A DNA stretch of 64,000 nucleotides, taken from an uncultured Chloroflexia bacterium (GTDB lineage: Bacteria > Chloroflexota > Limnocylindria > QHBO01). Position 1 is the first letter of the stretch, and each line of letters starts with the position of its first letter. Made by a program: the position numbers and the translations under genes. Shown here one piece after another: positions 1-64,000 of this stretch. The stretch is from NCBI GenBank assembly GCA_963771155.1, contig CAVYSK010000013.1, positions 16,919 through 80,918 of the forward strand, written 5' to 3'. The notes beneath the pieces were generated by a model that did not search any database, had not been told where the DNA came from, and worked only from the letters and a program-made list of their open reading frames with translations.

Positions 1-16
1 CGTCGCGCCCGTCAGC

Positions 17-1558
17 GTGGACGACGTCGGCGATGCCGACGTGATCGTCGTCGGATCGGGAGCGGGAGGTGGCGTGATCGCATCCCGCCTCGCGGCCGAG
101 GGCCTCGCGGTCGTCGTCGTCGAGGCCGGGCCCGGAGGCGGCCCACCGACCCTCGAGGCGGAGGCGTGGCGAGACCGCTACCTCGATCGCGGGACGACCG
201 CGACCGCCGACCTGGCCGTCACCATCCTCGCCGGCGCGACCCTGGGCGGCGGCACCGCGGTGAACTGGACGACGGTGTTCGCCCCGCCGGACGAGCTCCG
301 GGCCGCCTGGGAGGCGGATCACGGTTTGGAGGGATTCGCGGGCGGCGAGACCGATGCGGACCTCGCGCGTTTGGCGGCCGAGCTGGATCCGCGGCCGCCG
401 ACGGTGGTGCCGGCCAAGGACCGCGCGATCCTCGACGGCGCGCGAGCCCTCGGCTGGCAGGCCGCCGTCACGAGCCGGAACGCCGGCCCGTGCACGGAGT
501 GCGGCGCCTGCGGCTTCGGATGCGCCACCGGCGCGAAGCGATCCACCGACCGGGTCCACCTGGCTGCGGCGGCCGCCGACGGCGCGCGGATCGTTGCCGG
601 AGCGCGTGTCACGCGAATCGCGCTGCGCGACGGAACGGTGCGGGGCGTCGTCGGGCGGAAGCAGGTCGACGGACGCCCGTTCGCGATCGGGGCGGAGCGG
701 GTCGTGGTCGCCGCGGGCGGGCTTCGGACGCCAGTGCTGCTCGCGGCGAGCGGCCTGGACACCCATCCGCAGGTCGGGCGGAACCTGCGCCTGCACCCCA
801 CGGTGGCGGTGATCGGCGTGATGGAGGAGCCGGTCGACATGTGGCTCGGGCCGCTCCAGGCGGCGAGCTGCACGCAGTTCCGAGCGGCGGGACCGGCACC
901 GGACGACGGCATCGGGCCTGCCCATGGCGGCTTCCTCGTCGAGTCCGCACCGCCACATCCCGGGCTCGCGGCGGCCGCACTGTCATGGGAGGGCCGGGAC
1001 GACGCTGCAACTCTCATGGACCTGGCGCGTCGGTGGGCTCCGCTGATCGGCATCATCCACGAGCGGGGGTCGGGGCGGGTTCGACCGGCAGCCGGCGGCC
1101 GCGCCGTGATCGACTACCGGCTCGACGCGGCGGACGCGGCTACCGCCTTGCGGGCGCTGGTCGAGATGAGCCGCCTGGCCCACGCCGCCGGCGCGGTCGA
1201 GCTGCGAACGGGCAGCACCCCGGCGGTGCGCTGGCGGCGCGGGGACTCGCTGGCGGGGTATCTCCGGTCGGTGGCGGACATCGATCCCGCACCGAACCGA
1301 CTGTCGCTGTTCAGCGCGCATCAGATGGGAACCGTGCGAGCCGGGGCCGACCCGCACCGCCACCCCGCCGACCCGGGAGGCAGGCTCCGTCGCGACACGA
1401 GCGGAGCGCTGGCGGCCGGCGTCTTCATCGGCGACGGCTCGCTGCTGCCATCGGCGCCGGGCGTGAACCCGATGCTGACGATCATGGCGATGGCCGAGCG
1501 GACGGCTCGAGCGGTGATCGAGGACACCAGGGTCGGGTCCCGTAGAATCCGGCGATGA
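17..1558 (+). CDS. GMC-family FAD-dependent oxidoreductase
   Basis: 513-aa ORF. N-terminal dinucleotide-binding motif VIVVGSGAGGG and C-terminal GMC-like region GVNPMLTIMAMAER. The GTG start is 16 nt from the window edge with no upstream in-frame stop, so the true 5' end may lie outside the window. Confidence 0.85.
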   Translation: MDDVGDADVIVVGSGAGGGVIASRLAAEGLAVVVVEAGPGGGPPTLEAEAWRDRYLDRGTTATADLAVTILAGATLGGGTAVNWTTVFAPPDELRAAWEADHGLEGFAGGETDADLARLAAELDPRPPTVVPAKDRAILDGARALGWQAAVTSRNAGPCTECGACGFGCATGAKRSTDRVHLAAAAADGARIVAGARVTRIALRDGTVRGVVGRKQVDGRPFAIGAERVVVAAGGLRTPVLLAASGLDTHPQVGRNLRLHPTVAVIGVMEEPVDMWLGPLQAASCTQFRAAGPAPDDGIGPAHGGFLVESAPPHPGLAAAALSWEGRDDAATLMDLARRWAPLIGIIHERGSGRVRPAAGGRAVIDYRLDAADAATALRALVEMSRLAHAAGAVELRTGSTPAVRWRRGDSLAGYLRSVADIDPAPNRLSLFSAHQMGTVRAGADPHRHPADPGGRLRRDTSGALAAGVFIGDGSLLPSAPGVNPMLTIMAMAERTARAVIEDTRVGSRRIRR

Positions 1559-1920
1559 CCGCCGAGCCCGGGTACCCATTCGGGGACGCCCTGATCCCCG
1601 AGGAGTTCGAGGAGCACACGATCCTCTTCCTCGTACGCGCGCCCGACGCGCCCGAGATGACTGAGGAGGAGCTGGATCGGCTCCAGGAGGAGCATCTCAC
1701 GCATCTCCGCGACCTGAAGCGGCGCGGCGTGCTCATCGCCAACGGACCGTTGACCGAGCAGACCGACGTCCGCTTCCGCGGCGTGTCGATCTACGGCGTC
1801 CCCCTCGACGAAGCGCTCGCGCTGGCGCGGGAAGACCCGATGGTCCGGGCCGGCCGGCTGGTGATCGAGGGCGCGCGCTGGATGACCGAGCGCGGTACGG
1901 CCCGCTTCGGCGCCGGCTAG
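1555..1920 (+). CDS. YciI-like (YCII-related) small protein
   Basis: 121-aa ORF with GC-rich third codon positions. Its start overlaps the upstream stop (ATGA). The family call comes from overall resemblance recalled from memory, not a diagnostic motif. Confidence 0.65.
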   Translation: MTAEPGYPFGDALIPEEFEEHTILFLVRAPDAPEMTEEELDRLQEEHLTHLRDLKRRGVLIANGPLTEQTDVRFRGVSIYGVPLDEALALAREDPMVRAGRLVIEGARWMTERGTARFGAG

Positions 1921-2792
1921 CGGAGCTGCGGGAAGACCTCGGCGGCGATCCGCTCCAGTCGGCTCGTGTCGGCCACGCCTCGCACGCTGAAGATCAGGTG
2001 CTGAGCGCCAGCCTCGGCGAGAACGCCGAAGCGCTCGACAACCTCGTCCGGCGACTCCGCATCGAGGTCGATGCTGGTCAGCACCGTGCGCTCGATCTCC
2101 TCGTACGGCCGGCCCAGCCGCTCGCAGTGCTCGCGGAGGACGGCAAGCTTGTGGCGCACGGCGGCCGGATCGCGGCCGAACAGGTTGCAGGCGTCGGCGT
2201 ATTGGGCGACGAGGCGCAGCGTCTTCCGCTCACCGCCGCCGCCGACCAGGATCGGGATCCGCGGGCGGGATACCGACTGGGGCGAGTTGATCAGGTGCGT
2301 GGCCGTCACGTGCCGTCCCTCGAACCGGCCGTGCGTGCCGCTGCCCTCCGACCACATCGACTGCGCCATCTCGAGGGTGTCCTCCAGCCACTCGAAGCGC
2401 TCGCCCAGCGGCGGGAAGGCGAACCCCAGGCCCTTCGACTCGAATACGTTCCAGGCTGCGCCGATCCCGAACCAGGCCCGGCCGCCGGACAGGATGTCGA
2501 GAGTGGTCGTCATCTTGATCCATAGCCCGGGCGCGCGGTAGTGGACGCCGCCGACCATGAGCCCGAGCCGCGCTCGCTCGGTGTGCGCCGCCAGGAAGCC
2601 GAGGGCGGTCTGGCCCTCGAGCATCGGTGCCTCGGGCGGGCCGAGGCCACGGATCTGGAAGAAGTGGTCCATCACCCAGATCGAGTCGAAGCCGGCCTCG
2701 TCGGCGGTTCGGCCGATCCGCGCCAGCGTCGGGCCGATATCGCTGGCGCCGCCCGGCCAGGTGAACTGGTTCACCTGGAGCCCGAACTTCAT
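1917..2792 (-). CDS. LLM-class (luciferase-like) F420-dependent oxidoreductase
   Basis: 291-aa ORF. N-terminus MKFGLQV...FDSIWVMDHF is typical of luciferase-like monooxygenase-fold oxidoreductases. Confidence 0.85.
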   Translation of the reverse strand: MKFGLQVNQFTWPGGASDIGPTLARIGRTADEAGFDSIWVMDHFFQIRGLGPPEAPMLEGQTALGFLAAHTERARLGLMVGGVHYRAPGLWIKMTTTLDILSGGRAWFGIGAAWNVFESKGLGFAFPPLGERFEWLEDTLEMAQSMWSEGSGTHGRFEGRHVTATHLINSPQSVSRPRIPILVGGGGERKTLRLVAQYADACNLFGRDPAAVRHKLAVLREHCERLGRPYEEIERTVLTSIDLDAESPDEVVERFGVLAEAGAQHLIFSVRGVADTSRLERIAAEVFPQLR

Positions 2793-2919
2793 GCCGAGCC
2801 CTCGCCCAGGGCATGGAGGATCGCGAACGTCGTGGCCTCGGGATGGAGAGCGGCGTTCGCCGTGTCGACCGGAGGCATGACCATAACTTTAGCCCGCGCG
2901 ATGAAGGCACGGACTTCCC

Positions 2920-4170
2920 CTAGAGGATGTCGTGCGGTCGGTCGGCGAACGATCGATCCGGCCGGAACGGATTCGCATCGGCCAATGCGTCGCCGGTGAG
3001 CAGGTCGACCACGAGCCGGCTGCCGCCGGCGCCGGCCATGATGCCGTGCCCCGAGTAGCCGCCGTTGAGAAACAGGCCGTCCGGCCCGACCGCCCCGAGG
3101 TACGGCCGGCGGTCGGGCGTGTACTCGTACTGGCCGGCCTGCAGGAACCAGTGCACCGGTGCCGCACCGTCCGCCCAGGCGTCGCGCCACCACGGCGCGA
3201 CCCTGGCCAGTGCGTGGTTGGAGCGCGGGTCAAGGAGGCCGAAGGCCCAGTCGTGGTCGATCGGCACCGGGTCCTGCGGCTCGGAGGGCGTCGCATCGGC
3301 GTCGGTGAACAGCGCGAGCGCGCCGCGCATCGCCGGCCGCCAATGCGCGGCCGTCTCCTCGTCGATCGTCATCGGCGCGTCCGCCGGGACGAGCGGCAGC
3401 TCGGGAAGCACGAGCTTCTGCCGGCGCACCGGGCGAAGCGTGACGTGGACGCCAGCCAGTGCGGCGAGCTCGGCCAGGAACGGTCCGCCGGCCACTACGA
3501 CCCGCTCGGTGGCAACGTCGCCCCTCGTCGTCGACACGCCGCGCACCCGGTCGCCGTCGACACCGATGGCGGTCACGTTCGCGCCCATCACGAAGGCCGC
3601 ACCGCCCGCGCCGCCCTGGCGATCCGGGATGCGCTCCGCGTTCGAGGCGGCCACGGCGTACCCGGCAGCCAGCCGCTTGACGTCCAGCCAGCCGTCACCG
3701 GACCGGTAGCGCGCGCCGCGCACCTCTTGCGCCAGCCACGGCCAGCGAGCTCGCGCCTCGTCGCCGGTCAGGAGCTCGACGTCGGCGAGGCCCCACGAGC
3801 GCTGGCGTTCCACAAGGATCCTCGACCGCTCAACGGTGGCATCGGTCAGGGAGCAGAAGAGATAGCCCCCGTGATTGAGCCCGATGTCCCAGCCGTCGAG
3901 GCCGGTGCGCTCACCGAACGCGTCGAACAGGTCGACCCCCTCGCGCACCGCATCGATCTCCTCGGGATTGTCGAACTGGAGGCGGAAGGCTCCGGTCGAC
4001 ACCGGCGTCGTCAGCGTGGCCAGCGCTGCGCGGCGCTCGAGCACGACCACCCGCAGGCCGGCGCGCGCAGCGAAGAATGCGGTCGCGCAGCCGATGATGC
4101 CGCCGCCGATGATCGCGACGTCCGCGGTCGCCGGGGGTGCATCCGTGACGTGGGCTCCGGGGACCGGCAT
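2920..4170 (-). CDS. FAD-dependent oxidoreductase (DAO/sarcosine oxidase-like)
   Basis: 416-aa ORF with Rossmann motif VAIIGGGIIGCATAFFAARAG near the N-terminus. Confidence 0.85.
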   Translation of the reverse strand: MPVPGAHVTDAPPATADVAIIGGGIIGCATAFFAARAGLRVVVLERRAALATLTTPVSTGAFRLQFDNPEEIDAVREGVDLFDAFGERTGLDGWDIGLNHGGYLFCSLTDATVERSRILVERQRSWGLADVELLTGDEARARWPWLAQEVRGARYRSGDGWLDVKRLAAGYAVAASNAERIPDRQGGAGGAAFVMGANVTAIGVDGDRVRGVSTTRGDVATERVVVAGGPFLAELAALAGVHVTLRPVRRQKLVLPELPLVPADAPMTIDEETAAHWRPAMRGALALFTDADATPSEPQDPVPIDHDWAFGLLDPRSNHALARVAPWWRDAWADGAAPVHWFLQAGQYEYTPDRRPYLGAVGPDGLFLNGGYSGHGIMAGAGGSRLVVDLLTGDALADANPFRPDRSFADRPHDIL

Positions 4171-4201
4171 GTGCGCATCCTAAGCGGCTACGATCCGCGC
4201 C

Positions 4202-5389
4202 GTGGGTCGGGTCGAGCGAGCGGACGTGGTCGTCATCGGCGGAGCCATCGTCGGCTCGTCGGTGGCCACGTTCCTGGCGGCACGACCCGACTTCGACGGG
4301 CGGATCGTGGTCGTCGAGCGGGACCCGACCTTTCGCACCGCGTCGACGACCCTGTCGGCGGCGAGCATCCGGCTCCAGTTCAGTACTCCACTGAACATCG
4401 AGATCAGCCGCTTCGGGCTCGACGTCGTCCGCCATCCGGGCCGGTACGTGGGGGTGGATGGCGAGGCTCCCGATGTCGACTTCGTGGAGAACGGCTACCT
4501 CTTCCTCGCGACCGATGCGGGCCTTGCCACGCTCGAGCACAACCACGCCGTCCAGCGCTCGCTCGACGTTCCGGCCGTCCTCCTCTCGCCGGCAGAGCTG
4601 CACGCCCGGTTCGACTGGATCGCGGTCGATGACCTTGCCGGCGCATCGCTCGGCCTGTCGGACGAGGGCTGGTTCGACGCCTATGCCCTGCTGCAGGGGT
4701 TCCGGAGACGCGCCCGCGCCCTGGGCGTCGAGGAACGCGCCGGCGAGGTCGTGGGCATCGATGTCGGATCAGGACGGGTCGACGGGATCGTCCTGGCCGA
4801 CGGCGCGCGAATACAGGCGGACTGGGTCGTGAACGCCGCCGGACCGAGGGCCGGATCGGTGGCCGCCCTGGCCGGGGTGTCGCTGCCGGTGCATCCGCGA
4901 AAGCGGAACGTCTACCACCTCGAGGCGCCGATCAGCCTCGGCAAGGCGCCGCTCACCATCGACCCGACCGGCGTGTACTTCCGTCCTGAAGGCCCCGCCT
5001 ACATCGCCGGCTTCTCGCCACGGGGGGCCGACGCGGATCCCGATACGCTCGACCTCGAGGTAGATCGCGGAGCATTCGACGACGTCGTCTGGCCCGTACT
5101 TGCCCATCGCGTCCCGGGCTTCGATCGGGTGCGACTGCTCGATGCGTGGGCCGGACACTACGAGGTCAACACGCTCGACCACAACGCGATCGTCGGGCCG
5201 CACCCGGTGCTGAGGAATCTCCTGTTCGCGAACGGGTTCTCGGGCCACGGCCTCCAGCAGGCGCCAGCGGTTGGACGCGGCCTGGCGGAGTGGATCGCGA
5301 CCGGGCGGTACGAGACGCTCGACCTCTCGGCGCTCGGGTACGAGCGGATCGAGCGCGGAGAGCCGATCCGCGAGCTGAACGTCGTCTAG
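4202..5389 (+). CDS. FAD-dependent oxidoreductase (DAO family)
   Basis: 395-aa ORF with motif VVVIGGAIVGSSVATFLA. Divergent from 2920..4170 with only about 30 nt between the two starts. Confidence 0.85.
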   Translation: MGRVERADVVVIGGAIVGSSVATFLAARPDFDGRIVVVERDPTFRTASTTLSAASIRLQFSTPLNIEISRFGLDVVRHPGRYVGVDGEAPDVDFVENGYLFLATDAGLATLEHNHAVQRSLDVPAVLLSPAELHARFDWIAVDDLAGASLGLSDEGWFDAYALLQGFRRRARALGVEERAGEVVGIDVGSGRVDGIVLADGARIQADWVVNAAGPRAGSVAALAGVSLPVHPRKRNVYHLEAPISLGKAPLTIDPTGVYFRPEGPAYIAGFSPRGADADPDTLDLEVDRGAFDDVVWPVLAHRVPGFDRVRLLDAWAGHYEVNTLDHNAIVGPHPVLRNLLFANGFSGHGLQQAPAVGRGLAEWIATGRYETLDLSALGYERIERGEPIRELNVV

Positions 5390-5394
5390 CGGAC

Positions 5395-5979
5395 CTACCT
5401 GCAGCCGACGTCAGGCGGATGCGGGTCCTGGAAGGTGAGCACGCCCTTCGGCGGCCCGGCGATGACCTCGCGCGTGTCGACGAGCAGGACGCCCTCGGCA
5501 TCGAACCGGACCGGGAAGCGGTCCATGCCGCGCGGCGCCGGACCGAGCAGGAGCTTCTCGCCGAGGATGTTGTACGTGCTCTGGTGGCAGTAGCACTGGA
5601 ATCGGCCGCGCTCCTCGCAGGCCGCCGGGATCATGCATCCCAGGTGCGGGCAGCGGCGCCACAGGGCAAGGATCTGGTCGACGGTCGGTTCCGGCACGGA
5701 AGTCGCCTTCCCGGACGCCCAGGCGGTGGCGGCCGGCACGTTGACGAGGAACGCCCGGGCGGGGCGGAACTCGACGGGCACGCCGGTTGCCCAGGTCGGG
5801 TAGCTCGCCGTGAGGTCGGCCAGCGTGCCGACCGGGTACTCGACCCCCACGCCGTCGCTGGCCGCAGGCCACAGGAACGCGAGGCTGCCGCCGATGAACT
5901 CGAGCGACAGCAGGCCGACGCCCGCGCCGAGCATCCGCCGCATGAAGGATCGCCGGCTTAGGGTCCGCTCATCGAGCAT
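5395..5979 (-). CDS. Rieske [2Fe-2S] protein with twin-arginine (Tat) signal
   Basis: Start taken at ATG 5979 (MLDERTLSRRSFMRRMLGAGVG, a Tat-type RR signal). Rieske ligand boxes CPHLGC and CYCHQS are present. The upstream 218 aa of the 412-aa track ORF are Arg-rich and rejected. Confidence 0.8.
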   Translation of the reverse strand: MLDERTLSRRSFMRRMLGAGVGLLSLEFIGGSLAFLWPAASDGVGVEYPVGTLADLTASYPTWATGVPVEFRPARAFLVNVPAATAWASGKATSVPEPTVDQILALWRRCPHLGCMIPAACEERGRFQCYCHQSTYNILGEKLLLGPAPRGMDRFPVRFDAEGVLLVDTREVIAGPPKGVLTFQDPHPPDVGCR

Positions 5980-6059
5980 CGCTGCGCCTCCTCGACGGGG
6001 CGGCGGCGTGAGCATCGAACGCTTCCCTGCGGGAAACGGGAAGGGGCGGATGTCCCGGC

Positions 6060-7025
6060 TCAGCCGGGACCGAGGCGGCAGTACTCGCGCGGAAGCGTCG
6101 TCTGATCGGTGACCAGGTAGCGCGTGTCGCGCCCGGCCAGGATCGCCGGCCAGTCCACGCCCCGTGCCATCCGCTCCCCGATCGCCTGCAGCTCGACGAT
6201 GCCGCTGACCTGGTCGAGGCCGATCTCTCGCTCGAGCTCGACGTCCAGCCGGTAGAACCCCGCCTGCGGCCAGTGCCGATGCACAAGCTCGGTCTGCTGC
6301 TCGGCCGGAGAGCGAAGGAGCTCGGAGAGGAGCCAGCCCAGCCATGTCCACAGCCAGGTCGGGCGCGGTCGCTGCAGGAGCTTGCCGGTCCCCAGGCTGA
6401 CCACGAGCGTATCGGCCGGCGCATACGCGTCGGTGTAGTGGAACGCCTCCACGCAGGCCTGGTAGACCGGGTTGCCGGCAACGCCGATTCCGCCGTCGAT
6501 CAGCTCGCCGATGCCGGCGATCGGCCATGGGCGGAAGTAGGTCGGAGCCGCCGCGGAGGCGGTGAGCGCGTCGGACAGGCGGACCGCCCCCGCACGGCAC
6601 GAGTTCACCGGGTTGTCGCGCACGAAGTACCACGGCATGCCGTCGGTGAGCCGCTTGGCAGTGATGAGGAGGTCCAGCGGCGCGTCGTTCAGCCGCCAGT
6701 CGCGCGCGTCCCCCAGCTCCTCGCGGACGAGCGCATTGAGCACCCCGACGTCGTACGGGTCGCCACCGAGCACGCGGCGGAGCAGGCTCACCAGCGGGAC
6801 GCGACGAAAGACCTCGCCGGCGCGGGTTGCGTACAGGGCCACGAGGCGGTCGGCCGGAATGCCGGCCGCGATACCGCCGGCCAGCACGGCACCGGTCGAG
6901 GTACCCGCCACGAAGTCGAACGACTCGCGTGTCGGGCGACCCGTGGCCCGCTCGAGCGCCGCCAGGAGCGTGGCCGGGATGGTCCCCCGCACGCCGCCGC
7001 CGTCGATGGTGAGGATTCGTCGCAT
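6060..7025 (-). CDS. patatin-like phospholipase
   Basis: Oxyanion motif TIDGGGVRG and nucleophile motif AGTSTGA. Start placed at ATG 7025 (AGGA about 9 nt upstream). The track ORF extends to a TTG at 7073 that overlaps the upstream stop. Confidence 0.85.
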   Translation of the reverse strand: MRRILTIDGGGVRGTIPATLLAALERATGRPTRESFDFVAGTSTGAVLAGGIAAGIPADRLVALYATRAGEVFRRVPLVSLLRRVLGGDPYDVGVLNALVREELGDARDWRLNDAPLDLLITAKRLTDGMPWYFVRDNPVNSCRAGAVRLSDALTASAAAPTYFRPWPIAGIGELIDGGIGVAGNPVYQACVEAFHYTDAYAPADTLVVSLGTGKLLQRPRPTWLWTWLGWLLSELLRSPAEQQTELVHRHWPQAGFYRLDVELEREIGLDQVSGIVELQAIGERMARGVDWPAILAGRDTRYLVTDQTTLPREYCRLGPG

Positions 7026-7069
7026 GTCCCCCATCCTGAACGACCGACGCGACAGCAGCCGGTCGCGAC

Positions 7070-7903
7070 TCAACGCGTCCTGGCCGCGATCTCGGGCGCC
7101 AGCCCTGCGGCGCGGGCCTCGGCTGCCTTGCGCTTCTTCTCGTCCTCGGTGTGGCGCCGGTGCGTCTCGACCACTTCGTCCGGCTCGCCCTCGATCACGA
7201 CGTGCCCGTGCTCGAGCAGGATCGCGCGGTTGCAGTACTCCTTGACCCAGGCCATGTCGTGCGTGACGAGGACGACCGCCTTCGACTCGCGCACCAACTC
7301 GAGGACACGGGCCTTCGACTTCGCCCGGAACGTGGAGTCCCCGGTGGCAAGCACCTCGTCAAGCAGCAGGATGTCCGGGTCGACCGACGTTGCGATCGCG
7401 AAGCCAAGCCTGGCTCGCATGCCGGCTGAGTACGTCTTCAGCGGCGCGTCGATGAACTGCCCGAAGTCCGCGTACTCGACGATGGCCGGCGACAGCTCTC
7501 GCGTGACCGCGTCGTCGAGACCGAGGAAGGCGCCGGCGAGCAGGATGTTGTCCCGCCCGGTCAGCTCGACGTCGAAGCCCGCCCCCAGGGTCAGCAGCCC
7601 GGAGACATGGCCGCGCACGTCCACCGCGCCTTCCGACGGCCGGATGATCCCGGCGAGCACCTGGAGCAGCGTGCTCTTGCCGGCCCCGTTCGGACCGATG
7701 ACCGCCAGCGACTCGCCGTGCACCAGGCGGAAGGTGACGTCACGCAATGCCCAGAACTGCTCGACCGGGTCGCGAGTCAACAGCTGGCCGAGCGTGCGCT
7801 GGATCGATTTCTTGCGGCTGAAGCGGAGCGTGTAGCGCACGCCGAGGGCCTCTGCGGCGATCGCGTATTCGGTGTCGGTGATCGGCGGCGGCGTGTCGGT
7901 CAT
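7070..7903 (-). CDS. tagH: polymer-export ABC transporter ATP-binding protein (TagH/Wzt-like)
   Basis: Walker A GPNGAGKST, signature YSAGMRARL, Walker B ILLLDE. ATG 7903 follows the permease stop by 3 nt. The N-terminal 200 aa of the track ORF are rejected. Confidence 0.9.
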   Translation of the reverse strand: MTDTPPPITDTEYAIAAEALGVRYTLRFSRKKSIQRTLGQLLTRDPVEQFWALRDVTFRLVHGESLAVIGPNGAGKSTLLQVLAGIIRPSEGAVDVRGHVSGLLTLGAGFDVELTGRDNILLAGAFLGLDDAVTRELSPAIVEYADFGQFIDAPLKTYSAGMRARLGFAIATSVDPDILLLDEVLATGDSTFRAKSKARVLELVRESKAVVLVTHDMAWVKEYCNRAILLEHGHVVIEGEPDEVVETHRRHTEDEKKRKAAEARAAGLAPEIAARTR

Positions 7904-7905
7904 GC

Positions 7906-8790
7906 TCACAGCACCTTCGCGAAAGTCGGCTCGAGCCGCTTGAAGACGACGGTCGCGACGGCCACGAAGCCGATGCTGACGACCAACAGGATGCCGAGCG
8001 CGGCCCAGTCCGGCATGACCGGCGGCCCGTCGGGCGTGCCGTAGATCACGCTGCGATAGGCCTCGAACAGGATGGCGAACGGATTGAGGCTGGCGAGCGT
8101 GATGAGCACCGGGTTCTCCTGGAAGAACGGCACCTCCTCGAGCATCGCCAGGCTGTACAGGCCCGGCGACAGGTAGAACCACAGCCGCAGCAGGTGCCGC
8201 ATCACGTTGGCGAGGTCGCGGACGAAGACGTTGCCGGCCGCGACGAGCAGCGCCACTCCGAGCGTGAACACGTACTGCACCACGGCGATGACCGGCACGA
8301 GCAGGATGAGCGGCGAGAGGCGGTCGAGGTACAGGAGCATGATCCCGGCGAGGGTCACCATCCCGAACCCGAACCCGACCACGCCGGCGGTCACCGCGGC
8401 GATCGGGAGCACCACCTTGGGGAACGCGATCTGCTTGATCAGCCGATGCTGGTTGACGATCGAGCCGGTCGAGTCGGTCACCGCGGAGGTGAACCACTTC
8501 CACGGCAGGATGGCGGCGAAGATGAACAGCGGGTAATCATCGACGGGGCGTTGGGCGATGATCGCCACCAGCACCACGTATACCAGCATGAGCAGCAGCG
8601 GATCGAGGACCCACCACAGGTTGCCGAGGAACGTGTTGGCGCCGCGGCGCTTGATGTCGGCCTGGACGAGGTAGCGGACCAGCCGGCGGCGGGAGATGAC
8701 GTCGCGGGTGGCCTCGCCGATCAGCGCGAGCGGGCCCGACCGGGCTGCGGCGTTGCGGAACGCCGCCGGCGCCTCACTCGTGATGGACAT
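7906..8790 (-). CDS. tagG: ABC-2 type polymer-export permease (TagG/Wzm-like)
   Basis: Start at ATG 8790 (MSITSEAP...). Multiple hydrophobic spans and a FLGNLWWVLDPLL region typical of ABC-2 permeases. Immediately upstream of the ATPase gene. Confidence 0.85.
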   Translation of the reverse strand: MSITSEAPAAFRNAAARSGPLALIGEATRDVISRRRLVRYLVQADIKRRGANTFLGNLWWVLDPLLLMLVYVVLVAIIAQRPVDDYPLFIFAAILPWKWFTSAVTDSTGSIVNQHRLIKQIAFPKVVLPIAAVTAGVVGFGFGMVTLAGIMLLYLDRLSPLILLVPVIAVVQYVFTLGVALLVAAGNVFVRDLANVMRHLLRLWFYLSPGLYSLAMLEEVPFFQENPVLITLASLNPFAILFEAYRSVIYGTPDGPPVMPDWAALGILLVVSIGFVAVATVVFKRLEPTFAKVL

Positions 8791-9949
8791 GCGCCGGCAG
8801 CCTATCACGGGCCTTGAGCGAGCCCGCGGCAGGAGCGAATCGGTCGACGAACCGCGCGCTGGCGCGCCCATCGGACACCGCCAGGTGGCGCTGGACGAAC
8901 GCGTCGTATGCGTCGAGGTCGAAGTCGCCGGACAGGATCGCGGCGGCGACCGCATCGGTGTCGGCCACGTGGGTGCCGATCATGCCGGTGCGGTACTCGA
9001 TGTACATCCCGGGGTCGCGCTCGTACCGCTCGAGGTCGCCCACGATGAGGACGAGCGGACGTCGGAGCAGCGCCCACTCGAATATCGACGAGGAGTAGTC
9101 GGTGACGAGCACGTCGGTGACGGTGAAGACCTCGTTGATCTCGGCGGTGTAGTCGATGACCACGTCATAGCCCGCCGTTGGCGTGGCGGCGGGGTCGAGA
9201 TTCGGGTGGGTCTTGAGCACCAGCGCATGGTCCGCCGGCAGGGCGGCGCGCAGCCGCTCGGCGTCGAAGCCCGGCGGCGGACGCTTCGCCTCGCCGGCCC
9301 CGCGGAAGGTGGGCGCGTACAGCACGACCCTCCGGTCGCGCAGCTGCGGGTAGGCGACGAGCAGCCGCTCGCGCGCGGCGGCTATCGCATCGGCGTCGAA
9401 GAAGAAGTCGGTCCTGGGCGACCCGAGGGCCAGGACACGCTTCATCGGCGTGCGGAGCGCGTACGAGTAGGGACCGCGTGCCGCTTCACCGCCGACCACG
9501 ACGAAGTCGTAGTTGCGGTGCAGGAACCGCCGCTCCGAGGGATGCCGCAGGGCCGGCGCATCGAGCCCGAAGCGCTTCAGGGCGCCGGCCGCGTGCCAGA
9601 CCTGGACGACCGTCGTCTCGGGACGATGCGGAACGACGTGCACCGGGAAGTACGCGTTGTCGATCACGACCAGCCGCGACGTCTGCAGGTAGTAGGCGCC
9701 GCGGACGAGGCGCACGAAGTAGCGCAGCTTTGCGAGCCAGCCATAGCTGTACGGCTCGAGGAGGAAGACGCACTCGACGTCCGGTCGCTGGGTGTGCATC
9801 GCGCGGTGGATGGACGCCAGGTTGCCGTCGAGGACCGGGGTGCGGGCGGTCGCGAACACGACGCGATGGGAATGGAACGGGAAGTGCGCGAAGATGCGCC
9901 CGAGGATGCCGAGCAGCGTGCTCGCCAGCAGGTACTCGAGCCAGCCCAT
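8774..9949 (-). CDS. CDP-glycerol/alditol-phosphate transferase family protein (TagF/TagB-like), paralog 1
   Basis: 391-aa ORF with conserved TagF-family blocks VVQVWHAAGALKRFG, VVLYAPTFRG and VLVTDYSSSIFE. Confidence 0.85.
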   Translation of the reverse strand: MGWLEYLLASTLLGILGRIFAHFPFHSHRVVFATARTPVLDGNLASIHRAMHTQRPDVECVFLLEPYSYGWLAKLRYFVRLVRGAYYLQTSRLVVIDNAYFPVHVVPHRPETTVVQVWHAAGALKRFGLDAPALRHPSERRFLHRNYDFVVVGGEAARGPYSYALRTPMKRVLALGSPRTDFFFDADAIAAARERLLVAYPQLRDRRVVLYAPTFRGAGEAKRPPPGFDAERLRAALPADHALVLKTHPNLDPAATPTAGYDVVIDYTAEINEVFTVTDVLVTDYSSSIFEWALLRRPLVLIVGDLERYERDPGMYIEYRTGMIGTHVADTDAVAAAILSGDFDLDAYDAFVQRHLAVSDGRASARFVDRFAPAAGSLKARDRLPAHVHHE

Positions 9950-9952
9950 CGG

Positions 9953-10654
9953 TCAGACCTGCTTGCGGACGATGATGTTCTGGCCGTCCAGGATGCTCTC
10001 GGAGTCGTCGAGCAGCTTCGCGATCACGTCCGCCACCTCCTCGGGCTGCATGATCGTGCTCATGTCCTCCTCGGGGGCCAGGATCTGGCGCAGCTCGGTG
10101 GCGCAGCGTCCGGGCGAGATCGTGTAGACCTTGATACCGCTGCCGGCCAGCTCATCGGCCAGGGTGGATGAGAGCGACACGACCGCGGCCTTCGACGAGG
10201 CGTAGGCGAGCCAGCCCGGGCGCGACGTGATGCCTGCCGTGGACGCCACGTTCAGGATCTTGGCCGGATGGTGCTGCATCAACCGAACCGCCTCACGGAT
10301 GAGCACGATCATCGCGATGACGTTGACCGTGTACGTGCGCAGCACGTTCTCGTTCGTCGTGTCGAGCAGCGCCTTCGGCTCCGCGTATCCCGCGATGTTG
10401 CACAGCGCGTCGATCGACCCGAACCGATCGCGGATCGTACGCATCAGCGCCGGAACTCCCTCGAGGTCGGCGAGGTCGTAGGGGTAGATCTCGACGTCCG
10501 TCGAGCCATCCATGGCCGCGCGGGTCTCGGCGAGGCCAGCTGCGCTGCGCGCGATCAACGCCATGCCGGTCATGTCCGGCTCGCGGCTCAGACGGATGGC
10601 GGTTGCCCGACCGATCCCCTGGCTGGCCCCCGTGATGACCGCGACCTTGCCCAC
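9953..10654 (-). CDS. SDR-family oxidoreductase
   Basis: 233-aa ORF. TGASQGIG cofactor motif and YASSK catalytic motif. GTG start 3 nt after the upstream stop. Confidence 0.85.
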   Translation of the reverse strand: MGKVAVITGASQGIGRATAIRLSREPDMTGMALIARSAAGLAETRAAMDGSTDVEIYPYDLADLEGVPALMRTIRDRFGSIDALCNIAGYAEPKALLDTTNENVLRTYTVNVIAMIVLIREAVRLMQHHPAKILNVASTAGITSRPGWLAYASSKAAVVSLSSTLADELAGSGIKVYTISPGRCATELRQILAPEEDMSTIMQPEEVADVIAKLLDDSESILDGQNIIVRKQV

Positions 10655-10657
10655 CGG

Positions 10658-11365
10658 TCAGTCGCGCACCGGCTGGTCGAGACGACGCCCGACGAGGTCG
10701 GCGTAGATCGCCTCCGCGATGATGAGGTCCGTCGGCAGCGTGATCTTCAGATTGCGATCCGAACCGGGCAGGATGCGGACCGGCGCATCGGCGTACCGCA
10801 CGAAGAGGCTGGCGTCCTCGGTGAACCTCGCGCCGTCGCGTTGCGCCGCGTCGTGGGCGGCCCGCAGCAGGGCGGCGTCGAACTTCTGGGGAAGCTGGAC
10901 GTTGACCAGCTCGCTCCGCTCCAGGAGACCCTCGACGTAGTCGTGGCCCTTGAGCACCGTGAACGGGATCGGAATACCGAACATCGCGTTCGGGTCAGGC
11001 GCGTCGATCAATGCACGGAACTCGTCGGCGGTCACCAGCGGACGCACGGCTTCGTGAATGACGATGCTGTCGACACCCTCCAGCGCCTGGAGCCCGCGAT
11101 ACACCGACTCCTGCCGCGTGACGCCGCCCTCGATGCACCGAAACCGATCCTCGCCATAGCCGCGGTTGCCGATCAGCGCGCGAGTCTCCTCGAGATGGCT
11201 GGCCGGACAGGTGATCACGACGTCGGCGATCTCCGGTGTCGCGATCACCTTCTCGAGCACGTGCACGATCAGGGGGCTGCCGCCGAGCAGCAGGAACTGC
11301 TTCGGTATTGGCTGTCCGATGCGCTTGCCGATGCCCCCGGCCAGCACGATCATCCCGGTCGTCAT
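10658..11365 (-). CDS. IspD/TarI-family alditol-phosphate cytidylyltransferase
   Basis: 235-aa ORF with N-terminal IVLAGGIGKRIG...PKQFL motif of IspD/TarI nucleotidyltransferases. First gene of the minus-strand operon. Confidence 0.85.
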   Translation of the reverse strand: MTTGMIVLAGGIGKRIGQPIPKQFLLLGGSPLIVHVLEKVIATPEIADVVITCPASHLEETRALIGNRGYGEDRFRCIEGGVTRQESVYRGLQALEGVDSIVIHEAVRPLVTADEFRALIDAPDPNAMFGIPIPFTVLKGHDYVEGLLERSELVNVQLPQKFDAALLRAAHDAAQRDGARFTEDASLFVRYADAPVRILPGSDRNLKITLPTDLIIAEAIYADLVGRRLDQPVRD

Positions 11366-11502
11366 CCACCGCCTCCACCACTGCCGCAGCGGCCGTGGGG
11401 GCCGCTGGGTCCGCGTGATTGTACGGGCCGCGGGGCCGGCGTCGGACGGAGGCCCGGCATCCTGCGAGGCTGCCGACGCGCCCAGCCGATATCATCCGGC
11501 GC

Positions 11503-13155
11503 GTGCCAGACACGGACGCGCCGAAGCCGACCGCGGACGGGCCGACTGGCCCGAGGGTCGCGCTCGCCGCCATCGGGTGGGAGCGCAGTCCAGCTCGTGC
11601 TGACCCTGCGCGTCGATGGCGCCGACTCCGTGTCGGACCCTCACCTGCACCGCGAGGTCGCGGTGGACCGGGAACCGCCGGCACCCATGCCCCCGACCTG
11701 GAGCGGTCGCGGCGACGGCGGCCGCACGTCCTTCGGTTCAACATCATGCTCGGGCCGAGGCAGGCACCGTTGGCACCGGGCAGGTGGGCACTCATGCACC
11801 GGCCATCGGATGGCGAGCCCGTTCCGCTCATCGTGGCCGGTGCCGACCCGATCGAGGTCTTCCTGGCCGAGCGCACGTTCCGTCACCGCGGCGGGTGGCA
11901 CCGCATCGTCCCGGCGGTCGAGCGCGACTCCGGGATCCTGCGTCTCGAGATCGTCCGTCGCCGTCGTCGCGGTCGCCGGCGGCCGTGGTACCGCCGCCTC
12001 CGACCGTCGTGGGCGACCCCGTCCGGAATCCGCCGCCGCGTGTTCGCCGCCCTGCTCGCCTGGCACCGCGCCACCGGCGGGCGGAACGGACACCGAATCG
12101 TATTCACCTCCGACTCGCACGCCGCCTTGACCGGCAACCTCGCCGTGGTTCACGACCGGATGGTCGCGCGCGGGCTCGACCGCGACTACGAGCTGACGAC
12201 GATCTTCAAGCCGAGCGTGACCGCGAGCCGCAGCTGGGGCGACCGATGGCGACTGCCTCGGCTCCTCGCGCAAGCCGACGTGATCCTCCTCGACGACTAT
12301 CAGCCGGTCATCTACCGCCTGCCATCCGACCCCAGCCAGCGGATCATCCAGCTGTGGCACGCATCTGGGGCCCTCAAGACGGTCGGCTACAGCCGCGTCG
12401 GGAAGCCGGGCGGGCCGAGCCCGTACTGGCGCCGCCACAAGAACTACACCTTCGCCATCGTCAGCGGCCAGCACGACGTCCCGTACTACGCCGAGGCGTT
12501 CGGCCTGCCCGAGGAGCGAGTCGCGCCCACCGGCATCCCGCGCATGGACCGCTTCTTCGACGAGCAGCAGCGCGCCGCCGGGCGGGAGGCGGCGATGGCC
12601 GCGCTGCCATCGATCGCGGGGCACCGGGTAATCCTGTTTGCGCCGACATTTCGGGGGCATGGTCCGCGCGACGCCTGGTACGACTACGATCGGGTGGACT
12701 GGGCCGGTCTGCACACCGCAGCCACCGCGTGCGACGCGGTGGTGATCGTGAAGATGCATCCGTTCGTCAGTGAGCCGGCGCCGATCCCGAACGCCCTCCG
12801 TGACCGGATCGTCGACGCCACCAAGACGGCGATCGACGTCAACGACCTGCTCTTCGCGGTCGATCTGCTCGTCACCGACTACTCCTCGATCGTGTTCGAG
12901 TTCTCCACCCTGCTGAAGCCGATGCTCTTCTTCGCGTACGACCTGGAGGAGTACGTCGCCAGCCGCGACTTCTACGTCCCGTTCGAGGAGTTCGTCCCCG
13001 GCCGCATCGCGCGCACGTTCGATGAGGTGCTCGACGCGATCCATAACGACGCCTACGACCAGGACAAGGTCGCCTCATTCGCGCGTCGCCACTTCGACCA
13101 CCTCGATGGCAGCGCCACGGACCGTGTCATCGACGAGCTGATCATCGCCCGGTGA
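11503..13155 (+). CDS. TagF-family polyol-phosphate transferase, paralog 2, with N-terminal extension (internally frame-switched segment)
   Basis: C-terminal 380 aa carry TagF blocks IIQLWHASGALKTVG, VILFAPTFRG and LLVTDYSSIVFE. GTG 11503 lies 7 nt after a TATCAT box (leaderless-type). Codon bias moves to another frame between about 11584 and 11736 and then returns, although the ORF stays open. A conservative start is ATG 11746. Confidence 0.75.
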   Translation: MPDTDAPKPTADGPTGPRVALAAIGWERSPARADPARRWRRLRVGPSPAPRGRGGPGTAGTHAPDLERSRRRRPHVLRFNIMLGPRQAPLAPGRWALMHRPSDGEPVPLIVAGADPIEVFLAERTFRHRGGWHRIVPAVERDSGILRLEIVRRRRRGRRRPWYRRLRPSWATPSGIRRRVFAALLAWHRATGGRNGHRIVFTSDSHAALTGNLAVVHDRMVARGLDRDYELTTIFKPSVTASRSWGDRWRLPRLLAQADVILLDDYQPVIYRLPSDPSQRIIQLWHASGALKTVGYSRVGKPGGPSPYWRRHKNYTFAIVSGQHDVPYYAEAFGLPEERVAPTGIPRMDRFFDEQQRAAGREAAMAALPSIAGHRVILFAPTFRGHGPRDAWYDYDRVDWAGLHTAATACDAVVIVKMHPFVSEPAPIPNALRDRIVDATKTAIDVNDLLFAVDLLVTDYSSIVFEFSTLLKPMLFFAYDLEEYVASRDFYVPFEEFVPGRIARTFDEVLDAIHNDAYDQDKVASFARRHFDHLDGSATDRVIDELIIAR

Positions 13156-14321
13156 GCGCGCTCGTCGTCGTCATTCGCACCTGGCTGGTCCGCATCGGCT
13201 TCGCGCTCGGCTCGATGGGTCCGACGCCGCGGCGCGTCCTCATCGCGACCGCCCACGCGGATCGCCCGGCCGGCAACCTCGCGGCGATCCGGCGCGAGCT
13301 GGCCTCGCGGCATCCAACGGTGTCGGTGCGCGTCCTTGCCCATCGGACGAGCGGCGGCTGGGGTGGCCGGCTGGCCGGTGCGGTGGCCGCGGTCCGGGCC
13401 GGATACGCGATCGCCCGGGCGCGGGTGATCGTGATCGACGACTACTTCTTCCCGCTGTACGTCGTGTCCCCGCGTCCGGGGACCACGGTCCTCCAAACCT
13501 GGCACGCGTCGGGTGCCTTCAAGCGGTTCGGCCACAGCGTACGCGACGCGACCTTCGGCGCCGATGCGGCCCTCACGCAGCGCGTGCGGATCCACGCCAA
13601 CTACGACGTCTGCCTCGTCGGCTCGGCCGAGGCGGCACCCTGGTACGCAGAGGCGTTCGGGCTGCCGCTCGACCGATTCCGCTGGGATCTCGGCATCCCC
13701 CGCACCGATCCGCTCGTCGACCCGGATGGGAGGGCCGCGGCCGAGCGCCGCGTCCGGGAGCGCCATGGCATCCCCGACGGCCGCCAGATCATCCTCTGGG
13801 CGCCGACGTTCCGAGGCGACCGGGTTACCGACGCCCGCGATCCCGGGGCCCTGGACCTCGCGCGGATCGCATCGGTGCTCAGCGACGACTACGTGCTGCT
13901 GCTCCGCCTCCATCCCTTTGTTCGGGCCTCGACGCCGGTTCCGGCGGAGGCGGCAGGGTTCGTGCGCGACGCGAGCGGCGACGCGGACATCAACGAGCTG
14001 ATGCTGGCGGCCGATGTGCTCGTCACCGACTACTCGAGCCTGATCTTCGAGTACAGCCTGCTCGAGCGGCCGATGGCGTTCTTCGCGCCCGACCTCGAGG
14101 CCTACGAGCGAGAGCGAGGGTTCTACGTCGACGTCCGGAGCTGGGTCCCGGGTCCGGTGTTCACCACCACCGACGAGCTCGCGTCCTGGCTGCGCCACGG
14201 CACGCCGGATCTCGATCGCGTGCGACGCTTCCGAGCGTCCGCGTTCGCCGTGGCGGACGGCAGGGCAACCGAGCGGGTCGTCGACCGCGTGATCGTCCCC
14301 GGGCTCGATGCCCCCGGCTGA
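13152..14321 (+). CDS. TagF-family polyol-phosphate transferase, paralog 3
   Basis: 389-aa ORF with blocks VLQTWHASGAFKRFG, IILWAPTFRG and VLVTDYSSLIFE. Its start overlaps the paralog 2 stop. Confidence 0.85.
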   Translation: MSALVVVIRTWLVRIGFALGSMGPTPRRVLIATAHADRPAGNLAAIRRELASRHPTVSVRVLAHRTSGGWGGRLAGAVAAVRAGYAIARARVIVIDDYFFPLYVVSPRPGTTVLQTWHASGAFKRFGHSVRDATFGADAALTQRVRIHANYDVCLVGSAEAAPWYAEAFGLPLDRFRWDLGIPRTDPLVDPDGRAAAERRVRERHGIPDGRQIILWAPTFRGDRVTDARDPGALDLARIASVLSDDYVLLLRLHPFVRASTPVPAEAAGFVRDASGDADINELMLAADVLVTDYSSLIFEYSLLERPMAFFAPDLEAYERERGFYVDVRSWVPGPVFTTTDELASWLRHGTPDLDRVRRFRASAFAVADGRATERVVDRVIVPGLDAPG

Positions 14322-14327
14322 CGCCGC

Positions 14328-15744
14328 TCAGGGGTGCTCGAGCACCCCGGCCGCATGCGCCGGCCCCTCTGCGTGAGCGGGTGATGGCCGCGACGGCACG
14401 CGGCTGGCGACGAGCACCGCCCCGGCCGCCACGGCGACCATGATCGCGTCGACGATGGCCACGGCCGCCGTCAGCTCGAGGGTGCCCGCATCGGCCAGCG
14501 CCACGACGGCCCCGCCGACGCCGGCGCCGAAGGCGGTGCCGAGCGTGAACATCAGCTGGAACGCCGCCGAGCTGACGCCTTCCTCGCCAACCGGCGAGGT
14601 CTCGAGCGCCAGCAGGGCGAGCATCGAATAGGCGAGTCCCATCCCCAGCCCAGCGACCGCCCAGCCCGCGGCCGCCACCAGGATCGGCGCCGCCGGCAGC
14701 AGCACGAGCGTCGTGATCCCGATCCCGATGCCGATCAGCACCGACCCCACCGCGACGAGCGCCCGACGGATGCCGGCGGCGGCGGCTCGCGCCTGGCAGC
14801 CACGACCCGGTCGCCCACGCGACGGCCGCGGCGGACAACGCGATCCCCCCGAGCGTGACGGTGCCGCCCCGGACGTCGACCACCGTGAGCGGGACGAAGG
14901 CCTCGGTGCCGAAGAATGCGAAGGAGACGGCGAACGTGGCGACCATCACCGACGGACGGCCGCGCGCCAGCCGGAGGGTGCCCGGCGGGAGCAGGTGCCG
15001 CAGCGCTGCCGCGGCCAGCCACAGTCCGACGACCAGCAGCGGCGTCCCCGGCAGCGGCCACCCGACGGAGAGCCCGGCGAGGACAAGGGTGGATCCGATG
15101 GCCACCTGCACCGCGTCAAGCGCCCGACGTCCATGCCCGCGCGCCGGTGCCGTGCCCGGCTCGACGGGACCCATGCGGGCAAGCTGTGGATACACGGCGG
15201 CCCCCATGACGAGGACCGGCGGCACGATGCCGAGGAATACCCACCGCCAGCCGATCGTGTCGGTCACGAGGCCCGCCAGGGCGGGCCCAAGGAGCCCGGG
15301 CACGACCCAGGCGCTGGAAACCAACGCGATCATTCGCGGCCGTGCCGACGGCGCGTATCCACGGGCAATGGCCGCGTACACCACGGAGCCGAGCGCGCCT
15401 GACCCGAAGCCCTGGATCGCCCGCCCGGCGATGACGAGCGGCATCGAGGTGGCCACGCCCGACACGAGGAGGCCGGCGGCGAACAGCAGGGTTCCGACCG
15501 CCAGCGCGCGACCGGGGCCGCGGCGATCGGCGTCCGAGCCGGCGAGCGTGATGCCGATGACGTTCGTCAGCCAGAACGCGCTGAATGCCCAACCGTAGAG
15601 GTCCAGCCCGCCGAGCTCGCGGACGACCTCCGGGAGGACCGTCGGCACGGCCATGCCCTCGAAGGCCGCCGCGGTGACCAGGCCGATGAGGCCGGCCGTC
15701 AGCAGGCGCCGCTCCGGCGCCCACGCCCCTCCCGGGGCGGTCAC
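14328..15744 (-). pseudogene. MFS transporter, frameshifted (pseudogene or assembly indel)
   Basis: The N-terminal about 315 aa (ORF 14161..15744) are hydrophobic and MFS-like up to ...AWATGSW, then turn Arg-rich. The missing C-terminal helices are in ORF 14328..14750. Removing one base at GG 14795-14796 joins them as WLQARAAAAGIRRALVAVGSVLIG. Confidence 0.8.
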
Positions 15745-16916
15745 CCGGGGACCGCCGGCCCGAGCAGGAGCGGCGAGTCGAGCTTGGCCTCGTACCGTGG
15801 CCGGAAGCGCTCGACGTTGTACATGGCCGGGACGTCGATGGTGCGGGCGCCAAGCGACCGTTCCGGCAGCGGCGCGTGAGCGTAGTTCCCATCGCGAACG
15901 GCCACCATGCGACCGGTCTGACCATCGGCGAGCAGGTCGACCGCGATATTGGCGAACGTGATCGCCACGAGCTGGTCGAGCGCGTCGGGGTCGCCGGACC
16001 GCAGGTCGTAGGTGAGGTCGCTGTGAACCGTCTCCACGCCGGTCCGGCGCTTCAGCTCATCGGCCAACGCCTCCCCCACATCGGCCTTGTGGCGGTGGCC
16101 ATAGGCATCGGCCTCGCCGACCTCGGCGAGCTCGCCGCCCTGCCAGATGGCCCCTTCGCTGGCGATGACGAAGGCGTAGTTCGACGGGTTGAGCCGCCAA
16201 TCGTCCGCCAGCACCGCCGCGAGTGCATCGAGGTCGAAGGGTGCCTCGGGGATCACGCATCGGGCGCTGGTGACATACGCCGCGTACCAGGCGGTATAGC
16301 CGGCGTTGCGGCCGAAGATCCGGAACACCCCGATCCGCTCGTGGCTGCCGAGGGTCGTGCGCTGGCGGTTGATCAGCTCCTTGGCGCGCGTCACGGCGGT
16401 CGAGAAGCCGATGCAGTACTCGGTGCCCTGGACGTCGTTGTCCATCGTCTTGGGAATGGCAATCACCGGAAAGCCCTCCCCACCCAGGCGCTCGGCGTAG
16501 CTCAGCGTGTCGTCGCCGCCGATGACGACAAGCGCCTCGATGCCGAGCTGCTCGAGGTGCTCGAGCACGATGGGGGTGAGGTCGTATCGGCCGTCGCTCG
16601 CCTCCAGCTGCGCCAGGCGGGCGCGGTCGAGCCGGTCCGGCAGCGCACTGTCCGACATCGATGACGGGTTGGTCCGCGACGTGTGGAGGACGGTTCCCCC
16701 GGTCCGGTCGATGGCCCGCGTCGAGGCCCGGTCCAACCGCCGGATGAAGCCCCCGCCGTCATCGAGCGATGGGTCGACATGCGTCAGGCCCTTCCAGCCA
16801 CGCCGGATGCCGAGCGTCTCCCACCCGACCTCGCTCGACCGGTACACGACGCTCTTGATCACGGAGTTGAGGCCCGGGACGTCGCCGCCGCCGGTGAGGA
16901 TGCCGATGCGTTTCAT
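15741..16916 (-). CDS. 6-phosphofructokinase (ATP- or PPi-dependent)
   Basis: 391-aa ORF. MKRIGILTGGGDVPGLN and VVIGGDDT motifs of the PfkA family. Its stop overlaps the MFS start (ATGA). Confidence 0.9.
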   Translation of the reverse strand: MKRIGILTGGGDVPGLNSVIKSVVYRSSEVGWETLGIRRGWKGLTHVDPSLDDGGGFIRRLDRASTRAIDRTGGTVLHTSRTNPSSMSDSALPDRLDRARLAQLEASDGRYDLTPIVLEHLEQLGIEALVVIGGDDTLSYAERLGGEGFPVIAIPKTMDNDVQGTEYCIGFSTAVTRAKELINRQRTTLGSHERIGVFRIFGRNAGYTAWYAAYVTSARCVIPEAPFDLDALAAVLADDWRLNPSNYAFVIASEGAIWQGGELAEVGEADAYGHRHKADVGEALADELKRRTGVETVHSDLTYDLRSGDPDALDQLVAITFANIAVDLLADGQTGRMVAVRDGNYAHAPLPERSLGARTIDVPAMYNVERFRPRYEAKLDSPLLLGPAVPG

Positions 16917-17008
16917 GGCGTGCAGGCGCCATGCTGCCAGATCGATCGGGGTTTGTGGGAATCGCCGATTTCTGGCATACTTCGCTTCCGCAAACGGAGT
17001 TCCGCCCT

Positions 17009-17200
17009 GTGTCCTCGACCCCCACCAGTCAGCGCCGATACGTGACCTGGCGCCTTCCGGATCGCCACTTCAGCAAGGTCCATCTCGTCGGCGAGCCCGG
17101 CTCCACCGTCTGTGGCCGAGCCCTTCCGCGGGCCATCGGGCAGCCGAAGGCGCCGATCCCCGACTCGGAGATGTGCCCAGACTGCGACGCCCAGGGCTGA
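17009..17200 (+). CDS. small Cys-containing hypothetical protein (possible zinc-ribbon)
   Basis: The GC3-rich portion of ORF 16931..17200 starts at GTG 17009 with GGAG about 10 nt upstream. Contains TVCGR...MCPDC cysteines. Function unknown. Confidence 0.4.
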   Translation: MSSTPTSQRRYVTWRLPDRHFSKVHLVGEPGSTVCGRALPRAIGQPKAPIPDSEMCPDCDAQG

Positions 17201-17213
17201 TCTCGCGCATCTC

Positions 17214-17771
17214 ATGGCATCTTCGCCGGCCGCCGACGACCTCGGCGGCCGGTTCGTCGTCCTCTCCATCCCCGACGACGCCCTGGTCGTGCTCATCGGC
17301 ATCGCCGGCAGCGGCAAGTCCACGTTCGCGGCGCGCCACTTCGGCCCGACCGAAGTGCTCTCGTCCGATGCCATGCGGGCCATCATCGCCGATGACCCGC
17401 ATGCCCAGGGTGCCACCGACGACGCGTTCGACCTCCTGCATCGCCTGCTCGCGATGCGTCTGCGCCGGGGTCGGCGGACCGTCGTCGACGCCACGAACGT
17501 CGAGGGCTGGGCACGCGGGCAGCTGGTCGAGATCGCCCGCCGCCATCGCCGCCCGGCCGTGGCGATCGTGCTGGACGTGCCGATCGAGGTCGCCATGGAA
17601 CGCAACCTGGCACGGCCTGAGCCGCGGCCCCCGAACGCGGCGCTTCGACGCCAGCACCGGTGGCTTCAGCAGACGCTCCGCGAGCTCCCGGATGAGGGCT
17701 TTGCCGCCGTCCACCATCTCCGCGGGCCGGCGGAGATCGACGCGGTGCGCATCGAGCGGCAGAGGCGCTAG
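17214..17771 (+). CDS. AAA_33-type ATP-binding protein (polynucleotide-kinase-like P-loop kinase)
   Basis: ATG 17214. Walker A GIAGSGKST and VVDATN motif. Size and layout resemble stand-alone Pnkp-type kinase domains. Confidence 0.75.
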   Translation: MASSPAADDLGGRFVVLSIPDDALVVLIGIAGSGKSTFAARHFGPTEVLSSDAMRAIIADDPHAQGATDDAFDLLHRLLAMRLRRGRRTVVDATNVEGWARGQLVEIARRHRRPAVAIVLDVPIEVAMERNLARPEPRPPNAALRRQHRWLQQTLRELPDEGFAAVHHLRGPAEIDAVRIERQRR

Positions 17772-17779
17772 ACCCGCCC

Positions 17780-18046
17780 GGGCACGACGAAATGTCCCGA
17801 AGGAACAAGGCGGCCGACCTCGGTGACCGAAGCCACCGGTGCCGTCCGGTTCCTTCGGCCGAAGCCTCCGGACCCGGTCCCGGAACTCATGATCGAAATC
17901 GTGTGATCCGGTGTCGCTTGCCCCTTCGGGACGACCTCAGTATCGGGTCGCGGCCAGACGAGACGCAATACCGGTTATCCCCGAGATTGCGAGCCCGGGG
18001 CGGAGCTGTCCACAGCCCATCCACGACGGGCCCGGCAGCGCCGCGG
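17780..18046. repeat. 267-nt structured dispersed repeat, copy 1 (candidate ncRNA or MITE-like element)
   Basis: Identical to 38962..39228 at 265 of 267 positions by manual alignment, in the same orientation. Intergenic and dense with internal helices and UUCG/GNRA-like loops. The internal ORFs are not protein-like. Confidence 0.9.
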
Positions 18047-18123
18047 TGATCCGCGGAATGCGTGACGTCGCCTGGGTCGCGCGCTAGGCTCGGCGACGCA
18101 TCGGACATACGGAGGAGCGGCGC

Positions 18124-18525
18124 ATGGGTCTCGAGAACATCAACTTCCTTGGGTCGCTGGCCGGCGCACTGTCGGCGATGGTCATCGGCGCGCTGTGGTA
18201 CTCGCCCTGGCTGTTCGCAACCCAGTGGCAGTCGCTGATCGGCAAGGCCGATGACGAGCTCGGCAACCCGGTGACGGCCATGCTGGTTGCCGCGGTCATG
18301 TTCCTCGTGATGGGCGCGGGGATGAGCTGGATCATCCCCGACGACAGCTCGCTCGGCGTGGGCCTGATGTGGGGCTTCATCGGCTTCTGGGGCTTCGCTC
18401 TGCCGACCACGATCATCAACGGTGTCTTCGAACGGCGTCCGTGGCGCCTGATGGCGATCTACCTCGGCTATCTGTTGATCTCGATGCTCGTGATGGCCGG
18501 CCTGATCACCTACCTCGGAGGCTGA
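18124..18525 (+). CDS. DUF1761-like small membrane protein
   Basis: 133-aa ORF with GGAGG 9 nt upstream and four hydrophobic segments. The family call comes from the recalled pattern ALWYSPWLF. Confidence 0.65.
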   Translation: MGLENINFLGSLAGALSAMVIGALWYSPWLFATQWQSLIGKADDELGNPVTAMLVAAVMFLVMGAGMSWIIPDDSSLGVGLMWGFIGFWGFALPTTIINGVFERRPWRLMAIYLGYLLISMLVMAGLITYLGG

Positions 18526-18536
18526 CCTCACCCGAC

Positions 18537-18928
18537 ATGGCACGCATCGCCCCGCGTGACGCCCGTGTCGGCGACCTGCTGTCCAGCAGCGTGATCCCGC
18601 GGCGCGGCGCCCGCCGCCTGGAGGCGACCGCCGTCCTCCTGCCTGGATTCGGGTCCTTGCGCGGGTATCGGTCCGAGCTCGACGACCACGCTCAGGCGTT
18701 CGCCGAATGGGATGGACGCGTGCTGGTGCTCGACCCGACGACGGCGCCGCGAGCCACAGGCTGCTCGTGGTCGACCGGTATGGCCAGGTGTACGCCGTGC
18801 ACGAGACGGCCGATGCCGGCGAGCTGCCGGACGCGCACGCGCTGAGCGAATGGTTCCGCTTCCTGGCGACGGCATGCCCGGAGTGCGGCGTCCTCGACGA
18901 AGCGGTGCTGACGGGGCCGACGCCGTAA
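18537..18928 (+). pseudogene. hypothetical protein with C-terminal CPEC motif, frameshifted (pseudogene or assembly indel)
   Basis: Coding bias runs in the ATG 18537 frame to about 18735, then continues in the frame of ORF 18707..18928 (HRLLVVDRYGQVYAVHE...ACPECG). The junction is at CCC run 18734-18736. Confidence 0.5.
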
Positions 18929-19005
18929 CGCACGGTCATGGAAGCTCGGAAGCCGATCGGTTCCACGTCCTCGAGCCGATTCGGCCCACCGCTAGACTGC
19001 GGCGC

Positions 19006-20133
19006 GTGACACGAGCGCGCGAACTCGGCATCCGCATCGGCCGCATGGAGCCAGGACCGATGAACGCGATCACCGACGTCGCCGGTGTGCGCGTCGGCCA
19101 CACGACCCTGATCCGTGGCGAAGGACCCCTCCGCGTGGGCGAGGGACCGGTCCGCACCGGCGTGACGGTAGTCATTCCGCACGACGGCGCGATCTGGACC
19201 GAGCCCGTCTTCGCCGGAGCGCATCGGCTCAACGGGAACGGCGAGCTGACCGGCCTTGAGTGGATCCGCGAGCACGGGATGCTGGCCGGCGCGATCGGGA
19301 TCACCAACACCCACAGCGTCGGGACGGTCCGCGACGGGCTGATCGAGGCCGCGGTGGGTGTCCGGGGCGGCCGCGACGACTTCTGGGCGCTCCCCACCGT
19401 CGGCGAGACGTACGACGGGGCCTTGAACGACCTGAACGGCTTCCACGTGAGGCCGGAGCACGTGCATCAGGCGCTGGCTGCCGCCTCTGCCGGGCCGGTG
19501 AGCGAAGGCAACGTTGGCGGCGGGACCGGGATGATCTGCCACGAGTTCAAGGGCGGCATCGGCACTGCCTCGCGCCGGGCCGGCGACTGGACGGTCGGAG
19601 TCCTCGTCCAGGCGAACTACGGGGCTCGCGAGCTGCTGCGGATCGACGGCGTCCCGGTCGGTCGTGCGATCCCGACCGCCGATGTCCCGTCGCCGTGGGA
19701 CGAGGTCGACGCGATCAACGAACGAGCGTCGGCCGAGGGGGGATCGATCATCGGGATCGTCGCGACCGATGCGCCGCTTCTTCCGCACCAATGCGCGCGG
19801 CTGGCCCAGCGGGTCGGGATGGGTCTGGCCCGCATGGGCAGCTATGCCTCCCATGGGTCGGGGGACTTGTTCCTCGCCTTCGCAACCGGCAACCGCGATC
19901 TGTCACGGCGGGCCGGCGAGGACGACCCGCGCCCGACGGTCGGCCTGCGAATGGTCGTCGACCAGCAGATCAACCCGCTGCTCGAGGCAACGGCCGAGGC
20001 GACGGAGGAGGCGATCACGAATGCCCTGCTCGCGGCCGAGACAATGACCGGGCGCGACGGCATCACGGCCCATGCCCTTCCACACGACCGGCTGGTCGAG
20101 GTGATGCGCGACCACGGTCAGCTGGCGGATTGA
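19006..20133 (+). CDS. P1/S58 family peptidase (DmpA-like aminopeptidase)
   Basis: GTG 19006 gives VTRARELGIRIGRMEPGPMNAITDVAGVRVGHTT, a typical DmpA N-terminus. GGTGMICHEFKGGIGTAS contains the self-processing/nucleophile region. Confidence 0.85.
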   Translation: MTRARELGIRIGRMEPGPMNAITDVAGVRVGHTTLIRGEGPLRVGEGPVRTGVTVVIPHDGAIWTEPVFAGAHRLNGNGELTGLEWIREHGMLAGAIGITNTHSVGTVRDGLIEAAVGVRGGRDDFWALPTVGETYDGALNDLNGFHVRPEHVHQALAAASAGPVSEGNVGGGTGMICHEFKGGIGTASRRAGDWTVGVLVQANYGARELLRIDGVPVGRAIPTADVPSPWDEVDAINERASAEGGSIIGIVATDAPLLPHQCARLAQRVGMGLARMGSYASHGSGDLFLAFATGNRDLSRRAGEDDPRPTVGLRMVVDQQINPLLEATAEATEEAITNALLAAETMTGRDGITAHALPHDRLVEVMRDHGQLAD

Positions 20134-20291
20134 CCGCGGGAGACCCGGGGGGCGGCGATTGGCCCCCCTCTAAGACCGTGAGCGCTGGCGGCGCCCTACG
20201 TCACTTGACGTAGATGGATCTGCGCCCAACGTCCCTTTCACTACGGTCCGGCTGGAGCGAAAGTATGTACAACCCAACCTCCCTCCAGGTG

Positions 20292-20330
20292 AAAGCCCCG
20301 TCAGGCCCCGAGCAGCCGAGACGGGGCTTT
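20292..20330. terminator. possible bidirectional intrinsic terminator hairpin
   Basis: AAAGCCCCGTC...GACGGGGCTTT, an 11-bp GC-rich stem (extendable by an inner GGC/GCC) flanked by AAA/TTT, sited between convergent genes. The U-tract is only 3 nt. Confidence 0.35.
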
Positions 20331-20502
20331 CGCCGTGCCTGGCGATCGGCCGACGAGGAAGTGCGGCGCGACCCACGCCCCTGGGCCGCGCCGCCACGCC
20401 GTGGAACGACGACGAGGAGGGTTCACCGACGGCGGCTCCGTGGGTCCGCCGACACCGCGAACCTGCCTCGTGTTGTCCATACCCGGTGCGCCCGGGAAAC
20501 GT

Positions 20503-20889
20503 TCACCCGACCTCGATCGGGACGGGTTGGTGGTCGTCGTCGATGGCCACAAACACGAAGCTTCCCGAGGTCGCCAGCTGCCGCCTACCGGTCGCGACGT
20601 CCTCGGCGTACATGTCGACACCGACGGTGAGCGACGTGCGTCCGATCCGCGTCACCCGGGCAACGAGCTCCACGAGCTGACCGGCGTGGACCGGCACCTT
20701 GAACTCGACCCGATCGGAGGCGACGGTGACCATCGTTTGCCGCGCGCACCGCGTGGCGGCGACCCACCCGGCGTGGTCCATGAGCCCCAACGCGTGGCCG
20801 CCGAACAGGGTCCCGTGGTGATTCGTGTGGTTCGGCATGATCAGCTCGGCGAGGCGGACCTCGTCGACCCGATCCCGGGCGGGGCTCAT
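20503..20889 (-). CDS. acyl-CoA thioesterase (hotdog fold)
   Basis: ATG 20889. The 128-aa protein has the NHHGTLFGGHALGLMD motif of YciA/BFIT-type thioesterases. Its start overlaps the upstream stop (ATGA). Confidence 0.85.
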   Translation of the reverse strand: MSPARDRVDEVRLAELIMPNHTNHHGTLFGGHALGLMDHAGWVAATRCARQTMVTVASDRVEFKVPVHAGQLVELVARVTRIGRTSLTVGVDMYAEDVATGRRQLATSGSFVFVAIDDDHQPVPIEVG

Positions 20890-21446
20890 GTACCGATGGT
20901 ACCGGCGTGCCCTGTGGACAAGCGGTCGAGCACGACGCGCGCCGATGCCCTCGGGTCGGTGCGGCTCGTGTCGATCTGCAGGTCGGCAACGGAGGCGTAG
21001 TGGCGCTCGCGCTCGGCAAGGGCTGACGTGAACCAGCCGGCCGGGTCTTCCTCGAGCCATGGCCGATGGTCGGCCCGCACGGCGCGCCGGGCCAGCACGT
21101 CGGCCGGTGCCCGGAGCCAGACCACGAAGCCGCCGCCCGCGATGAGCTCGCGGTTCGCCGGATCGAGGATCGTGCCGGCGGCGGTCGAAGCGATCACCGG
21201 CGGCTCCATTCCCATCGCCTCCCGGAGGGCGGCGGCCTCGGCCGCTCGGAGCGCCGGTTCCCCGCCTGCCTCCGCAAGCTCCCGCGCCGTGCGTCCCGTG
21301 GCACGCTTCACCAGGGTGTCGTTGTCGACGAAGGGCCAGCCGGTCATGGCAGCAAGCGTCCGACCGACCGACGACTTCCCGCTGCCCATCATGCCCACGA
21401 GGAGCACTCGGGCCGGCTCAACCTCGTCGGGTAATGGTCGCGTCAC
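20886..21446 (-). CDS. aroK: shikimate kinase family protein
   Basis: 186-aa ORF with Walker A GMMGSGKSSVGR followed by FVDND, typical of AroK. No other aro genes are adjacent, so the substrate is uncertain. Confidence 0.75.
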   Translation of the reverse strand: MTRPLPDEVEPARVLLVGMMGSGKSSVGRTLAAMTGWPFVDNDTLVKRATGRTARELAEAGGEPALRAAEAAALREAMGMEPPVIASTAAGTILDPANRELIAGGGFVVWLRAPADVLARRAVRADHRPWLEEDPAGWFTSALAERERHYASVADLQIDTSRTDPRASARVVLDRLSTGHAGTIGT

Positions 21447-22123
21447 GTTCGCCGTTGACCGGTCGGGTCAGAGCGCGACAGCTGACCGAGGAGGCGCGGG
21501 TCGGCGTCGCGGCCGAGGACGAACCAGATCGCGTGGACCGGCGTGTCGCCGATGTTCGCCAGCCGATGCGGGATGCCCGAGTCGAGCGAGACGGCGTCGC
21601 CTGGCTGCAGCACGTAGCGATCGAAGCCGATCGTCACCTCGAGGATGCCGCTGATCACGTAGCCCCACTCGTGACCGGCGTGGTTCTGGAACGTGTCCCC
21701 AGGGCTCGAGGCGCCCCCGACGTCGTACACGACGAACAGGAACTCGACCCCCGGCTGCGAGGTCGTCGTGAGGCGCTCCCAGATCACGCCCGAGGCGAGG
21801 CGAATGTGGTGTCGCGACGCGGCCTCCTGGACCGGCGACGGCCGTGACTCCCGGAGACCATCGGCGCTCGACGCGGGACGCTCGTCGTTGAAGAGGAGCT
21901 CGTCGATGGATGCGTCGAGCTCGGTGGCGATCGCGAACAGCGTGCTGACGGATGGTCGGGCGCGCCCTCGTTCGATCTGCGAGATCAGGCTCGGAGAGAC
22001 GCCGAGCCGCTCGGCGAGCTCGCGCAGGCTCAATCCGCGCGCGCGCCGGCGCGATCGAAGGCGCTCACCGACCTCCGGATAGTCCGGTTCGAACGCTCGG
22101 ACGGGGTCTCGGGTGCGCACCAC
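21443..22123 (-). CDS. XRE-family transcriptional regulator with C-terminal cupin domain
   Basis: 226-aa ORF. HTH region LSLRELAERLGVSPSLISQIERG, followed by a cupin-like C-terminal half (GHEWGYVISG...GDAVSLDSGIPH). Confidence 0.85.
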   Translation of the reverse strand: MVRTRDPVRAFEPDYPEVGERLRSRRRARGLSLRELAERLGVSPSLISQIERGRARPSVSTLFAIATELDASIDELLFNDERPASSADGLRESRPSPVQEAASRHHIRLASGVIWERLTTTSQPGVEFLFVVYDVGGASSPGDTFQNHAGHEWGYVISGILEVTIGFDRYVLQPGDAVSLDSGIPHRLANIGDTPVHAIWFVLGRDADPRLLGQLSRSDPTGQRRT

Positions 22124-22819
22124 CTACATGATCATCCAGCCGCCGTCGACGCGCAGGTCGATAGCGTTCACCGAACGGTTCTCGAGCAGGAACCGCACCG
22201 CATCAACGATGTCGGCCATCTGGACCAGCCGCTTCGTCGGCGTGCGCGCGACGATGTGATCAAGTGGCTTCCCCTCCCAGAACGGCGAGTCGCCGACAAT
22301 GCCAGGATGGATGGCGTTGATCCGCATCGGCGCAAGCTCGGTCGCAAGCGCGACGACCATGCCGACGATCCCACCGTTCACGGTGGAGACCGTCATCGAC
22401 CCGGGGTACGGCCGGTCCTTGGCGAGCCCGCCGAACAGGACGATGGCACTCTCGCCATGGAGCCGATCGAGAAGCGCGTGGATCACCTCGGTGTAACCGA
22501 CGAGCTTCAGTGTCACCAGCGCCATTGCCTGCTCGATGTCGTACTCGCGCACCCGGTTGTCGTCGCGGTCGATCGCTGCGATCACCAGGTAGTCGACCGG
22601 GCCGACGTCGGCCAACGACGCGTGGATGGTGGCCGGCGTCTCGAGGTCGATCGTGATCGATCGGGTCCTCCCGCCGATCTCCGCCGCGATGGCCGCGCCG
22701 CGGTCGTCGTCGCGACAGCTGATGACGACCTCGCGTCCCGCGGACGCGTAATGCTCCGCCACGGCGCGCCCCAGCCCCGAGCTGCCGCCGATGATGACGA
22801 CCGCTCCCTCACCTGCCAT
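22124..22819 (-). CDS. SDR-family oxidoreductase
   Basis: 231-aa ORF with N-terminal IIGGSSGLGRA cofactor motif. Abuts the neighbouring genes with no spacer. Confidence 0.8.
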   Translation of the reverse strand: MAGEGAVVIIGGSSGLGRAVAEHYASAGREVVISCRDDDRGAAIAAEIGGRTRSITIDLETPATIHASLADVGPVDYLVIAAIDRDDNRVREYDIEQAMALVTLKLVGYTEVIHALLDRLHGESAIVLFGGLAKDRPYPGSMTVSTVNGGIVGMVVALATELAPMRINAIHPGIVGDSPFWEGKPLDHIVARTPTKRLVQMADIVDAVRFLLENRSVNAIDLRVDGGWMIM

Positions 22820-23746
22820 TCATCGGTCTCCTTTCGCAGCGTCCGTCTCGAATCGGCGCCAGTGGTCCAGCCATCGGTACGAGTGACGCTCGGGCGGCTG
22901 CGGTGCCTGCGTCTCGATCCATCGCACGCGCCCGTCGCCGTCGTTGAAGAAGCCGTGCGTCGCGCCAACGCTCGAGAAGACGACGTCACCGGCGCGGACG
23001 ATCCGGGTCTGGCCGTCGAGCTCGGCCTCGATCTCGCCGTCCAGGAAGAAATACGTCTCCTCGAACGGGTGGTCGTGGACCTGCGCCGATCCCCCTGGCT
23101 CGTAGTCGACGGTGAACATCGTCAACAGCTCCGCCCCGAAGACGCGGTCCACCAGCATCTTCACGCTGATGCCGCTGTACACCACGAGCGCGGTGTCGCG
23201 GCCGACCGGGCGGCGGCCGCGCGCCGGGTCGTCGAGCGCCAGCGCCTCGGCCTGCGGCGGGGTCCCGTCGTAGTGGCCGACGTACCGCAGACGCGGGTCG
23301 CCGAAGGGCGGCCGGACCGCGGCGGCGTCGAGGGAGGCGAGATCGAAGGGCTCATCGGCGAAGAACGTGTCCAGCCGGCCGGCGTCGGGCGCGATGCGCT
23401 GCGGCGTGTTCAACGACAGCCACCGCGCCTGAGCCGTTCCGGGGTTGCCGAGCGCGTGCCACGTGCCGACCGGCATCAGGGTGTAGTCGCCAGGTCCCAG
23501 GCGATGGGCGTGGCCGTCGATCTCGACGAGCAGCTCCCCCGCCAGGACGTACAGCGCTTCCTCGAACGAGTGGAAGTGGCGCTGGAGCCAGCCACCGGCG
23601 GTGAGGGCGCCGACGGCCAGCTCGGTGTGGACCGCGCCCTGGTCCGGACCGACCACCACCTGCCGCGCGAGGCCGTGTGAGGTAGGGCTTGACGCCAGGG
23701 GCCGATCGGCGAAGGACCAGTCGACCGGAGCTACGTGCGTCGTCAT
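22820..23746 (-). CDS. bicupin protein (possible dioxygenase or hydrolase)
   Basis: ATG 23746. Two cupin modules (HFHSFEEALYVLAG...GTWHAL and VHDHPFEETYFFLDG...GATHGF). First gene of the minus-strand operon. Confidence 0.7.
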   Translation of the reverse strand: MTTHVAPVDWSFADRPLASSPTSHGLARQVVVGPDQGAVHTELAVGALTAGGWLQRHFHSFEEALYVLAGELLVEIDGHAHRLGPGDYTLMPVGTWHALGNPGTAQARWLSLNTPQRIAPDAGRLDTFFADEPFDLASLDAAAVRPPFGDPRLRYVGHYDGTPPQAEALALDDPARGRRPVGRDTALVVYSGISVKMLVDRVFGAELLTMFTVDYEPGGSAQVHDHPFEETYFFLDGEIEAELDGQTRIVRAGDVVFSSVGATHGFFNDGDGRVRWIETQAPQPPERHSYRWLDHWRRFETDAAKGDR

Positions 23747-23904
23747 GTCGAGCAGGCCGCCTCCTCCAGGAGATTCCAGCGTCATTGAACACCAGGAGCA
23801 TGGTTGCAGTTCGGTCAAGCGCGTGAGTGGGTCGACGCGTGGACTAAGATTGAAGCGCCGCTCTACACTCCGCGCACCGTTCGGATGCCGCCATTTCGAA
23901 GGAA

Positions 23905-25152
23905 ATGCTGACGATGTCGAGACCGATCGCCTCTCCCGGCCTGATGAACGTCGACTGGGAGGAGCGCGTGAACACCGAGCGGCTGCGCACGTACCGGTTC
24001 GGTCGCGCTCGGAGTGCGCTCGAGGCGTCCGAGGTCGGGGCGCTCCTGCTGTTCGACTTCAACAACATCCGCTACGTGACCAGCACCCACATCGGCGAGT
24101 GGGCGCGCGACAAGATGACCCGCTTCGCGCTCCTCACTCGGGGTGGGGAGCCACACCTCTGGGACTTCGGGAGCGCGGCGAAGCACCATCGGCTGTACTG
24201 CCCGTGGCTGCCCGAGGAGAACGTGCGCGGGGGCATGATCGGCCTGCGCGGCGCGGTCGCGCCGGAGGCGGGGCTGTTCACGCGTGCCGCCAGGGAGATC
24301 AAGGAGATCCTGGTGGCCGAGGGCGTGGCGGACATGCCGATCGGCGTGGACATCGTCGAGCCGCCGATGCTCGCGGCCCTGGAAGCGGAGGGCATCACCG
24401 TCCGCGACGGCCAGCAGACGATGCTCGACGCGCGCGAGGTGAAGTCAGCCGACGAGATCATGCTGCTGAACATCGCGTGCGCCATGGTCGACGGGGCGTA
24501 CCAGCTCATCAGCGAGCGTCTCAAGCCGGGCGTACGCGAGAGCGAGCTGGTGGCCGACGTGACGAAGGCGCTGTTCGACATGGGCAGCGAGCACGTCGAC
24601 AACATCAACGCGGTCTCCGGTGAGCGCTGCTCCCCGCATCCGCATGTCTTCAGCGACCGCCTCATCCGTCCTGGCGACCAGGCCTTCTTCGACATCATCC
24701 AGACCTTCGTCGGGTACAAGACCTGCTACTACCGCACGTTCACGGTCGGCAGCGCCACCGATGCACAACGCGACGCGTACAAGCGGGCGCGGGAGTGGAT
24801 CGACAAGTCGATCGAGCTGATGAGGCCGGGCGTGACGACGGACCGGGTCGCATCGGTGTGGCCCAAGGCGCAGGAGTTCGGCTTCGACTCGGAGATGGAG
24901 TGCTTCGGGCTCCAGTTCGGCCACGGGGTCGGCCTGTTCCTCCACGAGCGGCCGATCATCAGCCGCCTGAACTCGCTGGACAACCCGATCGAGCTCAAGG
25001 AGGGGATGGTCATCGCGCTCGAGACGTACTGCCCCGCGAAGGACGGCTACTCGGCGGCGCGGATCGAGGAAGAGGTCGTCATCACCGCCGACGGCCCGCA
25101 GATCATCACCCGCTTCCCGTCGAAGGAGCTGTTCGTCGCCAATGCGTACTGA
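23905..25152 (+). CDS. M24-family metallohydrolase (creatinase/prolidase-like)
   Basis: 415-aa ORF with creatinase-type N-domain and pita-bread C-domain (FGHGVGLFLHERP, EGMVIALE, RIEEEVVIT). An alternative ATG is at 23914. Confidence 0.85.
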   Translation: MLTMSRPIASPGLMNVDWEERVNTERLRTYRFGRARSALEASEVGALLLFDFNNIRYVTSTHIGEWARDKMTRFALLTRGGEPHLWDFGSAAKHHRLYCPWLPEENVRGGMIGLRGAVAPEAGLFTRAAREIKEILVAEGVADMPIGVDIVEPPMLAALEAEGITVRDGQQTMLDAREVKSADEIMLLNIACAMVDGAYQLISERLKPGVRESELVADVTKALFDMGSEHVDNINAVSGERCSPHPHVFSDRLIRPGDQAFFDIIQTFVGYKTCYYRTFTVGSATDAQRDAYKRAREWIDKSIELMRPGVTTDRVASVWPKAQEFGFDSEMECFGLQFGHGVGLFLHERPIISRLNSLDNPIELKEGMVIALETYCPAKDGYSAARIEEEVVITADGPQIITRFPSKELFVANAY

Positions 25153-26158
25153 CCTGACCGATGCGGGGGCGCCGCCCACGCTCGACCGCGACGTTCGGCT
25201 GCGGATGTACCGCACGATGCTCGAGTGCCGGCTGTTCGAGCAGCGCACCCACGAGCTCTTCCTCGCCGGGCTGGTGCGCGGCACGACGCACCTCGGCATC
25301 GGCCAAGAGGCGGTGGCCGCCGGGTTCGGCACCGCCATGCATGATGGCGACTGGACGTTCTGCACGTACCGCGGCCACAACCACACCCTCGCCCGCGGCG
25401 TGCCGATGACGCCGATTCTCCTCGAGCTCGTCGGCAAGCAGGGCGCGCTGATGGGCGGCAAGGGCGGGTCGATGCACCTCACCAGCGTCGAGCACGGGGC
25501 GATGGGCTCGTACGCGATCGTCGGCGCCCACCTTCCGATCGCGGTCGGGGCGGCGTGGTCGGCCCAGTACCGCCAGAGCGGCCAGGTGGCGGTCTGCTTC
25601 TTCGGTGACGGGACCACGAACATCGGCTCGTTCCACGAGGCACTGAACATGGCCGCGGTGTGGAAGGCGCCTGTCGTCTTCGTGTGCGAGAACAACCAGT
25701 ACATGGAATACACGCCGATCCGGTCGGTGACCGCGGTCGAGCGACCCGCGGCCGACCGGGCCTCCGCGTACGGCCTCGAGGATCTCGTGGTCGACGGGAA
25801 CGACGTCGAGGCGGTCCACGAGATGGCGCGGATGACGATCGACCGCGCGCGCCGTGGTGACGGGCCATCGCTGGTTGAGGCGGTCACGTACCGGCACGGC
25901 GGACACTCGCGAGCGGACCCGGGCACGTACCGCCCGGAGGAGGAGGTCAAAGCCTGGCTGGCACGCGACCCTATCCCCGCCCATCGGGCGGTGCTGCTCA
26001 AGGCGGGCATTCCCGAGGAAGACATCGCCCGGATCGAAGCCGATGTCAAGGCGGCGGTCGCCGATGCCGAGAAGGCAGCCCGCGAGGCGCCCGAGCCTGA
26101 TCCGGCCACCGCGACCACCCAGGTGTGGGCCGATGGAGGCGCGTCGTGGCGGAGCTGA
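25142..26158 (+). CDS. thiamine-diphosphate-dependent 2-oxoacid dehydrogenase E1 alpha subunit
   Basis: 338-aa ORF. TPP-binding region GDGTTNIGSFHEALNMAAVWKAPVVFVCENNQY is typical of PdhA/AcoA-type E1 alpha. Confidence 0.9.
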   Translation: MRTDLTDAGAPPTLDRDVRLRMYRTMLECRLFEQRTHELFLAGLVRGTTHLGIGQEAVAAGFGTAMHDGDWTFCTYRGHNHTLARGVPMTPILLELVGKQGALMGGKGGSMHLTSVEHGAMGSYAIVGAHLPIAVGAAWSAQYRQSGQVAVCFFGDGTTNIGSFHEALNMAAVWKAPVVFVCENNQYMEYTPIRSVTAVERPAADRASAYGLEDLVVDGNDVEAVHEMARMTIDRARRGDGPSLVEAVTYRHGGHSRADPGTYRPEEEVKAWLARDPIPAHRAVLLKAGIPEEDIARIEADVKAAVADAEKAAREAPEPDPATATTQVWADGGASWRS

Positions 26159-27129
26159 CGTACCGGCAGGCGGTTGCGCGCGGCATCGGCCAGGAGATGG
26201 ACCGCGACCCGACCGTCGTGATGCTCGGCGAGGATATCGCCGCGGCCGGTGGCGTGTTCAAGACCACGGAAGGGCTGCTGGACCGCTTCGGCCCGGAGCG
26301 CGTTCGAGACACCCCGATCAGCGAGCAGGCGATCATCGGTGCCGCCATGGGCGCCGCGATGACCGGGCTGCGGCCGGTGGCCGAGCTCATGTTCAGCGAC
26401 TTCTTCGGCGTCGCGTGGGACATGGTCGCCAACCAGATCGCGAAGACCCGCTACATGACCGACGGCCAGGTCAGCCTGCCGCTCGTGATCCGCACCGCGA
26501 ACGGCGGCGGACTGCGCTTCGGCGCCCAGCACAGCCAGTCGATCGAGAACTGGGCGATGGCCATCCCAGGGCTCAAGGTGGTGGCTCCGTCGACACCGCG
26601 CGACATGGTCGGCCTGATGGCGGCGGCGATCCGGGACCCCGACCCGGTGATCGTGTGCGAGCACAAGTCGCTGTTCGCCGACAAGGCCGACGTGCCCGAC
26701 GGCGAGATCGTGGAGGAGCTCGGCCGGGCGCGCGTCGTCCGCGACGGAACCGATGCGACCGTGGTCGCGCTGGCGGCGATGGTGCCCCGTTCGCTGGCCG
26801 CGGCCGAGGCGCTGGCCCGCGATGGCATCGACGTCGAGGTCATCGATGTCCGGACGCTGGTCCCGCTCGACGTCACCGCGATCCTCTCGTCGGTGGCGAA
26901 GACCCAGCACCTGTTCACCGTCGAGGAGAACCCCCGCCTGTGCGGGTGGGGCGCCGAGGTCGTGTCGATCGTTGCCGAGGAGGGAATCTACTCACTCGAC
27001 GGGCCCGTCGTGCGCATCACCACGCCGCACGTCCCGCTGGCGGCGAACCCGATCCTCGAGGACGCCCAGATGCCGTCGGCGGAGCGGATCGCATCCACGA
27101 TCCGCGCGACGCTCGAGTCAGGCGGATGA
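26146..27129 (+). CDS. 2-oxoacid dehydrogenase E1 beta subunit
   Basis: GTG 26146 (GGAGG 6 nt upstream) overlaps the alpha subunit stop. LTYRQAV...VMLGEDI...RVRDTPISEQAIIGAAMGAA is typical of E1 beta. Confidence 0.9.
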   Translation: MAELTYRQAVARGIGQEMDRDPTVVMLGEDIAAAGGVFKTTEGLLDRFGPERVRDTPISEQAIIGAAMGAAMTGLRPVAELMFSDFFGVAWDMVANQIAKTRYMTDGQVSLPLVIRTANGGGLRFGAQHSQSIENWAMAIPGLKVVAPSTPRDMVGLMAAAIRDPDPVIVCEHKSLFADKADVPDGEIVEELGRARVVRDGTDATVVALAAMVPRSLAAAEALARDGIDVEVIDVRTLVPLDVTAILSSVAKTQHLFTVEENPRLCGWGAEVVSIVAEEGIYSLDGPVVRITTPHVPLAANPILEDAQMPSAERIASTIRATLESGG

Positions 27130-28019
27130 AGGTCGCCGTCGTCGGCTGCGGCCGGATGGGCTCGGCCATGGCCCGCGCCATCGCGCGAGGCGGGGCCGAC
27201 CTGGTCCTTCACAACCGAACGCCCAACGCGGCCCGTGCGCTGGCGGAGGAGGTCGGGGCGCGGGTGGCCGGGTCGCCCGCCGAGGCGGCGGCCGGCGCCG
27301 ACGTGACCATCACCATGCTGGCGGACGGCGACGCGGTGCGAGCGATCTGGGATGGTCCGACGGGTCTCGTTGCCGGCGCCCACGACGGTGGCGTCCTCGT
27401 TGACATGAGCACCGTCCCGCCCGACACGATCACCGCCTTCGAAGCGGCCGTGCGCGGGCGCGGCTCCGGGATCATGGACGCCCCTGTGTCGGGCAGCACC
27501 GTCCTCGCCGAGGCGGGGCAGCTCACGATCATGGCCGGTGGCACGGCCGACGATCTCGAGCGCGCCCGGCCTGCGCTCGACCTCGTCTCGCGCGGGATCA
27601 CCCATGTCGGTCCGCTGGGATCCGGCGCAGCGCTGAAGCTGGCGGTCAACGCGCTGATCTTCGCGATCAACAACAGCGTGAGCGAGGCGCTCGTCCTCGC
27701 CGAGCAGGCTGGGCTCGACCGGGCGGTCGCCTATGACGTCTTCGCATCCAGCGCCGCCGGTTCGCCGTTCGTGGGATACAAGCGCGACGCGTTCGTCGAC
27801 CCGGAGGGCACGCCCGTCGCCTTCTCGTTCGAGCTGGCGCTGAAGGACCTGCGCCTCATCACCGAGCTCGCGGACCGACTCGGGGTGCCGATTCCCCAGT
27901 CGCGAGTGAACCAGCAGATCATCGACGAGGCCTCCGCACGCCTCGGAGGCGACCGCGACGCATCGGCCGTGGCGGTGCATCTGCGCGAGCTGATGAAGGA
28001 GGGGGCGGCGACCGGCTGA
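27126..28019 (+). CDS. NAD(P)-dependent dehydrogenase (3-hydroxyisobutyrate/6-phosphogluconate dehydrogenase family)
   Basis: ATG 27126 overlaps the E1 beta stop (ATGA). MKVAVVGCGRMGSAMA Rossmann motif and GSGAALKLAVN motif. Confidence 0.85.
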   Translation: MKVAVVGCGRMGSAMARAIARGGADLVLHNRTPNAARALAEEVGARVAGSPAEAAAGADVTITMLADGDAVRAIWDGPTGLVAGAHDGGVLVDMSTVPPDTITAFEAAVRGRGSGIMDAPVSGSTVLAEAGQLTIMAGGTADDLERARPALDLVSRGITHVGPLGSGAALKLAVNALIFAINNSVSEALVLAEQAGLDRAVAYDVFASSAAGSPFVGYKRDAFVDPEGTPVAFSFELALKDLRLITELADRLGVPIPQSRVNQQIIDEASARLGGDRDASAVAVHLRELMKEGAATG

Positions 28020-28060
28020 TCCATCGGACCTGACATCGATGACGTAAGGAGATCGAACCT

Positions 28061-29452
28061 GTGAGTGAACGCATCCTGATTCGCGGTGGGATCGTCCTGA
28101 CCCAGGATCCCGAGCTCGGTGAGCTGAACGGCGCGGACGTGCTCGTGGAGGACGGGAAGATTGCCGCCGTCGGCCCAGACCTGTCCGCGGACGGGGCCCG
28201 CGTCATCGAAGCGGCCGGCGACGTAGTGATCCCCGGCTTCATCGATACGCACCGCCACACGTGGGAGACGTGTCTGCGGACCTGCGCGCCGGACTTCCCG
28301 CTGATCACGTACTTCAGCTCGATCCTCGACAAGTTCGCACCCCACTACCGTCCCGAGGACGTCCACGCGGCCACCCTGTGGGGCGCTTTGGAAGACATCA
28401 ACGCCGGCATCACGGGGCTCGTCGACTGGGCGCACATCATCAACACGCCCGACCACGCGGATGCGGGGATCCGCGCACTCCAGGAGTCGGGCATCCGATC
28501 GGTCTATGCCTACGGCTTCGGCAACACGTCGCTCGTGGACTGGTGGTTCGGCCCCGATTACACGGGAAGCGTCCTGATGATCGATGGAGCCGACGCCCGG
28601 CGAGTCCGTCAGCAGTACTTCAGCTCCGATGGCGGCCGCGTCACGATGGGCCTCGCAACCCGCGGAACGGGCTTCTGCAAGCCCGACGTCGTCCGCACCG
28701 AGTGGGAGCTGGCCAAGGAGCTCGGGGTCAACATCACGGTCCACGTCGGGATGGACCGCTTCGGCTACACCAAGGGCCAGATCACGGCCCTGCGTGACAT
28801 GGACCTGCTGTACCCGAACACGACCTATGTCCACGGGTCGCACTTCACCGACGAGGAGTGGGCGCTGGTCCGCGACTCCGGCGGGAACGTCTCATTCGCG
28901 CCGCAGATCGAGATCCAGATGGGCCACGGCTGGGCGCCCGCTGTCACTGCGCTCGAATACAACATCCCGATCGGGTTGTCGTCGGACGTGGCGACGACCG
29001 CGTCCGCCGACCAGTTCACCCAGATGCATGCCGTCTTCGGCTCAGAGCGCGGCCGCAAGCACCAGACCGCGTGGGACGACGACCTCGACGGCCTGGAGGC
29101 CTCGCCCGGGCTGATCACGTCCCGGCAGGTGCTGCACTGGGCGACGCTCGGCGGCGCGGAGGTCGCCGGGATCGCCGACCGGACGGGCTCCATCACACCT
29201 GGCAAGCGGGCCGACATCGTGATCATCGACGGCTCGGCGGTGAACGTCGCGCCGATCATCGATCCGGTCGGAGCGGTCGTCTGCGCGGCCGACATCTCGA
29301 ACGTGAAAACGGTGCTCGTAGACGGCGAGGCCCTGAAGGAGAACTTCAAGCTGGCCGCCTCACTCGACGGCCCGCGACGCGCGGTCGAGCAGTCACGGGA
29401 CTACCTGCTCGAGAAGTTCGGCGAGCCGGAGCCCGGCTGGCTGGCGCGCTGA
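28061..29452 (+). CDS. amidohydrolase-superfamily protein (aminohydrolase/deaminase-like)
   Basis: 463-aa ORF. GTG start with AAGGAG 9 nt upstream. Metal-binding PGFIDTHRHTWE motif near the N-terminus. Confidence 0.85.
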   Translation: MSERILIRGGIVLTQDPELGELNGADVLVEDGKIAAVGPDLSADGARVIEAAGDVVIPGFIDTHRHTWETCLRTCAPDFPLITYFSSILDKFAPHYRPEDVHAATLWGALEDINAGITGLVDWAHIINTPDHADAGIRALQESGIRSVYAYGFGNTSLVDWWFGPDYTGSVLMIDGADARRVRQQYFSSDGGRVTMGLATRGTGFCKPDVVRTEWELAKELGVNITVHVGMDRFGYTKGQITALRDMDLLYPNTTYVHGSHFTDEEWALVRDSGGNVSFAPQIEIQMGHGWAPAVTALEYNIPIGLSSDVATTASADQFTQMHAVFGSERGRKHQTAWDDDLDGLEASPGLITSRQVLHWATLGGAEVAGIADRTGSITPGKRADIVIIDGSAVNVAPIIDPVGAVVCAADISNVKTVLVDGEALKENFKLAASLDGPRRAVEQSRDYLLEKFGEPEPGWLAR

Positions 29453-29554
29453 CGACAAGCGCGGGGCGGGCGGCCGCGACGGCCGCCCGTCTCCGTGCGA
29501 CAACCGACATCGGCCCTTCACGAGATCGCAACAGGCGAGGCGTAGACTCAGCGC

Positions 29555-30214
29555 ATGTTCGGATTCGGCAGACCGTCAACCATGCCCGACAAGGCCGATG
29601 CGCTCCCCGGCCGCGATCAGGCCATCCCCACCGCAGAGCGCAGCGTCATCAATGACCAACCGCTGAAGCCGCCGTATCCCGAGGGCAGCGAAGTCGCCGA
29701 GTTCGCGCTGGGCTGCTTCTGGGGCGAGGAGAAGATGTACTGGGAGCAGCCGGGTGTGATCGTCACCGCCGTCGGCTACGAGGGTGGCCACACCCCGAAC
29801 CCTACGTACAAGGAGGTCTCATCCGGAAAGACGGGCCACGCCGAGACCGTCCGCGTGGTGTTCGACCCGTCGCGCGTCACCTACGAGCAGCTCCTCAGGC
29901 TGTTCTGGGAAGCCCATGATCCGACCCAGGGCATGCGCCAGGGCAACGATGTCGGGACCCAGTATCGGTCGGCCATTTTCACGCATGGCGATGCGCAGGC
30001 GAACATGGCCGAGGCCTCCCGCCGGATGTTCCAGGACGAGCTCACGAGGGCCGGATACGGCGAGATCCAGACAGAGATCCGCCCGGCCGGCGAGTTCTAT
30101 TTCGCCGAGGACTACCACCAGCAATATCTCGTCAAGGTCCCGAACGGCTATTGCCCGATTCACGCGACCGGGGTGAAGCTCGTTGGCCCCATCGTGAAGA
30201 TGGAGCAGGTCTAG
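29555..30214 (+). CDS. msrA: peptide-methionine (S)-S-oxide reductase
   Basis: 219-aa ORF with active-site GCFWG motif and the conserved HDPTQ...[10 protein letters not shown] block. Confidence 0.9.
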
Positions 30215-30276
30215 GAAGCAGTCGCAGGCGCGGTGTCTCGAACCTCACACTGGCGGAGGTCCCTACAATCGTGGTC

Positions 30277-30510
30277 ATGACCGGCCAACTCACGGAGTTG
30301 TGGCGAATGGCTGATGCCGCCAAGCCGCGTGACTGGGAGCTGATGGGGCTCCGCTGCACGTCAAATGGCCTGGCGGCCGCCGCTCGGTCTGACAGGTGGC
30401 TCGCCGAAGCGTGTGGCCCCGCGGATGGCTGCGTCCGCGTCGAGTCGCACTCCGCAGAGGACGCTCTGCAGCAGCTGACGGGGCGGCTTCGCGCTCTTCC
30501 AACCGGCTGA
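30277..30510 (+). CDS. hypothetical small protein (possibly leaderless)
   Basis: 77-aa segment of ORF 30151..30510 starting at ATG 30277. A TACAAT box ends 8 nt upstream. Moderate codon bias and no recognisable family. Confidence 0.35.
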   Translation: MTGQLTELWRMADAAKPRDWELMGLRCTSNGLAAAARSDRWLAEACGPADGCVRVESHSAEDALQQLTGRLRALPTG

Positions 30511-30576
30511 CTCACCCCTCGAACGGATCGGCCCTCGGGATCGAAGAGCAGTAGCCCGTCGCGCGATTCCGACCGG

Positions 30577-31524
30577 CTACTGCCCGGTGTCGGCGTCGCG
30601 CTCGGCAAAGAACGAGTATGCGTGACCGTTGTATGAATGCGTGTAGCTGTAGGTCTCGCGCAGCCATGGCTTGATCGCCACGACCCGGATGGTCGGGAAT
30701 CTGGCCGCAAGCCGCGCCTCGATCCTGGGCCGGCTGAGGCGGTTCCAGTGGTACAGCTTCATCGGGCGATCCTCGTGATCGGCCGCCTCGCCCATGTTGA
30801 AGAACGTGAGCGCGAGGCCGCGGCGGGCGACGCGCATCGCCTCGTCCAACGCGCGCTCCATGCCGTCGAGCGACAGGTGCTCGAAGACGTCGCAGGCGAC
30901 GACGTACTCGAACGACTCGCCGGCGTGGCGGAGGTCGCGCACGTCGCCGACCTCGAACCCGACACCTGGGAACCGGCGGCGGGCGTTCGTTACGTTCTTC
31001 TCCGTCAGGTCGAGGCCGCAATAGTCGAGGTGCGGCGCGAGCCCGTACTCGACGAAGGCGCGGTAGTCGTTGGCCGAGCCGCACGCCAGCTCGAGGACGC
31101 TGATCGTGCCGCCGACATCCGCCAGCGCAGCGCGCCAGGGCTCGACGAAGGTCGCCTCACGGTCGGCGATCGCGTCGTCGACGCCGCGCACGGCCGCCTG
31201 CTTCTGCGCGTTCAGATACGAGCCCATCTTCACGCCAAGCTCCGCGGCACGGTGCCGCAGGACCTCGTTCAGCTCGACCGCCAGCGTCAGCTCCTGCCGC
31301 GTCAGGTCCTGGAACGATCTGCCGGACGCTCGCTCCGCGAGGAATTGGCGGAGCAGGATGCTCTGGACGTTGATGTGCGGGTTCTGGTAGCCGGACACGA
31401 GGTACGTGTCGAGCATCGATGCGGATCGAGCATTCCACGTCCGCTCGAGCAGGAACCGCTCGAGCCGGTCGCCACCGGGAAGGGCGCCCAGCCCGTGCGA
31501 GGCGCCTGCGGCCAGGGCCATCAT
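30577..31524 (-). CDS. class I SAM-dependent methyltransferase
   Basis: Start at ATG 31524 (after the upstream stop at 31590). SAM motif I VLELACGSANDY and a downstream ACDVFEHL block. Confidence 0.7.
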   Translation of the reverse strand: MMALAAGASHGLGALPGGDRLERFLLERTWNARSASMLDTYLVSGYQNPHINVQSILLRQFLAERASGRSFQDLTRQELTLAVELNEVLRHRAAELGVKMGSYLNAQKQAAVRGVDDAIADREATFVEPWRAALADVGGTISVLELACGSANDYRAFVEYGLAPHLDYCGLDLTEKNVTNARRRFPGVGFEVGDVRDLRHAGESFEYVVACDVFEHLSLDGMERALDEAMRVARRGLALTFFNMGEAADHEDRPMKLYHWNRLSRPRIEARLAARFPTIRVVAIKPWLRETYSYTHSYNGHAYSFFAERDADTGQ

Positions 31525-31589
31525 CGATCGATGACGCGCGCCCTGCGCGATGCGGCGGATCGCGGGGCGCACGTCGCCCGTCGGCCGCG

Positions 31590-32879
31590 CTACGGCGCCG
31601 CCGCGCGCACGGTTGCGAGCGCCTCGTCGAACGACGTTCCAGCCAGCGGGCCAAGCAGGTCCGCGTCGTCCGGTGGCACGACCGCCGCGCCGTCGTGCTC
31701 GATCACCTCCGAGCCGAACGTGACCAGCCGGAACCACTCGGCCTCTGCCGCCTGCTCCGACGCGCCGAGCCCGGCTTCGCGTGCAGAGGTTCCCTTGTTC
31801 CGCAGGAACAGGAGTCGCCGGGTGTCGAGCATGGAGGCGCGCACGTCGCGAATCTGCTCAGGGCCGTCGAAGAGCGGCACCTCGATGGCGAGCGAACCGG
31901 CCGACGCCGTCGCCAGGTATCCGGCGACGAGCTCGTCCACTTGAACGGTCACCGTCGCGTAGTGGAGGGCGTGATGCTCAGGGCCGAACCGCCGGCCAGG
32001 CTCCACGGAGGTCACGCGACCTACGACCACGGCGTCGGCGGCCGCCACGAGATCGGCCATGCTCGTCGGCGTCTCGACCTGCGATGCCTCGACCGTCGCC
32101 CCGTCGGAAGCGGCCATGCCTGGCCCGGCGGCAGGTGCGCGGGCGATCTCGACGCCGTAGGTCTTCGGCCACACCTTGTACGGGTAGGCGTTGATGTGGT
32201 CGATATCGGTCTCATGCAGGGCGGTTGGCCCGTTCGGGGTGTTCGAGTTCATGCAGGTGGCCCCGGTCGGTCCATCCGTCTGCGGCGGGTTGCCCCAGTG
32301 GCGCAGGCCCAGCGTGTGTCCGAGCTCGTGGCAGCTGATGTGCGCCCGGCTGGCCGCGTCGTCGAAGAAGAGGCCATACCGCGGGTTGAGGTTGAGGTGC
32401 AGCTCCTGGTGGCGGCACCAGCGGTCGCCCTCACCATTCACGCCCTGCGGTGAGTCCGAGGGGCAGTACACCCAGCCCGCGGCTCCATTCTCACCGTAGT
32501 CGGCACTGAAGGCGATGACGTCGGTCGTTGGCGTCACCTCGGTCTGCTCGACCATCACCAGCCGGGTCGGCCCGTAGACATCGTTCATCGCGCCACGCAT
32601 CGCGGCCCGCAGCTCATCGGTCAGGGAGACGTCGAAAGCCACGTTGTGGCGCAGGTCGTCGCCCACCGAGGTGCAGCGTGGTGGCGTCACGGGCCGGTCG
32701 CAGGCGAGGACCGATCCGACGGGCCGCCCACCATGGTCCCCAAGCGCCACGCCGGGGACCTGGAGGGCCAGGATCGCCACTCCCGCGATGGCCAGCACGC
32801 GGGACAGGCCGGCGCGCAGGGACGGGCGGTGACGGTGAGGTGGCAGCGGGTGCACGATGCGCAAATCGTCCCCGGCCAC
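31590..32879 (-). CDS. secreted zinc metalloprotease (metzincin-like)
   Basis: 429-aa ORF with hydrophobic signal-like segment VLAIAGVAILALQVPGVALG and zinc motif HELGHTLGLRH (HExxHxxGxxH). Confidence 0.75.
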   Translation of the reverse strand: MAGDDLRIVHPLPPHRHRPSLRAGLSRVLAIAGVAILALQVPGVALGDHGGRPVGSVLACDRPVTPPRCTSVGDDLRHNVAFDVSLTDELRAAMRGAMNDVYGPTRLVMVEQTEVTPTTDVIAFSADYGENGAAGWVYCPSDSPQGVNGEGDRWCRHQELHLNLNPRYGLFFDDAASRAHISCHELGHTLGLRHWGNPPQTDGPTGATCMNSNTPNGPTALHETDIDHINAYPYKVWPKTYGVEIARAPAAGPGMAASDGATVEASQVETPTSMADLVAAADAVVVGRVTSVEPGRRFGPEHHALHYATVTVQVDELVAGYLATASAGSLAIEVPLFDGPEQIRDVRASMLDTRRLLFLRNKGTSAREAGLGASEQAAEAEWFRLVTFGSEVIEHDGAAVVPPDDADLLGPLAGTSFDEALATVRAAAP

Positions 32880-33146
32880 ACAACAACTGTCAACGGCGGC
32901 GTCGACGCGCCCGGTGCAGCGCGTGCGGTGGGGGTCAGCGGGGTGAGCGTCGGGTATGGGCGAGGATCCACATCACCGCCAGCAGCGCGGCGATGAGCAG
33001 CAGGATCCCGAGCAAATCCCGTCCAGTTCCGAGTTCCACGGCGCCGTAGTCTCCAGGCAGGTAGCCCCCCTGCCATCCGAGGGCACAACGGCCGCGCAAG
33101 CATACCCCGCCGATGCAAGCGCCCAGCCACGCGGGACTGGATGGAA

Positions 33147-33162
33147 TCGAACATTCGTTCTA
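33147..33162. promoter_or_regulatory. LexA-type SOS box (GAAC-N4-GTTC) overlapping a leaderless-type promoter
   Basis: TCGAACATTCGTTCTA matches the Gram-positive/mycobacterial Cheo-box core. It is followed by TATTCT (33161-33166) 9 nt before the ATG at 33176 of the radical SAM gene. Confidence 0.55.
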
Positions 33163-33175
33163 TTCTGTGAATAGC

Positions 33176-34267
33176 ATGCGGGCAACGTATCGCGAGGAGC
33201 CGTGCCAGACGGCGCTGAACCGGGTGACGGGGATGGGGTTCCGGTGGAGCCTGAACCCGTACATGGGCTGCGCCCACCGCTGCGCCTTCTGCTACGTCCG
33301 CGGCTTCGAGCGACGCGCGGACCGCCCGTCTGACGAGCGGTACGGGACGAGCGTGCGCGTCAAGGTCAACGTCGTCGACGTGCTGCGCTTCGAGCTCGCG
33401 CGACGCTCCTGGCGGCGCGAGACGGTGGCAATCGGTGCCGCGACGGATCCCTACCAGCCGGCGGAAGGGCGTTATCGGTTGACGCGCGGTTGCATCGGCG
33501 TGCTGGCCGCGGCGCGCACGCCGGTCGATCTCATCACCCGTGGCCCGCTGGTGGTTCGCGACCGCGACGTGCTGGCCGACGCCTCGCGGCGAGCGCCCGT
33601 CCGGGTCAGCGTCAGCATCGCCACCCTGGACGAGGACCTGGCCGCGCGGCTCGAGCCCGGGGTGGCGCCTCCGCGCCAGCGGCTGCGCGCCATCCGCCTG
33701 CTGACCGACGCGGGCATCGCGGCAGGCGTTGCCCTGGCCCCGGTCCTTCCCGGCCTGACCGATGCGCCACGAGACCTGGCGGCGGTGCTCAGCGCGGCGC
33801 GCGACGCCGGCGCGACCCATGCGTGGACCAACGTCCTCAACCTGCGAGCCGGCACGCGCGAGCACTTCCTGTCGGTGCTGGACCGCGAATGGCCCGACCA
33901 TGTGTCGCGCTATCGCGACCTGTATCCGGCCGGAGGAAACGGCTACCTACGCAGAGCGGACGCCGGTCCGATCGAGGCGCGCCTCGCGGCGGTGCAGCGC
34001 GGCGCGCGAATCGCGGACCGGCGGCGGATCATCCTCGCGCCGCCGACGGATCCGGAGCAGATGGAGCTGCCCATGGCGCCGGCTGATCGCGATCGCGCTC
34101 AGGCCGCCGCCAGCTCGCCCTCCGCCTCGGCCGCGACGAGCGCCGGCTCGTCGATCACGATCCGCGCCAGGAGCAGGCTGAGCACCAGGCCCCCACCCAT
34201 GATGAAGACCGCCGGCAGCCCGAACAGCTCACCGACCACCCCACCGAGGAGCGCACCGATCGGCTGA
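33176..34267 (+). CDS. radical SAM protein, Rv2578c/SplB-like (DNA-repair-photolyase COG1533 type)
   Basis: ATG 33176. The CxxxCxxC cluster appears as GCAHRCAFCYV. The 3' end is probably over-extended, because the last 169 nt overlap the convergent MFS gene. Confidence 0.8.
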   Translation: MRATYREEPCQTALNRVTGMGFRWSLNPYMGCAHRCAFCYVRGFERRADRPSDERYGTSVRVKVNVVDVLRFELARRSWRRETVAIGAATDPYQPAEGRYRLTRGCIGVLAAARTPVDLITRGPLVVRDRDVLADASRRAPVRVSVSIATLDEDLAARLEPGVAPPRQRLRAIRLLTDAGIAAGVALAPVLPGLTDAPRDLAAVLSAARDAGATHAWTNVLNLRAGTREHFLSVLDREWPDHVSRYRDLYPAGGNGYLRRADAGPIEARLAAVQRGARIADRRRIILAPPTDPEQMELPMAPADRDRAQAAASSPSASAATSAGSSITIRARSRLSTRPPPMMKTAGSPNSSPTTPPRSAPIG

Positions 34268-35328
34268 GTCCCCCACGCCAGCAGCCGATAGCCCGCGTTC
34301 ACCCGGCCGAGCAGCTGGTCGGGCACGATCCGCTGGCGGAGCGAGACGGTGATGACGTTCCAGACGACGATGAACAGGCCGGCGAGGACGTAGACCGCGC
34401 CGATCGCCAGCGCGCTGGTGGTGAACGCCGGCACCGCTGTCGTGACCGAGATGACCAGCACGCTGAAGAACACGAGCGGGACGCGGCCGAACCGCCGCTC
34501 GAGGGGAGCCGCCACGAGCGATCCGATCAGGCTTCCGATGGCGAAGGTGGTGAGCAGCAGCCCGAACCCGGCCTCCGACAGGCCCATCGGTCCGGGAGCG
34601 ACCGCGTACAGGACGAACACGGCAAAGGTGGCGGTCATCGCCAGGTTGGCGACCCCGACCATGATCGCCAGGGTGCGCAGCACGCGGTGGTGGACGAGAT
34701 ACCGAAGGCCCTCGGCGATGTCGGAGGTCAGCCGCGTCGGCGGCCCGGTCCGCACCGGCTTGAACGAGCCGACGATGAGGGTGAGTCCCAGCGCTGCGAG
34801 CGCATAGCCGATCACGCTGCTTGCCAGCACGAGCGGGACGGAGATGCCGATGAGGATGCCGCCGAGGGGCGGCCCCACGAACTGGTTCATCATCAGCTCG
34901 ACGGCGTACAGGCGCCCGTTCGCTGTCGCCAGGCGGTCCTTGTCGACGATCGAGGGCAGGATCGACTGCGCGGCGGTGTCGAACAGGGTCTCCCCCACTC
35001 CCAGCGCGAATGCCGCGACGTAGAGGATCGGGAGCGACAGCCCGTTCGCGAGGGCCAGGGAGCTCAGCAGGACGAGCATCGCGACCCGGAAGAGCTGGAC
35101 GTTGCGCATCGTCTTCCGCCGGTCGAGCCGGTCTGCCAGCGCGCCGGCGATCAGCACGAAGACGAGCCACGGCAGGCGCCCGGCGATCGCCAGGCCGGCG
35201 ATCAGGATCGGCGAGTCGGTGAGGCGCACCGCCAGGAGCGGCAACGCGACGACGAAGAGGCCGTCGGCAAGGTTCGAGGCGGCGGACGATCCCCACAGGC
35301 GCCAGTAGTTGGCGGGCAGTCCCTGCAT
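34099..35328 (-). CDS. MFS transporter (EntS/MFS_3-like)
   Basis: 409-aa ORF with about 12 hydrophobic spans and ALADRLDRRK loop motif. Divergent from a wHTH regulator gene. Confidence 0.85.
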   Translation of the reverse strand: MQGLPANYWRLWGSSAASNLADGLFVVALPLLAVRLTDSPILIAGLAIAGRLPWLVFVLIAGALADRLDRRKTMRNVQLFRVAMLVLLSSLALANGLSLPILYVAAFALGVGETLFDTAAQSILPSIVDKDRLATANGRLYAVELMMNQFVGPPLGGILIGISVPLVLASSVIGYALAALGLTLIVGSFKPVRTGPPTRLTSDIAEGLRYLVHHRVLRTLAIMVGVANLAMTATFAVFVLYAVAPGPMGLSEAGFGLLLTTFAIGSLIGSLVAAPLERRFGRVPLVFFSVLVISVTTAVPAFTTSALAIGAVYVLAGLFIVVWNVITVSLRQRIVPDQLLGRVNAGYRLLAWGTQPIGALLGGVVGELFGLPAVFIMGGGLVLSLLLARIVIDEPALVAAEAEGELAAA

Positions 35329-35363
35329 CGGTGCGAGTCTGCCGGAAGTGATTGAGAACTGTC

Positions 35364-35376
35364 AACCAGTGTGGTT
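35364..35376. promoter_or_regulatory. candidate operator palindrome in the MFS/ArsR divergent region
   Basis: AACCA-GTG-TGGTT is a perfect 5-3-5 inverted repeat within the 60-nt divergent intergenic region. Confidence 0.3.
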
Positions 35377-35388
35377 CAATCGCATCCG

Positions 35389-35901
35389 ATGCCGACGTCG
35401 AGTCCCGCCCGCAGGCCCGCGACGCGCGCCGAAGCGCGCGCCCTGGCGCATCCGCTCCGCCTCCGGATCCTGCGCCTGTGCCTGGACGAAGGGCTCACGA
35501 ACCGCGAGCTGGCGACGCGGCTTCGCGAGCAGCCAGCCACGGTCCTGTACCACGTCCGCACGCTGGCGAAGAACGGCTTCCTGGTGGCGGAGGAGGAGCG
35601 CCGCGGACGGCGCGGCGCACGCGAGATCCCGTACCGGGCGACCCGCAAGTCGTGGACGCTCGAGTTCGAGCCTCGCGGCAGCGACCACGTCGTGCCAGTC
35701 GACGCCTTCCGTGCCGAGATGCTCGAGGCGGGTGCCGAATCCGTGCTCCAGTCGGCTCGACTGGGCATCCGCCTTCGACCGACGGACCTGGCGCGGCTCC
35801 GGCGGCGCATCAAGCGTGCGGTGATGATGGCTCATGACGCCGATCACCCCGACGGCGAGCCGGTCAGCCTCTACGTCGGCCTCCACCGGCGCCAGCGCTG
35901 A
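35389..35901 (+). CDS. ArsR-family winged-helix transcriptional regulator
   Basis: ATG 35389. ALAHPLRLRILRLC...LTNRELATRL...ATVLYHVRTLAKNGF is a typical ArsR/SmtB HTH. Confidence 0.8.
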   Translation: MPTSSPARRPATRAEARALAHPLRLRILRLCLDEGLTNRELATRLREQPATVLYHVRTLAKNGFLVAEEERRGRRGAREIPYRATRKSWTLEFEPRGSDHVVPVDAFRAEMLEAGAESVLQSARLGIRLRPTDLARLRRRIKRAVMMAHDADHPDGEPVSLYVGLHRRQR

Positions 35902-35904
35902 CGC

Positions 35905-36976
35905 TCAGCCGCCCGTCCAGCGCACGACCACCAGGCGATCGGCGGCCGACTCCGCACCCCACACCTCGCCCGGCCTGCCGAGCAGCTGCCGCACGTTGGC
36001 CGGGGAGGACGTGTGCGGGACGCTCATCCACGTCTCGGCATCCGGGTCGAACCGGTGGAGGGCGTTGCCGCCGAAGTCGGTCACCCAGACCGCATCGGTC
36101 TCGTCGACGTAGACCGCATAGGGCTCCGGAGCGTCGCCGGGCACCGGAAACTCGGTCCAGGTCTCGGTCGCCGGGTCGTAGGCGGCAAGCGAGCCGGCGA
36201 ACCACTCGGTGACCCAGAGCGTGCCCGTCGAGTCTGACCAGACGCGGCGCGCTCCACCGCCCGAGGTCGGCGTGTCGATCACCGTCACCTCGGCACTGTC
36301 GCGATCGATCAGACCGAGGTAGCTGCCGGCCAGGGAGCTGTAGGCGACCTCCCCGTCCGGGTCGGTCGCGATCCCGTATGGACCGGTGCCTCGCGGGGCG
36401 GCGTACGTCGTGAGCGCGCCGGTCTCCGGATCGAGCCGCCCGTACCAGCCGTTCTGGCCGGTGAACCACAGGATCCCGTCGCCATCGAACGTGGCCGTAT
36501 TCAGGTTGGCGTCGGGCACGTCGAGCGGATACGTCGTGACCTCCAGGCTCTCGGCGTCGACGCGCACGATCGCGTTCAGCCCACCATCGGTCAGCCAGGC
36601 GTCGCCGTCGGAACCAGTGATCACGCCATGCGGCGCCGACCCTGACCCGAGCGCCACCTCACGCACCTCACCGGTGTCCGGGTCCAGCCATCCGAGGGTG
36701 CCGTTGCCCTGGCCGGAGTACCAGACCCCACCATCGGCCGCCGGCGCCACGTCGTGCGGTTGGCTCCCGGCGGGCACGTCGTAGCTCACCATCTCGAATG
36801 TCAGCTCCGCGGCCTCGCTCGGCGACGGAGAGGGCGGCGGCGTTCCGGTCGCCTCGGTCGTGGCCCGAGGCGAGGGCGACGGCGATGGGGTGGCGGCGAG
36901 ATGGCGACGAGGAGTCCGGCGGTGCGCCGCACGCGGCCAGCACGATCGCGACGAGCGTGACGAGCGGCCGTCTCAT
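35905..36976 (-). pseudogene. Vgb-like (streptogramin-lyase-like) beta-propeller lipoprotein, frameshifted near the N-terminus
   Basis: The propeller repeats (ORF 35905..36792) have no upstream start in frame. A lipoprotein signal MRRPLVTLVAIVLAAC starts at ATG 36976 (ATGA overlap with the nagA stop) in another frame. The frames join through a PSPSPS linker at G4 run 36887-36890. Confidence 0.7.
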
Positions 36977-38127
36977 TCGGGGTCCTCGTGGGCAACGGCG
37001 CCGCCGACAATCGTCATCCGCACCCGGAGCTCGGCGTCGAGCAGGACGACGTCCGCCAGCGCGCCGACGCCGAGGTGGCCTCGTTCGCGTTCGCCGAGGA
37101 GGGTGGCCGGGGTCGCGGTGACCGCCTCCACGGCGGCACGCGGCGAACCGGTGACACGAGCCAGCTCGCGGACGCACGCGTCAAGACCCGCGACGCTTCC
37201 TGCAAGCGCGCCGTTCGGGCCGGGCAGACGGGCTTGACCGTCGTGCACCCCGACGTCGCGCCCGCCGAGCCGATGCGTCCCATCGGGAAGGCCGAGCGCG
37301 GCGATCGCGTCGCTGACCAGCGACAGCCGGCCCGGGGCGACGCGCGCCACGAGCTCGACGACGGTGGGGTCGAGGTGGTGGCCGTCCAGGATCATCCCCA
37401 GCGTGACGCGATCGTCAGCCAGGAGCGCACCGACGACGCCGGGAGCGCGATGCGACAGCGGGGGCATGGCGTTGAACAGGTGCGTCGCGTAGCGAGCTCC
37501 GGCGTCGATGCCCCGTCGGGTCGCGGCGGCGTCGGCATCGGTATGGCCGATCGCGGCCACCACCCCGTCCGCGCTCAGCCGTTCGATGATCGCCGTCGCA
37601 CCCGGGAGCTCTGGCGCCAGCGTCAGGATCCTCAGGCCGCCCGACCCGACCCAGGACTCGACCTCCGCGAGATCCGGTGGACGCAGGCAGCCCGGATCGT
37701 GGGCGCCGGCCCGCTCCGGGGCGAGGTACGGGCCCTCGGCGTGGATGCCGAGCGGCACCGGCGTTCCCGTCGCCGCGCTGCCGGCGCGGAACGCCTGGAG
37801 AGCAGCGTCCACCGATCCGCGGGGCGCGCTGACGATCGTCGGCAGGAAGGCGGTCACGCCGTACCGTGCGGGGCCGGACCCGAGCGACCACATCGCGCTT
37901 GGGTCGGTTGTGAAGTCGTGCCCGTCGATCCCGTTGAGCTGCAGCTCGATGAAGCCGGGCACGGCCACCAGCCCCTTGCCGTCCACGACCCGCGTGTCGT
38001 CGCCCACGCGCTGGGCGGCGCCGTCGACCGCAGCAACGCGACCATCGGCCAGAAGGATCGCCGATGGACCGCCGAGGTCGCCCACCATCTCGCTGAGGCC
38101 GGTGACGAGGATCGGCCGGTCGGACAT
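36973..38127 (-). CDS. nagA: N-acetylglucosamine-6-phosphate deacetylase
   Basis: 384-aa ORF. PGFIELQLNG near the N-terminus and overall amidohydrolase layout are typical of NagA. Confidence 0.85.
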   Translation of the reverse strand: MSDRPILVTGLSEMVGDLGGPSAILLADGRVAAVDGAAQRVGDDTRVVDGKGLVAVPGFIELQLNGIDGHDFTTDPSAMWSLGSGPARYGVTAFLPTIVSAPRGSVDAALQAFRAGSAATGTPVPLGIHAEGPYLAPERAGAHDPGCLRPPDLAEVESWVGSGGLRILTLAPELPGATAIIERLSADGVVAAIGHTDADAAATRRGIDAGARYATHLFNAMPPLSHRAPGVVGALLADDRVTLGMILDGHHLDPTVVELVARVAPGRLSLVSDAIAALGLPDGTHRLGGRDVGVHDGQARLPGPNGALAGSVAGLDACVRELARVTGSPRAAVEAVTATPATLLGERERGHLGVGALADVVLLDAELRVRMTIVGGAVAHEDPE

Positions 38128-38136
38128 GGGTACAGC

Positions 38137-38883
38137 CTAGAGCGCGAGGGTCCTGCGCAGGAAGTCGAGGCGATCCGCGCGTGCCTCCGGCGCTCGCACG
38201 CCGTGATCGGCATCGTAGGCGTGAAGCTCCTTCGGCTCGGCCGCCGCACCGTGCAGCTCGAGCCCGGTCATGTCCGCGATGAAGAAGTCGGCCTTCGCGA
38301 ACTGGAGGCAGACCGGACGTGGGGCGAGCTCACCGATGCGGGTGATCGGATCGACCGGCGCCAGCGCTCGCAGGTAGTCCCACCGGTCGTCGACGATCGG
38401 CCAGAACGGCAGGAACCAGTCGCCCCAGCGTGGCGTGGGCGCGATGAGGACCGCGGCGGCGATTCGGTCGTCGTCCGCCGCCAGGTTCACGCCGTGCATG
38501 GCGCCGAAGTCGTGGCCGACGAGGCCGATGCGTCCCTGCTCCACGTCGTCGCGGCCGGCCAGCAGGTCGATCGCCTGCCGGTGACCGGCGACTTCGGCCC
38601 GGATTCGCGCCAGGTCAGCTTCGGCGTCGGTCGGCGCGCCGGCCCATGGGAAGCGGCCCTGCGGCAGGATCGAGACCACGCCGTGGTCGCGGGCCATGGC
38701 TTCCGCCTCCCCAAGAAACTGGTCGCGGTTGCCGTCGGGCGCCTCGGTGTCGAACCAGTGCAGCCACAGGATCGCGGCGCCCCGTCCGCCGTCGGCGGGC
38801 TCGATCAGCCACGCCTGGGAGCCATCGATGGTGAGGTCGTGGGCCAGGACGCCGTGCGGTTCGTCGTGCCTCGCGTTGGTCAT
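38137..38883 (-). CDS. alpha/beta hydrolase
   Basis: Start at ATG 38883 (MTNARHDEP...). Nucleophile-elbow-like motif LVGHDFGA. The track ORF extends 267 nt further only because it reads through repeat copy 2. Confidence 0.75.
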   Translation of the reverse strand: MTNARHDEPHGVLAHDLTIDGSQAWLIEPADGGRGAAILWLHWFDTEAPDGNRDQFLGEAEAMARDHGVVSILPQGRFPWAGAPTDAEADLARIRAEVAGHRQAIDLLAGRDDVEQGRIGLVGHDFGAMHGVNLAADDDRIAAAVLIAPTPRWGDWFLPFWPIVDDRWDYLRALAPVDPITRIGELAPRPVCLQFAKADFFIADMTGLELHGAAAEPKELHAYDADHGVRAPEARADRLDFLRRTLAL

Positions 38884-38961
38884 CGGTGCCTCGTCACTCC
38901 TCGCAGAACGTACGCCAACCGGCGTCTCGCCGTTCGATTCTCGCTCCACGCACAATTCGGA

Positions 38962-39228
38962 GGGCACGACGAAATGTCCCGGAGGAACAAGGCGGCCGAC
39001 CTCGGTGACCGAAGCCACCGGTGCCGTCCGGTTCCTTCGGCCGAAGCCTCCGGACCCGGTCCCGGAACTCATGATCGAAATCGTGTGATCCGGTGTCGCT
39101 TGCCCCTTCGGGACGACCTCAGTATCGGGTCGCGGCCAGACGAGACGCAATACCAGTTATCCCCGAGATTGCGAGCCCGGGGCGGAGCTGTCCACAGCCC
39201 ATCCACGACGGGCCCGGCAGCGCCGCGG
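38962..39228. repeat. 267-nt structured dispersed repeat, copy 2 (candidate ncRNA or MITE-like element)
   Basis: Matches 17780..18046 with differences only at 38982 (G vs A) and 39155 (A vs G). Lies between two minus-strand genes. Confidence 0.9.
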
Positions 39229-39235
39229 GCAGCCT

Positions 39236-39397
39236 TCAGACAGAGCGGCGGGTACCGGCGAGACCAAGCAGGCCGCCGGCGAACACCGACAACAGACCGA
39301 TCACCACCATCGCGAGGTTGCCCGCCAGCAGGAAGCCGAGGACGGCGATGACGACGCCGAGAACGATGAGGGTCGCCGAAGCGAAGTTCGTGTACAT
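39236..39397 (-). CDS. small hydrophobic membrane protein (53 aa; below the track length cutoff)
   Basis: Manual translation gives MYTNFASATLIVLGVVIAVLGFLLAGNLAMVVIGLLSVFAGGLLGLAGTRRSV, with two predicted TM spans and GC-rich third positions. Confidence 0.4.
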   Translation of the reverse strand: MYTNFASATLIVLGVVIAVLGFLLAGNLAMVVIGLLSVFAGGLLGLAGTRRSV

Positions 39398-39596
39398 CGA
39401 TGCAGGGTCGCGGACCTGTGGCGAGGCGTCATCGGGCGTGCGTCGCGAGGGCGGAGCGCAATGCGGCTACGTCGGATGTCGCACCGTCAACATCGGCGCA
39501 TCCGCACTGGTTCGAGATCCCTTCGCGAGCGAGGATGGATCCGCAGGAGTCCGCTCGGGCTCCGCTTTGCCATGACGCTGCCAATCCGGAGGACCG

Positions 39597-40652
39597 ATGA
39601 CCACTACCGCCGCCGACGCGCTCGTCGAGCGACTGTTTTCTGCCGCCGTCGCCAGCTTCGACCTCGCCGGGGTGTACCTGGGTGATCGGCTGGGCTGGTA
39701 TGCCAGCCTGGCAGCCGATGGCCCGGCCACGCCCGATGAGCTGGCCGAGCGAACCGGCACCGATGCGCGCTACGCCCGCGAGTGGCTCGAGCAGCAGGCG
39801 GTGGCCGGGTTGCTCGCCGTGGATGGCGACCACCGGTTCTCGATGCCGGACGGCCACGCCGAGGTCCTCGTCGACCCGGTCAGCATCAACCTCATGGCCC
39901 CGCTGTCCCGGATGGTTGTCGCCGCCCTCGGTCGCCTCCCCGCAGTGGCGGAGGCGTACCGCACCGGTGCGGGCGTGGAGTGGGAGTCCTACGGGGCCGA
40001 CATGCGCGAGGGCCAGGCCGCGTTCAATCGGCCGGCGCTGACCCATCTCCTGGGCACCGAATGGCTGCCGGGTGCGCCGGACGTCCACGCGCGGCTGCGC
40101 GCCGATCCTCCCGCCAGGATTGCCGACATCGGCTGCGGGGAGGGGTGGTCGACGATCGCCATGGCACGGGCATACCCGAACGCGAAGTTCGTCGGCGTCG
40201 ATCTCGACGCCCCGTCGATCGAGGCCGCGCGACGGCACGCGGCCGATGCCGGAGTCGGCGACCGGGTCGAGTTCCGCCACGCAGACGCGGCAGCCCTCGA
40301 GGGAGATTTCGACGCCGCCCTCATCGTCGAGGCGGTGCACGACATGGCCAACCCGGTGCCAGTGCTCGCCGCGGTGCGCGGCGCGCTTCGCGAGGGGGGA
40401 TCGCTCATCGTGGTCGATGAGCGGGTGGCCGAGACGTTCACCGCCCCGGGCGACGACATCGAGCGGTTCATGTACGGGTGGAGCATCACGACCTGCCTGC
40501 CCGACGGACGGTCGCGCCAACCATCACGCGCGACGGGGACGGTGATGCGTCCGGACACGCTGCGTGCATACGCGACCGAGGCGGGGTTCGGGTCGGTCGA
40601 GGTCCTGGCTGTCGAGAACGACTTCTTCCGCTTCTACCAGCTTCGCCCATAG
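39597..40652 (+). CDS. class I SAM-dependent methyltransferase with N-terminal winged-helix-like domain
   Basis: 351-aa ORF with GGAGG 5 nt upstream. SAM motif IADIGCGEGWSTIAMA and VGVDLD. Confidence 0.85.
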   Translation: MTTTAADALVERLFSAAVASFDLAGVYLGDRLGWYASLAADGPATPDELAERTGTDARYAREWLEQQAVAGLLAVDGDHRFSMPDGHAEVLVDPVSINLMAPLSRMVVAALGRLPAVAEAYRTGAGVEWESYGADMREGQAAFNRPALTHLLGTEWLPGAPDVHARLRADPPARIADIGCGEGWSTIAMARAYPNAKFVGVDLDAPSIEAARRHAADAGVGDRVEFRHADAAALEGDFDAALIVEAVHDMANPVPVLAAVRGALREGGSLIVVDERVAETFTAPGDDIERFMYGWSITTCLPDGRSRQPSRATGTVMRPDTLRAYATEAGFGSVEVLAVENDFFRFYQLRP

Positions 40653-40675
40653 GCGGGGCCGGAGAGAGGCGAGGG

Positions 40676-40798
40676 TCAGCCGAACAGCGGGACGAGGATC
40701 GCGGTCAGGACGACGGCCACGAGGAGCAGCATGGCGGCAATGCCGAGCTCTCGATCGGAGATCGTGGCGGGGTCGTGGCTCGGGTGGCGGCGGAGCAT
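40676..40798 (-). CDS. small hydrophobic protein (40 aa; below the track length cutoff)
   Basis: Manual translation gives MLRRHPSHDPATISDRELGIAAMLLLVAVVLTAILVPLFG. AGGAG lies 7 nt upstream of the ATG. One TM span. Confidence 0.35.
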   Translation of the reverse strand: MLRRHPSHDPATISDRELGIAAMLLLVAVVLTAILVPLFG

Positions 40799-40884
40799 CG
40801 GAGACTCCTGATGAACCTGGTAGTGGTGACGGTACGCCACACGTGTGAAGATCGGATCAAGCAGGTGTCGCGGATGCGTCTACG

Positions 40885-42795
40885 TCATTCGGCCGAGTCG
40901 TCCGGCTCCTCGAGTGGAAGCACCTGGTGGCGCGCGTCGTCGCGAATGGCCCAGCCGTCGAGCTTGCCGCCCGAGATCAGCATGAACGCGACACCGCCGA
41001 CCTTCACCGTGGCGAGTGTCTCCAGCTCGCTGCCCGCCCCGCCGTTGACCTCGCGCCGTTCGACGACGCGGCCGAGGCCGTCGAAGCGGAACGCCGTCCA
41101 TTCCCCCAGCCCGAGCGTGAGCGCCGCGCGGCCGCCGAGCGCCTCGACGGAGCCGGTCCGGATGGCGAACGATTCCGAGGGTGCCAGCGAGGTGTCGATG
41201 CGCAGCCACTGGCCGCCGGCATGGGGGTCAGACGCTGCGACCCGCACCAGGAGTGCCCCGTCGGCGACCAGCCGCCGATCGACGGCAACGGACCTCGTCG
41301 ACGGAAGTGCCCAGCGTCCGTCGGGCGTGGCCACGTCGGCGTCGACGATGTACCGGGAATGGCCGCCGCTGGGAAGCTCGATCTCGGTGTCCGGCGCGTA
41401 GGTCGCCGCGTCGATCAGCCCGGGGAGATGGGCATCCGCGGATTCCGCAACCCACCAGCCGGCGAGGCTGGCGGTGCCGATCTCCAGCCACGATCCCGGC
41501 TGCCCCGGCAGCCGCGAGCGCCGCGCGGCGCTCAGCCAGCGGACGTCGGCGACCTCGAGCATCCGTTCCTCGACGATAGCTCCGAGGGCGTCCACCCTGA
41601 CGAGCCGATGCATGCCCGACCGGAGCACCATCGGCGTCTCGTCCTCCAACGGATCGGCATCCAGCCGGGTCCCCAGGCTCCACGACTTCGCCGCCGCGGG
41701 GTTCCCGGCGTGGTCCGTGACGCCGTCCGCGAGCTCGAGCCGGTAGCGGGTCCCGAGCGCCAGGGCGGTGTCGGGTCGCAGCGTTGCCTCGTTCGTCTTC
41801 GCGTCGAGGGTGACTTCGGCTGGCACCGGCTTGTCCCCCGGGCCAACCAGGCGGAGCGCGTCGGCGTCGACCCCGAGGACCGGCTCGGTGAATGCCACTT
41901 GTAGAACGCTGCCCAGCGCCAGGTCGCTCGTCGGTGTCGAGAGCTTCGCCGTCGGGGCGTCCGGATCCCACGATCGTTCAGGCACGGCAGCGGGATTGCC
42001 TGCGAACGCATACCAGTAGTTCGGCGGGCCGTCGGCATATTTCGTTCGGTGCAGCCAGACCTGCTGCCCGGAGCTGATCGGGTGACCGTACGCCCGAAGC
42101 GCGGCAGGCACGTAGCGCCGATCGGTGGCGAAGAGCGTGCCGTACGACGTCTGACGGTTGGCCAGCAGGCGACCGACGAGGTCCGCGGCACCGCGGTCGA
42201 AGTCGACCGCGTAGTACGCGGAGCCGCCCATCCGGAACACCTTGCGCGAGTAGTGGGCCACGCGCTGGAGCGCCTCGGCCTCTGTGGCTGCCCGATGCCC
42301 GCCCTCCGACGCGCCGGGTGCATAGCAGACGTTCGAGTAGACCATCACGAAGCCCGGAGCGGGGCGTGCGTTCGCCACGATCCAGTCCTCGCCGTAATAG
42401 GCCAGCTCGCCGCCGAGCGAGTCGCCGTGGGTCCCGTGAGCGCCCGGGCCCTGAAGTGCCCAACCGTTCTGTCGAGCGGTGTTCAACCCACCGTACGGGC
42501 TGGGGTGCCCGTAGCCATGACCGAAGTAGATGACGATCTGCGCGCCTTCGACCGCGGCCAGCACGTTGGCAGGGGTCGCGTTCGGGGAGTAGGCACGGGC
42601 GACCGTTGCGCCCTGCCGCTCCGCCTCAGCGGCAGCAAGCTCGGCGAGATGCAGATAGGTCGATGTCAACGATCCGACGGGTCCGACGATGATCGCAACA
42701 CGGGTGGGTGAGGCTGCGGCCGCGGCGGATGCCGGCAGGCCGATGCTGGCCGCCAGGCTCACGATGAGCAGGGCAGCAAGAAACAGGCGGCGCAA
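40885..42795 (-). CDS. large secreted protein: caspase-fold-like (His/Cys) N-domain, Ig-like domain, three SH3b-like repeats
   Basis: TTG 42795 (AGGAG about 10 nt upstream) gives the signal peptide MRRLFLAALLIVSLAASIGLPASA. VIYFGHG and VMVYSNVCYAPG resemble the clan CD His and Cys strands. The track start at 42855 adds 20 aa. Confidence 0.75.
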   Translation of the reverse strand: MRRLFLAALLIVSLAASIGLPASAAAAASPTRVAIIVGPVGSLTSTYLHLAELAAAEAERQGATVARAYSPNATPANVLAAVEGAQIVIYFGHGYGHPSPYGGLNTARQNGWALQGPGAHGTHGDSLGGELAYYGEDWIVANARPAPGFVMVYSNVCYAPGASEGGHRAATEAEALQRVAHYSRKVFRMGGSAYYAVDFDRGAADLVGRLLANRQTSYGTLFATDRRYVPAALRAYGHPISSGQQVWLHRTKYADGPPNYWYAFAGNPAAVPERSWDPDAPTAKLSTPTSDLALGSVLQVAFTEPVLGVDADALRLVGPGDKPVPAEVTLDAKTNEATLRPDTALALGTRYRLELADGVTDHAGNPAAAKSWSLGTRLDADPLEDETPMVLRSGMHRLVRVDALGAIVEERMLEVADVRWLSAARRSRLPGQPGSWLEIGTASLAGWWVAESADAHLPGLIDAATYAPDTEIELPSGGHSRYIVDADVATPDGRWALPSTRSVAVDRRLVADGALLVRVAASDPHAGGQWLRIDTSLAPSESFAIRTGSVEALGGRAALTLGLGEWTAFRFDGLGRVVERREVNGGAGSELETLATVKVGGVAFMLISGGKLDGWAIRDDARHQVLPLEEPDDSAE

Positions 42796-42877
42796 GGAGG
42801 AGAGCTCCTGGAGGAAGGGCGATAAGTCCGACCGGACCAATCGGCCCGTGGGCACACCGTACGGTCACGTGGCTTGA

Positions 42878-44368
42878 GTGCCTATGACCGATGGGCGCGG
42901 GGCGGATAGTACTTCCGGCGGGGGATCTGCGCTCGCGAGCCTCATCTGCGACGATGCGCGCGTGAACCAGCGGCGGACGAAGCTCGTCTGCACCATCGGG
43001 CCCGCGACGCTCGACCGGGTCGACGATCTGGTTGCGGCCGGGATGGACGTGGCGCGAATCAACTTCTCGCACGGCGTGCCCGATGACCATGCGGAGGCCG
43101 CGAAGCGGGTGCGAAACGCCGCCGACCGGTCGGGCCGGACGATCGCGGTCCTCGCGGACCTCGCGGGCCCGAAGATCCGGCTCGGCGATCTCGACACCGA
43201 CACCGTGGAGCTGCACGCCGGAGAGGCGTTCGACCTCCATCCCGAACCGTGGCCGCACGGTGATCAATCGGGCGCTCACGTTAATCGCCCCGTCGCCGAT
43301 GAGCTGCGTCCCGGCGACCGGATCCTGCTGGCCGACGGCGCGGCCGAGCTGCGCGTCGAGTCAGCGGACGGCGTCGTGCACACCGAGGTCGTACGCGGCG
43401 GCACGATCCGCCCGCATGCCGGCGTCAACGTCCCCGCTGAACGCCTGGGCGGCCCGAGCCTGACGGAGCAGGATCGCCGCGACGCGCCACGGGCGGTGAG
43501 GCTCGGTGCCGACTACCTGGCCCAGTCCTTCGTGCGCAGCGCCGCCGATGTCGCCGACCTGCGCGAGCTCCTCGGGGCGGACGGTCCGCGGATCGTGGCG
43601 AAGATCGAGACGCGACCCGCCGTCGACGACTTCGACCGCATCTGCGAGGTCGCCGATGCGGTCATGATCGCGCGCGGCGACCTGGGGGTCGAGCTCCCCT
43701 ACGAGGAGGTTCCGATCCTCCAGAAGGAGCTCGTACGGCACGCGCTCGATCGCGGCGTGCCGACGATCGTCGCGACCCAGATGCTCGAGTCGATGATCGG
43801 CTCGCCGCGGCCGACGCGTGCCGAGGCCTCCGACGTGGCAAACGCGATCTTCGACGGCGCGGACGCGATCATGCTCTCCGGCGAGACGGCCATCGGCGCC
43901 TACCCGGTGCTGGCCGCGGAGGCCGCGGTCCGGATCGCCGAGCTGTGCGAGACGCGCGGAGCGGCCCTGCTGCCTCGGGGAGCTCCGCCACGGGCAGACT
44001 CGGATGCGGGCGCACTGGCGCTGGCCGCGACCACGATCGCCGACCGGAGCCCGGACGTGTCCGCCATCGCGTGCTATACCCGGAGCGGGCAGACTGCGCG
44101 GGTGATCGCCTCGATGCGCCCGCGCACCCCGATCATCGCCTTCTCGCCCGATGCCGCGGTCGTGCGGGCGTTGGGCCTCGTCCGCGGTGTCGAGGCTCGC
44201 GGCTGCGTTCCGCCGCCGGCGCACGACGCGCGACTCACGCTGATGGCCTGGCTGCTCGGCGAGCACGGCACGCTGCCGGCCGGTACGGCGGTCGTGCTGG
44301 TCGCATCGACAGCCACGCCGGGCAGCGGTCCGAACCTGCTCGAGCTGCATCGGCTGCCCGAGGCCTGA
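42878..44368 (+). CDS. pyk: pyruvate kinase
   Basis: RRTKLVCTIGPA, ARINFSHG and MIARGDLGVE motifs. The start is uncertain (GTG 42878, ATG 42884 or GTG 42962). Confidence 0.9.
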   Translation: MPMTDGRGADSTSGGGSALASLICDDARVNQRRTKLVCTIGPATLDRVDDLVAAGMDVARINFSHGVPDDHAEAAKRVRNAADRSGRTIAVLADLAGPKIRLGDLDTDTVELHAGEAFDLHPEPWPHGDQSGAHVNRPVADELRPGDRILLADGAAELRVESADGVVHTEVVRGGTIRPHAGVNVPAERLGGPSLTEQDRRDAPRAVRLGADYLAQSFVRSAADVADLRELLGADGPRIVAKIETRPAVDDFDRICEVADAVMIARGDLGVELPYEEVPILQKELVRHALDRGVPTIVATQMLESMIGSPRPTRAEASDVANAIFDGADAIMLSGETAIGAYPVLAAEAAVRIAELCETRGAALLPRGAPPRADSDAGALALAATTIADRSPDVSAIACYTRSGQTARVIASMRPRTPIIAFSPDAAVVRALGLVRGVEARGCVPPPAHDARLTLMAWLLGEHGTLPAGTAVVLVASTATPGSGPNLLELHRLPEA

Positions 44369-44371
44369 CCC

Positions 44372-45370
44372 TCAGGCGATGCGCATGCCCCCGCCGTAGG
44401 GCTCGCACCGTGCCGCCAGCTCGGCCACGTCGAGGCCGGCGCCGATCCCGAACGAGAGCAGCACCCGCGCCTTCAGGCCGCCCAGGGTGCCCGTGAAGAT
44501 CGCGCCGGCCTCCCACCACCGGTCGCTGCCGCCCGGGAACGCGTAGCCCGGACGCGGCCGGCCCGACGGGCAGCGCGTCGTGAGCGCCACCGGGACGCCG
44601 GCCGCGAGCAGCTCACGGGCATGCTCGAGATACGCAGGAGGCGTGTTGCCGCCACCGGCGGCGGCCACGACCAGCCCGGCTGGGCGCCGGGCGAGGGCGG
44701 ACTCCATGGCGCCCTCATCGCCGAGTGCGGTGACGACCAGGGGGACCGGCCCCGCGGCGCGCGCCGGCATGACGGGAAGCCGGACCGGCTCGCGCAGGCG
44801 CAGGACCGTGATCGATCCGTCGGCGATCAATCCCAGCGGACCCGCGTTCGGGCTCTGGAACGTCGTGTAGGCATGGGTGTGCGTCTTCCGCACGTCATCC
44901 GCGCCGTGGAGCTCGCCCGCCATTGCGACCGTTACCCCCAGTGCCGCCAGCCGCTCGTCGGCGGCGGCGATCACCGCGTTTCGCAGGTTCTCGGGGCCGT
45001 CGTAGCCCTCCTGGGACGCCGAACGCATCGCGCCGACGACCACGATCGGCTTGGGAGGCAGCGGCAGGAGGTCCCACGCAAACGCGGTCTCCTCGATGAC
45101 GTCGGTCCCCTGCACGACGACCGCTCCGTCGACATCCGGCCGGCGAAGCTGCTTGTCGAGCACGCGACCGATGTCGAGCAGCTGCTCGAACGTCAGGTGC
45201 GAGGCGGGGACCAGGCCCCAGTCGATCGGCTCGATGGCGGCGATCGACGCCAGGTCGGGGACGGTGGACAGCAGGTCCTCGGCGCGGAGCACCGGGACGT
45301 TGCCGGACGCATCGGCGCCACGCCGCATGGCGATCGTGCCGCCGGTGAAGATGACCGCCACGCGTCGCAT
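44372..45370 (-). CDS. L-asparaginase (type I-like)
   Basis: 332-aa ORF. N-terminal VAVIFTGGTIAM active-site threonine motif and the VVVQGTDVIEETA block. Confidence 0.85.
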   Translation of the reverse strand: MRRVAVIFTGGTIAMRRGADASGNVPVLRAEDLLSTVPDLASIAAIEPIDWGLVPASHLTFEQLLDIGRVLDKQLRRPDVDGAVVVQGTDVIEETAFAWDLLPLPPKPIVVVGAMRSASQEGYDGPENLRNAVIAAADERLAALGVTVAMAGELHGADDVRKTHTHAYTTFQSPNAGPLGLIADGSITVLRLREPVRLPVMPARAAGPVPLVVTALGDEGAMESALARRPAGLVVAAAGGGNTPPAYLEHARELLAAGVPVALTTRCPSGRPRPGYAFPGGSDRWWEAGAIFTGTLGGLKARVLLSFGIGAGLDVAELAARCEPYGGGMRIA

Positions 45371-45479
45371 CGGTCAGATCCTACGGCAGGCGCCCGAAAA
45401 GAAGGATCGACCCCGACCGATTACCATTGCCACCCAGCTCCGTCTGAACAGACACGACCCACCAGCCAGCGAGCGGACG

Positions 45480-46457
45480 ATGACCCGACCCATGATCGAG
45501 GCCATTGGCCTCCACAAGCACTTCGGCGACACGCACGCCCTGCGCGGCCTCGACCTGAGCGCCGCCGAGGGTTCGATCCTCGGCGTCCTCGGTCCGAACG
45601 GCGCGGGCAAGACGACCGCCGTGCGCATCCTCACGACGCTGACCCATGCCGATTCCGGCGAGGCCCGGGTCGCCGGGATCGACGTCATCAAGCGCCCGAA
45701 CGACGCGAGGAGGCAGTTCGGCGTCGCGGGCCAATCGGCCTCCCTGGACGAGATGCTGACCGGGCGCGAGAACCTCGAGATGATCGGCCGCCTGGGCCGC
45801 CTGCCCGTGACGGAGGTCCGCCGGCGGTCCGCCGAGCTGCTCGAGCGCTTCGAGCTGACCGATGCCGCCAACCGGACGGTGAAGACGTACTCAGGGGGGA
45901 TGCGTCGTCGCCTCGACCTCTGCGGTGCGCTGATGGGGCATCCGCCGGTCATCTTCCTCGACGAGCCGACCACCGGCCTCGATCCGAAGGGCCGCCTGTC
46001 GATGTGGGACCTCATCGCCGACCTCGCGAAGAGCGGCACGACGGTACTGATGACGACGCAGTACCTCGAGGAGGCCGATCGGCTGGCGGACGACATCGCC
46101 GTCATCGACCACGGCGTCGTCATCGCGCGGGGCACCTCGGACGAACTGAAGCGCCGCGTCGGAGGCGAGCTCCTGGAGGTCGTGATCGACAATCCGCGCT
46201 ACCTGCCCGAGGCGCGCCGAGCGCTCGAGGCGATCAGCGAGGCGAACGCCTACGTCGACGAGTCCGCCAAGCGCGTGAGCGTCCCGGTCGCCTCCCATGA
46301 GGGCGTGCTCACGATGGCGATCCGCGGGCTGGACGAGGCCGGTGTGCACGTCGACGACATCGGCTTCCGGCGTCCGACGCTGGATGAGGTGTTCCTGTCG
46401 ATCACCGGGCGCCCGGCCGAGGAGCGGACCGAGGCCGAGGAGGAGGTGCCCGCATGA
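45480..46457 (+). CDS. ABC transporter ATP-binding protein (DrrA-like)
   Basis: ATG 45480. Walker A GPNGAGKTT, signature YSGGMRRRL, Walker B IFLDEPTTGLD. The upstream 143 aa of the track ORF are rejected. Confidence 0.9.
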   Translation: MTRPMIEAIGLHKHFGDTHALRGLDLSAAEGSILGVLGPNGAGKTTAVRILTTLTHADSGEARVAGIDVIKRPNDARRQFGVAGQSASLDEMLTGRENLEMIGRLGRLPVTEVRRRSAELLERFELTDAANRTVKTYSGGMRRRLDLCGALMGHPPVIFLDEPTTGLDPKGRLSMWDLIADLAKSGTTVLMTTQYLEEADRLADDIAVIDHGVVIARGTSDELKRRVGGELLEVVIDNPRYLPEARRALEAISEANAYVDESAKRVSVPVASHEGVLTMAIRGLDEAGVHVDDIGFRRPTLDEVFLSITGRPAEERTEAEEEVPA

Positions 46458-47224
46458 CGGCCACTTGGTGGCTGCGCGACTCATGGGAGATGGTGCTGCG
46501 CAACCTGATCCACATCAAGCGCACGCCGGAGCTCCTGCTCGACGTGACCCTCAGCCCGATCATGTTCGTGCTGATCTTCGGCCTTGTCTTCGGTGGGGCG
46601 ATCCCGATCCCCGGCACCGACTACACCAACTTCCTCATGGCCGGCATCTTCGTGCAGACGATCGTCTTCGCCGGAATCTACAGCTCCGTGCTGCTGGCCA
46701 ACGACCTCAAGAACGGGATGATCGATCGGTTTCGCTCGCTGCCGATGTACCAGTCATCGGTGCTCGTGGGCCGGACCGTGACCGACCTGTTCCGCGCGCT
46801 CCTGGCGGTTGCGATCATGTGGGTCGTCGGGCTGGTCATCGGCTTCACCCCCACCGACTCGATCCCGGCGAACGCCGCCGCGGTGTTGCTGATGCTCCTG
46901 TTCGGATTCGCCCTGTCCTGGATCGGCGTCGCCGCCGGGGCGCTGGTCCGAACGCCGGAGGCGCTGCAGGGCATCATCTTCGCGGTCGTCTTCCCGCTCA
47001 CCTTCGTGAGCAGCGCCTTCGTGCCGGTCGAGACGATGCCCGAGTGGCTCCGGTGGTTCGCGGAGATCAACCCCCTGACCCTGGTCATCAACTCGGTCCG
47101 CTCGCTCACGCTCGAGGGTGTACCGGGCCCCAGCTTCGTCGGTGCCGTCGCGTGGTCGATCGGCCTGCTGGTGGTCTTCTTCCCCGTCGGGATGTGGCTC
47201 TACAACCGGCGGACGACGCAGTAG
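46454..47224 (+). CDS. ABC-2 type transporter permease (DrrB-like)
   Basis: 256-aa ORF with six hydrophobic spans. Its start overlaps the ATPase stop (ATGA). Confidence 0.85.
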   Translation: MTATWWLRDSWEMVLRNLIHIKRTPELLLDVTLSPIMFVLIFGLVFGGAIPIPGTDYTNFLMAGIFVQTIVFAGIYSSVLLANDLKNGMIDRFRSLPMYQSSVLVGRTVTDLFRALLAVAIMWVVGLVIGFTPTDSIPANAAAVLLMLLFGFALSWIGVAAGALVRTPEALQGIIFAVVFPLTFVSSAFVPVETMPEWLRWFAEINPLTLVINSVRSLTLEGVPGPSFVGAVAWSIGLLVVFFPVGMWLYNRRTTQ

Positions 47225-47233
47225 CCGCGCTGG

Positions 47234-47620
47234 TCACGCTCGCCTGACCAGCGTATCGGGAGCCGGCTCCCAGAGCTCGAAGCGGTTGCCCTCGGGATCG
47301 ACCGCCCAGCCGAAGCGTCCGATGCCGTCCATGACCTGGACCTCATCGTCGACGGTGGCCCCAGCCGATCGGAGCTGCGCGAGCATGGCGTCGAGGTCGG
47401 AGACGCGGAAGTTCAGCATCGCCTGCTGCTCACGACGGCCGAAGTAGTCGGTGTCCTCCGCGAACGGCGAGAACACGGTCGGGCCCTCCGCCTGCCACCA
47501 GGTGAGGTTTTGCTCCTCCGAGTAGCTGTCGACGCCGAGCGTCTCGGTGTACCAGCGCGCCAGCGCGTTGGGATCCCGCGCCCGGATGAAGAAGCCGCCG
47601 ATGCCCGTCACGCGTTCCAT
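47234..47620 (-). CDS. VOC/glyoxalase-family protein
   Basis: 128-aa ORF. GIGGFFIRARDP...FELWEP layout is typical of the vicinal oxygen chelate fold. Confidence 0.8.
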   Translation of the reverse strand: MERVTGIGGFFIRARDPNALARWYTETLGVDSYSEEQNLTWWQAEGPTVFSPFAEDTDYFGRREQQAMLNFRVSDLDAMLAQLRSAGATVDDEVQVMDGIGRFGWAVDPEGNRFELWEPAPDTLVRRA

Positions 47621-47623
47621 GGG

Positions 47624-48433
47624 TCAGATGCTAGCCATCTCCGCAACCATCCCCCGTTCCTCGGGACCCAACCACGGCGGCGTGCCGGCCACGGCATTCG
47701 CGACGGCATGGTCCGGAACCGACGTGGCGGGAATTGCCGCGGTGACGCGCGGATCGGACAGGGTCCATTTCAGGAGCGCCTGCGGCCAGGCCGTGACGCC
47801 GAATGGCCGCAGCCCTTCGAGGGCCCCGGCCGGAGGCGGCCGCCGGAGCAGCGAGCCCTCGCCGAACGGCCGCATGACGATCACCCCGAGACCCATCTCC
47901 TCGGCCAGCGGCAGGATCTCGCGCTCGGCCTCGCGTTGCCACGGGTTGTACGGGACCTGAATGGCCCCGATGCGACCGCTGCGCATCAGACGCGCAAGCT
48001 CGCCGAACGCGCCGGAGGCGTAGTGCGTCGCGCCGATGACGCGGACCACGCCGGCATCGCGCAGGCGCTCCAGCTGTTCCAGCCGGCGGCGCCAGGCGAC
48101 GAGGTTGTGCACCTGGTAGACGTCGATCCGGTCCCCGAACGTGCGACGCGCGAATGCGATCTGTCGCTCGGCCTCCGCGTCGTCGTCGGTCCAGACTTTC
48201 GTGGCCACGACCACCTCGTCGCGACGACCGTCGAGCGCGCGCCCGAGAACCGCTTCCGCCGCGCCGTACATCGGCGAGGAGTCCATGAGCCGCACGCCGG
48301 ACCCGAGCGCGGCGTCGACCACGGCACGGCTCCGGGACTCGCCGTCCGCATCGCGAACATCGAACGTCCGCCACGTCCCGAGGCCCACGACCGGCAGAAC
48401 GAGTCCGGTCCGTCCGAGCGGGCGCTCCTCCAC
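47624..48433 (-). CDS. aldo/keto reductase
   Basis: GTG 48433 directly follows the upstream stop. LGRTGLVLPVVGLGTW, MDSSPMYG and ATKVW motifs. Confidence 0.85.
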   Translation of the reverse strand: MEERPLGRTGLVLPVVGLGTWRTFDVRDADGESRSRAVVDAALGSGVRLMDSSPMYGAAEAVLGRALDGRRDEVVVATKVWTDDDAEAERQIAFARRTFGDRIDVYQVHNLVAWRRRLEQLERLRDAGVVRVIGATHYASGAFGELARLMRSGRIGAIQVPYNPWQREAEREILPLAEEMGLGVIVMRPFGEGSLLRRPPPAGALEGLRPFGVTAWPQALLKWTLSDPRVTAAIPATSVPDHAVANAVAGTPPWLGPEERGMVAEMASI

Positions 48434-48434
48434 C

Positions 48435-48824
48435 TCAGCCGCGTTTGGCGGCCTTCGGCGCCTTCGGCGCCTTGGGCGGCAGGGTGCGCACGTACGCGGC
48501 AGCGCGCTCAACCCAGTCGCGAGCCGCGTCGGGATCCGCGGCGACGTCCGCCGGCAGGGCGAGGTACTCCCGCATCGGGCGCCCGGCCATCGGCTCGAAC
48601 GTGGCCCACCCGGCGTCCAGGCGCTCGCGCCGAGCGTCTTCCGGCAGGCGAACGATCCAGGATTGCTGGTGCAGGCCGGTCACCATGTTGCCGCCGATGA
48701 AGCCGGCCGGGTACCCGAACATCTTGCGGGTCTCGAGGCCTTCGATCCCGGCGACTCCCGCCGCGAACCGCTCCACCAGGTCAGCCGACGACTTCTGCCA
48801 CTGGTCGTGTGCCATGGCCGCCAT
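48435..48824 (-). CDS. TfoX N-terminal-domain-like protein with KAP-repeat tail
   Basis: 129-aa ORF. The RKMFGYPAGFIGGNMV block resembles the TfoX_N domain. The C-terminal PPKAPKAPKAAKRG is encoded by 9-nt tandem repeats. Confidence 0.65.
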   Translation of the reverse strand: MAAMAHDQWQKSSADLVERFAAGVAGIEGLETRKMFGYPAGFIGGNMVTGLHQQSWIVRLPEDARRERLDAGWATFEPMAGRPMREYLALPADVAADPDAARDWVERAAAYVRTLPPKAPKAPKAAKRG

Positions 48825-48852
48825 GGTAGACCTCGTCGGCTAGGCTGATCCC

Positions 48853-49401
48853 ATGCCGTCATCTCCCCCACGCGACGCCATCCGCCCGCTCCTCCGGGTC
48901 CACCAGACCCGCGAGTTCGCCCCGGGGGCGGTCGACTCCGACGTCCTGCATGCCATCGCCGACGCCGGGCGGTGGTCCGGGTCGAGCGCGAACACGCAGC
49001 CCTGGCGCTTCGTGATCATCCGCGAGCCGGAGGCGCTGCACGCAATCGCGGAGGCCGGCGCGCCGTCTACCCGCTCGCTCGCCACCGCACCGGCCGCGAT
49101 CGCCGTCGTGATGCCCCAGAAGGAAGGCGGCGGGATCTCGCTCGCCTACGACGAGGGCCGCGCCGCCGAGCGGATGCTCATCGCCGCGTCCCTTCTCGAC
49201 CTTGGCGCGGGCATCTCATGGGTCAAGTCCGACGCGCGCGAGGCCGTTGCCATGGTCCTCGGCCTTCCCGCGGACCGCTTCGTTCGCACAATCGTGGCGG
49301 TGGGCCATCCCACCGAGGCGGCGCGGAAGCCTAAGGCCGCGCCCGGCGAAGCCCGGCTTCCCAGGGAGGAGACCGTATTCGAGGAGCGCTGGCCGGCCTG
49401 A
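48853..49401 (+). CDS. nitroreductase-family protein
   Basis: 182-aa ORF. RVHQTREF...SSANTQPWRFVII is a typical nitroreductase N-terminal FMN-binding region. Confidence 0.8.
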   Translation: MPSSPPRDAIRPLLRVHQTREFAPGAVDSDVLHAIADAGRWSGSSANTQPWRFVIIREPEALHAIAEAGAPSTRSLATAPAAIAVVMPQKEGGGISLAYDEGRAAERMLIAASLLDLGAGISWVKSDAREAVAMVLGLPADRFVRTIVAVGHPTEAARKPKAAPGEARLPREETVFEERWPA

Positions 49402-49423
49402 GCTCAGGACGCCGCCGCGGACC

Positions 49424-49813
49424 TCACCGGTCGACCAGCACGCCAAACAGGTGCTCGAACGTGGCCTCCGGATCGTCGGTGACGCCGGCGTGCAACGGCC
49501 CGGGCTGGACCAACGTGCTGCGTGGCGTCGTGAGCCAGTGGAAACGCTCCGACTGGCTCATCGTGGCAAACGGGACGGTGGCCACCTCGCCCGCCGCAAT
49601 CTGCACGATCTGATCGAGCTGCCGCCGGATGGCCTCGTGGTCGCAGCCCGCGCGGAGCGCCTCGACGGCGGCGGGCTCATAGTGAGTGCGGGCGGCCAGG
49701 TAGGACCGTTCGCGGTCGAACAGGATGAGGCCGGCGTTGACGAACTCCTCCCGCTCGATATCGGGCACGACGCGAACGACGGCGTAGGAGAACGCGCTAC
49801 GCGACGGCGCCAC
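49424..49813 (-). CDS. DUF3037-like protein
   Basis: GTG 49813. FSYAVVRVVPDIEREEFVNAGLILF matches my recollection of the DUF3037 N-terminal block. Overlaps the upstream kinase-like gene by 17 nt. Confidence 0.65.
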   Translation of the reverse strand: MAPSRSAFSYAVVRVVPDIEREEFVNAGLILFDRERSYLAARTHYEPAAVEALRAGCDHEAIRRQLDQIVQIAAGEVATVPFATMSQSERFHWLTTPRSTLVQPGPLHAGVTDDPEATFEHLFGVLVDR

Positions 49814-50591
49814 GTTGCACCCCGCGTCGCGCGCGCTCGGCCTCCGCGACCCATATCGGTCGGGCCGCCAGCCGGCCCGCCAGGTAGCGCGCATAGGCAT
49901 CTCGCTCGACATCGGCTCCGCCGAACCGTCGGTCGCGCAGCCAGTCATCCGGGATGGCCGCCAGAATCGGCTCGACCACCTCGTCGGAGAGGCGCGGGGC
50001 CAGGCGCGCATCGGCCTCCTCGATGGATGCGGCATACGGCAGCAGCACGTGCTCGGCGATGCGCTCGAAGGGACGCGCCGCGTGCTCGTCCGAGTCGGTC
50101 CATGCGTGGTGCACGTAGAGCGCCGAGCCATGATCGATGAGCCACGTCCGTCCATCGTGCACGACGAGATTCGCGTTGCGCGGCGTGCGGTCCGGGTTGA
50201 CCACCAGGTCATCGAACCAGACGACCTCGGCGGCCCACTCCGGCCCCTCCAGCGGCGGTCGCGCCAGGTCCGGTGCCAGAGCGCCCGGTACGAAGGCGAG
50301 GCCGATGTTCAGGCCGATCGACCAGCCGAGCAGATCGCGGATCTCGTCATGGGTCTCGCCGCGCGCGATGGCTTCGGGCAAGGATGCAAGCACGATGTCC
50401 GGCACCGGCAGGCCCAGCGCCCGACCTAGCTCGCCGGCCACCAGCTCGGCGATCAGCGCCTTCTCGCCGTGGCCGGCGCCACGGAACTTGATGACGTACT
50501 CGCGACCGTCGTCCGCCTCGACGAGCGCCGGTAGCGAGCTTCCCTCGCGGAGCGGCGTGACGTAGCGGGTGATCTCGACGGCGCGCAGCAT
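49797..50591 (-). CDS. HipA-like / protein-kinase-fold protein
   Basis: ATG 50591. Kinase-like elements VIKFRGAGHGEKALIAE, catalytic-loop-like NPDRTPRNANLVV and LIDHGSA (DFG-equivalent). Confidence 0.7.
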   Translation of the reverse strand: MLRAVEITRYVTPLREGSSLPALVEADDGREYVIKFRGAGHGEKALIAELVAGELGRALGLPVPDIVLASLPEAIARGETHDEIRDLLGWSIGLNIGLAFVPGALAPDLARPPLEGPEWAAEVVWFDDLVVNPDRTPRNANLVVHDGRTWLIDHGSALYVHHAWTDSDEHAARPFERIAEHVLLPYAASIEEADARLAPRLSDEVVEPILAAIPDDWLRDRRFGGADVERDAYARYLAGRLAARPIWVAEAERARRGVQRGAVA

Positions 50592-50610
50592 GCTGCGCGA
50601 GTGTAGAGAA

Positions 50611-50781
50611 CTACCTCGCGGGGATGGATCGCTCGCCGGCGACGAGTGTGACGGCGGAAAGGGCCGAGATGGCAAGGGCGCCGATGCCGATCCAGGCAGG
50701 CGTGAACGCGAAGGCCGAGGCCACGGCCACGTACAGGCCGAGCGCGACGAGGGTTGCGGCGAAGAAGGCGGCTGGGCGCAT
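50611..50781 (-). CDS. small two-TM membrane protein
   Basis: ATG 50781 gives MRPAAFFAATLVALGLYVAVASAFAFTPAWIGIGALAISALSAVTLVAGERSIPAR. Confidence 0.4.
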   Translation of the reverse strand: MRPAAFFAATLVALGLYVAVASAFAFTPAWIGIGALAISALSAVTLVAGERSIPAR

Positions 50782-50881
50782 GCGTGGGCTCCTGTGGGTG
50801 GACGATCGATTCGCCCCGAGCATCGCCGACCGACGACGCCGCGCCATCCATCGAATGCGCCAGCGCCGTCTACGACATTCG

Positions 50882-51334
50882 TCAGTCGCCGGAGTTGCGC
50901 TCCTGCCCCGGCGGTTCGCCCTGGCCGCGCCCGTTGCCCATGATCGAGCCGATTCCCGGGTGCACGCCGAGCTCGCGCGCGACTCGACCCCAGCCCATCG
51001 GCGCGCCGTCCGTTCCGCCGGTGTCGCGCATCTCGGCGAGCTCGTCGACCGATCGTCCGGTCTCGTCGGCCCAGGCAGCGATCCGTACCGCGCCCCCGAC
51101 GCCGTAGCGCGCCGCCAGGTCCGTGAAGACCGCCTCGTCCACGGTCACCTCGTTCTCGGCCAGCCGATCGAGAGCGTGCGTGATCGCCTCCGGATCGGGT
51201 GCCTCGTCCCCCTCGTCGGCGAGTGGTGCGGCCGGGTCAGCGGCCTGTGGCGCCCGGATGGCGGCCACCGTGCCGGCAATCGCGACGAGCAGCGTCAGCG
51301 TGCCGAGGAGGGCCAGCCGGTATCTGCGGTCCAT
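50882..51334 (-). CDS. membrane-anchored or secreted hypothetical protein
   Basis: ATG 51334. N-terminal anchor MDRRYRLALLGTLTLLVAIAGTVAAI, an acidic linker and a C-terminal helical region. No family recognised. Confidence 0.5.
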   Translation of the reverse strand: MDRRYRLALLGTLTLLVAIAGTVAAIRAPQAADPAAPLADEGDEAPDPEAITHALDRLAENEVTVDEAVFTDLAARYGVGGAVRIAAWADETGRSVDELAEMRDTGGTDGAPMGWGRVARELGVHPGIGSIMGNGRGQGEPPGQERNSGD

Positions 51335-51431
51335 GCGCAAACCCCTATTCTGGATGAGCTCCGCGCCACTGTACTCTCCCGACCTTGCAGCCGACCATGC
51401 AGAGGTGTCTCGGCGCACCGCGGGTCCGTCG

Positions 51432-51890
51432 TCAGCGGCGTTCTAGCTCGTCGAGCCAGGCCTCCAGGCGAGGCAGGTGCTCCTCGAGATGATCGGGGCC
51501 GGCCTTCCGCACCCAGTATTCGGCATCCTCGGTCACCTCGGGCAGCTGCGCCCAGGCTGCCAGCAGCTCCCCATGGGCCGATGCGGCCTGCAGGTGCACG
51601 GTGGGGAGTGGGATGTCACGCATGGCTTCCAGGAACCGCGCGTTCTCGGCGTCGATGTCGATCTCGTCGCGCCGATACGTTCCCGCCGCGATCCGCCGCA
51701 GCATCTGGGCCCCTTGCGCCATCCACGTCCCGATGTGGCCGATCGCGTCCTTCGCGGTCCAGCCCTCCTCGAAGTAGCCGGGTACGTCGGCGATGTCAGG
51801 CGTGACCCGATCGAGCAGGAGGTGGAATCGGTGCCACATCTCTGCCTCGCCGGGGATCGCGCGGGCGTCGGGCGCAGGCGTCGCCGTCAT
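51432..51890 (-). CDS. DinB/MDMPI_N-like four-helix-bundle protein
   Basis: ATG 51890. W..KD.IGH.. and C-terminal EEHLPRLEAWL patterns resemble the DinB-fold/mycothiol-dependent isomerase N-domain. Confidence 0.6.
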   Translation of the reverse strand: MTATPAPDARAIPGEAEMWHRFHLLLDRVTPDIADVPGYFEEGWTAKDAIGHIGTWMAQGAQMLRRIAAGTYRRDEIDIDAENARFLEAMRDIPLPTVHLQAASAHGELLAAWAQLPEVTEDAEYWVRKAGPDHLEEHLPRLEAWLDELERR

Positions 51891-51946
51891 GGACCAATCG
51901 TACCGCCGTTGCGGTATCGGCGACGGTGCCTTGTCGTCGCGGGGAG

Positions 51947-52435
51947 CTACTCCGTGACTTCCACTGGACCGAACAGGAAGGCCTCGTCGAGTCCGTCGGC
52001 GGTGCACAGGACGGCATACGTGTCAGGCTCCACGTCCGATGCCAGCTCGCTCGCGCCGGATGGATCGACCTGGACCTGCGCCTCCTCGGTGACGCCGGGG
52101 TCGGGCGTCAGCTCGAATGGTTCGCCGACGGACTCCGCGTCGTTGTACGAGTCCACATCGGATTCGACCGCCTCAAATGCGGAGCCGACTCGCAGCAGGC
52201 TCACCACGGCGGGGAACTCGGAATCGTTCGACACCGGGATCGCCAGGCTCCCGTCCTCGGCGGTGACGCTCGTCGAACCCGAATACGTGCACGCGCTGCT
52301 GGTGAGCGTCACCGTTGGGCCGAGCTCCGCCGCGCTGCTCGAGCTCGGCGTGGCCGACGAACCGCAGCCCCCCAGGAGGCCAAGCGTCAGGATCGCTCCC
52401 AGGCCCCAGCTTGCAGGGTGGCTTCGCCTGGTCAT
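51947..52435 (-). CDS. lipoprotein, function unknown
   Basis: ATG 52435. Lipobox signal MTRRSHPASWGLGAILTLGLLGGCGSS. This is only the C-terminal 162 aa of the 724-aa track ORF. Confidence 0.6.
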   Translation of the reverse strand: MTRRSHPASWGLGAILTLGLLGGCGSSATPSSSSAAELGPTVTLTSSACTYSGSTSVTAEDGSLAIPVSNDSEFPAVVSLLRVGSAFEAVESDVDSYNDAESVGEPFELTPDPGVTEEAQVQVDPSGASELASDVEPDTYAVLCTADGLDEAFLFGPVEVTE

Positions 52436-52545
52436 CGGTCGGACCTTCGTGGCCGATCCCGTTGTCGGCAGCGTGGGCATGTGGCCATTCCTCTCGTGCG
52501 CAAGCAACGATACGCCGGTGACACCGCCAACGGATTGGAGATCGG

Positions 52546-54222
52546 TCAGGGCGCTCCCGCGGCGGTCTCCGCGTCGGCGGCGAGATATGCCTCCAGGCGG
52601 GCCGTATCCGCTTCGGTCCAGCCCTCGGGCGGGGCGACCCGTGCGAAGGCGTCGGCGTAATCCACCCGATAGTCGTGGCCGAATCCCGACGGCAGGCTGG
52701 CAGCGAACGAGATGTCCGCCAGCGCCTGGATAGCCGACACGATCGGGAACCAGCCGGTGTCGGGCGGGACGCCGTGGCCGCGAGGCTCGTCCATCCACTC
52801 CAGCGGCGACCACAGGTAGTCGAGCGACAGGAACGCCGTGGGGTCTGATGGATGCTGCAGATAGAGCACCCTCGACGGGCCCCAGGGCGTCTCGAGGTCT
52901 GGGCCGCTCCGGCCGGGGAGGAAGCGGACGGTCTCGCCACCCGCGTACACGGGCTGCCAGGCCGGTGATTCCGGCTCCCGTGCCTCGGTCAACTGGCGGA
53001 GGATCGGGTTCCACCCCAGGCTCCCGACGATGAGGGCACCATCGGCCCTGTTCTCGAAGTTCGCCACCGACGCGGCGGCATCGGAGCCGACGAACGGCTC
53101 CTCGGCTCCGCCGGTGCCGAGACTGGCACCGAACACGATGAGCCGTGGCCGCTCCCCCTCGGGCAATGCGGACCACCGCTCCTGCACAGCGTCGAAGAGG
53201 AGCGCTCCGGCCTCGATTGCCTGGCTGCTGTCGATGACGAGGCTGAAGAAGCTCGGCAGGTACGAGTACTGGGTGGCGACGATCGCCGTATCGCCGGCAT
53301 GCAGCTGCTCGAGCGCCCGTGCCGCGTTCGGGTCCATCCAGCCCGACCCACCCGGGACCCACACGGCGATGACGCTTCGCTGGAAGCCACCGGCGCGCTC
53401 CAGCTCGCGGACCGCGAGCGCCACCCGCTCCTCGATGGTCGCAGCCGACCGCATGCCGATGAAGACCCGGACCGGATCGTGAACCTCGGCATCCGCGCCG
53501 TGGTAGGCGACGAGCTGGTCGCTGCTCGTGACGCCCGCGGCGAAGTCGCGACCCCAGAGCCCCATCGTCTCCCACCCGACGAGTGATGAGGGGCTGCCCG
53601 ACACGGTCGCGAGCGTCGGCTGTTCGATGCCCGGGTTGGTCCCCTGGTCGAGCGCCTCGTAGGCGACGTTCGCGGCGACGACGAACCCGCGGACCACCAC
53701 CAGGCCGCCGACCACGCCGAGGACCCCGATAGCGAGGAGGATCGTGGCCGGCAGCGCCAGCGGAGTGGGCATGCGCCTCCGGATGCCACGGTGTGCGCCA
53801 CGGAGCCAGGCGCCCACAGTCGTGCCGATCCAGACCAGGATCACGGCCACCGCGACGGAGACCAGGGCCATGGGCAACCCCTCCCACCAGGCCAGGTGCG
53901 ACATGCCGACCAGGTCGCGTGCATCGTCCTGCCACGTCGCCCACGCGAGGATGCCGGCGATGCCGATCAGCAGGGCGACGACCGTGACCGCCCGACGGCG
54001 CCTCGGCTCGGGCGCGCCGGCCGGCCGGCGCGCGGCACGGCGGGCGATTCGCTCCGCCATCGAGCCGATCCCGTAGCCGATCGCCAGGCAGACGCCGCTC
54101 GTCACCCCCTGGACGAGCCAACCACGCGGAACGAGCGTTGGCGTCAGCGAGGCGAACCAGAAGACGAGGCCCGCTCCGAGGCCGATCGGGCTGGCAGAGC
54201 GAGCGACCGATGCCGCGCTCAT
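52546..54222 (-). CDS. membrane-anchored alpha/beta-hydrolase family protein (Abhydrolase_9-like)
   Basis: ATG 54222. About four N-terminal TM spans followed by a hydrolase-like domain with VFGASLGTGG (GxSxG). Confidence 0.75.
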   Translation of the reverse strand: MSAASVARSASPIGLGAGLVFWFASLTPTLVPRGWLVQGVTSGVCLAIGYGIGSMAERIARRAARRPAGAPEPRRRRAVTVVALLIGIAGILAWATWQDDARDLVGMSHLAWWEGLPMALVSVAVAVILVWIGTTVGAWLRGAHRGIRRRMPTPLALPATILLAIGVLGVVGGLVVVRGFVVAANVAYEALDQGTNPGIEQPTLATVSGSPSSLVGWETMGLWGRDFAAGVTSSDQLVAYHGADAEVHDPVRVFIGMRSAATIEERVALAVRELERAGGFQRSVIAVWVPGGSGWMDPNAARALEQLHAGDTAIVATQYSYLPSFFSLVIDSSQAIEAGALLFDAVQERWSALPEGERPRLIVFGASLGTGGAEEPFVGSDAAASVANFENRADGALIVGSLGWNPILRQLTEAREPESPAWQPVYAGGETVRFLPGRSGPDLETPWGPSRVLYLQHPSDPTAFLSLDYLWSPLEWMDEPRGHGVPPDTGWFPIVSAIQALADISFAASLPSGFGHDYRVDYADAFARVAPPEGWTEADTARLEAYLAADAETAAGAP

Positions 54223-54350
54223 TCGGCGATCTCCTCCATCGAACCGCAGCGTACCGCGTGCGACGCGGATGAGGCCTGTTACCTCACGCAGTCCGGCGCG
54301 GCCGATGGTGCTACGTCCGCCCGCATTCCGACCGGTGCTACGCTCCATCG

Positions 54351-55298
54351 ATGGAGACGAGACTCGGCATCCTGCTCTGGAGCCAGGCCACCGATTGGGA
54401 GAGCTTCGAGCGCTCCGCCATCCGGATCGATGAGCTCGGCTACGAGCACCTGTGGACCTGGGACCACCTGCATGCGATCTTCGGCGACCCGTATCAGCCG
54501 ATCTTCGAGGGCTACGCCACGCTGGCGGCGTGGGCGAAGGTCACGAGACGGACACGTCTCGGACTGCTCGTCGGAGCCAACACATTCCGGAATCCGGCGC
54601 TTACCACCAAGCTGGCGGTCACCCTGGACCACATCAGCGCCGGACGCGCGATCCTCGGCATCGGCGGCGCCTGGTTCGAGACCGAACATACCGAGTTCGG
54701 CATCGAGTTCGGCCATTCCCCCGGCGAACGCCTCACCTGGATGGACGAGGCCGTCACCGCAATGCGGGCGCTCCTCGACGGCGAGTCGGTGACATCACCG
54801 CCGGATGGGCGCTATCAGTTCTCGGACCTCCGGATCAACCCGCTGCCCGTCCAGGATCGGCTGCCGATCATGATCGGGGGGTCGGGCGAGCGGAAGACGC
54901 TGCGCAGCGTCGCGAAGTCGGCGGACATGTGGAACGCGATGGGCTCGGTCGACAAGCTGCGCCACAAGGTTTCGGTCCTGCGTACGCACTGCGAGACGGT
55001 TGGGCGCGACTTCACTGAGATCGAGCTGACCGCCGGCTGCAAGCCGATCATCCGCTCCACCGAGGTCGAGGCACGCCGCCTGTGGGAGGCCCAGATGGAG
55101 CACAACCGGACGCCGATGGCCGACGTGATCGACGACGACACGTTCTGGGTCGGCACACCGGAGCAGGTGGCCCAGGAGATGATCGACCGCAAGGCGCTCG
55201 GCTTCCACACCTTCATCGCCGAGCTGGCCGCGCCGTTCGACGACGAGACCATCGAACGCTGGATCGGCGAAGTGAAGCCGATGGTGGACCGCGCCTGA
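54351..55298 (+). CDS. LLM-class F420-dependent oxidoreductase
   Basis: 315-aa ORF. GYEHLWTWDH...GRAILGIGGAWFE blocks are typical of the luciferase-like family. Confidence 0.85.
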   Translation: METRLGILLWSQATDWESFERSAIRIDELGYEHLWTWDHLHAIFGDPYQPIFEGYATLAAWAKVTRRTRLGLLVGANTFRNPALTTKLAVTLDHISAGRAILGIGGAWFETEHTEFGIEFGHSPGERLTWMDEAVTAMRALLDGESVTSPPDGRYQFSDLRINPLPVQDRLPIMIGGSGERKTLRSVAKSADMWNAMGSVDKLRHKVSVLRTHCETVGRDFTEIELTAGCKPIIRSTEVEARRLWEAQMEHNRTPMADVIDDDTFWVGTPEQVAQEMIDRKALGFHTFIAELAAPFDDETIERWIGEVKPMVDRA

Positions 55299-55307
55299 GC
55301 GACGCGC

Positions 55308-56162
55308 TCAGGGGGGTCGGACGAGGGCGGCCAGGCTGCGACGACCCTCGATGCCGCGGAGCTCAAACTCGCCGAGCTCGGTGAAGACGAGTCCGGAGCC
55401 CGCGAGGAGGTCGCGCACGGTTCCGGAAACGACCACCTGTCCCGGCTCCGCAACGGCGAGGATCCGCGCAGCGAGGTGGACGGCGATCCCTCGCACATCC
55501 TCGCCGTGGAGCTCGACCTCGCCGACGTTGACGCCGGCGCGGGACGTCAGCCCGTGTGCGGTTGCCGCATCGAGGATGGCTGCGGCGCCGCGGACCGCCG
55601 CCGCGGGGCTGTCGAAGAGCACCAGGAATCCGTCTCCGGTGCTCTGGATCTCCCTGCCGCGGTGCTTCTCGATAGCGGCGCGTGCCGTCTGGTTCTGGTC
55701 CGCCAAGAGGACGCGCCAACTGGCGTCGCCAACTCGGCCCAGCGTCTCCGTTGATCGCGAGATGTCGGTGAACACGATCGTGGCGAATCGTCGCTCGGAC
55801 GTTTCTGCCGGCGGCTTGGCGAACAGGCGCCGGCCCGCAAAGTCGACCGAGCTCCACGGCTCATCGCCCACCACCCACGCGTCGTGGCGGGGCGGTATCT
55901 CGAACGCATCGCCAGGGCGGAGCTCGATCGAGGCGCCGTCGTCCATCTCGACATGGAGCTGTCCGGACAGCACGTAGCCGAGGTGATGAACCTCGCACGT
56001 CTCGGTGCCGACGATCGGCTTCACATGCTCTGACCAGCGCCAGCCCGGTTCGAAGACGGCGCGGCCAATCGCAGCCTCGCCCAGTTCGACGAGCTCGATG
56101 CGCGCGTTCTCGACCGTCCTCAACTCATCGGGTCGGTCGAATGACTTCCGACGTAGCTGCAC
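55308..56162 (-). CDS. cupin domain - class III adenylate/guanylate cyclase fusion
   Basis: GTG 56162. N-terminal cupin (HHLGYVLSGQLHVEMDDG...GDAFEIPP) and C-terminal cyclase domain (TIVFTDISRST...STGDGFLVLF...RAGVNVGEV). Confidence 0.8.
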   Translation of the reverse strand: MQLRRKSFDRPDELRTVENARIELVELGEAAIGRAVFEPGWRWSEHVKPIVGTETCEVHHLGYVLSGQLHVEMDDGASIELRPGDAFEIPPRHDAWVVGDEPWSSVDFAGRRLFAKPPAETSERRFATIVFTDISRSTETLGRVGDASWRVLLADQNQTARAAIEKHRGREIQSTGDGFLVLFDSPAAAVRGAAAILDAATAHGLTSRAGVNVGEVELHGEDVRGIAVHLAARILAVAEPGQVVVSGTVRDLLAGSGLVFTELGEFELRGIEGRRSLAALVRPP

Positions 56163-56256
56163 GTGGCGATCGTACGAGGGCGCGCAATGGGACCTCACCG
56201 CCCATACTGGCGTCGTGGCCTCGTACACGGTCAACCGGCGCGCCGTCACGCGGGCG

Positions 56257-56577
56257 ATGGAACGCATCTCCGCGAAGCAGTACGTCCTGGACAGCGATTG
56301 GGGCGAGGTCCAGCCGACCGCCGATGACGAGAACCGCTACCTGAAGCGCCACAGCTGGGACGACTACGCGGAGTGGCACCTGGGATTGACCGACGGCGCC
56401 ACCGATGAGACGAAGGCCAGGTACGGGTTCGTGGTCGGAGACCTGAGGCGCATCCACCGCAGCGCGATCATCGCGTGCCACTTCCGGGCGGCAGAGTGGC
56501 GCCACAAGGCGATCGAGCTTGCCGCGCACGATCTCCTCCAGCATCTCGACCGTATCGCGGGCATCGGAGACGACTGA
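56257..56577 (+). CDS. hypothetical protein
   Basis: 106-aa segment from ATG 56257 with good codon bias. Its stop overlaps the next start (TGATG). No family recognised. Confidence 0.5.
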   Translation: MERISAKQYVLDSDWGEVQPTADDENRYLKRHSWDDYAEWHLGLTDGATDETKARYGFVVGDLRRIHRSAIIACHFRAAEWRHKAIELAAHDLLQHLDRIAGIGDD

Positions 56578-56804
56578 TGGTGGCCGATGACGAGCCGATC
56601 GAGGAGACGGTCCATTTCGGCGACGGACAGGTGAAGTACACCGGCTTCCGCCTCGGCGACACGATGCACGGGGCATGGACCTGGTACCGGACCGATGGGT
56701 CGGTCATGCGAACCGGCTCGTTCGACCGCGGCCGCCAGGTCGGGACGTGGCGCACGTACGACCGTGCCGGGGCGGTCGTGAAGGAGACGTCCTTCGCCGG
56801 CTAG
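56577..56804 (+). CDS. MORN-repeat (YwqK-like) small protein
   Basis: 75 aa. Repeated G.W..Y...G pattern (HGAWTWYRTDGSVMRTGSFDRGRQVGTWRTYDRAG). Confidence 0.6.
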   Translation: MVADDEPIEETVHFGDGQVKYTGFRLGDTMHGAWTWYRTDGSVMRTGSFDRGRQVGTWRTYDRAGAVVKETSFAG

Positions 56805-57367
56805 GTCGTGCTCGATGCCAGCGCCGCCACGATCCGGTCCATCCCGAACGCATACGCGGCATCGACGTCGCCGCCCATGCGAAATGCGCCGGCCAGCTCC
56901 ATGCTGACGAAGCCGTGCGCCCACGCCACCACCGTCCGCGCTGCCTCGAGGGCCACCGCTTCGCCTGCCAATCCACCGGTTGCCTGCAGGAGTGGGACGG
57001 TGGCAACAGCCAGCGCCTCCGGGCTGGCGTGCCACTCCTCGGGCAGGACGGCGAAGATCAGCGCGTAGGCTTGGGGGTTTGCACGCGCAAACGTGCGGAA
57101 CGCCCGCGCGATGGCCCGCAGGTTCTCGGCCGGATCGCTCCCCTCCGCCGCCGCCCGCACGGTCTCCGCGAGCTCGCGTGCCACGTCCTCGGACACGAGC
57201 CGCACGAGATCGCCGCGGCCGCGAATCCGCTTGTAGAGCGACGGCGCGCGCACGCCGACGGCCGATGCGACGCGCTGCATCGTCAGGCCGTCGAGACCCT
57301 CCTTCTCCAGGATCCGGCGCGCGGCGCGAACGATCTCCTCGGTCGAGGTGCGGGCGGGTGTCGGCAC
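56801..57367 (-). CDS. TetR-family transcriptional regulator
   Basis: 188-aa ORF with N-terminal HTH LTMQRVASAVGVRAPSLYKRI. Confidence 0.85.
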   Translation of the reverse strand: MPTPARTSTEEIVRAARRILEKEGLDGLTMQRVASAVGVRAPSLYKRIRGRGDLVRLVSEDVARELAETVRAAAEGSDPAENLRAIARAFRTFARANPQAYALIFAVLPEEWHASPEALAVATVPLLQATGGLAGEAVALEAARTVVAWAHGFVSMELAGAFRMGGDVDAAYAFGMDRIVAALASSTT

Positions 57368-57392
57368 GGATCGTGGCTCCCTCGCATTGTTT

Positions 57393-57419
57393 GGCTATTG
57401 ACAATAGCCATCATGGCTA
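57393..57419. promoter_or_regulatory. candidate TetR operator (two overlapping palindromes)
   Basis: GGCTATTG-A-CAATAGCC (57393-57409) overlaps TAGCCAT-C-ATGGCTA (57405-57419) in the 77-nt divergent region. ATAGCCAT recurs at about 57427. Confidence 0.45.
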
Positions 57420-57444
57420 CGTATCATAGCCATCCATTCGCCGC

Positions 57445-57828
57445 ATGATACAGGAACCACACGCCATGGCAACCGCGAACCTCGTCCTCCGCTTCCTCAC
57501 CGAGGTGGCGGCCATCACCGCAGTCGGCTACGCCGGGCTCCAGATCGACGCTCCCCTGGCCCTGCAGATCGCCGCGGGGATCGCCGCGGCCGGAGCCTTC
57601 GTCGTCACCTGGGCCCTCGTGGCCGCGCCGAAGGCCGAGAACGGCCTCGCGCAGTCCCAGAAGGACCTCATCGGTGGCGCGATCCTGCTCGTCGCGGCGA
57701 TGGCGCTGGCCATCGGTGGGCAGGCCCAGCTCGCGGTGGCCTTTGCGATCGTCGTCATCGGTAACACCGCCCTGCTGTTCGCCTTCGGCGCCGATGCCCG
57801 CGAACGCCTGGCCGGGATCGCGCGATGA
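57445..57828 (+). CDS. DUF2568-like (YrdB-like) membrane protein
   Basis: 127-aa ORF with four hydrophobic spans. Divergent from the TetR gene. The start could instead be the second ATG at 57466. Confidence 0.6.
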   Translation: MIQEPHAMATANLVLRFLTEVAAITAVGYAGLQIDAPLALQIAAGIAAAGAFVVTWALVAAPKAENGLAQSQKDLIGGAILLVAAMALAIGGQAQLAVAFAIVVIGNTALLFAFGADARERLAGIAR

Positions 57829-58544
57829 GACTCGCGCCGTCACTGCACCGCGTCGGCTCGGACCTCGTCAACTGCTACGTCGTCGAGGACGGCGGCCAGC
57901 TGACGCTCATCGATACCGGCGTTCCCGGCCAGTGGAAGGACCTCGAGCGCGAGCTGGCGGATATGGGCCGTTCGCTCACCGACATCCGCGGCGTGGTCCT
58001 CACCCACGGCGATACCGATCACATCGGCTTCGCGGAGCGCCTCCGCCGCGAGGGCGTCACGATCCACGTCCACGAGGCGGATGCCGCCCGGGCGCGCGGC
58101 GAGATCAAGAAGAGCACGCCAATGGGTCGGATGAAGATCGGCCCTCTGTTCAGGTTCCTGTGGTACGCCGGCCGCCGAGGGGGGCTTCGCGTCACGCCCG
58201 TGGCCGAGGTGACGACGTTCGCCGATGGCGACGTGCTCGACCTGCCGGGCCATCCGCGAGTCATCCACCTGCCGGGTCACACGCCGGGCAGCGTGGCCCT
58301 CCACGTCCCTTCCGTCGACGCCCTCTTCGTGGGCGACGCGCTGACCACCGGCCACGTCCTCACCGGCGAGATCGGCCCACAGCCGGCGCCGTTCACCATC
58401 GAGCCCGCGGCCGCCCTTGCGTCGCTCGATCGCCTGGCCGACGTGCCGGCGACCTGGGTGCTGCCCGGTCACGGTGCCCCGTGGAACGGTGGCGCCGCGG
58501 AGGCGGTGCGCCTGGTCCGGTTACGCGCCGACACCGCCGCGTAG
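57825..58544 (+). CDS. MBL-fold metallo-hydrolase
   Basis: 239-aa ORF with THGDTDHIG (HxHxDH-type) motif. Its start overlaps the upstream stop (ATGA). Confidence 0.85.
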   Translation: MRLAPSLHRVGSDLVNCYVVEDGGQLTLIDTGVPGQWKDLERELADMGRSLTDIRGVVLTHGDTDHIGFAERLRREGVTIHVHEADAARARGEIKKSTPMGRMKIGPLFRFLWYAGRRGGLRVTPVAEVTTFADGDVLDLPGHPRVIHLPGHTPGSVALHVPSVDALFVGDALTTGHVLTGEIGPQPAPFTIEPAAALASLDRLADVPATWVLPGHGAPWNGGAAEAVRLVRLRADTAA

Positions 58545-58551
58545 GCCAAGG

Positions 58552-59322
58552 TCAGGGGGCCATGTACTCGACCAGGTCGAACGCGGCACCGCCTCCTTCG
58601 ACCTGCCGCTCCGCGATCAGCCCCACGTCGGGTGCGTAGAACTTGCGCTCGAGCACGTCGGGCTCGAGCGGGGTCCAGTCCTCGGTGACGAGGACGTCCT
58701 CGAAGGATCCCGCCGGGACCTCGAGCCGCTCCCCTTCCTCCACGACGCGACCCATGTCCTCCGCCTCGCCGGCGTAGAACTCCTGTCGGTATGCGGTGCC
58801 GATCACCGGATCGGCCGGCATCACGATCCCCGGCTGCGCGCCGTCCACGCCCGCTTCCCACGACCCCTCCGTGCCGACCACCTCGCCATCCTCGTACTCC
58901 GCGGTCTCCTCGCCGAAATACCAGACGTTCCCGTCCACGTCCTGGGCAAACCAGTCGTCGGTCAGCTCGACCGGCTCCCCATCCAGGGTGACCTCGTCGC
59001 GTACCACCACGCACACGACGCCCATGACGGTGCGTGTCTCGTCGAGGACGGTCACCGTGTCCACCTCGCCCTGGGCATCGCCGGATCCCTCGTACACCCA
59101 GCGGGATCCGGGGGCGAGCGGGTAGTACGGATTGTCGATGACCTCCACGAAGGACGCCGGATCGATCACCGGGGCATAGGGCTCCCCCGACCCAACCGCG
59201 GCCGGCATGGCCGGTGACGGAGACGGAGCCGCGACGACCGAGGGCCCGTCCGACGACGGGGTGGAAGCCGGAGCGCAGCCACACGCCACGACGGCAAGGA
59301 TGGCGAGGACACGTCGAGCCAT
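58552..59322 (-). CDS. lipoprotein, function unknown
   Basis: 256-aa ORF with signal and lipobox MARRVLAILAVVACGC, followed by an acidic secreted domain. Confidence 0.6.
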   Translation of the reverse strand: MARRVLAILAVVACGCAPASTPSSDGPSVVAAPSPSPAMPAAVGSGEPYAPVIDPASFVEVIDNPYYPLAPGSRWVYEGSGDAQGEVDTVTVLDETRTVMGVVCVVVRDEVTLDGEPVELTDDWFAQDVDGNVWYFGEETAEYEDGEVVGTEGSWEAGVDGAQPGIVMPADPVIGTAYRQEFYAGEAEDMGRVVEEGERLEVPAGSFEDVLVTEDWTPLEPDVLERKFYAPDVGLIAERQVEGGGAAFDLVEYMAP

Positions 59323-59405
59323 ATGGATAGAGAGCCGTCTTTCTTCGCAGAGGTTTCACACGACGACGCACGGCTCACTGCACGTTGCCTGCTAGGCTCG
59401 GACGC

Positions 59406-59915
59406 ATGAGCACCTCGATCCTCGACGACGCATTCGCCCACCACGTGTGGGCCACGCTCCTGATCATCGATACGTGCCGTGCGCTGACCACGGAGCAGCT
59501 TGATACGAGCGTGCCGGGAACGTACGGGTCGATCCTCGACACGGTCCGCCACCTCGTCGGCGGAGATTGCGGGTACCTGTTCGTCCTCACGGGCGAGTCC
59601 CACGAGCAGATCGACGAGGAGGGTATGGACCTCGATCAGCTTCGTGCGGAGATGGTCGCCAACGGCCCCGCGTGGACGGCGCTCCTGGGCGGTGACCTCG
59701 ATCCTGCGCAGGACGTGGTCCGGCATCGCGACGACGCCGACAGCCACGCGCCGGTGGCCATCCGGCTTGCACAGGCGCTCGATCACGGCAGCGACCATCG
59801 CAGCCAGGTCTGCACCGCGCTCACCAGCCTCGGCATCGAGCCGCCGGAGATCGACGCGTGGGCCTACGGCAGACATGCCGGCACGGTGTACCTGACCGAG
59901 GCGCCCGCAGGCTGA
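59406..59915 (+). CDS. DinB-family protein
   Basis: ATG 59406. AHHVWAT...ILDTVRHLVGGD...LDHGSDHRSQ pattern of the DinB helical bundle with a His triad. Confidence 0.75.
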   Translation: MSTSILDDAFAHHVWATLLIIDTCRALTTEQLDTSVPGTYGSILDTVRHLVGGDCGYLFVLTGESHEQIDEEGMDLDQLRAEMVANGPAWTALLGGDLDPAQDVVRHRDDADSHAPVAIRLAQALDHGSDHRSQVCTALTSLGIEPPEIDAWAYGRHAGTVYLTEAPAG

Positions 59916-60012
59916 CCACGTCCGAAGCGGTGCGTCTTGACAACGGGGGCTATCGTGACGATCCCAGTCGCGTGCCCCGCGCCGTCCCGTTGATCGTGCC
60001 TGGGAGCCGACC

Positions 60013-60312
60013 GTGGATCCACAGCTCCGCGACCTGGCCGCCCTCGTGGTGGTCGGCCTGCTCTTCGTCGCCGTGGCGCTCGTGATGGCCGTGGGGCGAC
60101 AGCAGCGCACGCTCGAGGCGCAGCTGGCAGAGGCCCGGGCCGAGATCGACGCCCTGCACGATCGTCTGACCGAAGCGACGCGCCCGCCGACGCAGTTCGC
60201 GCGCATGCACCTGCGGGACGTCGCCCTGGAGCGCTTCGCTCGCCTGCGGCTCGCCATCCCGCGCCGCACCGGCGCGCCCGACGTGTTGCGAACGATCGAC
60301 CTCACCCACTGA
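60013..60312 (+). CDS. hypothetical membrane-anchored coiled-coil protein
   Basis: 99-aa ORF with GTG start and strong GC3 bias. One TM span (LAALVVVGLLFVAVALVMAV) followed by a helical segment. Confidence 0.45.
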   Translation: MDPQLRDLAALVVVGLLFVAVALVMAVGRQQRTLEAQLAEARAEIDALHDRLTEATRPPTQFARMHLRDVALERFARLRLAIPRRTGAPDVLRTIDLTH

Positions 60313-60396
60313 CGCTCGTCGGCGTCGCAGGGGGTTGCCGCATCGGCTTCCAGGGCCGATGCTCGTGCGGACACCCGAGCCGCAGGACCCGTACCG

Positions 60397-61575
60397 ATGA
60401 CGACCTCCGCGTCCACCCCTGACCGCATCCGCGCCAGCGTCGCGCCGTTCCTCTCGTTCTTCGACGGCCCCTTCGCGCGCCTCAACACCGAGCCCGACGT
60501 CGCGAACTTCGCGGTCGGCAATCCGCAGGAGATGCCCCTCCCGGGGTACGTCGACACGCTGCAGCGTCACCTCGTCCCGCAGAACAAGGACTGGTTCGCG
60601 TACAAGCTGTCCGAGCCGGAGTCGCAGCGTACGGTGGCCAAGGCGCTGACCGCGCGGACCGGACTTGCCTGGGATCCGGATGACGTGGCGATGACGAACG
60701 GCGGCTTCGCGGCCATCGCGGTCACGCTGCGCACGCTCGTCCAACCGGGCGACGAGGTGATCTTCCTCACGCCACCGTGGTTCTTCTACGAGGCCCTGAT
60801 CCTCGTTGCCGGGGGCGAGCCGGTCCGCGTGCGCCTCGAGCCCCCGGCATTCGACCTCGATGTCGACCACATCGCGGCCGCGGTCACGCCACGGACGCGC
60901 ATGGTCCTCGTGAACAGCCCGCACAACCCGACCGGGCGGATCTTCTCGCGCGAATCGCTGGCGAAGCTGGCGGATGCCCTGTCCGATGCCTCCGCGCGAA
61001 TCGGCCATCCGATCTGGATCCTGTCGGACGAGCCATACAACCGGATCGCCTTCGACGGACGAGTGGCAGCCAGCCCGGCGGAGATGTACCCGCACACCGT
61101 CATCACCTACTCGTATGGCAAGCAGCTGCTCGCACCGGGAATGCGCATCGGCTACCTGGCCGTGCCGCCGACATGCCCCGAGCGTCAACGGCTGCGCGGC
61201 GAAGTGTTCATGCAGCAGATGGCGGCCGGCTACGCGTGGCCGAACGCACTCCTCCAGCACGCCCTCGCCGATCTCGAGCAGCTGACGATCGACATCGGCG
61301 CGCTCGAGCGACGCCGCGACCGGCTTGTCCCCGCTCTCCGGGAGATGGGCTACGACGCATCGATGCCGGAGGGCACGTTCTACACGATGGCACGCTCTCC
61401 CATCGACGACGACGTCGCCTTCGGCGAGGTGTTGGCGCGTCACAGGGTGCTCATCCTTCCGGGCACGATCGTCGAGACGCCGGGCTGGTTCCGGATCAGC
61501 CTCACAGCCTCAGACGACATGGTCGAGGCCGGCATCCCGCGCTTCGAGGCCGCGCGCCGCGACGCCATCGGCTGA
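60397..61575 (+). CDS. PLP-dependent aminotransferase (class I/II)
   Basis: 392-aa ORF. VLVNSPHNPTG and SYGKQLLAPGMRIGY (PLP-lysine region). Confidence 0.85.
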   Translation: MTTSASTPDRIRASVAPFLSFFDGPFARLNTEPDVANFAVGNPQEMPLPGYVDTLQRHLVPQNKDWFAYKLSEPESQRTVAKALTARTGLAWDPDDVAMTNGGFAAIAVTLRTLVQPGDEVIFLTPPWFFYEALILVAGGEPVRVRLEPPAFDLDVDHIAAAVTPRTRMVLVNSPHNPTGRIFSRESLAKLADALSDASARIGHPIWILSDEPYNRIAFDGRVAASPAEMYPHTVITYSYGKQLLAPGMRIGYLAVPPTCPERQRLRGEVFMQQMAAGYAWPNALLQHALADLEQLTIDIGALERRRDRLVPALREMGYDASMPEGTFYTMARSPIDDDVAFGEVLARHRVLILPGTIVETPGWFRISLTASDDMVEAGIPRFEAARRDAIG

Positions 61576-61601
61576 GCCCGTCGGCGCCGAACGACAGCCG
61601 A

Positions 61602-62710
61602 TCAGCCAGGGACCGCGACGGGGAAACGGCAGCGAACGACGGTGCCCGAGCCGGGCGCACTGGTCAGGCTCGCCTCGCCACCGTGGGCCTGGACCAGGTC
61701 CCGGACGATCGCCAGCCCGAGGCCGGCACCGGCCGCGTCGCCCGCCCGCCAGAAGCGTTCGAACGCGCGTTCGGCCGTGGACGCGTCCATGCCGGTGCCG
61801 GTATCGGCGACCTCGAGCTCGACCGCATCGGGCAGCGATCGCACGCGGACCGTGATCCGGCCGCCCGACGGCGTGTGGCGCAGCGCGTTCGACAGCAGGT
61901 TGCCCAGCACCTGGCGGATCCGCCGGGGATCGAGCTGGAGGGCAGGGACGGCATCGGACTCGACCGCCAGCGCCACGCCCCCCTCCTCGGCCTGCGGGTC
62001 GAATCCGGCCACGACGTCGGTGGCGAGGACGGCCAGGTCGGTCGGCTCGCGGTGCAGCGGCAGGGCACCCGCGTCGGCCAGGGAGAGCGTGCGCAGGTCC
62101 TCGACCATGCCGGTCGAGCTGGCGGGTCTCGGCCAGGAGACGCTCGAGGTGGGGTCGATCGGCCGGGTAGAGGCCGTCCAGCATGCCCTCGATGCTGCCC
62201 TGGATGACCGTCAACGGGGTCCGCAGCTCGTGGCTGACGTCCGCGAGCAGGCGGCGCCGGTCCTCGGTGTCGGCGGCGAGACGGGCGCTCATCGAGTTGA
62301 AGGCGCGCGACAGCGCCCGCATCTCGCTCGGTCCGCGCACGTCGACCTGCGTGCCGACCTCGCCGGCCTCGATTCGTTGCGACGCGTCGATGAGGTCGCC
62401 CAGGGGCGCCGCTCGGACCCGGACCCCGTGCCAGATCGCCCGCAGCGCGAGGGCGACGACGACGAGCAGAACGAGCGCCAGGATCGCGCTGATCCAGCCG
62501 CTCCCGAAGACAGGTGGTGAGGAGCCAGGTGATGGCGGCGACGAGGACGACCAGGACGAAGACGACGAACGCCAGGAAACAGCCGATGCGACGCATGAAC
62601 GAGCGGCGCATCCGCTGGCGTGCCTCGGCGCTCTCCGGCGGGAACGGCTCGCCCTCTGGCCACCAGGGTGGCCGTTGGCCGCGCCGCCCCATCGGCTCGA
62701 TGGTCCCCAT
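61602..62710 (-). pseudogene. sensor histidine kinase split over three frames (pseudogene or assembly indels)
   Basis: N-terminus and TM1 are in the frame of ORF 61664..62710. TM2, HAMP and HisKA (ADVSHELRTPLT) are in the frame of 61510..62742. HATPase_c (ORF 61602..62108, with LGNLLSNALRHT, DTGTGM, GLGLAIV) is in a third frame. Junctions lie near 62512 and 62109. Confidence 0.8.
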
Positions 62711-62731
62711 CGGCGGCCCTCCCCGCGGTCG

Positions 62732-63407
62732 TCACTCGGCAAGGCGGTACCCGACCCCGTACACCGTGAGCGAGGTAGCGCGGCGAGCGCGGATCCGGCT
62801 CGAGCTTGCGGCGGATGTTCTTGACGTGGGCGTCGATCGCGCGCTCGTACGCCTCGAAGGCGACGCCGTGGATCTCGTCCAGCAGCTGCGAGCGCGTGAA
62901 GACCCTCCCGGGCTGGCGGGCCATGGCCGCCAGGAGCGAGAACTCGGTGGCGGTCAGCTCCACCGGCTCGTCGCCTCGGGTGACGCGCATGCGCGGCACG
63001 TCCAGGCGCAGGTCCCCAGCCCGAAGGAGCTCGCGCTCTCCCGAACCGGCATGCCGGCGCAGGACCGCGCGCACGCGGGCCACCAGCTCGCGCGGGCTGA
63101 ACGGCTTCGTGACGTAGTCGTCCGCGCCGAGCTCGAGGCCGATGATCCGGTCGGTCTCGTCGTCGCGAGCGGTGAGCATGATGATCGGCAGCTCACCGGC
63201 ACGACGGATGGCGCGCGTCACGTCCAGCCCGTCGAGTCCCGGCAGCCCGAGATCCAGCACCACGAGGTCCGGCGCCTCGGTCCGGACCCGCATCAGCGCC
63301 TCGTCGCCGGTGCGGGCCGTCGCGACGCCGAAGCCCGCATTGGTCAGGTAGTCGGCGACGAGCCGAACGATCTTCGGCTCGTCGTCCACGATCAGGATGG
63401 ACGCCAT
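62732..63407 (-). pseudogene. OmpR-family response regulator with C-terminal frameshift (pseudogene or assembly indel)
   Basis: ATG 63407 (MASILIVDDEP, receiver domain) with a winged-helix domain. After ...RSPRYL the frame is lost near 62771. The adjacent frame reads LTVYGVGYRLAE-stop, ending at 62732, 22 nt before the HK start. Confidence 0.8.
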
Positions 63408-63435
63408 GGCTCCGCGAATCGTACGCGCCGCGCCG

Positions 63436-63852
63436 TCAGGCGCCGGCCGATGGCTGCGTCTCCTGCCCGGTATCGCGCCGATGCAGCTCGCGGTGCAGCT
63501 CCTCGATCCGCTCGGATCGGCCGCCCCAGCCACCAGGACCGCCCGGGCCACGCGGGCCGTTCCATCGGCCCCAGCCGAACGCCGCTCGCGCCAGGCCGAT
63601 GACCAGGAAGAACCCGAGTATCAGGAAGAAGATCCCGAAGAACCCGAACCCTGGGCCGAACGGTCCGTGCCAGTAGGGGCCGTACCCGTAGCCGTACCCC
63701 GGATTCACGACGACCGGGTCACCGGATGCGGCCGCCTGCTGGGCCGCCTCGGCCAGACCCGCCGTGACGCCGGCGTTGTAGACCGCCGCGCCAATGCCGA
63801 CCGCGATCGCCACGGCCAGCAGGAACGCGATGAAACGGAAGAACCCACTCAT
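63436..63852 (-). CDS. Gly/aromatic-rich membrane protein heading the two-component operon
   Basis: ATG 63852 with GAGGAG upstream. Two TM spans flank PGYGYGYGPYWHGPFGPGFGFFG. The tail is GPRGPGGPGGWGG. Confidence 0.55.
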   Translation of the reverse strand: MSGFFRFIAFLLAVAIAVGIGAAVYNAGVTAGLAEAAQQAAASGDPVVVNPGYGYGYGPYWHGPFGPGFGFFGIFFLILGFFLVIGLARAAFGWGRWNGPRGPGGPGGWGGRSERIEELHRELHRRDTGQETQPSAGA

Positions 63853-64000
63853 GTGTTCGTGCACTCCTCGTTGTGATGGCCCGCTCATCGGGCCGATGCA
63901 CGAAGCGTGGCGACCGCTTGCGCACGAATTGTGAACGGGGCATGGAAAGATGCGGCCGGGTCGCGATCTGAAGGATCGGCGCTTCATTGCTACCCTGAGC

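Follow-up and report, generated by a model that had tools for sequence, protein, structure and literature searches.

A 267-nt intergenic sequence that occurs twice in the window (the whole 64-kb stretch of DNA that was analyzed) represents a real, conserved and previously undescribed multi-copy family of structured small RNA genes. The 3′ 143 nt of each copy, read on the minus strand (17932→17790 in copy 1 and 39114→38972 in copy 2), constitute a conserved four-way-junction RNA. Together with the organization of the remaining sequence and the pattern of identity among family members, this leads us to favor, with moderate confidence, a reading in which each copy is a self-contained minus-strand small RNA gene that combines a promoter with the four-way-junction RNA and has been homogenized by gene conversion.

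Results

Two near-identical copies of an intergenic unit

A repeat search detected a single long direct repeat in the 64-kb window, with 99% (99.2%) identity over 267 nt. The two copies are as follows.

17780-18046, minus strand: repeat copy 1, 267 nt, with regulatory repeats, candidate promoter, RNA and U tail, plus 10-20 nt on each side
38962-39228, minus strand: repeat copy 2, in the same orientation as copy 1, offset by +21182, with two differences

Base-by-base comparison revealed exactly two differences between the copies, A at 17800 versus G at 38982 and G at 17973 versus A at 39155. These are the differences that had been listed in a preliminary description of this DNA, which had also correctly recognized the length and shared orientation of the repeat. 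As that description had stated, both copies are intergenic and less GC-rich than their surroundings, with a GC content of 67.4% in the repeat and 64.3% in its RNA part, compared to 70.2% in the whole window. The boundaries of the repeat are sharp: the 7 bases outside either end are unrelated between copies 1 and 2, in agreement with the earlier remark that no target-site duplication is visible, and identity stops abruptly at both ends. The repeat is not part of a larger segmental duplication.

The unit defines an RNA family in Candidatus Limnocylindria

The earlier suggestion to search Rfam with cmscan was followed and yielded no significant match. At gathering thresholds, Rfam 15 had no match in the whole 64-kb window, and a permissive threshold gave only chance-level matches around copy 1 (E 3-6); four other family members had no Rfam match at E ≤ 1. 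In blastn searches, plasmid and phage collections contained nothing similar to the repeat, and the 19-mer core had no match among viral contigs. ARAGORN predicted neither a tRNA nor a tmRNA in the window, and a search of the literature on noncoding RNAs of Limnocylindria or Chloroflexi found nothing relevant.

Homologues were found with short search words. A 21-mer taken from the least GC-rich part of the repeat identified 11 loci in seven Candidatus Limnocylindria (Chloroflexota) metagenome-assembled genomes (MAGs), and all 11 carry a homologue with 79-90% identity over ~247 nt. A 19-mer from another block matched 100 metagenome contigs, mostly from soil, ~88 of which contain true homologues that are 70-90% identical; 12 of the 100 loci share only the 19-mer, inside coding sequence, and were rejected as chance matches. 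The unit is also present at three loci that were selected by synteny (L112, L113, and L114). A covariance model built from 59 full-length copies detected 101 copies: two in the window, which contains no third, and a single one at each other locus. The search words introduce a bias in that the 21-mer forces part of one hairpin, H1, to be invariant in the genome set, and the 19-mer does the same for the 5′ strand of the closing stem, P1, in the metagenome set. As far as these searches reached, the family is confined to Candidatus Limnocylindria. The preliminary proposal of a novel noncoding RNA thus holds, given the lack of any Rfam match, the conservation of the family and a structure supported by covariation.

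The minus strand encodes a four-way-junction RNA

The predicted RNA and its structural parts are listed below.

17790-17932, minus strand: predicted RNA of copy 1, 143 nt, with its 5′ end at 17932 and its 3′ end near 17790; four-way junction, paired ends, AUUU tail
38972-39114, minus strand: predicted RNA of copy 2, with its 5′ end at 39114 and its 3′ end at 38972
17915-17932, minus strand: P1 5′ strand and extension (GUCCCGAAGGGGCAAGCG), which pairs with 17794-17812 and contributes to two invariant G.U pairs
17880-17911, minus strand: hairpin H1 (CCGGAUCACACGAUUUCGAUCAUGAGUUCCGG), capped by a UUCG loop and interrupted by U.U, A.A and C.A mismatches that are conserved
17846-17877, minus strand: hairpin H2 (GGCUUCGGCC apex), the most variable arm, missing in some members; own-versus-cross duplex p = 1e-7
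17815-17844, minus strand: hairpin H3 (GGUGGCUUCGGUCACC apex and outer stem); own-versus-cross p = 2e-8
17794-17812, minus strand: P1 3′ strand (…UGUUCCUUCGGGAC), followed by AUUU at 17790-17793

Averaged base-pair probabilities revealed one robust architecture, which is restricted to the 3′ half of the unit. A closing stem P1 of 14-18 bp (GUCCCGAAGGGGCA / UGUUCCUUCGGGAC), free of bulges in the predicted fold, surrounds the hairpins H1, H2 and H3, each of which is capped by UUCG. The 143-nt RNA has a minimum free energy (MFE) of -78.6 kcal/mol and a z-score of -5.45; none of 200 shuffled sequences folded as well, and the centroid structure is the same as the MFE structure. The U tail that follows P1 is only 2-4 nt long. 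Alternative local hairpins can be drawn as GUCCC-GAA-GGGGC and GUUCC-UUC-GGGAC.

Comparative evidence for this structure is strong. When 49 pairs were examined across 99 distinct sequences, 96.0% of the cells were paired, and 14 pairs, in 66 cells, were altered on both sides. None of 500 shuffle controls reached any of the observed values for pairing or covariation, and sliding the partner columns lowered pairing to 31-54%. Compensatory changes affect six pairs in H1, five in H3, three in the two helices of H2 and none in P1. The 5′ strand of P1 is identical in all copies, an invariance that is partly forced by the search pattern in the metagenome set and is seen independently in the nine genome-scan copies that extend to it, five copies selected by synteny and the two copies in the window. 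H2 is entirely missing in some members, which leaves a three-way junction. At the apex of H1, an N(UUCG)N′ tetraloop is closed by a pair that covaries, and therefore the H1 loop is not a T-loop. One of the two differences between the window copies, at 17800/38982, falls in the P1 3′ strand, where a U-to-C change at 38982 converts an A-U pair into an A.C mismatch in copy 2; this pair is A-U in 80 of 83 cells across the family.

Whereas the transcribed strand had been left unresolved in the preliminary description, several lines of evidence now settle it as the minus strand of the window. RNAalifold gave a consensus energy of -71 kcal/mol for the minus strand versus -47 kcal/mol for the plus strand. 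The pairs that are formed in 96.0% of cells on the minus strand are formed in only 83.2% when read on the plus strand, and on the minus strand G.U cells outnumber A.C cells by 538 to 24. Two of the plus-strand helices proposed earlier can now be understood in terms of this structure. The 10-bp helix 17797-17806/17849-17858 represents the P1 3′ strand paired with one arm of H2; because H2 is variable, it is limited to this lineage, and it is specific to this sequence and without support in the family. The hairpin at 17821-17838 mirrors a well-supported helix, the apical stem of H3, but the helix itself belongs to the minus strand.

The same data bear on whether the unit might act purely at the DNA level, as a cluster of protein-binding palindromes whose RNA-like fold is incidental. 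Both P1 strands are indeed palindromic in DNA (GTCCC-N3-GGGRC), P1 never covaries, and the 5′ half of the unit, described below, clearly behaves like DNA sites. However, the compensatory changes in H1, H2 and H3 and the excess of G.U over A.C fit only a single strand of one polarity, and the RNA part has the z-score of -5.45 noted above, so that we regard a DNA-only element as highly improbable.

The upstream half resembles a promoter

The preliminary description had treated all 267 nt as a candidate noncoding RNA. This applies to ~143 nt, which are RNA-like; the other ~100 nt resemble promoter or regulatory DNA. Single-sequence folds, a helix finder applied to the alignment, averaged pair probabilities and duplex tests detected no consistent or covarying helix in the 5′ half. 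Own-versus-cross duplex tests for six segment pairs of this half gave p values of 0.1-0.7, compared to 1e-7 and 2e-8 for the controls H2 and H3, and the 102 nt upstream of P1 fold like shuffled sequence (z = -0.32). Two structures proposed earlier for this region, a 6-bp helix (17964-17969/17986-17991) and a hairpin (18005-18008/18013-18016), are specific to this sequence and lie in the promoter-like half, in which covariation is absent. A coding function was rejected as well, given that the 5′ half has no 3-nt periodicity and contains single-base indels.

Across 85 distinct rows of the alignment, the 5′ half consists of invariant blocks that are separated by variable spacers of fixed length, and the blocks are as strongly conserved as the RNA itself. 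The blocks include the following elements.

17939-17944, minus strand: candidate -10 hexamer GATACT (family nA(T/c)ACT; A, A and T invariant in 85/85 rows), 6 nt from the first P1 base
17963-17968, minus strand: candidate -35 hexamer TTGCGT (family TTG(C/t)G(T/c); TTG in 85/85 rows), 18 nt upstream of the candidate -10
17975-17984, minus strand: block 3, TCGGGGATAA, invariant, directly upstream of the candidate -35; the L112 version, TCGTGGACAA, has the motif of blocks 1 and 2
18006-18026, minus strand: blocks 1 and 2, a direct repeat TCGTGGAUG…CUGUGGACAG with an 11-nt period, a candidate transcription-factor site without RNA covariation
39121-39208, minus strand: candidate promoter and repeat region of copy 2, with -10 at 39121-39126, -35 at 39145-39150, block 3 at 39157-39166 and blocks 1 and 2 at 39188-39208

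The spacer between the putative -35 and -10 elements is 18 nt long (17 in a few rows) and varies in sequence while its length is fixed, and across the 85 distinct rows exactly 6 nt separate the putative -10 element from the base at which P1 pairing begins. This pattern of conservation is compatible with a sigma-70-type promoter, in which the hexamers are 17±1 nt apart, A(-11) and T(-7) are conserved, and the distance to the transcript start is fixed. The second difference between the window copies, at 17973/39155, falls between block 3 and the -35 element, at a position that varies in the family. The two hexamers match the sigma-70 consensus at 7 of 12 positions (3/6 and 4/6), and a scan of both strands for consensus promoters and terminators called none. 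Other promoter classes were considered and rejected: the spacing does not fit a sigma-54 promoter (GG-N10-GC), and for an ECF-type promoter (GGGGAT-N17-GTC) only about half of the members conserve the -10-like part. Sequences upstream of block 1 are unrelated between genomic contexts, and the determinants of expression must therefore lie within the unit. From this arrangement we infer that the upstream ~100 nt would serve as the RNA gene's own sigma-70-type promoter, with its +1 (17932) on the first base of P1. A transcription factor probably binds the three YGTGGAY-like repeats upstream of the promoter. Elsewhere in the window there are no convincing further sites of the tandem motif; five matches with up to three mismatches were found versus 1.9 expected by chance.

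A different interpretation of the same blocks is that the whole ~250-nt unit is transcribed, from outside promoters or through processing of transcripts from neighboring genes, and that its 5′ half is a largely single-stranded protein-binding domain with CsrB-style GGA repeats, joined to the structured 3′ domain. In its favor, the 5′ blocks are conserved as well as the RNA and contain repeated GUGGAY/GGGGAU motifs, the units in the methyltransferase context start 2-20 nt past the stop codon of a co-oriented small gene, from which read-through is possible, and the promoter hexamers are weak relative to the consensus. On the other hand, upstream sequence is unrelated between contexts and the upstream neighbor is usually divergent, and a whole-unit RNA would therefore need a separate promoter in each context and yet a precise conservation boundary. 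Nor does it easily account for an invariant TTG-N18-A.A.T at a fixed distance of 6 nt from P1, for a 5′ half that folds no better than shuffled sequence, or for variable spacers that keep their length and not their sequence, as promoter spacers do. Protein-sequestering small RNAs of the CsrB/RsmZ type display several GGA motifs in hairpin loops, but the loops here are all UUCG and the GGA repeats are found in the unstructured upstream half. Altogether, we consider transcription of the whole unit unlikely, although it deserves more weight than any other alternative to a self-contained gene.

Copies reside at fixed, syntenic sites

A convergent gene has its stop codon 18 nt from the end of copy 1, so that the unit and this gene, which encodes a Pnkp-type kinase, are arranged tail-to-tail.

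17214-17771, plus strand: Pnkp-type polynucleotide kinase gene (AAA_33, E 2e-28; PDB 4gp6, E 5e-40; TIGR04075 bacter_Pnkp, positions 3-170, E 3e-56)

PDB entry 4GP6 was identified through PMC11571804. The arrangement of kinase gene and unit recurs in 17-20 family loci and in L112-L114. More generally, ORF calls around the 101 copies revealed at least 10 recurrent neighborhoods. They include a convergent P-loop kinase gene followed by a PPi-phosphofructokinase gene, and divergent EamA, MFS and MarR genes; others feature genes for a methyltransferase, an S58 peptidase, TypA, alpha/beta hydrolases or DUF1761. One unit in L112 is overlapped by a methyltransferase gene call.

The loci L112, L113 and L114 provide a test free of ascertainment bias, as they were picked only via homologues of the neighboring kinase (71-77% identical). 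All three of these kinase-selected contigs carry the unit tail-to-tail with the kinase gene. In addition, L112 and L114 contain a second unit ~8.5 kb away, beside amidohydrolase, methyltransferase and MarR genes, which mirrors copy 2 of the window. Both window sites must therefore be old and syntenic. The relatives examined were close ones, with kinases at least 71% identical, and none of them showed an empty site.

Gene orientation around the copies is informative with respect to cis-regulation. Downstream sequence of at least 400 nt was available for 64 copies; in 36 of these the closest gene on that side is convergent, and in only 10 it is co-oriented and lies within 150 nt. Upstream sequence was available for 80 copies, and the closest gene on that side is divergent in 55. 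Because downstream genes are mostly convergent and upstream genes mostly divergent, a shared leader is ruled out, as the preliminary description had anticipated when it argued against a common 5′ leader. A riboswitch or leader acting on the adjacent gene could be imagined from the ability of the P1 3′ strand to form an alternative local hairpin followed by UUU, reminiscent of an aptamer with its expression platform, and from the copies that do have a co-oriented gene within 150 nt. Yet the predominance of convergent genes stands against it, the co-oriented genes come from unrelated families, and copy 1 itself faces the 3′ end of a convergent gene at a distance of 18 nt. The probability that the unit is a cis-regulatory RNA is therefore, in our estimate, very small.

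Near-identity of the copies points to gene conversion

If the two window sites are old, the near-identity of the copies that occupy them requires an explanation. Pairwise identities are as follows.

Window copy 1 vs copy 2: 99.2% identity
L112a vs L112b: 98.8% identity
L114a vs L114b: 96.8% identity
Window copy 1 vs L112a or L113a (same kinase context): ~77% identity
L112a vs L113a (same context, different genomes): 91.7% identity

In L112, identity is restricted to the unit and ~5 nt beyond it, over a tract of 267 nt. Both window copies are closest to copies from the methyltransferase context (85-88%), and are mostly 72-82% identical to those from the kinase context, which suggests that sequence of the copy 2 type has replaced that of copy 1. 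Because paralogues are 97-99% identical while orthologues are ~77% identical, and because the tract coincides with the gene unit, gene conversion between paralogues appears to explain the 99% identity of the window copies better than transposition does. This proposal draws on how identity is distributed in 3-5 genomes. Homogenization does not extend to every pair, as other paralogues share 72-93% identity, some of them only 72-82%.

Transposition had been offered in the preliminary description as the alternative to a noncoding RNA, in the form of a non-autonomous mobile element, which could be MITE-like or derived from IS200/IS605 and whose second copy would have inserted recently. Several observations could be read in this way: the copies are 99% identical with sharp boundaries, they belong to a multi-copy family in which 31 of the 101 copies are cut by contig ends, as is often the case for repeats, and each strand of P1 is a quasi-palindrome, which recalls the subterminal hairpins found in IS200-type elements. 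However, the flanks of the window copies are unrelated and show no target-site duplication. Terminal inverted repeats are also lacking: the sole candidate, 17780-17789 with a segment 24-33 nt inside the other end, matches at 8 of 10 positions but lies outside the block conserved in the family, and the pairing of termini that had been proposed from it (8/10) is specific to this sequence and falls in the half without covariation. The neighborhoods around the 101 copies contain no transposase, reverse transcriptase, Cas or integrase gene, as had been noted for the surroundings of the two window copies, and no TnpB or IscB gene was found in ~100 flanks. Rfam detected no HEARO or IS605-associated RNA. 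Other genomes carry a unit at the syntenic equivalents of both window sites, and the copies of different species have diverged with compensatory changes, which implies purifying selection on an RNA. A mobile element is thus largely refuted and retains only a slight probability.

Discussion

Our findings suggest the following scheme for the self-contained gene that we favor. A sigma-70-type promoter (-35 TTGCGT, N18, -10 GATACT) would start transcription at the first base of P1, and a transcription factor would bind the three YGTGGAY-like repeats upstream of this promoter. The resulting transcript would be 143 nt long, with P1 joining its 5′ and 3′ ends and enclosing three UUCG-capped hairpins, and would end in AUUU. 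Copies at fixed syntenic sites would homogenize by gene conversion, a form of concerted evolution in which the converted tract is the whole gene unit. As to its function, we think that the RNA most likely serves as a stable scaffold or binds protein and does not regulate by base pairing, although we hold this view with low certainty; it is based on the predicted fold, which has no long single-stranded stretch and only UUCG loops, and in which the best-conserved parts are P1 with its tandem G.U pairs and the mismatched hairpin H1.

Families of paralogous regulatory RNAs are known from other bacteria. Qrr1-5, RsmX/Y/Z and CsrB/C are encoded by several paralogous stand-alone small RNA genes with compact promoters and conserved upstream repeat motifs or activating sequences. 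The family described here resembles them in the presence of several paralogues per genome, each with its own (here putative) promoter and upstream repeat and with unrelated neighbors. It differs from them in that there is no sequence or Rfam relation, the hairpins carry UUCG caps instead of GGA motifs or seed regions, the structure is a closed four-way junction, and the host belongs to an uncultured class of Chloroflexota.

A second comparison is with the Y RNAs and their bacterial counterparts such as YrlA, which are Ro/Rsr-associated RNAs encoded near RNA-repair genes such as rtcB. As in these RNAs, the predicted ends of the present RNA pair into a long conserved stem, with +1 as the first P1 base, and are followed by a short U tail (AUUU). 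At its 5′ end, GUCCCGAAGG is similar to GGUCCGAAGG in human Y1, and in parallel with the location of YrlA near rtcB, one family locus adjoins the gene for a Pnkp-like kinase, an RNA-repair-type enzyme. By contrast, the present RNA lacks both the bulged Ro-binding helix and the tRNA-like module, Rfam's models for Y_RNA and YrlA did not match even at E ≤ 10, and no rsr/TROVE gene was seen in the flanks examined. One could speculate that the RNA is a partner (cofactor, decoy or substrate) of an end-healing and repair pathway centered on the stand-alone, tail-to-tail Pnkp-type 5′ polynucleotide kinase, that it would thus be a Chloroflexota counterpart of the Y RNA-Rsr-RtcB system, and that a dedicated regulator acting on the YGTGGAY repeats would control the homogenized copies. 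We consider this a long shot, because conserved synteny inside a single class does not distinguish a functional connection from common inheritance.

Bacterial genomes also contain short intergenic repeats such as ERIC/IRU, BOX, Correia and REP/BIME elements, which are present in tens to hundreds of copies at variable sites, often with terminal inverted repeats and target-site duplications. The present family is like them in consisting of short, multi-copy, highly structured intergenic repeats that break assemblies. It differs from them in its low copy number per genome, in its fixed syntenic sites and in that one half of the unit is unstructured, promoter-like DNA. A further parallel is the concerted evolution of rRNA, tRNA and small RNA paralogues, with which the family shares the high identity of paralogues (97-99%) relative to orthologues (~77%) and a tract limited to the unit. 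Here, concerted evolution is deduced from identity patterns, and some paralogue pairs, which are 72-82% alike, fall outside it.

Soils and fresh water harbor abundant Limnocylindria (formerly Ellin6529/CSP1-4), which are essentially uncultured. To our knowledge, no regulatory RNAs have been described in this class, which now gains a well-supported structured RNA family with ~100 members, covariation in three helices, a defined strand and predicted ends. To the RNA itself, the family adds a candidate promoter and a candidate regulator site. It also offers what appears to be a clean bacterial example of concerted evolution among small RNA genes. The family is suitable for submission to Rfam, and a model of it would improve the annotation of MAGs, in which such repeats break assemblies and attract spurious ORF calls. 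Finally, its Pnkp-type RNA kinase neighbor raises a testable link to the RNA; if the connection to repair were true, the family would represent a new class of repair-associated noncoding RNA.

Genes adjoining the RNA unit

Copy 1 of the RNA unit, the two-copy 267-nt repeat with a predicted minus-strand small-RNA gene, neighbours a gene for a kinase-module homologue of the RNA-repair enzyme Pnkp, which was also found at three loci selected via this gene (L112, L113 and L114):

Window 17214-17771, plus strand: stand-alone Pnkp kinase-module homologue, 185 aa
L112 10001-10561: Pnkp kinase-module homologue
L113 4967-5527: Pnkp kinase-module homologue
L114 10001-10558: Pnkp kinase-module homologue

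In the window and all three loci, the homologue lacks the phosphatase and ligase domains of Pnkp, its gene always adjoins a PPi-type phosphofructokinase gene, and the RNA unit and kinase gene are arranged tail-to-tail every time.

A different gene lies upstream of copy 2:

Window 39237-39398, minus strand: small predicted membrane protein, 54 aa

Here and in the orthologous loci (L010, L050, L056, L091), 2-20 nt separate the end of this gene from the RNA unit, and the TAG stop codon of the 54-aa gene accounts for the 'TAGC' that recurs immediately before the unit at loci of this type.

Repeats, assembly and annotation

In alignment A2, the covariance-model alignment of the family, 31 of the 101 copies are cut by contig ends at many different internal positions, which suggests that homogenised paralogues break metagenome assemblies. 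In L112, a methyltransferase gene call is probably over-extended across the RNA unit:

L112 19025-20350: called methyltransferase gene, 441 aa
L112 19093-19346: second RNA unit, overlapped by this call

The window also holds a separate set of 121-nt segments of about 70% similarity in direct and inverted orientation, which are probably paralogous coding segments:

Window 12835-12955 and 13986-14106: direct segments
Window 8997-9143: inverted segment

Possible alternative pairing and upstream promoters

Both strands of P1, the long-range closing stem of the RNA, are individually quasi-palindromic (GUCCC-GAA-GGGGC and GUUCC-UUC-GGGAC), so that two local hairpins, one per strand, could compete with the long-range stem:

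RNA positions 1-13, window 17932-17920: 5' strand of P1
RNA positions 127-139, window 17806-17794: 3' strand of P1

The 3'-strand hairpin, followed by AUUU, could serve as a terminator ahead of P1 formation.

An additional conserved extension lies 10-45 nt upstream of block 1 of the upstream repeats at some 25 loci where an EamA gene is divergent (L008, L092, L075, L017 and L023 among others); it consists, in order, of CATCGGTCAAACGTC, a short hairpin whose stem apparently covaries, and TTCGTGAG(G/A)T. This extension may combine a promoter for EamA, with TTGACC on the opposite strand, and another regulator site. At seven loci (L005, L011, L009, L083, L029, L006, L028), MarR and MFS genes are preceded by a near-consensus divergent promoter, TTGACA-N17-CATAAT, on the opposite strand about 30-60 nt upstream of the RNA unit. 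The palindrome ATGGT-N7-ACCAT lies within its spacer, and this promoter resembles an autoregulatory operator of MarR, placed directly against the upstream repeats of the RNA gene.

Follow-up and report, generated by a model that had tools for sequence, protein, structure and literature searches.

The segment at positions 38962–39228 of the 64,000-nt stretch of DNA analysed here (the window) is probably one of two paralogous genes for a structured non-coding RNA of ~200–240 nt, which would possess its own promoter and act in trans by binding a protein. We hold with considerable confidence that the segment belongs to a conserved family of structured RNA genes residing at fixed loci and is not a mobile element; the narrower proposition that the RNA acts in trans through a bound protein strikes us as close to an even call, if slightly short of one. 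The family is most likely previously undescribed and specific to Candidatus Limnocylindria (Chloroflexota), a lineage with uncultured soil members: full-text searches of the literature retrieved neither a description of this RNA family nor a report of any regulatory RNA for Candidatus Limnocylindria. These bacteria are abundant, uncultured Chloroflexota of soil and freshwater, and the family would offer a handle on their regulation, with one RNA, one presumptive transcription-factor site and two or three fixed loci near genes of sugar and amino-sugar metabolism.

The 267-nt repeat is present twice in the window, as the initial annotation had stated, and its second copy (38962–39228; locus A) lies in a different gene context from the first (17780–18046; locus B). 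The two copies share the same strand and are identical at 265 of 267 positions, with two differing positions, and the similarity ends abruptly at each edge of both, the flanks being unrelated. Copy 2, which is assigned to the minus strand by its G–U pairs and covariance-model scores, comprises ~20 nt of genome-specific upstream sequence, a promoter-like motif and the structured RNA gene. Copy 1, also on the minus strand, is located between the divergent start of a DUF1761 gene and the convergent stop of an AAA_33 kinase gene, the latter 9 nt away. The distances first given for the edges of the repeat are accurate: the right edge of copy 2, at 39228, is separated by 7 nt from the stop codon of a 53-aa hydrophobic small ORF (39236–39397, minus strand), 78 nt lie between its left edge, at 38962, and the hydrolase ATG at 38883, and copy 1 ends 77 nt ahead of the DUF1761 ATG at 18124. 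The likeness of the 77- and 78-nt spacings, to which attention had been drawn, is nevertheless coincidental, because opposite ends of the element are measured (the promoter-side end in copy 1 and the 3′ end in copy 2). Likewise, the hairpins that had been placed beyond the boundary of the repeat have their first arm within it in both copies (CCGCGG at 18041–18046 and CGCCGC at 39221–39226), and the one at the edge of copy 2, with a 6-bp stem and an 18-nt loop, is unremarkable at 70% G+C. The 53-aa ORF, situated upstream of the RNA at locus A, has relatives at this locus in many genomes (52–87% identity in tblastn searches) and is called as a gene in L091, L092, L093 and L095; its comparison with Pfam returned no match. 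Judged by this conservation, the ORF is a real gene and lies outside the repeat element.

Approximately 90 relatives of the repeat were recovered from metagenomes and metagenome-assembled genomes (MAGs), almost all of them from Candidatus Limnocylindria; they comprise 23 metagenome loci and 63 genuine genome loci (among 65 pattern matches), almost all in Limnocylindria MAGs. The 65 unique full-length copies fall into two size classes, long (~237 nt) and short (~205 nt), and there are only 2–3 copies per genome. A first scan of genomes with GGGGATAACNGGTATTGCGTC gave 0 matches; the AAC variant is limited to the subclade of the window, and AAGTGG is found in most copies. No match at the gathering score was obtained when the whole window was compared with Rfam 15, and at a relaxed threshold (E≤10) copy 2 with its flanks produced chance-level matches only (13–14 bits, E of 5–6). 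Six further loci searched against Rfam 15 at E≤1 gave no match to the element, and a tRNA/tmRNA scan found none.

The members of this sequence family have a conserved secondary structure that is backed by compensatory changes: a three- or four-way junction closed by a long helix, P2, and bearing two or three UUCG-capped arms (P3, the optional P4, and P5). The core structured domain, consisting of P2 together with P3, P4 and P5, spans positions 38970–39130 in copy 2 (minus strand; covariance-model match of 170 bits, E ~6e-45, against 26 bits for the plus strand) and 17788–17948 in copy 1 (minus strand; 173.7 bits). The 5′ strand of P2 (39097–39114, minus strand; GUCGUCCCGAAGGGGCAAGC(G)) contains an inner 18-mer, GTCCCGAAGGGGCAAGCG, that is invariant in the family, with 96% pairing in helix 1; nearly all members were fetched by an exact 20–22-mer from this very strand, so that P2 appears more conserved than it otherwise would, a bias corrected only by the five loci sampled independently of the P2 sequence, in which the 18-mer is likewise invariant. 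In the 3′ strand (38976–38994, minus strand; CGCCUUGUUCCUCCGGGAC) almost all changes exchange G-C with G-U or U-A with U-G. The arms, all on the minus strand and all with a UUCG loop, are P3 (39062–39093; compensatory changes in 7 of 11 pairs, 94% of cells paired), P4 (39028–39059; present in the long but not in the short copies, its helices having 3 and 5 compensatory pairs) and P5 (38997–39026; 96–99% of cells paired, 5 compensatory pairs).

Statistical support for the fold was obtained from two alignments. In the MAFFT alignment 90.0% of cells are paired, as compared with 34–53% when the partners are slid, and 18 pairs show compensatory changes; on four of five measures none of 500 shuffles came up to the real alignment, and on the fifth 8 of 500 did. 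The covariance-model alignment gave 94.2% pairing and 23 compensatory pairs (6–9 when slid), values reached in 0 of 500 shuffles, although this alignment was fitted to the model and the sampling is biased by the search pattern. The folding energy of single sequences is marginally better than that of shuffled ones (z of −1.7 to −2.2). Pairing in the 5′ part (P1/P1′) is lower, at 66–78%, with conflicting registers. Three candidate helices were set aside: the energy-predicted P1 pairing GGUAUUG/CGAUACU, for which supporting compensatory changes are lacking; the alternative small hairpin P1′, which has 4 compensatory pairs yet only 66% pairing; and hairpin H0 around the TGTGGACAG motif, which with 73% pairing is unconvincing, so that the motif is treated as DNA.

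The orientation of the gene follows from the pairs themselves. G-U pairs make up 17.7% of the paired cells, and pairing would drop from 90.0% of cells to 73.8% on the opposite strand; such an abundance of G-U pairs on one strand implies that the RNA would be read from the minus strand. Covariance-model scores differ in the same direction in both copies (170–174 bits on the minus strand versus 26–29 bits on the plus strand). Upstream of the structured part lies a conserved motif (39188–39208, minus strand; TCGTGGATGGGCTGTGGACAG) built on the direct repeat GTGGAY-N5-GTGGAY, with which the conservation of the family begins sharply, at tCGTGGA. Within 574 kb, 79 occurrences of the motif accompany RNA genes and 0 lie elsewhere, and in the window TGTGGAYAG is present at the two copies only. 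It is followed, 17 nt past TGGACA, by a −10-like hexamer, CAATCT (39166–39171, minus strand), for which the family consensus is nAAnnT with A2 and T6 conserved, and the spacer between motif and hexamer is fixed at 17 nt in length and variable in sequence. We infer that GTGGAY-N5-GTGGAYAG, the 17-nt spacer and nAAnnT together form the RNA's own promoter. The GTGGAY direct repeat would serve as −35 region and transcription-factor site at once, recognised by a regulator that reads the 11-bp-spaced repeat. A scan with a simple sigma-70 consensus did not call a promoter at this site, and a terminator scan found no canonical intrinsic terminator after the RNA. Transcription itself is proposed from these sequence features, with its predicted start near CGGGGAUAA (39161–39165, CGGGG) and its predicted end near GUGCCC (38962–38969).

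Could the segment function as DNA, that is, as a cluster of protein-binding sites resembling DnaA boxes, or as palindromes in pairs to which a dimeric protein binds? Three plus-strand 9-mers, CTGTCCACA, CATCCACGA and TTATCCCCG, resemble what we take to be DnaA boxes (TTATCCACA/TTGTCCACA); they share one orientation and lie in the conserved 5′ part, and both strands of P2 are near-palindromic as well as invariant. P3–P5, however, covary with their pairing kept, and a G-U content of 17.7% is meaningful only for an RNA of this strand; furthermore, neither a GC-skew switch nor any other sign of a replication origin is seen in the window. A DNA-level element is therefore a very improbable reading, and a replication origin or DnaA-box cluster was rejected for want of any skew signal in the window. 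A DNA-binding role of the 5′ motif is, as it happens, already part of the explanation that we prefer, in which it figures as promoter or operator.

Across dozens of Limnocylindria genomes, the relatives sit mainly at two chromosomal loci, with a fixed orientation at each. Genes identified in the flanks are those for methyltransferase, the small ORF, SWEET, MarR, MFS, hydrolase, amidohydrolase, peptidase S58, EamA, DUF1761, AAA_33 kinase and PFK. At locus A the order is methyltransferase/53-aa ORF, RNA, hydrolase–amidohydrolase; at locus B the RNA diverges from DmpA/EamA/DUF1761 and stands tail-to-tail with the AAA_33 kinase, beyond which lies PFK. A few copies occur elsewhere, for example in L008 and L059, where they adjoin glyoxalase/TctA genes.

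This arrangement bears on whether the RNA might work in cis, as a riboswitch-like leader that is transcribed from its own promoter and, on sensing a signal, governs read-through into what lies downstream: the hydrolase–NagA-like operon at locus A and, at locus B, an antisense stretch across the convergent kinase and then PFK. In most copies at locus A the next detected marker gene downstream is indeed co-oriented and ~20–350 nt away, PFK at locus B is co-oriented 860–1170 nt downstream, the RNA has no canonical terminator, and either strand of P2 can form a hairpin by itself (GUCCC-GAA-GGGGC and GUUCC-UUCG-GGAC), which makes a two-state switch conceivable. Yet the end of the RNA at locus B lies ~5–470 nt (often <50 nt) from the stop of the convergent AAA_33 kinase in more than 25 genomes, and there is no co-oriented gene before PFK, so that the placement expected of a riboswitch, consistently upstream and co-oriented, is mostly seen at locus A and fails at locus B. 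Nor are the downstream genes at locus A constant: the first is usually the hydrolase, sometimes an amidohydrolase paralogue and, in L095, where three genes are inserted between RNA and hydrolase, a protein of 520 aa; in several loci ~1.2 kb of other DNA intervenes, which in L012, the one examined for content, holds a co-oriented ORF. Riboswitch and leader models of Rfam gave no match, and the hydrolase has a conserved leader of its own, of ~75 nt, which persists in L002 although the RNA is not adjacent there. Taken together, control in cis is unlikely, though it is the alternative to which we grant the most. The initial annotation had weighed a conserved 5′ leader of the hydrolase against an independent element, and it is the independent unit that the data bear out: the structured RNA also occurs at locus B, opposite the 3′ end of a gene that runs towards it, and in L095 other genes stand between it and the hydrolase.

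The paralogues were compared within and between genomes. Within a genome, the identity between the copies at loci A and B is bimodal, 98.5–100% in 7 genomes and 76.5–84% in most others, with one pair at 91%; between genomes, the median identities of A–A, B–B and A–B pairs are all ~81%. Some lineages retain locus-specific long and short forms, and both forms coexist in many genomes. The identical tract measures ~210–290 nt and its ends differ from genome to genome; on the promoter side the within-genome identity runs 10–28 nt past the family-conserved region, and past the 3′ end it runs up to ~20 nt. The presence of either ~99% or ~80% identity between paralogues suggests episodic gene conversion, and the near-identity of the two copies in the window would accordingly reflect a recent conversion or replacement between paralogues and not transposition. 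The family may thus represent a clean natural case of episodic concerted evolution in a small RNA gene. Identity extending past the conserved region is not predicted by gene conversion that is strictly bounded by homology.

The initial annotation had regarded the segment as an inserted element, and a non-autonomous mobile element (MITE-, SINE- or PATE-like) placed at two intergenic sites would account for two 99% identical copies with sharp boundaries and unrelated flanks. Many metagenome contigs also break within the element, as contigs do at repeats, within-genome identity reaches slightly past the family-conserved core, and L002 ceases to be syntenic with the window a few bases from the 3′ edge of the element. 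But no inverted repeat joins the ends (GGGCACGACG... and ...GCGCCGCGG) and there is no target duplication, the flanks being CCCGCCC|...|TGATCCG for copy 1 and TTCGGA|...|GCAGCC for copy 2. The variable ends of the identical tract likewise argue against transposition, as do the low copy number and the recurrence of mostly the same two loci and orientation across species-level diversity. In the flanking genes examined (gene and Pfam tables) we noticed neither a transposase nor TnpB or IscB, blastn searches of plasmid and phage collections found no copies of the element, and a scan of viral contigs yielded one chance match that did not carry it. The comparison of orthologous loci for empty sites, which had been proposed as a check, disclosed none: when hydrolase loci were sampled without reference to the element, the RNA was present in 5 of 5. 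L002 was considered as an empty site and dismissed in view of L095, with its three genes inserted between RNA and hydrolase; an insertion of genes of the same kind best explains why the RNA is not adjacent in L002, whose contig is short. Mobility consequently has very little to recommend it here.

A further, rather doubtful alternative is that the unit stands for something not covered by the preferred reading, either a new functional class of structured RNA or a self-homogenising RNA-gene cassette. In the former case it could be a ribozyme or an RNA that senses a ligand or protein, with the invariant 18-bp helix and its tandem G-U pairs as active or recognition core; in the latter, paralogues at fixed loci could be overwritten by a copy-replacement process that is not bounded by homology, a notion that arises because within-genome identity runs into lineage-specific sequence at both ends.

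We favour a trans-acting regulatory RNA that would operate as a specific protein-binding platform and not through a short antisense seed, because both strands of the 18-bp helix are invariant, its two tandem G-U pairs included, in contrast to the free covariation of the peripheral arms. Another kind of protein partner is envisaged if the RNA is an orphan guide scaffold (omega-RNA- or tracr-like) for an RNA-guided protein whose gene lies elsewhere, the 20 nt of genome-specific sequence upstream serving as the guide. The size and multi-helix architecture would fit, and ~10–28 nt of genome-specific sequence are co-homogenised with the scaffold. This variable segment, however, lies upstream of the promoter-like motif, and a search of the window for further matches to its 20-mer gave none; among the genes identified around the copies, none was seen to be TnpB-, IscB- or Cas-like, and Rfam families of the omega-RNA type gave no match, all of which makes a guide function extremely improbable. 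6S RNA was also considered and discarded, since 6S RNA forms one long rod interrupted by a central bubble, whereas the fold here is a three- or four-way junction, and the 6S models of Rfam gave no match.

Among known systems, GlmY/GlmZ, OmrA/OmrB, Qrr1–5 and RsmX/Y/Z are families of paralogous, independently transcribed sRNAs under a dedicated regulator. The Limnocylindria RNA resembles them in having 2–3 homologous copies at separate loci, each with a conserved upstream motif, and in the conservation of its structure. It differs from sRNAs of the GlmY/GlmZ type in being larger, in its three- or four-way junction, in the lack of a canonical terminator, in the absence of any sequence or Rfam relation and in belonging to uncultured Chloroflexota. 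The raiA motif, ROOL, OLE and HEARO are large or medium-sized structured non-coding RNAs that emerged from comparative genomics and now constitute Rfam families. Like them, the present family was found only through conservation and covariation, is lineage-restricted and multi-helical and has an invariant core with no obvious function; unlike them, it is multi-copy with concerted evolution and matches no Rfam model, and, where HEARO accompanies a mobile-element protein, the flanking genes identified here include none. With MITEs and REP/PATE repeats it shares short length, intergenic location, the absence of coding capacity and near-identical copies that break metagenome assemblies, but not inverted ends, target duplications or empty sites, and it is confined mostly to fixed loci at 2–3 copies per genome. 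Concerted evolution of multi-copy RNA genes is familiar from rRNA operons and from duplicated tRNA and sRNA genes. As in rRNA operons, the paralogues are often more alike (98.5–100%) than the between-genome orthologues (~81%); homogenisation here is, by contrast, episodic, affecting about half of the genomes, and the ~210–290-nt tract may include non-conserved flanking bases.

The RNA gene also has consequences for annotation. As noted initially, the ORF at 38137–39150 (337 aa, TTG start) crosses the element in frame and continues into an alpha/beta hydrolase, and this was thought to be an artefact. The true coding sequence is that at 38137–38883 on the minus strand (248 aa; Pfam Abhydrolase_1), which has a 100% identical public protein of 248 aa, and homologues of the hydrolase are 241–256 aa long. 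The N-terminal extension (38884–39150, minus strand, starting with the TTG at 39150) is missing from the homologues and overlaps the covarying RNA structure; in the same reading frame its GC3 is 0.70 and its GC2 0.58, against 0.89 and 0.48 in the core. The element itself bears signs of being non-coding, with long and short forms that differ by ~32 nt, block-wise substitutions and low GC3. On these grounds the 337-aa hydrolase ORF is an artefact that arises from reading through the RNA gene. The element leads to false ORF extensions of this kind and to broken metagenome assemblies, and it can probably give rise to chimeric contigs as well; its annotation would improve the quality of MAGs in Limnocylindria. 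A JGI protein of similar length, P0002 (336 aa), was considered as an instance of the same read-through and rejected: it starts past the element, and its extra length resembles an internal duplication.

The two 267-nt repeat copies (17780-18046 and 38962-39228) have the same orientation and differ at only two positions, in agreement with the second copy reported in the initial annotation, and similarity between them is lost abruptly on both sides. The alpha/beta hydrolase beside copy 2 has close homologues in Candidatus Limnocylindria MAGs (phylum Chloroflexota). In one retrieved relative, L001, the hydrolase DNA is ~77% identical to the window whereas the element upstream of it is 88% identical, with mismatches grouped in blocks; the element is thus conserved better than the coding DNA. 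A 22-mer from a conserved block matched 23 metagenome contigs, and a 20-mer matched 65 genome stretches, 63 of which carry a true copy according to nhmmer; the other two (Rhizobium and a deltaproteobacterial MAG) were rejected as chance matches. Nearly all matches come from Limnocylindria/Chloroflexota MAGs. The 65 distinct full-length copies form size classes of ~205 nt and ~237 nt, and their diversity, like the variability of the P2 helix described below, is underestimated because almost all copies were retrieved by exact 20-22-mers from P2. Fragmentary MAGs, including chimeric ones, make up most of the sources, and contigs frequently end inside the element, as expected of a repeat. Contigs binned outside the Chloroflexota, namely L033, L089 (Steroidobacteraceae), L079 (Binatia) and L072 (Gaiellales), have Limnocylindria-type neighbours (56-86% protein identity) and are probably mis-binned.

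RNAalifold and manual inspection point to a structure in which a long closing helix, P2, surrounds hairpins P3, P4 and P5, each capped by a C(UUCG)G loop, with P4 found only in the long form. With 65 copies aligned by MAFFT, pairing reaches 90% of cells, versus 34-53% with partners slid by 1-3 columns, and both sides have changed in 18 pairs; none of 500 column shuffles matched the observed values on four of five measures, and 8 of 500 did so on the fifth. A covariance model built on the 160-position core gave 94.2% pairing and 23 compensatory pairs (6-9 when slid; 0/500 shuffles) over 76 copies, in an alignment that leans toward the model. Run without filters, the model picks out exactly two sites in the window, both on the minus strand (17788-17948, 174 bits; 38970-39130, 170 bits); the plus strand scores 26-29 bits at both, and the next best match in the window 13 bits. 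G-U pairs account for 17.7% of paired cells, and the opposite strand would pair only 73.8% of cells. A cluster of sites acting at the DNA level is contradicted by this G-U covariation, and the element is best read, on comparative grounds, as a minus-strand RNA. Taken one sequence at a time, the folding energy is only slightly out of the ordinary. The element is non-coding, since its length variation does not go in multiples of three and the GC3 signature is missing from the frame that crosses it. Family conservation stops ~14 nt past GGGAC, at GUGCCC/GUGUCC, a tail able to pair with the 5' GGGG; a terminator scan found no canonical terminator after the RNA.

The genomic contexts of the element are not random. 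At locus A, which holds copy 2, a divergent SAM-methyltransferase gene is followed by a conserved 53-aa hydrophobic ORF, the RNA, the co-oriented hydrolase and a NagA-like amidohydrolase, with SWEET, GH3 and MFS-MarR genes additionally present before the RNA in many genomes. At locus B, which holds copy 1, the genes ahead of the RNA, all divergent from it, are peptidase S58 (DmpA) and, in some cases, EamA and DUF1761; after it come a convergent AAA_33 kinase gene and phosphofructokinase. Orientation is invariant within each locus (roughly 25 or more copies per locus). Copy 2 had initially been described as an inserted element for which empty sites might be found; all five hydrolase loci sampled through protein homologues, blind to the element, contain it. 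One 6-kb contig, L002, apparently lacks the element, its similarity to the window beginning a few bases at most from the 3' edge of the element; an arrangement like that of L095, where three genes separate the RNA from the hydrolase, plausibly accounts for it, the contig being too short for a check. A mobile element failed every defining test: neither terminal inverted repeats nor target duplications were found at the window copies, and searches of plasmid, phage and viral collections gave no copy of it. These absences, together with the conserved loci and orientation, mark the element as a long-resident gene and not as a recent arrival. A role in cis, as a leader or read-through element, would agree with locus A but disagrees with locus B, and with the three intervening genes of L095 as well; the element is not simply a hydrolase leader.

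The spacings first noted were reproduced: 7 nt from the right edge of copy 2 to the stop of the 53-aa ORF, 78 nt from its left edge to the hydrolase ATG (38883) and 77 nt from copy 1 to the DUF1761 ATG (18124). The likeness of the last two distances is real but concerns opposite ends of the element, and we call it coincidence. The hairpins placed beyond the repeat boundary are weak, and their first arm falls inside the repeat.

The locus B kinase gene (17112-17771, plus strand) encodes a polynucleotide-kinase-like P-loop protein with weak KTI12 similarity. It always lies tail-to-tail with the RNA (>25 genomes), its stop codon often 5-50 nt and up to ~470 nt from the RNA end; this conserved pairing of an RNA gene with a possible RNA/nucleotide kinase could be functional or incidental. 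A third locus exists in some genomes, since further copies sit outside A and B: L008:687-888 and L059:6201-6405 adjoin glyoxalase and TctA genes, and five others (L043, L044, L052, L058, L070) have no recognised neighbours, some perhaps representing half of locus A or B where a contig end cuts it. Two contigs join the loci across the RNA, L025:192-398 (EamA-RNA-hydrolase leader) and L079:885-1121 (MarR-RNA-kinase); either the directly repeated RNA genes have truly recombined or the assembly is chimeric at the repeat.

The ORF at 38137..39150 (337 aa) crosses the element in frame, and its earlier dismissal as an artefact is borne out: hydrolase homologues measure 241-256 aa, a 100% identical public protein has 248 aa, the extension (GC3 0.70, GC2 0.58, versus 0.89 and 0.48 in the core) departs in codon-position G+C, and it overlaps the RNA structure. 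One longer homologue (L001:966-1976, P0002, 336 aa) exceeds the others by 88 aa; the window DNA that encodes the hydrolase N-terminus has two consecutive matches there (1037-1314; 1317 onward), which suggests internal duplication or an assembly artefact. The hydrolase leader of ~75 nt (38884-38961) is conserved independently, being 89% identical in L002 with no adjoining RNA; many genomes carry a CCGAAC(C) motif in it (locus A 3' flanks, e.g. L090, L025, L089, L042), and this stretch may act as a regulatory leader of its own. The 53-aa ORF (39236-39397, minus strand), judging by its conservation, is a real small membrane-protein gene. A convergent 94-aa SWEET (MtN3_slv) gene follows this ORF in most genomes (relatives at L091:5111-5560, L093:1283-1744 and L095:1696-2151); the window has no SWEET gene, and the RNA unit begins 7 nt past the ORF.

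Upstream, family conservation sets in sharply at tCGTGGAyGnnnTGTGGAyAG, a GTGGAY direct repeat with an 11-bp period, falls to background over a spacer of fixed length (17 nt past TGGAyA) and free sequence, and returns at the hexamer nAAnnT, after which TCGGGGATAAG is almost invariant. The double motif occurs 79 times with these RNA genes and nowhere else in 574 kb of fetched DNA, and within the window TGTGGAYAG is confined to the two copies of the element. This region would be the RNA's own promoter, with TGGACA as -35, a 17-nt spacer and a weak -10 retaining A2 and T6, a site for a direct-repeat-binding regulator within the motif and transcription starting near CGGGG; a promoter consensus scan did not call the putative site. 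At locus B the divergent DmpA start often lies ~20-55 nt from the motif, which favours a start downstream rather than upstream of it.

Across 15 genomes with at least two typed copies, between-locus identity is bimodal, at 98.5-100% in seven genomes (the window included) and 76.5-84% in most others, with one further pair at 91%; between-genome medians for A-A, B-B and A-B are all ~81%. Clustering indicates that some lineages retain the long form at locus A and the short form at B as recognisable orthologues, and that in others one form has been overwritten by the other. The identical tract begins 0-22 nt before TCGTGGA depending on the genome (as much as 28 nt in an additional one) and ends 8-30 nt past GGGAC. 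The pattern reads as episodic gene conversion or replacement between paralogues rather than transposition. One feature is accounted for only in part: in several genomes, the window's among them, the tract takes in 10-28 nt without family conservation.

Among possible functions, we rank best a trans-acting regulatory RNA with its own regulated promoter, serving as a protein-binding platform. No variation is seen in the 18-mer GUCCCGAAGGGGCAAGCG or in the strand it pairs with, and two tandem G-U pairs of this helix are likewise fixed; this also holds in the five copies retrieved independently of the 18-mer. The outer arms covary freely. Such an invariant core with freely covarying arms is commoner in specifically recognised RNAs than in seed-pairing sRNAs, and it is for this reason that a protein-binding platform is favoured. 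An orphan guide-RNA scaffold would call for a protein partner, and none was noticed among the flanking genes examined. The element matches no Rfam 15 family, and full-text literature searches (organism plus noncoding RNA; core sequence strings) returned nothing on it. Its behaviour is closest to that of paralogous sRNA families under a regulator's control, such as GlmY/GlmZ and OmrA/B; the manner of its discovery recalls orphan structured RNAs from comparative genomics, such as raiA and ROOL. It belongs to none of these. We class it as a lineage-specific structured small-RNA gene family.

The other repeat families in the window, D2, I1 and I3 at 8774-14321, show about 70% identity over 68-121 nt and belong to three paralogous ORFs (8774-9949, minus strand; 11419-13155 and 13152-14321, plus strand) that have motifs such as LVTDYSSxxFE in common. 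These are probably CDP-glycerol glycerophosphotransferase (TagF-like) paralogues, and the repeats accordingly represent coding paralogy, not a non-coding repeat.
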